A program made the position numbers and the translations under genes. Below are positions 1-9,498 of a DNA stretch of 9,498 nt, in pieces; within the stretch, counting starts at the first letter, position 1, and each line of letters starts with the position of its first letter. The stretch is from Candidatus Heimdallarchaeota archaeon (GTDB lineage: Archaea > Asgardarchaeota > Heimdallarchaeia > JABLTI01): positions 1 through 9,498 of the forward strand of contig JAUWKS010000095.1 in assembly GCA_030614005.1 (NCBI GenBank), written 5' to 3'. The notes beneath the pieces are model-generated. The model was not told the DNA's origin. It searched no databases and worked only from the letters and a program-made list of their open reading frames with translations.

Positions 1-1
1 C

Positions 2-595
2 ATCATTGATGTTGCTACAGACGCTGTAGAAAAAATTATTGAGGGCAGAAGAATGACTCATATGGTATCCTTGCATCCTGATGGGTCAAAAGCATATATT
101 AGTAATATTGGTGATAATTCTATCTCTATTTTGGATATTGCTTCTTTGAAATGGTTAACACACATCCCTGTTGGTCGCAGTCCAGAAGGTATCAACATAA
201 GCCCTGATGGCAAATGGTTGTATTGTGCGAATCAAGATGATGATCAAGTCTTTGTTATTGATACTAGTAACAATGCATTACATGCAAGAATATCGACAGC
301 ACGAGTTCCCATTCGTGTTACTTTCAGTCGGGATGGAACTTTGGCTTTTATTCCAAACCGAGAAGGTAATTGTGTCTCGGTAGTTAAAGTAGCAACGCAT
401 CGGGAAATAAAACGTATTCCTGTTGGAATCTGGGCTGGAGGCACTGTGGTCAATGCCAAGGGCGACAAAGTGTATGTTGCCAACAACAAAACTAATGATA
501 TTTCTGTAATCGATGTTGAAACGCTCAAAGTTGTTGATACTATAGATGTGGGTCTTCACCCTGATGGCATGGCATTCTGCCGTGTTATCAAATAA
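2..595 (+). CDS. YVTN/YncE-family beta-propeller repeat protein, 5'-truncated by the window edge
   Basis: The frame is open from base 2 (IIDVATDAVEKIIEGRR) into the listed ORF at 53, so the true start lies upstream. About four ~42-aa blades of the form P.G...SPDG..(L/V)Y.AN......V.VID (e.g. SPEGINISPDGKWLYCANQDDDQVFVID; KVYVANNKTNDISVIDVET). Ends TAA at 593-595. Confidence 0.88.
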   Translation: MIDVATDAVEKIIEGRRMTHMVSLHPDGSKAYISNIGDNSISILDIASLKWLTHIPVGRSPEGINISPDGKWLYCANQDDDQVFVIDTSNNALHARISTARVPIRVTFSRDGTLAFIPNREGNCVSVVKVATHREIKRIPVGIWAGGTVVNAKGDKVYVANNKTNDISVIDVETLKVVDTIDVGLHPDGMAFCRVIK

Positions 596-606
596 ACCGG
601 GTGAAC

Positions 607-621
607 TCTTTTCTTTTTATT
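607..621 (+). terminator. U-rich archaeal-type terminator after the beta-propeller gene
   Basis: TCTTTTCTTTTTATT begins 12 nt after the stop codon. Confidence 0.45.
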
Positions 622-676
622 ACCACAATATTTAATTCATTTGACTAATTACTCGATTTAATACTTGGTGTGCTTA

Positions 677-1558
677 ATGGAATATTTGGTTGAAGTCAAT
701 TCTGAACTCTGCATCGGTTGCCAAGCTTGTATAGATGTTTGCCCTCGTGATTGTTTTGTTCTAAATACAGAAGGAAAATCTAAGATGGGTTCCCATCTAT
801 GCCATTCTTGTGGTCATTGTATTTCCGTTTGCCCAGAAAAGGCGATCAAACATCGGGATTTTACCGAAGAAGAGTATTCACTGATCAGTGATATTTTGCA
901 TTCAAAAATGGTAGATGGTGAACAATTATCCTTTTTACTCAAATCCATTCGAAGTACTCGAAAATATAAGAGTAAACCAATCTCTAAAGAAATATTATCC
1001 CAGCTAGTAGAAACTGGTCGATTTTCTCCAACAGGCCACCATGCTCAAAATGTTGAAATAGTGATTGTGGATACTCCCGAAACAATTCAGCAGCTAAAAG
1101 ATGAAACTGCTGTTGCTTTCAAAGGATTTTTGAAAAAAATAGACAACCCATTCCTTCGTCTTCTGGGGATTTTGCTTGGGAAAGGAGACTCAATTCGAAA
1201 AGCTCGAGGCTCTCGAGCAAGACTTGTCCGGATACTTTCCGGATTTGCGGAAGGAACAGATTATCTCTTTCATGATGCACCAGTTGTGGTTGTTTTTCAT
1301 GCTAAGACAAAAGGAATTGTTCCTCTGGAAAATTGTACCATTGCTTCTACATATATGAGAATTGTCTGTGAAGGTTTTGGTTTAGGGTCTTGCTATATTG
1401 GTTACTTGGTATATTCTTCAAAATATAATCACAAAATTCGTGAAATGTTAAATATACCAAAAGAAAATACTATTTTTCAAGTAATGATCGTTGGGTATCC
1501 AAAGCACAAATTTAGAACGTTCGTTGCTAGAAATCCTGCTAAAGTACAATGGAAGTAA
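677..1558 (+). CDS. Nitroreductase-family flavoprotein with N-terminal 2x[4Fe-4S] ferredoxin domain
   Basis: Two ferredoxin motifs, CIGCQACIDVCP and CHSCGHCISVCP. FMN-binding RSTRKY segment, SPTGHHAQ, and C-terminal GLGSCYIG and VGYP motifs typical of nitroreductases. ATG at 677 preferred to TTG at 665 because GGTG (667-670) sits 6 nt upstream of it. Confidence 0.92.
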   Translation: MEYLVEVNSELCIGCQACIDVCPRDCFVLNTEGKSKMGSHLCHSCGHCISVCPEKAIKHRDFTEEEYSLISDILHSKMVDGEQLSFLLKSIRSTRKYKSKPISKEILSQLVETGRFSPTGHHAQNVEIVIVDTPETIQQLKDETAVAFKGFLKKIDNPFLRLLGILLGKGDSIRKARGSRARLVRILSGFAEGTDYLFHDAPVVVVFHAKTKGIVPLENCTIASTYMRIVCEGFGLGSCYIGYLVYSSKYNHKIREMLNIPKENTIFQVMIVGYPKHKFRTFVARNPAKVQWK

Positions 1559-1586
1559 TCTAAATTAGCTCTAGGTGAATGAAAAA

Positions 1587-2162
1587 ATGACCGATTTAAA
1601 CACTTTCCTCAAAAAAAATAAGAAATCTATTCATGAATTACTCAATCATATGTGGCAAAATATCGAACGAATAGCCATACAATTTGAAGAAGCTTTACCA
1701 GATGTCGATTTAGATAATTCCCATGGTAACTACATTCGAATTGACAAAGGGTGGTCTGAAGCTATCTATGCAAATCCTAGTATTGCTTTTCCTTTTGGAG
1801 AATTTGGTTATTCTTTGGATGGGCTATTTTGCGTGTTTACAATTAACCCTAAAGCATTCACCGAGAAGATCCTAGGTAAGATTGTTGCCATCTCTCGAGA
1901 GAATCCTGCAATTACCTTTGAAGCTTATGGTGGTGATGATTGCTTTCAGACATTCTTTCATTCCAATGATGAAAGCGATTTTGATACTATCATAACTGCA
2001 ATACAGAGTACATCTGAGGAATCTATTCAACTAGAACTAACTATTGAAGCTGTTGCAGAAGAAGCTGTAAAAGATGCACTTGTAACAACCACCATAAAAG
2101 TTCATCATTTATTGAAAGAAGAACAATGTTTAATGAATTTACCTCAATATTCTCCTGAATAA
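1587..2162 (+). CDS. DUF3201-like archaeal protein of unknown function
   Basis: IHELLNHMW, YIRIDKGWSEAIY.NP, (F)GEFG and YGGDD.F..FF resemble, from memory, the Thermococcales DUF3201 family (IHEFLN.MW, YI..DG.W....YPHP, IYG..NF..DFY). AGGTGA (1573-1578) lies 8 nt before ATG 1587, so the listed GTG at 1575 is part of the RBS. 28-nt gap to the nitroreductase gene. Confidence 0.7.
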   Translation: MTDLNTFLKKNKKSIHELLNHMWQNIERIAIQFEEALPDVDLDNSHGNYIRIDKGWSEAIYANPSIAFPFGEFGYSLDGLFCVFTINPKAFTEKILGKIVAISRENPAITFEAYGGDDCFQTFFHSNDESDFDTIITAIQSTSEESIQLELTIEAVAEEAVKDALVTTTIKVHHLLKEEQCLMNLPQYSPE

Positions 2163-2181
2163 ATCACAGGAGTTTATCGAA

Positions 2182-2198
2182 CTTATTTTCCTTTCTTC
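2182..2198 (+). terminator. Pyrimidine-rich terminator in the gap between convergent genes
   Basis: CTTATTTTCCTTTCTTC, about 20 nt after the DUF3201-like stop codon. Confidence 0.35.
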
Positions 2199-2215
2199 AA
2201 AGACTACTGCTTAGT

Positions 2216-3115
2216 CTATCCTTTCATTTCCTCTGATTTTTCTCTTTGTTTAATTATCTCGTCTCTGAATGTCGCATGCTGTAAAACATCGTAATCATTG
2301 TTGAGATAAGTTAAGGTCAATGAACAATCAAACAAGGGATAGAGCGCTGCTCTGACAAAAATCATTATTATGCCCATCCAATCTCCAGTCATCTCAATAA
2401 AAGTATTTGTTAAAGCCCAAGGGAGAATAATACTGACAAAGGCATAAATTCCTACAATCATTGTGGTTTTGAGCCAATTGCTGCTTCTTGTTAAATCAAA
2501 GGAACGTTGAAAAGCTCTACCTACAGACAATTCCTCTTTGTTTATTGCAACAACAAATAGGCTTATCTTACTTCCCAGTAGTATTGGGAAACCGACTGAA
2601 ATTACTAGCATTATCCAACTAACGAATGGTACTCGTGCATTGAAAAGTATCCCGAAAATAAAGATTAAAGCAGGAATAGCTAGAAAGCCAATTAACATTA
2701 ATGAAGCAAAGAATAATTCCTTAAATCTTCTACCAGTTAAATCTATAGCCCAAAAAACATTTGCTTTTGATTTCTCAACTGTCTTCCAACATAGGTTTGT
2801 TATTATCGAGCTTCTTAGGATAAATAACAGCACTGCAACAATTATCAAAGGGATCAGATAAGGTGTTACATACTCATTTCTAAAATCAAGTGAAAAAATA
2901 AATTGATGTGAAATAAAATTATATTTAAGATTAATTAAAACTAAGTAAAAGATACCAAAGATCAGTAATTCTGGAATTAACGAAATAGTAAACATTTGAA
3001 AGAATTGCCTGAAATAAATTCTGAAAGGAGCAACAAGTAATTTAAAAATCCCATATTCATCGACTTTTAAGTTATCAGTTGGTTTTTTCTCAACTTTCTC
3101 TACTTGTTCACTCAT
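2216..3115 (-). CDS. Multi-pass (about 6 TM) membrane protein, DUF7847/YciC/GPDPase-membrane-domain-like
   Basis: 299 aa with six long hydrophobic stretches. N-terminal 'FRIYFRQFFQMFTISLIP' and 'LSVGRAFQRSFDLTRSSNWLK' match the 'Al..S..Lt...w' signature I associate with this superfamily. The family call is from memory. Confidence 0.75.
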   Translation of the reverse strand: MSEQVEKVEKKPTDNLKVDEYGIFKLLVAPFRIYFRQFFQMFTISLIPELLIFGIFYLVLINLKYNFISHQFIFSLDFRNEYVTPYLIPLIIVAVLLFILRSSIITNLCWKTVEKSKANVFWAIDLTGRRFKELFFASLMLIGFLAIPALIFIFGILFNARVPFVSWIMLVISVGFPILLGSKISLFVVAINKEELSVGRAFQRSFDLTRSSNWLKTTMIVGIYAFVSIILPWALTNTFIEMTGDWMGIIMIFVRAALYPLFDCSLTLTYLNNDYDVLQHATFRDEIIKQREKSEEMKG

Positions 3116-3244
3116 AATTTGCCTTCATCAGAGTTCATTCATAATTATTCCTATGACTCTAATTTTCTCAATCATTGATACCTCTTTCTTGTTTTTTGGG
3201 AAACTTTTTCTCCTAGTTAAACATGAAATTTGATGGAGAGAGTG

Positions 3245-3262
3245 AATAAAAAAGAAAAGAGG
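3245..3262 (-). terminator. U-rich terminator downstream of the site-2 protease pair
   Basis: The minus strand reads CCTCTTTTCTTTTTTATT starting 7 nt after the TAA at 3269-3271. Confidence 0.5.
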
Positions 3263-3268
3263 TGTAGG

Positions 3269-4876
3269 TTATGCTTCGAGTGGCACACCTAATAATGATA
3301 GAACTTGAAATATAGGCAACGGGGTACAAATAATTGCTAAGAAATATCCGAAAATAAGGTAGATGTATTTTGACCAATGAACCTTCGAGACATCATCAGT
3401 AGGACCCGGATGTTTTTGGAACATACCCATAAATAATATTAGAAAACCAAAGTATCTTGTAAATGGATTCAGCGCTAACAATAGACCGATTATTATTGTG
3501 AATATTCTGTGTGGTGTATCACCAAAGACTGCTCGAGCAGTGTGTCCTCCATCTAATTGGCTTGCGGGCATCAAATTAATACCTGTTAAGATAAAACCCA
3601 CCCATCCGGCAAATGCGACTGGATGTTGAACAATAATTTGTGTTGTGGGGTCATAATAAGGTATTATTCCAGTTGAAAAGCTAAAATACTCTAACCAATT
3701 GCTTAGAAAAACTGTCGGTATAAGCGTTAAATCAATAGGATCTCCCGCAGGTACAGGAATATCTGCCACATACGTAAGTTTTAGTCCAATGATAAATATT
3801 GGCACTGCAACAGCGAATCCTGCCATTGGTCCTGAAAACCCGATATCAAATAAATCATCTCGAGTAGCAATTTGCTCCTTTTGTTGAATTACCGCCCCAA
3901 ATGTTCCAAGAGTTGGAAATGCTGGAAACGATGGTACTGGAATGAAATATGGTAGAGATGCATCTATTTTCTTATTTCTCGATACAAAATAATGACCAAA
4001 TTCGTGAATCGTCAAAATACCTATCAAACAAATAGTATAAAGAAAAATATCGAGTGCCATATTTCCCTCAATATTGTACGTTTCAAAAGTTGCTGTTATG
4101 TATGTCCATCCTGCCAATGCAACAGTAACGATTGTGGCTAAAAATAAACCAATATTCCAGGCAATTTTCTTAAATTGGAATTGTTCCTGAGCTGATTCTT
4201 TTTCCCAATAATAGAATCGAATGACGATTTGTTTATTACCAGGAGCAATGAGCTCATTACGAATAAGTACTTTCAAGTTATTTTCAGTGAAAATTGATTC
4301 CTTTCTCAAAGCAGTAAATTTCATACGTTCGGAACCTTCTTCAGGTCTTTGAACGGTGACTTTTGGTCCAATGCTCTCAACGATTTGGCTATCAATAATT
4401 CTTAAATGCTTAGCTATTGTCTCATTTACTTCTTCTAATGTTAGATCCACTTGTTTTAAGTCTCGTATTTTTGGTGCAAGGACACTTATTGTCTTCTTGA
4501 TTTCAATTACTTGGGTTTCAACCACCGCTTTCAAATATGACAAACCATTCCTTGTGAGAGGTGCGCCACAAATTCCACAAGTGTCCCCTGATGTTGTGCC
4601 ATTACAATCCCAACATTTTATACCGATGGGTGCTTCTGATCTTGCAATAACTTTTTCTTTGACATCTGGACTGAGTGGTGCTCTGCATTTGAAACATTTT
4701 ACAACGTCTGGGTGAGGTATAGATGCCCCACAATTCCAGCAAAACCCTTTATCTTCTTCCGTATTGTGTGCACTAATATCATTATCATTTACTTTTGTTG
4801 AAGCAATTTTCGTTTCCGCTATTTTTGTCGTGGATTCTTTGTCTAAATCAAAATCATTTGTTTTTTTAGATGTCAA
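3269..4876 (-). CDS. Site-2 protease (peptidase M50, EGY1/archaeal-type) with N-terminal double zinc ribbon; paralog A
   Basis: HEFGH (aa 291-295, nt 3992-4006), FDIGFSGP, and NLMPASQLDGGH carrying the third Zn ligand D442. Multiple TM segments after about aa 240. Eight Cys: CWNC-x11-CFKC and CWDC-x8-CGIC (nt 4568-4741). TTG start with GAGGT 7 nt upstream; the first in-frame ATG is at aa 185, downstream of the ribbons. Confidence 0.92.
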   Translation of the reverse strand: MTSKKTNDFDLDKESTTKIAETKIASTKVNDNDISAHNTEEDKGFCWNCGASIPHPDVVKCFKCRAPLSPDVKEKVIARSEAPIGIKCWDCNGTTSGDTCGICGAPLTRNGLSYLKAVVETQVIEIKKTISVLAPKIRDLKQVDLTLEEVNETIAKHLRIIDSQIVESIGPKVTVQRPEEGSERMKFTALRKESIFTENNLKVLIRNELIAPGNKQIVIRFYYWEKESAQEQFQFKKIAWNIGLFLATIVTVALAGWTYITATFETYNIEGNMALDIFLYTICLIGILTIHEFGHYFVSRNKKIDASLPYFIPVPSFPAFPTLGTFGAVIQQKEQIATRDDLFDIGFSGPMAGFAVAVPIFIIGLKLTYVADIPVPAGDPIDLTLIPTVFLSNWLEYFSFSTGIIPYYDPTTQIIVQHPVAFAGWVGFILTGINLMPASQLDGGHTARAVFGDTPHRIFTIIIGLLLALNPFTRYFGFLILFMGMFQKHPGPTDDVSKVHWSKYIYLIFGYFLAIICTPLPIFQVLSLLGVPLEA

Positions 4877-4979
4877 AAAAGTGACCTCATATCCAGCTTC
4901 TACGTTATATCACCGCCATTCAAAGTAATAAAGACTAGCTTATAGTTTGAAATTCAGACTGAGTTGTAGAACTTACTTC

Positions 4980-6617
4980 TTAAGACATGAAAAGAAATGA
5001 AGGTAATGGGAAACAAACTATTGCAATTGAAATTGCGAATGTTCCTAGAATATATCTTGACCAATGAGGTCGTAGTGCTTCATTTGTAACTGGTGTTTGG
5101 AACAGATTTCTAGGAACGAACATTGTTAACACTCCTAGCCCCCAAGTTGTGAAATTGAACATAAGGAATAGCGATGTTGCAAAAGAAAAGACTCGAGTTA
5201 ACCGCTCTCCAAATAAACTTCGAAACATAAAACCACCATCGAGCATAGAACCTGGGAGATAATTTAACCCATTTAGAATCAAACCTACAATTGCTGCATA
5301 TGTTAGCGGATGGATAAATGATACTTGTGTTTCTAGGTTAATTGTGGGAGCTAAATTAGTAACTGAACCAAACCAATTGAAGAACATTAAGATAAGCATA
5401 ACTGGGTCAAATTGCTGAATTTCAGTGATTCTGTCAAGAGCAGTTTGGGATAGATCAGAAATTTCAGCTATATATGGCGAAGAAAGTCCAACTAGTAAAA
5501 GAACTATAGATGTTACCACTCCTACAAGTGGTCCGTAAAAATAAAGATCAAATAGATCATTCCGTTTGTGTACTGGATTGAGCACTCGAATAAATCCTCC
5601 AGCAGCACCAAGCAGGAAGTAACTCATAAACCCTGGAATGGGTGGAATAGGAAGGAAGTATGGTAAGGACAAGGTAATTTTTTTCACCCGTTGAACAACA
5701 AAGTGCGCTAGTTCGTGCATTACCGAAATTCCAAGCAATGCACAAGTAAAAATAATGACATCAACAGCCATGCTTTTTTCAATTGAAAAGAGATCAAAAA
5801 CCTCTCGAGTATAAAACCATCCTGCAAGGATAATTGTTGTAATTGTTAAAGCCAGAGCGAGGAGTTTCCAGCGAATATTTTTGAAGTTAAATCTATTGAC
5901 TTCTTCTAGAGGCTTCCAGTAAAAGAAGCGTATTGCAACTAAATCCTCTTCATTCGAGGGGATCTTTATTCCTTTGTAAAGTACTCGGAGATTCTTTTCA
6001 ACAATTAGTTTCTCTTGCTCAAATTTATCATAAAGATTGCTTTTAGCTGGTCGTTTAATAATCATTTCAGGTCCGAAATTTGTAAGAGCAGAACGTCTTA
6101 TCGTGAAATATTTTGCAATAGTTGCTTCTAAGTCGGTGAATTTCATTGCTATTCTGATTAACTTACGATCCTTCGGTGATAAAATAAAAAGAAATTCTTG
6201 TTCTTTTTCCGATAGCAAATCGGTGCTCTGTTTAACATCTTCTGCTAGTGATCTTATTCCTTCTGCTGTTAATGGACTACCACAGACACCACAAATATTC
6301 CCTGAAGTTGTCCCTCCACATCTCCAGCATTTTATTGCATTTGCACTTATGTTACGACTTAATACTTCTTGTTTAACACTCTCTTTTATTGGTGCTCTGC
6401 ACACATCACACCAATCATTTTCCTTTAAATTTGCATTACAATTCCAACATTTAGTTTGGGCTTTAGCTGGTCTTGATAAATCGGACATCCCATACAAAAC
6501 TTCGTCCCATGATTTTCCTGCATCTTCTTTTGAGGTTTTTATATTAGCTTCAAGTTCTTTTTTAGCATCAACATTCTGTTTCTTATTCTTCTTGCTGTTC
6601 TTGTTTTCCTCATTCAA
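4980..6617 (-). CDS. Site-2 protease (peptidase M50) with N-terminal double zinc ribbon; paralog B
   Basis: HELAH (aa 301-305, nt 5703-5717), FDLYFYGP, and NYLPGSMLDGGF with D460. CWNC-x9-CDVC and CWRC-x8-CGVC (nt 6282-6449). TTG start with GGTG 7 nt upstream; an alternative start at Met44 cannot be excluded. Confidence 0.9.
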   Translation of the reverse strand: MNEENKNSKKNKKQNVDAKKELEANIKTSKEDAGKSWDEVLYGMSDLSRPAKAQTKCWNCNANLKENDWCDVCRAPIKESVKQEVLSRNISANAIKCWRCGGTTSGNICGVCGSPLTAEGIRSLAEDVKQSTDLLSEKEQEFLFILSPKDRKLIRIAMKFTDLEATIAKYFTIRRSALTNFGPEMIIKRPAKSNLYDKFEQEKLIVEKNLRVLYKGIKIPSNEEDLVAIRFFYWKPLEEVNRFNFKNIRWKLLALALTITTIILAGWFYTREVFDLFSIEKSMAVDVIIFTCALLGISVMHELAHFVVQRVKKITLSLPYFLPIPPIPGFMSYFLLGAAGGFIRVLNPVHKRNDLFDLYFYGPLVGVVTSIVLLLVGLSSPYIAEISDLSQTALDRITEIQQFDPVMLILMFFNWFGSVTNLAPTINLETQVSFIHPLTYAAIVGLILNGLNYLPGSMLDGGFMFRSLFGERLTRVFSFATSLFLMFNFTTWGLGVLTMFVPRNLFQTPVTNEALRPHWSRYILGTFAISIAIVCFPLPSFLFMS

Positions 6618-6671
6618 AAGGATGCACCATCAAACTAACTAACTATCAATACTGAATAACAAAGAATTGAT

Positions 6672-6686
6672 TATTTAAGTTTCTTT
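6672..6686 (-). promoter_or_regulatory. BRE + TATA box for the site-2 protease pair
   Basis: The minus strand reads AAAGAAA-CTTAAATA, matching archaeal BRE plus YTTAWATA, about 55 nt upstream of the TTG at 6617. Confidence 0.55.
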
Positions 6687-6826
6687 TTAAAATCCAAAAA
6701 TTAAACGAATAATACAAAAAAAGCATTTTGCTACATTTAGAAAAACCTAAAAACGAAAAGAATAATCTCCCGAACGCAGAACAAAAACCAATTTTCCAAA
6801 GCAAGTAAAAAAAGGGATGAATTAGT

Positions 6827-7309
6827 GTGACAAATTATAGAATACGAAGATTTAATCCGGAAACAGATATTGAAGCGGTTCAGTTAGTAAACAGTATCTG
6901 CCTCCCTGAAAACTATCCAAGATTTTTTTTCCTTGAGATAACAGATAAATTTCCCGAAGGTTTCAATATAGCTGAATTAGAAGATGGTTTTAAGGAAATA
7001 GTCGGATATGAAATGACTCGCATTGAAAGGGGTTTGTCGAATTATGGTTTTGGAATTTGTAAGAAAGGGCATATTATCTCAATTGCTGTGCTGGACAAAT
7101 ATCGTAGATTACAAATAGCTGAGAAATTAATGGATGCAGCGCATAATGCACTACGCCTTCGTGATGTGCGAGAAGTCTATTTGGAAGTACGAGAATCAAA
7201 TCAAGCAGCAGTTAATCTCTACCAAAAGCTTGGTTACCAACAAAACAAAATTTCTAAACATTATTACACAGATGGTGAATCTGCAATTATAATGACTAGC
7301 AAAATATAG
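6827..7309 (+). CDS. ard1: N-terminal (N-alpha) acetyltransferase, Ard1/Naa10-like GNAT (often annotated RimI)
   Basis: CLPENY, KGHIISIAV, YLEVRESNQAAVNLYQKLG and YYTDGESA follow Sulfolobus Ard1 and eukaryotic Naa10 motifs. GTG start with GGGATGA (6814-6820) upstream. Confidence 0.92.
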   Translation: MTNYRIRRFNPETDIEAVQLVNSICLPENYPRFFFLEITDKFPEGFNIAELEDGFKEIVGYEMTRIERGLSNYGFGICKKGHIISIAVLDKYRRLQIAEKLMDAAHNALRLRDVREVYLEVRESNQAAVNLYQKLGYQQNKISKHYYTDGESAIIMTSKI

Positions 7310-7331
7310 CAAAAGCCAGCTAATCTCAAAA

Positions 7332-7398
7332 TCTTTTTTCATTTATTTTAAAAAAATAAAAAATAAGAGGGGAAGTTCTAAGAGGTAAACTCTTAGAA
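7332..7398. terminator. Bidirectional termination region: 9-bp hairpin plus U-tracts on both strands
   Basis: Perfect inverted repeat TTCTAAGAG-gtaaa-CTCTTAGAA at 7376-7398 overlaps the thermosome stop. On the minus strand it is followed by CTTCCCCTCTTATTTTTATTTTTT. The + strand carries TCTTTTTTCATTTATTTT at 7332-7349 after ard1. Confidence 0.6.
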
Positions 7399-9039
7399 GC
7401 CGTCCATACCAGGCATACCACCACCGGGCATACCGCCTGGAGCACCACCTGGAGAAGATTTAGCTGCAATGATGTCGTCAATTCTGAGAATCATTTGAGC
7501 TGCTTCACTTGCGGAAGTAATTGCTTGTCGAGTAACACTAACTGGCTCGAAAATTTTGGCTTTAACCATATCAACTGGCTTGCCTGTTTTAAGGTCAACA
7601 CCTGCAGTATGTCCGCCTTTGTCGTGTTCTGCTCTTAAAGCAACGAGAACATCAATAGGATCTAAACCAGCATTTTCAGCTAAGGTTCTTGGAATAATTT
7701 CAAGAGCTTCAGCGAATTTTTCTACTGCTAGTTGTTCTCTACCTGCGAGAGTATTAGCGTATTCTTTCAATTTGCGTGAGAGGTAAATTTGAGGAGCTCC
7801 TCCACCAGGAACAACTAAACCATCTTGGATAATGTTTCTAACAACACAGAGAGCATCATGGATTGAACGTTCAGCTTCATCAACAATCATGTCGCTTCCA
7901 CCACGAATCATAATACTAACGCTCTTTGGATTTGGGCAACCTTCAACGAAAACAAAATCATCATCAGCAATTTTGCGTTCTTCAACATTTTTAGCTTCTC
8001 CAAGGTCGCTTGCTTCAATACCATCAATTCTAGTAACGATGCTTGCACCTGTAGCCATAGCAAGTTTTTCCATGTCGGATTTCTTGATTCGTCTAACTGC
8101 AAGGATTCCTTTTTTGGAGAGGAAATGTTGAGCTAAATCATCAATGCCCTTTTGTGAGAGAACAACATTTGCACCAGAAGCAATGATATTATCAACCATA
8201 TCTTTGATCATTGATTGTTCTTGATCGAGGAATGATTTCATTTGATCTGGGCTTGTGATATTTATTTTAGCGTCAAATTCAGTTTTGGAGATTTCAACAG
8301 CAGCATCAATCAAGAGTATTTTTGCATCCTCGATTTTCTTTGGCATGCTAGAATGAACAATGCTCTTATCGAGAATAATTCCCTTAATTAAATTAGTTTC
8401 TTTGATGGATTCACCTTTCTTCTTCTCAATTTTGATATTGTCAATATCACAAGTTCTCTTTCCATTTTCTTCTACAGTAACTGTTAATGCAGCCTCAATA
8501 ACCATTTCAGAAAGGTAATCACTGTGACCAGCGATAACTTTGCTACCCATAGCAGTCATTACGCCTTGTTTGAGTATTGCTTTATCATTAAAATCAACAT
8601 TGATAGCCATTGTCTTTAGGTGTTCCAATGCTTTGGCTGTTGCTTTTCGATATCCGTCAACAATAATGCTAGCGTGAACATCTTGAGATAATAGCTCTTC
8701 AGCTTGCTTCAATAATTCACCAGCAATAATTACAACTGTGGTTGTTCCATCGCCAACCTCATCATCTTGAACCTTTGCTAGTTCAACAATGAATTTAGCG
8801 GCTGGATGTTGAATTTCCATTTCTTTAAGTATGGTGGCACCATCATTTGTAATAACAACATCACCAAAGGAATCAACTAACATTTTATCTAGACCTTTTG
8901 GACCAAGAGCAGATCTAATTGCTTCCGCAACAACTTTTGCAGCTGCAATGTTGTTTTGTTGAGCATTTTTACCTGTAGTCCTTTCGGTACCTTCTCTGAG
9001 GAGGAGCACTTGTTGCCCGCCTAAATTTACAAGACTCAT
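7393..9039 (-). CDS. ths: Thermosome subunit (group II chaperonin); alpha versus beta not resolvable by eye
   Basis: [26 protein letters not shown] (nt 8737-8754), helical protrusion [16 protein letters not shown], catalytic [18 protein letters not shown] and a GGM-rich tail. AAGGTGA RBS at 9049-9055. Confidence 0.98.
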
Positions 9040-9133
9040 TTCTTAAAATCACCTTATAGTTTTTAGATTTGTAAAACCTATTTTTTTCACGGTTTATTTC
9101 CCGCTTGATATGCTTTTTTGTGATTTGTAGTGA

Positions 9134-9148
9134 TATTTAAATCTTTCT
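9134..9148 (-). promoter_or_regulatory. BRE + TATA box of the thermosome gene
   Basis: The minus strand reads AGAAAGA-TTTAAATA, implying a transcription start near 9110 and a 5' UTR of about 70 nt. Confidence 0.6.
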
Positions 9149-9162
9149 TATGCTTTACTTTA

Positions 9163-9259
9163 AGAAAACTGATAGAAGAAAAAGAAATATAGAAATCAAT
9201 GTTCAATTAATTTTGCCATAATGACAGTTTTTTTATCTAGAAAACTGATTTTTCCCGCT
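9163..9259. repeat. Cluster of short repeats upstream of the thermosome promoter
   Basis: Direct repeat AGAAAACTGAT at 9163-9173 and 9239-9249. Inverted pair CAGTTTT(9226-9232)-N8-AAAACTG(9241-9247). TTTCCCGCT at 9251-9259, with a second copy at 9097-9105. Confidence 0.4.
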
Positions 9260-9400
9260 CAGATGTTATTAGTGGGTTTTGTCGTGATTTTTATTTATTA
9301 CTGTAAAAGAAATACACTCTTTTAAAATCTATAACAAATGAAACAAAGTGATATCCATTTGCTAAATATTTTGCCTTGTCAAAGTGTTTTCAACTCAAAA

Positions 9401-9431
9401 ATAAACCACATTATCAATTCATAAGAATTGA
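9401..9431 (-). terminator. Hairpin plus U-tract terminator of the upstream minus-strand gene
   Basis: TCAATTC-ataa-GAATTGA (9414-9431, 7-bp stem), followed on the minus strand by TGTGGTTTATTTTT. Confidence 0.35.
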
Positions 9432-9465
9432 ACAAAGTCAACGTGCATTTATTACTAATCTATCA

Positions 9466-9498
9466 CTAGGATTCAAGGGATTCATCAGGAAGTTCTTC
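9466..9498 (-). CDS. Probable 3' end of a gene starting beyond the window (…EELPDESLES*)
   Basis: The minus frame from 9498 reads an acidic tail EELPDESLES, then TAG TGA TAG, then a terminator-like element. Only 10 codons are visible. Confidence 0.35.
   Translation of the reverse strand, partial: EELPDESLES

Follow-up and report, generated by a model that had tools for sequence, protein, structure and literature searches.

The accessory domains described for site-2 proteases (S2Ps) are PDZ and CBS domains (PMC9401612). In the group I enzymes RseP and human S2P, the PDZ domain is extracytoplasmic and is inserted between transmembrane (TM) helices. The group III enzymes MjS2P and SpoIVFB carry a C-terminal CBS domain, which is cytoplasmic, and MjS2P represents the known group III topology (PMC9401612). 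S2P homologues without a catalytic motif have also been described, as in the case of EGY3 (PMC9355673). For the archaeal S2Ps, neither substrates nor signals are known (PMC9263693).

The ordinary archaeal S2Ps are proteins of ~360–420 aa in which a six-TM M50 core with HExxH and NxxPxxxLDG motifs follows an N-terminal ferredoxin-like cytoplasmic domain. Examples include the AlphaFold DB entries A0A7J4F777, A0A662MPV8, and A0A7J2NH70 and M50 clusters from Bathyarchaeota, Methanobacteriota, and Asgard archaea; to our knowledge, none of them has been functionally characterised. The pair of proteins considered here shares the core, the motifs, and the ferredoxin-like domain with this group, at 30–43% identity over the shared parts. 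The ordinary enzymes have neither a disordered tail nor zinc ribbons, and their lineages lack a tandem ribboned pair.

The A–B Locus

The window, meaning the whole stretch of DNA analysed, spans 9,498 nucleotides of a contig from Candidatus Heimdallarchaeota archaeon. It contains two co-oriented genes on the minus strand, A and B (Table 1). The initial annotation had called open reading frames of 545 and 535 aa separated by a gap of 103 nt, and both lie exactly where it placed them. The two proteins are 35% identical over their full length. Both genes begin with TTG, and in relatives a conserved Shine-Dalgarno sequence with a TTG or GTG start is found at the equivalent place. Against the closest species, dN/dS is 0.10–0.40 in every segment of both genes and 0.10–0.26 in the structured parts; A and B are real genes under purifying selection. 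None of the NCBIfam families covers A, B, the 299-aa ORF for a membrane protein in the neighbourhood, DUF3201, or P0178.

Table 1. Positions of genes, protein features, and candidate signals in the window
Feature	Position	Strand	Basis
Conserved AGAAACTTAAA(T/A)A box, candidate BRE/TATA of A	6671..6684	-	5-species alignment; raw sequence
Gene A, 545-aa ribbon-tagged S2P, divergent paralogue	4980..6617	-	ORF, Pfam M50, 26 orthologues
A, two C4 ribbons (Cys 57, 60, 70, 73; 97, 100, 109, 112)	6264..6452	-	Alignment, motif scan
A, ferredoxin-like alpha/beta domain	5886..6200	-	Aligned to B domain and ordinary archaeal S2P N-domain
A, HExxH (HELAH, residues 301-305)	5703..5717	-	Motif scan, orthologue alignment
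A, NxxPxxxLDG (residues 452-461)	5235..5264	-	Motif scan, orthologue alignment
Candidate BRE/TATA of B, invariant TAGTCTTTAT between A and B	4928..4937	-	Identical in 8 species
Second conserved box TAnnACGTAnnAGCT, start-site region or regulator site	4895..4909	-	8-species alignment
GAGG Shine-Dalgarno, 8 nt before the B TTG start	4885..4888	-	Conserved with TTG/GTG start, 8 species
Gene B, 535-aa ribbon-tagged S2P, conservative paralogue	3269..4876	-	ORF, Pfam M50, 32 orthologues, AF2
B, two C4 ribbons (Cys 46, 49, 61, 64; 88, 91, 100, 103)	4553..4744	-	Alignment
B, ferredoxin-like alpha/beta domain (residues 130-225)	4202..4489	-	AF2; ordinary archaeal S2P N-domain
B, HExxH (HEFGH, residues 291-295)	3992..4006	-	Motif scan, orthologue alignment
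B, NxxPxxxLDG (residues 434-443)	3548..3577	-	Motif scan, orthologue alignment
T-rich tract just past the B stop, candidate archaeal terminator	3245..3258	-	Raw sequence

Catalytic Core, Topology, and the Ancestral N-Terminal Domain

Both proteins exceed the gathering cut-off of 27.2 bits for Pfam Peptidase_M50 (PF02163), with 57.2 bits for A and 74.6 bits for B, and each contains four CxxC motifs, one HExxH, and one NxxPxxxLDG. The HExxH lies at the end of predicted TM2. In NxxPxxxLDG the N, P, D, and G are invariant in both, and the Asp, in a later TM helix, is the predicted third zinc ligand. Across the A-type orthologues (n=26), the 8 Cys, H301/E302/H305, and N452..D460-G461 are all invariant, as are the 8 Cys, H291/E292/H295, and N434..D442-G443 across the B-type orthologues (n=32). 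This invariance agrees with the earlier impression that the catalytic motifs are kept and that neither protein is a dead pseudoenzyme.

An AlphaFold2 model of B (mean pLDDT 89.8, pTM 0.78) places a disordered stretch at residues 1–39, the ribbons at ~45–108, the alpha/beta domain at 130–225, and six TM helices from 235 onward. Among solved structures, the membrane core is matched best by MjS2P (3b4r) and SpoIVFB (8vjl), both found by Foldseek at probability 1.0 with TM-scores by target of 0.41–0.46; predicted archaeal S2Ps match at E 1e-24. A PDB sequence search with the B profile gave nothing at E<=0.01. RseP and human S2P resemble A and B in their catalytic motifs and in the overall scheme of regulated intramembrane proteolysis, but they match the query weakly (E 0.05). 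No family match to a PDZ domain, the mark of group I, was found in A or B, and the TM3–TM4 loop of B has only ~50 residues. Nor was there a match to the CBS domain that marks group III; the proteins end ~10–20 residues past TM6. Plant EGY2-like and algal M50 proteins can be aligned structurally from the alpha/beta region through the end of the core; however, the EGY proteins are located in plastids and lack zinc ribbons, and Pfam EGY3_M does not match A or B. Judged by motifs and core, A and B are intact M50/site-2 proteases, and proteolytic activity is predicted for both.

No hydrophobic segment precedes residue ~238, so the absence of a signal peptide that was noted earlier is upheld. The six predicted TM helices put HExxH and LDG on one membrane face, and basic residues precede TM1. 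From this layout and the likeness to MjS2P, it is most likely that the ribbons of A and B are cytoplasmic, as the initial annotation had supposed. The accessory module would then share its side of the membrane with the CBS domains of MjS2P and SpoIVFB, while differing from them in consisting of N-terminal ribbons and a ferredoxin-like domain.

The soluble domain of ~100 aa between the ribbons and the core is present as described, but it is not a novelty: it is the N-domain of the ordinary 360–420-aa archaeal S2Ps. These proteins align from query residue 147, and their residues ~9–118 match the alpha/beta domain. Because that domain is ancestral to the ordinary archaeal S2Ps, what is new comes down to the disordered tail and the pair of ribbons. 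A structural search of the PDB with the N-terminal module, which barely probed the ribbon part, returned generic ferredoxin-like folds only (GspM/EpsM, PilO, ACT, RAM) at Z<=6.9, within the noise range of the tool.

Distribution and Relatives

The tandem pair is conserved well beyond a single genome. It is found in 12/12 genomes of one GTDB family (f1), with A ahead of B on every contig that lets the order be read, and the same query did not find it in 387 other Asgard genomes. The full N-terminal module is confined to the A and B orthologue groups among 1.84 billion representatives, and to family f1 among 399 Asgard genomes. In the source genome, which is 90% complete, this S2P subtype is represented by A and B alone, with no ribbon-less copy; the third M50 protein is of the PDZ type and lies on contig C30. 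These proteins are a real, lineage-restricted variant of a well-known enzyme family.

Fusions of ribbons to S2Ps are not unique to A and B. The relative P0040 is an S2P with a single ribbon and is predicted to be active, and a sister family (f5) has a conserved, catalytically dead clade that also carries one ribbon. The f5 proteins resemble EGY3 in being S2P homologues without a catalytic motif. A word-based search with the N-terminal 230 residues of P0040 found only P0040 itself. A literature search, with most subscription journals outside its scope, found no paper describing a ribbon-bearing S2P, in keeping with the earlier statement that no characterised S2P with N-terminal double zinc ribbons is known.

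The genes around the pair include those for a thermosome, a RimI-like GNAT, a family-less polytopic membrane ORF, DUF3201, a nitroreductase, and a beta-propeller, and no substrate candidate was found in this neighbourhood. A and B sit inside a block of eight mostly housekeeping genes that is syntenic across the family, so the conservation of the tandem says little by itself.

Transcription Signals and the Relationship Between A and B

The AGAAACTTAAA(T/A)A box lies 54–67 nt upstream of the TTG start of A. The TAGTCTTTAT element in the gap is identical across 8 species whose proteins share only ~50% identity, and TAnnACGTAnnAGCT follows about 20 nt past this TATA-like box. The combined gap pattern is unique in the genome; a regulon search with the gap motif matched only the A–B locus itself. 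No conserved RNA fold or leader structure was detected in the gap (alifold energy about 0). A scan for bacterial promoters and terminators gave counts at shuffle level, using bacterial models that are not applicable to archaea. T-tracts also follow B in relatives and are absent after A in most species, which leaves co-transcription of A and B possible. The initial annotation had read the locus as having one BRE-TATA upstream and one T-tract downstream. The tract after B stands, while the single promoter does not, given a TATA-like box within the gap in 8/8 species. With a conserved promoter-like element in front of B as well, the two genes need not belong to one transcription unit.

These signals bear on the idea that a self-associating S2P was duplicated into two subunits that work only together, as an obligate hetero-oligomer. 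In 12/12 genomes the two copies are retained as neighbours, with A before B where the contig permits, and purifying selection acts on each. Oligomeric S2Ps have precedents: PMC9263693 cites a dimeric architecture, and SpoIVFB has been deposited in complex with its substrate (8vjl). Against this, each gene is preceded by a separate conserved promoter-like box, and the adjacency is shared by six unrelated neighbour genes as well. In addition, A has an in-frame stop in one species and B is broken in another, either of which may be an assembly error. A complex prediction of A (45–545) with B (40–535), using their own alignments, scored 0.00 in a run without controls, which speaks neither for nor against binding. 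On balance, obligate pairing seems unlikely. A two-step cascade of the two S2Ps was also considered and set aside, having no known precedent and no supporting feature.

The Zinc Ribbons

The eight ribbon cysteines are invariant in all 58 sequences (A and B orthologues together), which confirms the two CxxC..CxxC ribbons per protein of the initial annotation. The ribbon part of the B model has pLDDT 92–97 with short strands. The pattern, CxxC...CxxC twice, is that of DZR and Zn_Ribbon_1 (PF12773, PF13240), and a profile of the N-terminal module retrieves multi-ribbon proteins of these families over its first ~75 positions. For Pfam DZR (PF12773), B scores 18.8 bits (E 0.0018), under the cut-off of 27.3, and A has no match. 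This lowers the case for DZR membership, not for identity as a pair of C4 ribbons. The GTTSG loop, invariant in ribbon 2 of B, and a CW-C signature are specific to this clade and set it apart from these families. RanBP2/NZF ubiquitin-binding fingers were rejected as relatives, since they depart from A and B in the spacing of the Cys and in the residues of the loop, and the sole such structural row had probability 0.30. The modules of A and B are read as pairs of C4 zinc ribbons, with predicted zinc binding.

Zinc-containing anti-sigma factors provide a model for redox or metal switching. By analogy, the eight cysteines of A and B might switch proteolysis on or off when they are oxidised or lose zinc, and eight invariant cysteines in a cytoplasmic module on a signalling-type protease would suit such a sensor. 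However, invariant C4 ribbons are mostly structural, and these resemble the generic DZR/Zn_Ribbon_1 ribbons found on many unrelated proteins. The GTTSG loop provides no ligand but is as invariant as the cysteines, which favours a role as a binding surface over one in thiol chemistry. In the dead f5 relatives, moreover, the ribbon is kept with no protease activity to regulate. A sensor of this kind is therefore improbable.

The ribbons could also be non-regulatory, serving as a lineage-specific structural or solubility appendage or as a tether to nucleic acid or the ribosome, with A and B acting as redundant housekeeping proteases that clear the membrane. The housekeeping neighbourhood fits this idea, and the clearing of small membrane proteins by S2Ps such as RseP gives a precedent (PMC10470546). 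With every copy of this S2P type in the family bearing ribbons, the ancestral function must fall to A and B. Ribbon 2 also resembles, weakly and at the sequence level, the Spt4/RpoE''/eL37 ribbons in the PDB (E 0.017–0.1 for Spt4/RpoE''). Yet few stretches of either paralogue are as conserved as ribbon 2, and mere redundancy would not lead one to expect that all 12 genomes retain two copies, each group with conserved motifs of its own. We regard this account as doubtful.

Divergence of the Paralogues and a Proposed Origin

In the tree, A and B form a clade with SH-aLRT 98, within which the stem branch of A is long (1.15 changes per column) and the B stems are short. Over the TM part, B is 37% identical to the ordinary S2Ps and A 27%. 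The HPGPxDDVS loop of the ordinary S2Ps is kept in B and absent from A, where the motif of the TM5–TM6 loop is rewritten. On sequence grounds, B is the conservative copy and A the divergent one.

The reading that we favour, by a modest degree, is that an ordinary archaeal S2P was fused to ribbons and duplicated into a conservative B and a divergent A, with the ribbons used for docking or gating. A and B would derive from the ordinary type, in which a cytoplasmic ferredoxin-like N-domain was already present. Within this Asgard class, an ancestor would have gained a C4 zinc ribbon ahead of that domain by fusion, and in family f1 the one ribbon would have become two and the gene would have been duplicated. 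B keeps ancestral features and probably the ancestral job, presumably cleaving membrane-anchored substrates within their TM segments, on the side of the cytoplasmic leaflet. A appears to have diverged fast, notably in the TM5–TM6 loop, and probably serves other substrates or conditions. Gating helices have been proposed for MjS2P, and the TM5–TM6 loop of A adjoins their equivalents. Each gene would be under its own promoter-like element. We infer that the cytoplasmic ribbon module is most likely a docking or gating surface for the cytoplasmic part of a substrate or for an adaptor. By location, it is comparable to the cytoplasmic CBS domain of SpoIVFB and not to the extracytoplasmic PDZ domains of RseP.

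Implications

A broader reading takes the ribbon S2Ps of this Asgard class as a lineage of single origin, in which the ribbon with its invariant GTTSG loop is a receptor that gates cleavage. In f1 the module would have been doubled and the enzyme divided into two proteases under different regulation, while in f5 the scaffold would survive as a dead receptor. This reading is speculative and, in our view, unlikely. If it were true, a specific cytoplasmic protein or modifier bound by the ribbon would gate intramembrane cleavage, and the dead f5 form would represent, in archaea, the equivalent of iRhom- or EGY3-type pseudoproteases.

Asgard (Heimdall-type) archaea are close relatives of the eukaryotic ancestor. 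The analysis gives the ribbon module no tie to eukaryotic S2P, and the pair is therefore a useful handle rather than a surprise. The clade offers three natural versions of a ribbon S2P: an active form with one ribbon, an active pair with two ribbons in each protein, and a dead form with one ribbon, the activities being predicted. The soluble ribbon module of ~80 residues could be expressed as bait and may offer a practical route to the first partner or substrate of an archaeal S2P.

Conserved Tandem Organization of Genes A and B

The window is AT-rich archaeal DNA (~35% G+C), and the closest homologues carry the source names Heimdallarchaeota or "Asgard group." Genes A and B are separated by 103 nt and encode proteins that both exceed the Pfam Peptidase_M50 cut-off. 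CxxC occurs four times in each protein, HExxH and NxxPxxxLDG once each, and A and B share 35% identity over their full length. These findings bear out the initial annotation's description of the sequence, including the protein lengths and the gap.

Features of genes A and B and their surroundings (window positions; residues for protein B, from the AlphaFold2 model)
Feature	Position	Strand	Remarks
Gene A	4980-6617	-	545-aa ORF
Start codon of A	6615-6617	-	TTG
AGAAACTTAAA box of A	6671-6684	-	conserved, plus conserved SD and TTG
Gene B	3269-4876	-	535-aa ORF
Start codon of B	4874-4876	-	TTG
TAGTCTTTAT	4928-4937	-	A-B gap; invariant in alignment of eight species
TAnnACGTAnnAGCT	within 4895-4937	-	conserved; about 20 nt after TAGTCTTTAT, then GAGG and TTG/GTG start
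Membrane ORF	2216-3115	-	299 aa, polytopic
B, disordered tail	residues 1-39
B, two ribbons	about residues 45-108
B, helix, then low-confidence linker			between ribbons and alpha/beta domain
B, alpha/beta domain	residues 130-225		beta-beta-alpha-beta-beta-alpha-alpha-beta-beta
B, six TM helices			C-terminal to alpha/beta domain

Every one of the 12 genomes in the window's GTDB family (two genera) carries the N-terminal module, each time in two copies; in the remaining 387 of the 399 Asgard genomes searched, the only matches were two that were weak and partial (E 2e-5 and 4e-4). Wherever contigs allow (10/12), A is the immediate upstream neighbour of B, so the proposed tandem pair is conserved across the family. 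Among 32 B-type and 26 A-type sequences there is no variation at the eight cysteines, HExxH or NxxPxxxLDG, and a non-ligand GTTSG loop in ribbon 2 is invariant in both paralogues. Comparison with the nearest species gives a dN/dS of 0.10-0.26 in the structured parts. The window's genome (90% complete) lacks a ribbon-less copy of this S2P type, and its third M50 protein is of the PDZ type.

A and B may form a hetero-oligomer, as first proposed. Synteny across the family extends to an eight-gene block (thermosome, RimI-like GNAT, A, B, 299-aa membrane ORF, DUF3201, Fer4-nitroreductase and beta-propeller), and the adjacency of A and B, taken by itself, is therefore weak evidence on function. The membrane ORF, downstream of B and co-oriented, has no family in Pfam or NCBIfam; every relative examined has it at this position (34-81% identity).

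The most divergent A orthologue (L035:8550-10060, genome G082) has one in-frame TAA in the ribbon-alpha/beta linker, and the catalytic motifs after it are intact. Possible explanations are an error in sequencing, a pseudogene or a natural separation of ribbon module and protease. The B orthologue of genome G087 is interrupted too.

Inherited and Added Parts

The model of B (AlphaFold2, 103-row alignment; mean pLDDT 89.8, pTM 0.78) places HExxH at the end of TM2 and LDG at the TM4 kink, both on the same membrane face, and the best solved-structure matches to its core are MjS2P (3b4r) and SpoIVFB (8vjl). The topology of group III S2Ps is known (PMC9401612). Together, this topology, the six TM helices and the basic residues ahead of TM1 predict a cytoplasmic N-terminal module.

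When predicted structures of ordinary archaeal S2Ps are aligned to B, the alignment begins at residue 147, and the first ~80-110 residues of these proteins correspond to its alpha/beta domain; sequence matches, ~360-375 aa long, cover 70-74% of B. The "soluble domain" therefore belongs to the ancestral make-up of this archaeal S2P type, and the additions to the plan are the tail and ribbons only. The domain's fold is ferredoxin-like and generic, and no specific relative was found among solved structures (Z<=6.9).

In an exhaustive profile search of the whole module against 1.84 billion representatives, matches at E<1e-30 were confined to the A and B groups, fragments of them included; further matches covered the double ribbon alone (DZR/Zn_Ribbon_1 proteins) or a single ribbon together with the alpha/beta domain. 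The S2P accessory domains described so far are PDZ and CBS (PMC9401612, PMC9263693). No paper on ribbon-bearing S2Ps was found in the searchable literature, from which most subscription journals are absent.

Origin and Relatives

A and B form a single clade (SH-aLRT 98). The stem of A is long (1.15 changes per column) and those of B are short; B retains the HPGPxDDVS of ordinary S2Ps (predicted TM5-TM6 loop), which is replaced in A, and the membrane part is 37% identical to ordinary S2Ps in B and 27% in A. In a tree built without ribbon columns, one branch separates all ribbon-bearing proteins from 44 ordinary S2Ps (SH-aLRT 97). This grouping is consistent with the ribbon fusion having arisen once, though long branches call for caution.

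Single-ribbon relatives occur outside the window's family. P0040 (L046:5344-6780), with one N-terminal ribbon and the alpha/beta domain, is a putatively active S2P; it is a singleton known from two metagenomic contigs, and a search with its N-terminal part gave no relatives. The sister family f5, of the same class, has a ~437-aa single-ribbon homologue in 11/12 genomes across six genera (L048-L058; also L045:6001-7314). Each of the 12 sequences examined (11 genomic copies and the metagenomic query P0178) has other residues in place of HExxH and the LDG aspartate, and the protein is apparently a conserved S2P pseudoprotease of archaea. A RimI-like GNAT is often encoded nearby, as it is for gene A. 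On contig C73 of the window's own genome, a 320-aa protein (L064:1492-2454) joins an AN1 zinc finger at its N-terminus (54 bits) to an S2P-like membrane part without HExxH and LDG; it is a second S2P-like protein of this genome headed by a zinc finger, and apparently dead.

Signals for Expression

The gap signals (TAGTCTTTAT, TAnnACGTAnnAGCT, GAGG and start) are kept in eight species with only about 50% identity between their proteins, and T-tracts follow B but are mostly absent after A. B thus probably has its own promoter, with read-through from A possible. The single promoter initially proposed for the pair is not supported, as the gap has its own invariant box and A a separate one. The combined TAGTCTTTAT and TAnnACGTAnnAGCT pattern occurs once in the genome, at this gap, and no RNA fold was found. 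TAnnACGTAnnAGCT holds palindromes (AGCT and, in some species, TACGTA) and could be a regulator site.

Both start codons stand behind a conserved SD; some relatives use GTG and one A orthologue apparently CTG. The conservation of non-ATG starts in both paralogues suggests that translation is deliberately modest.

Possible Roles

A less likely possibility is that the ribbons are redox or metal sensors. The ribbon persists in the dead relatives, an argument for a role beyond regulating catalysis. In the best-supported reading, A and B are two putatively active S2Ps whose predicted cytoplasmic ribbon module would serve docking or gating; B would continue the ancestral role, from which A would have diverged. 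The ribbon-tagged pair is confined to a single family of uncultured archaea.
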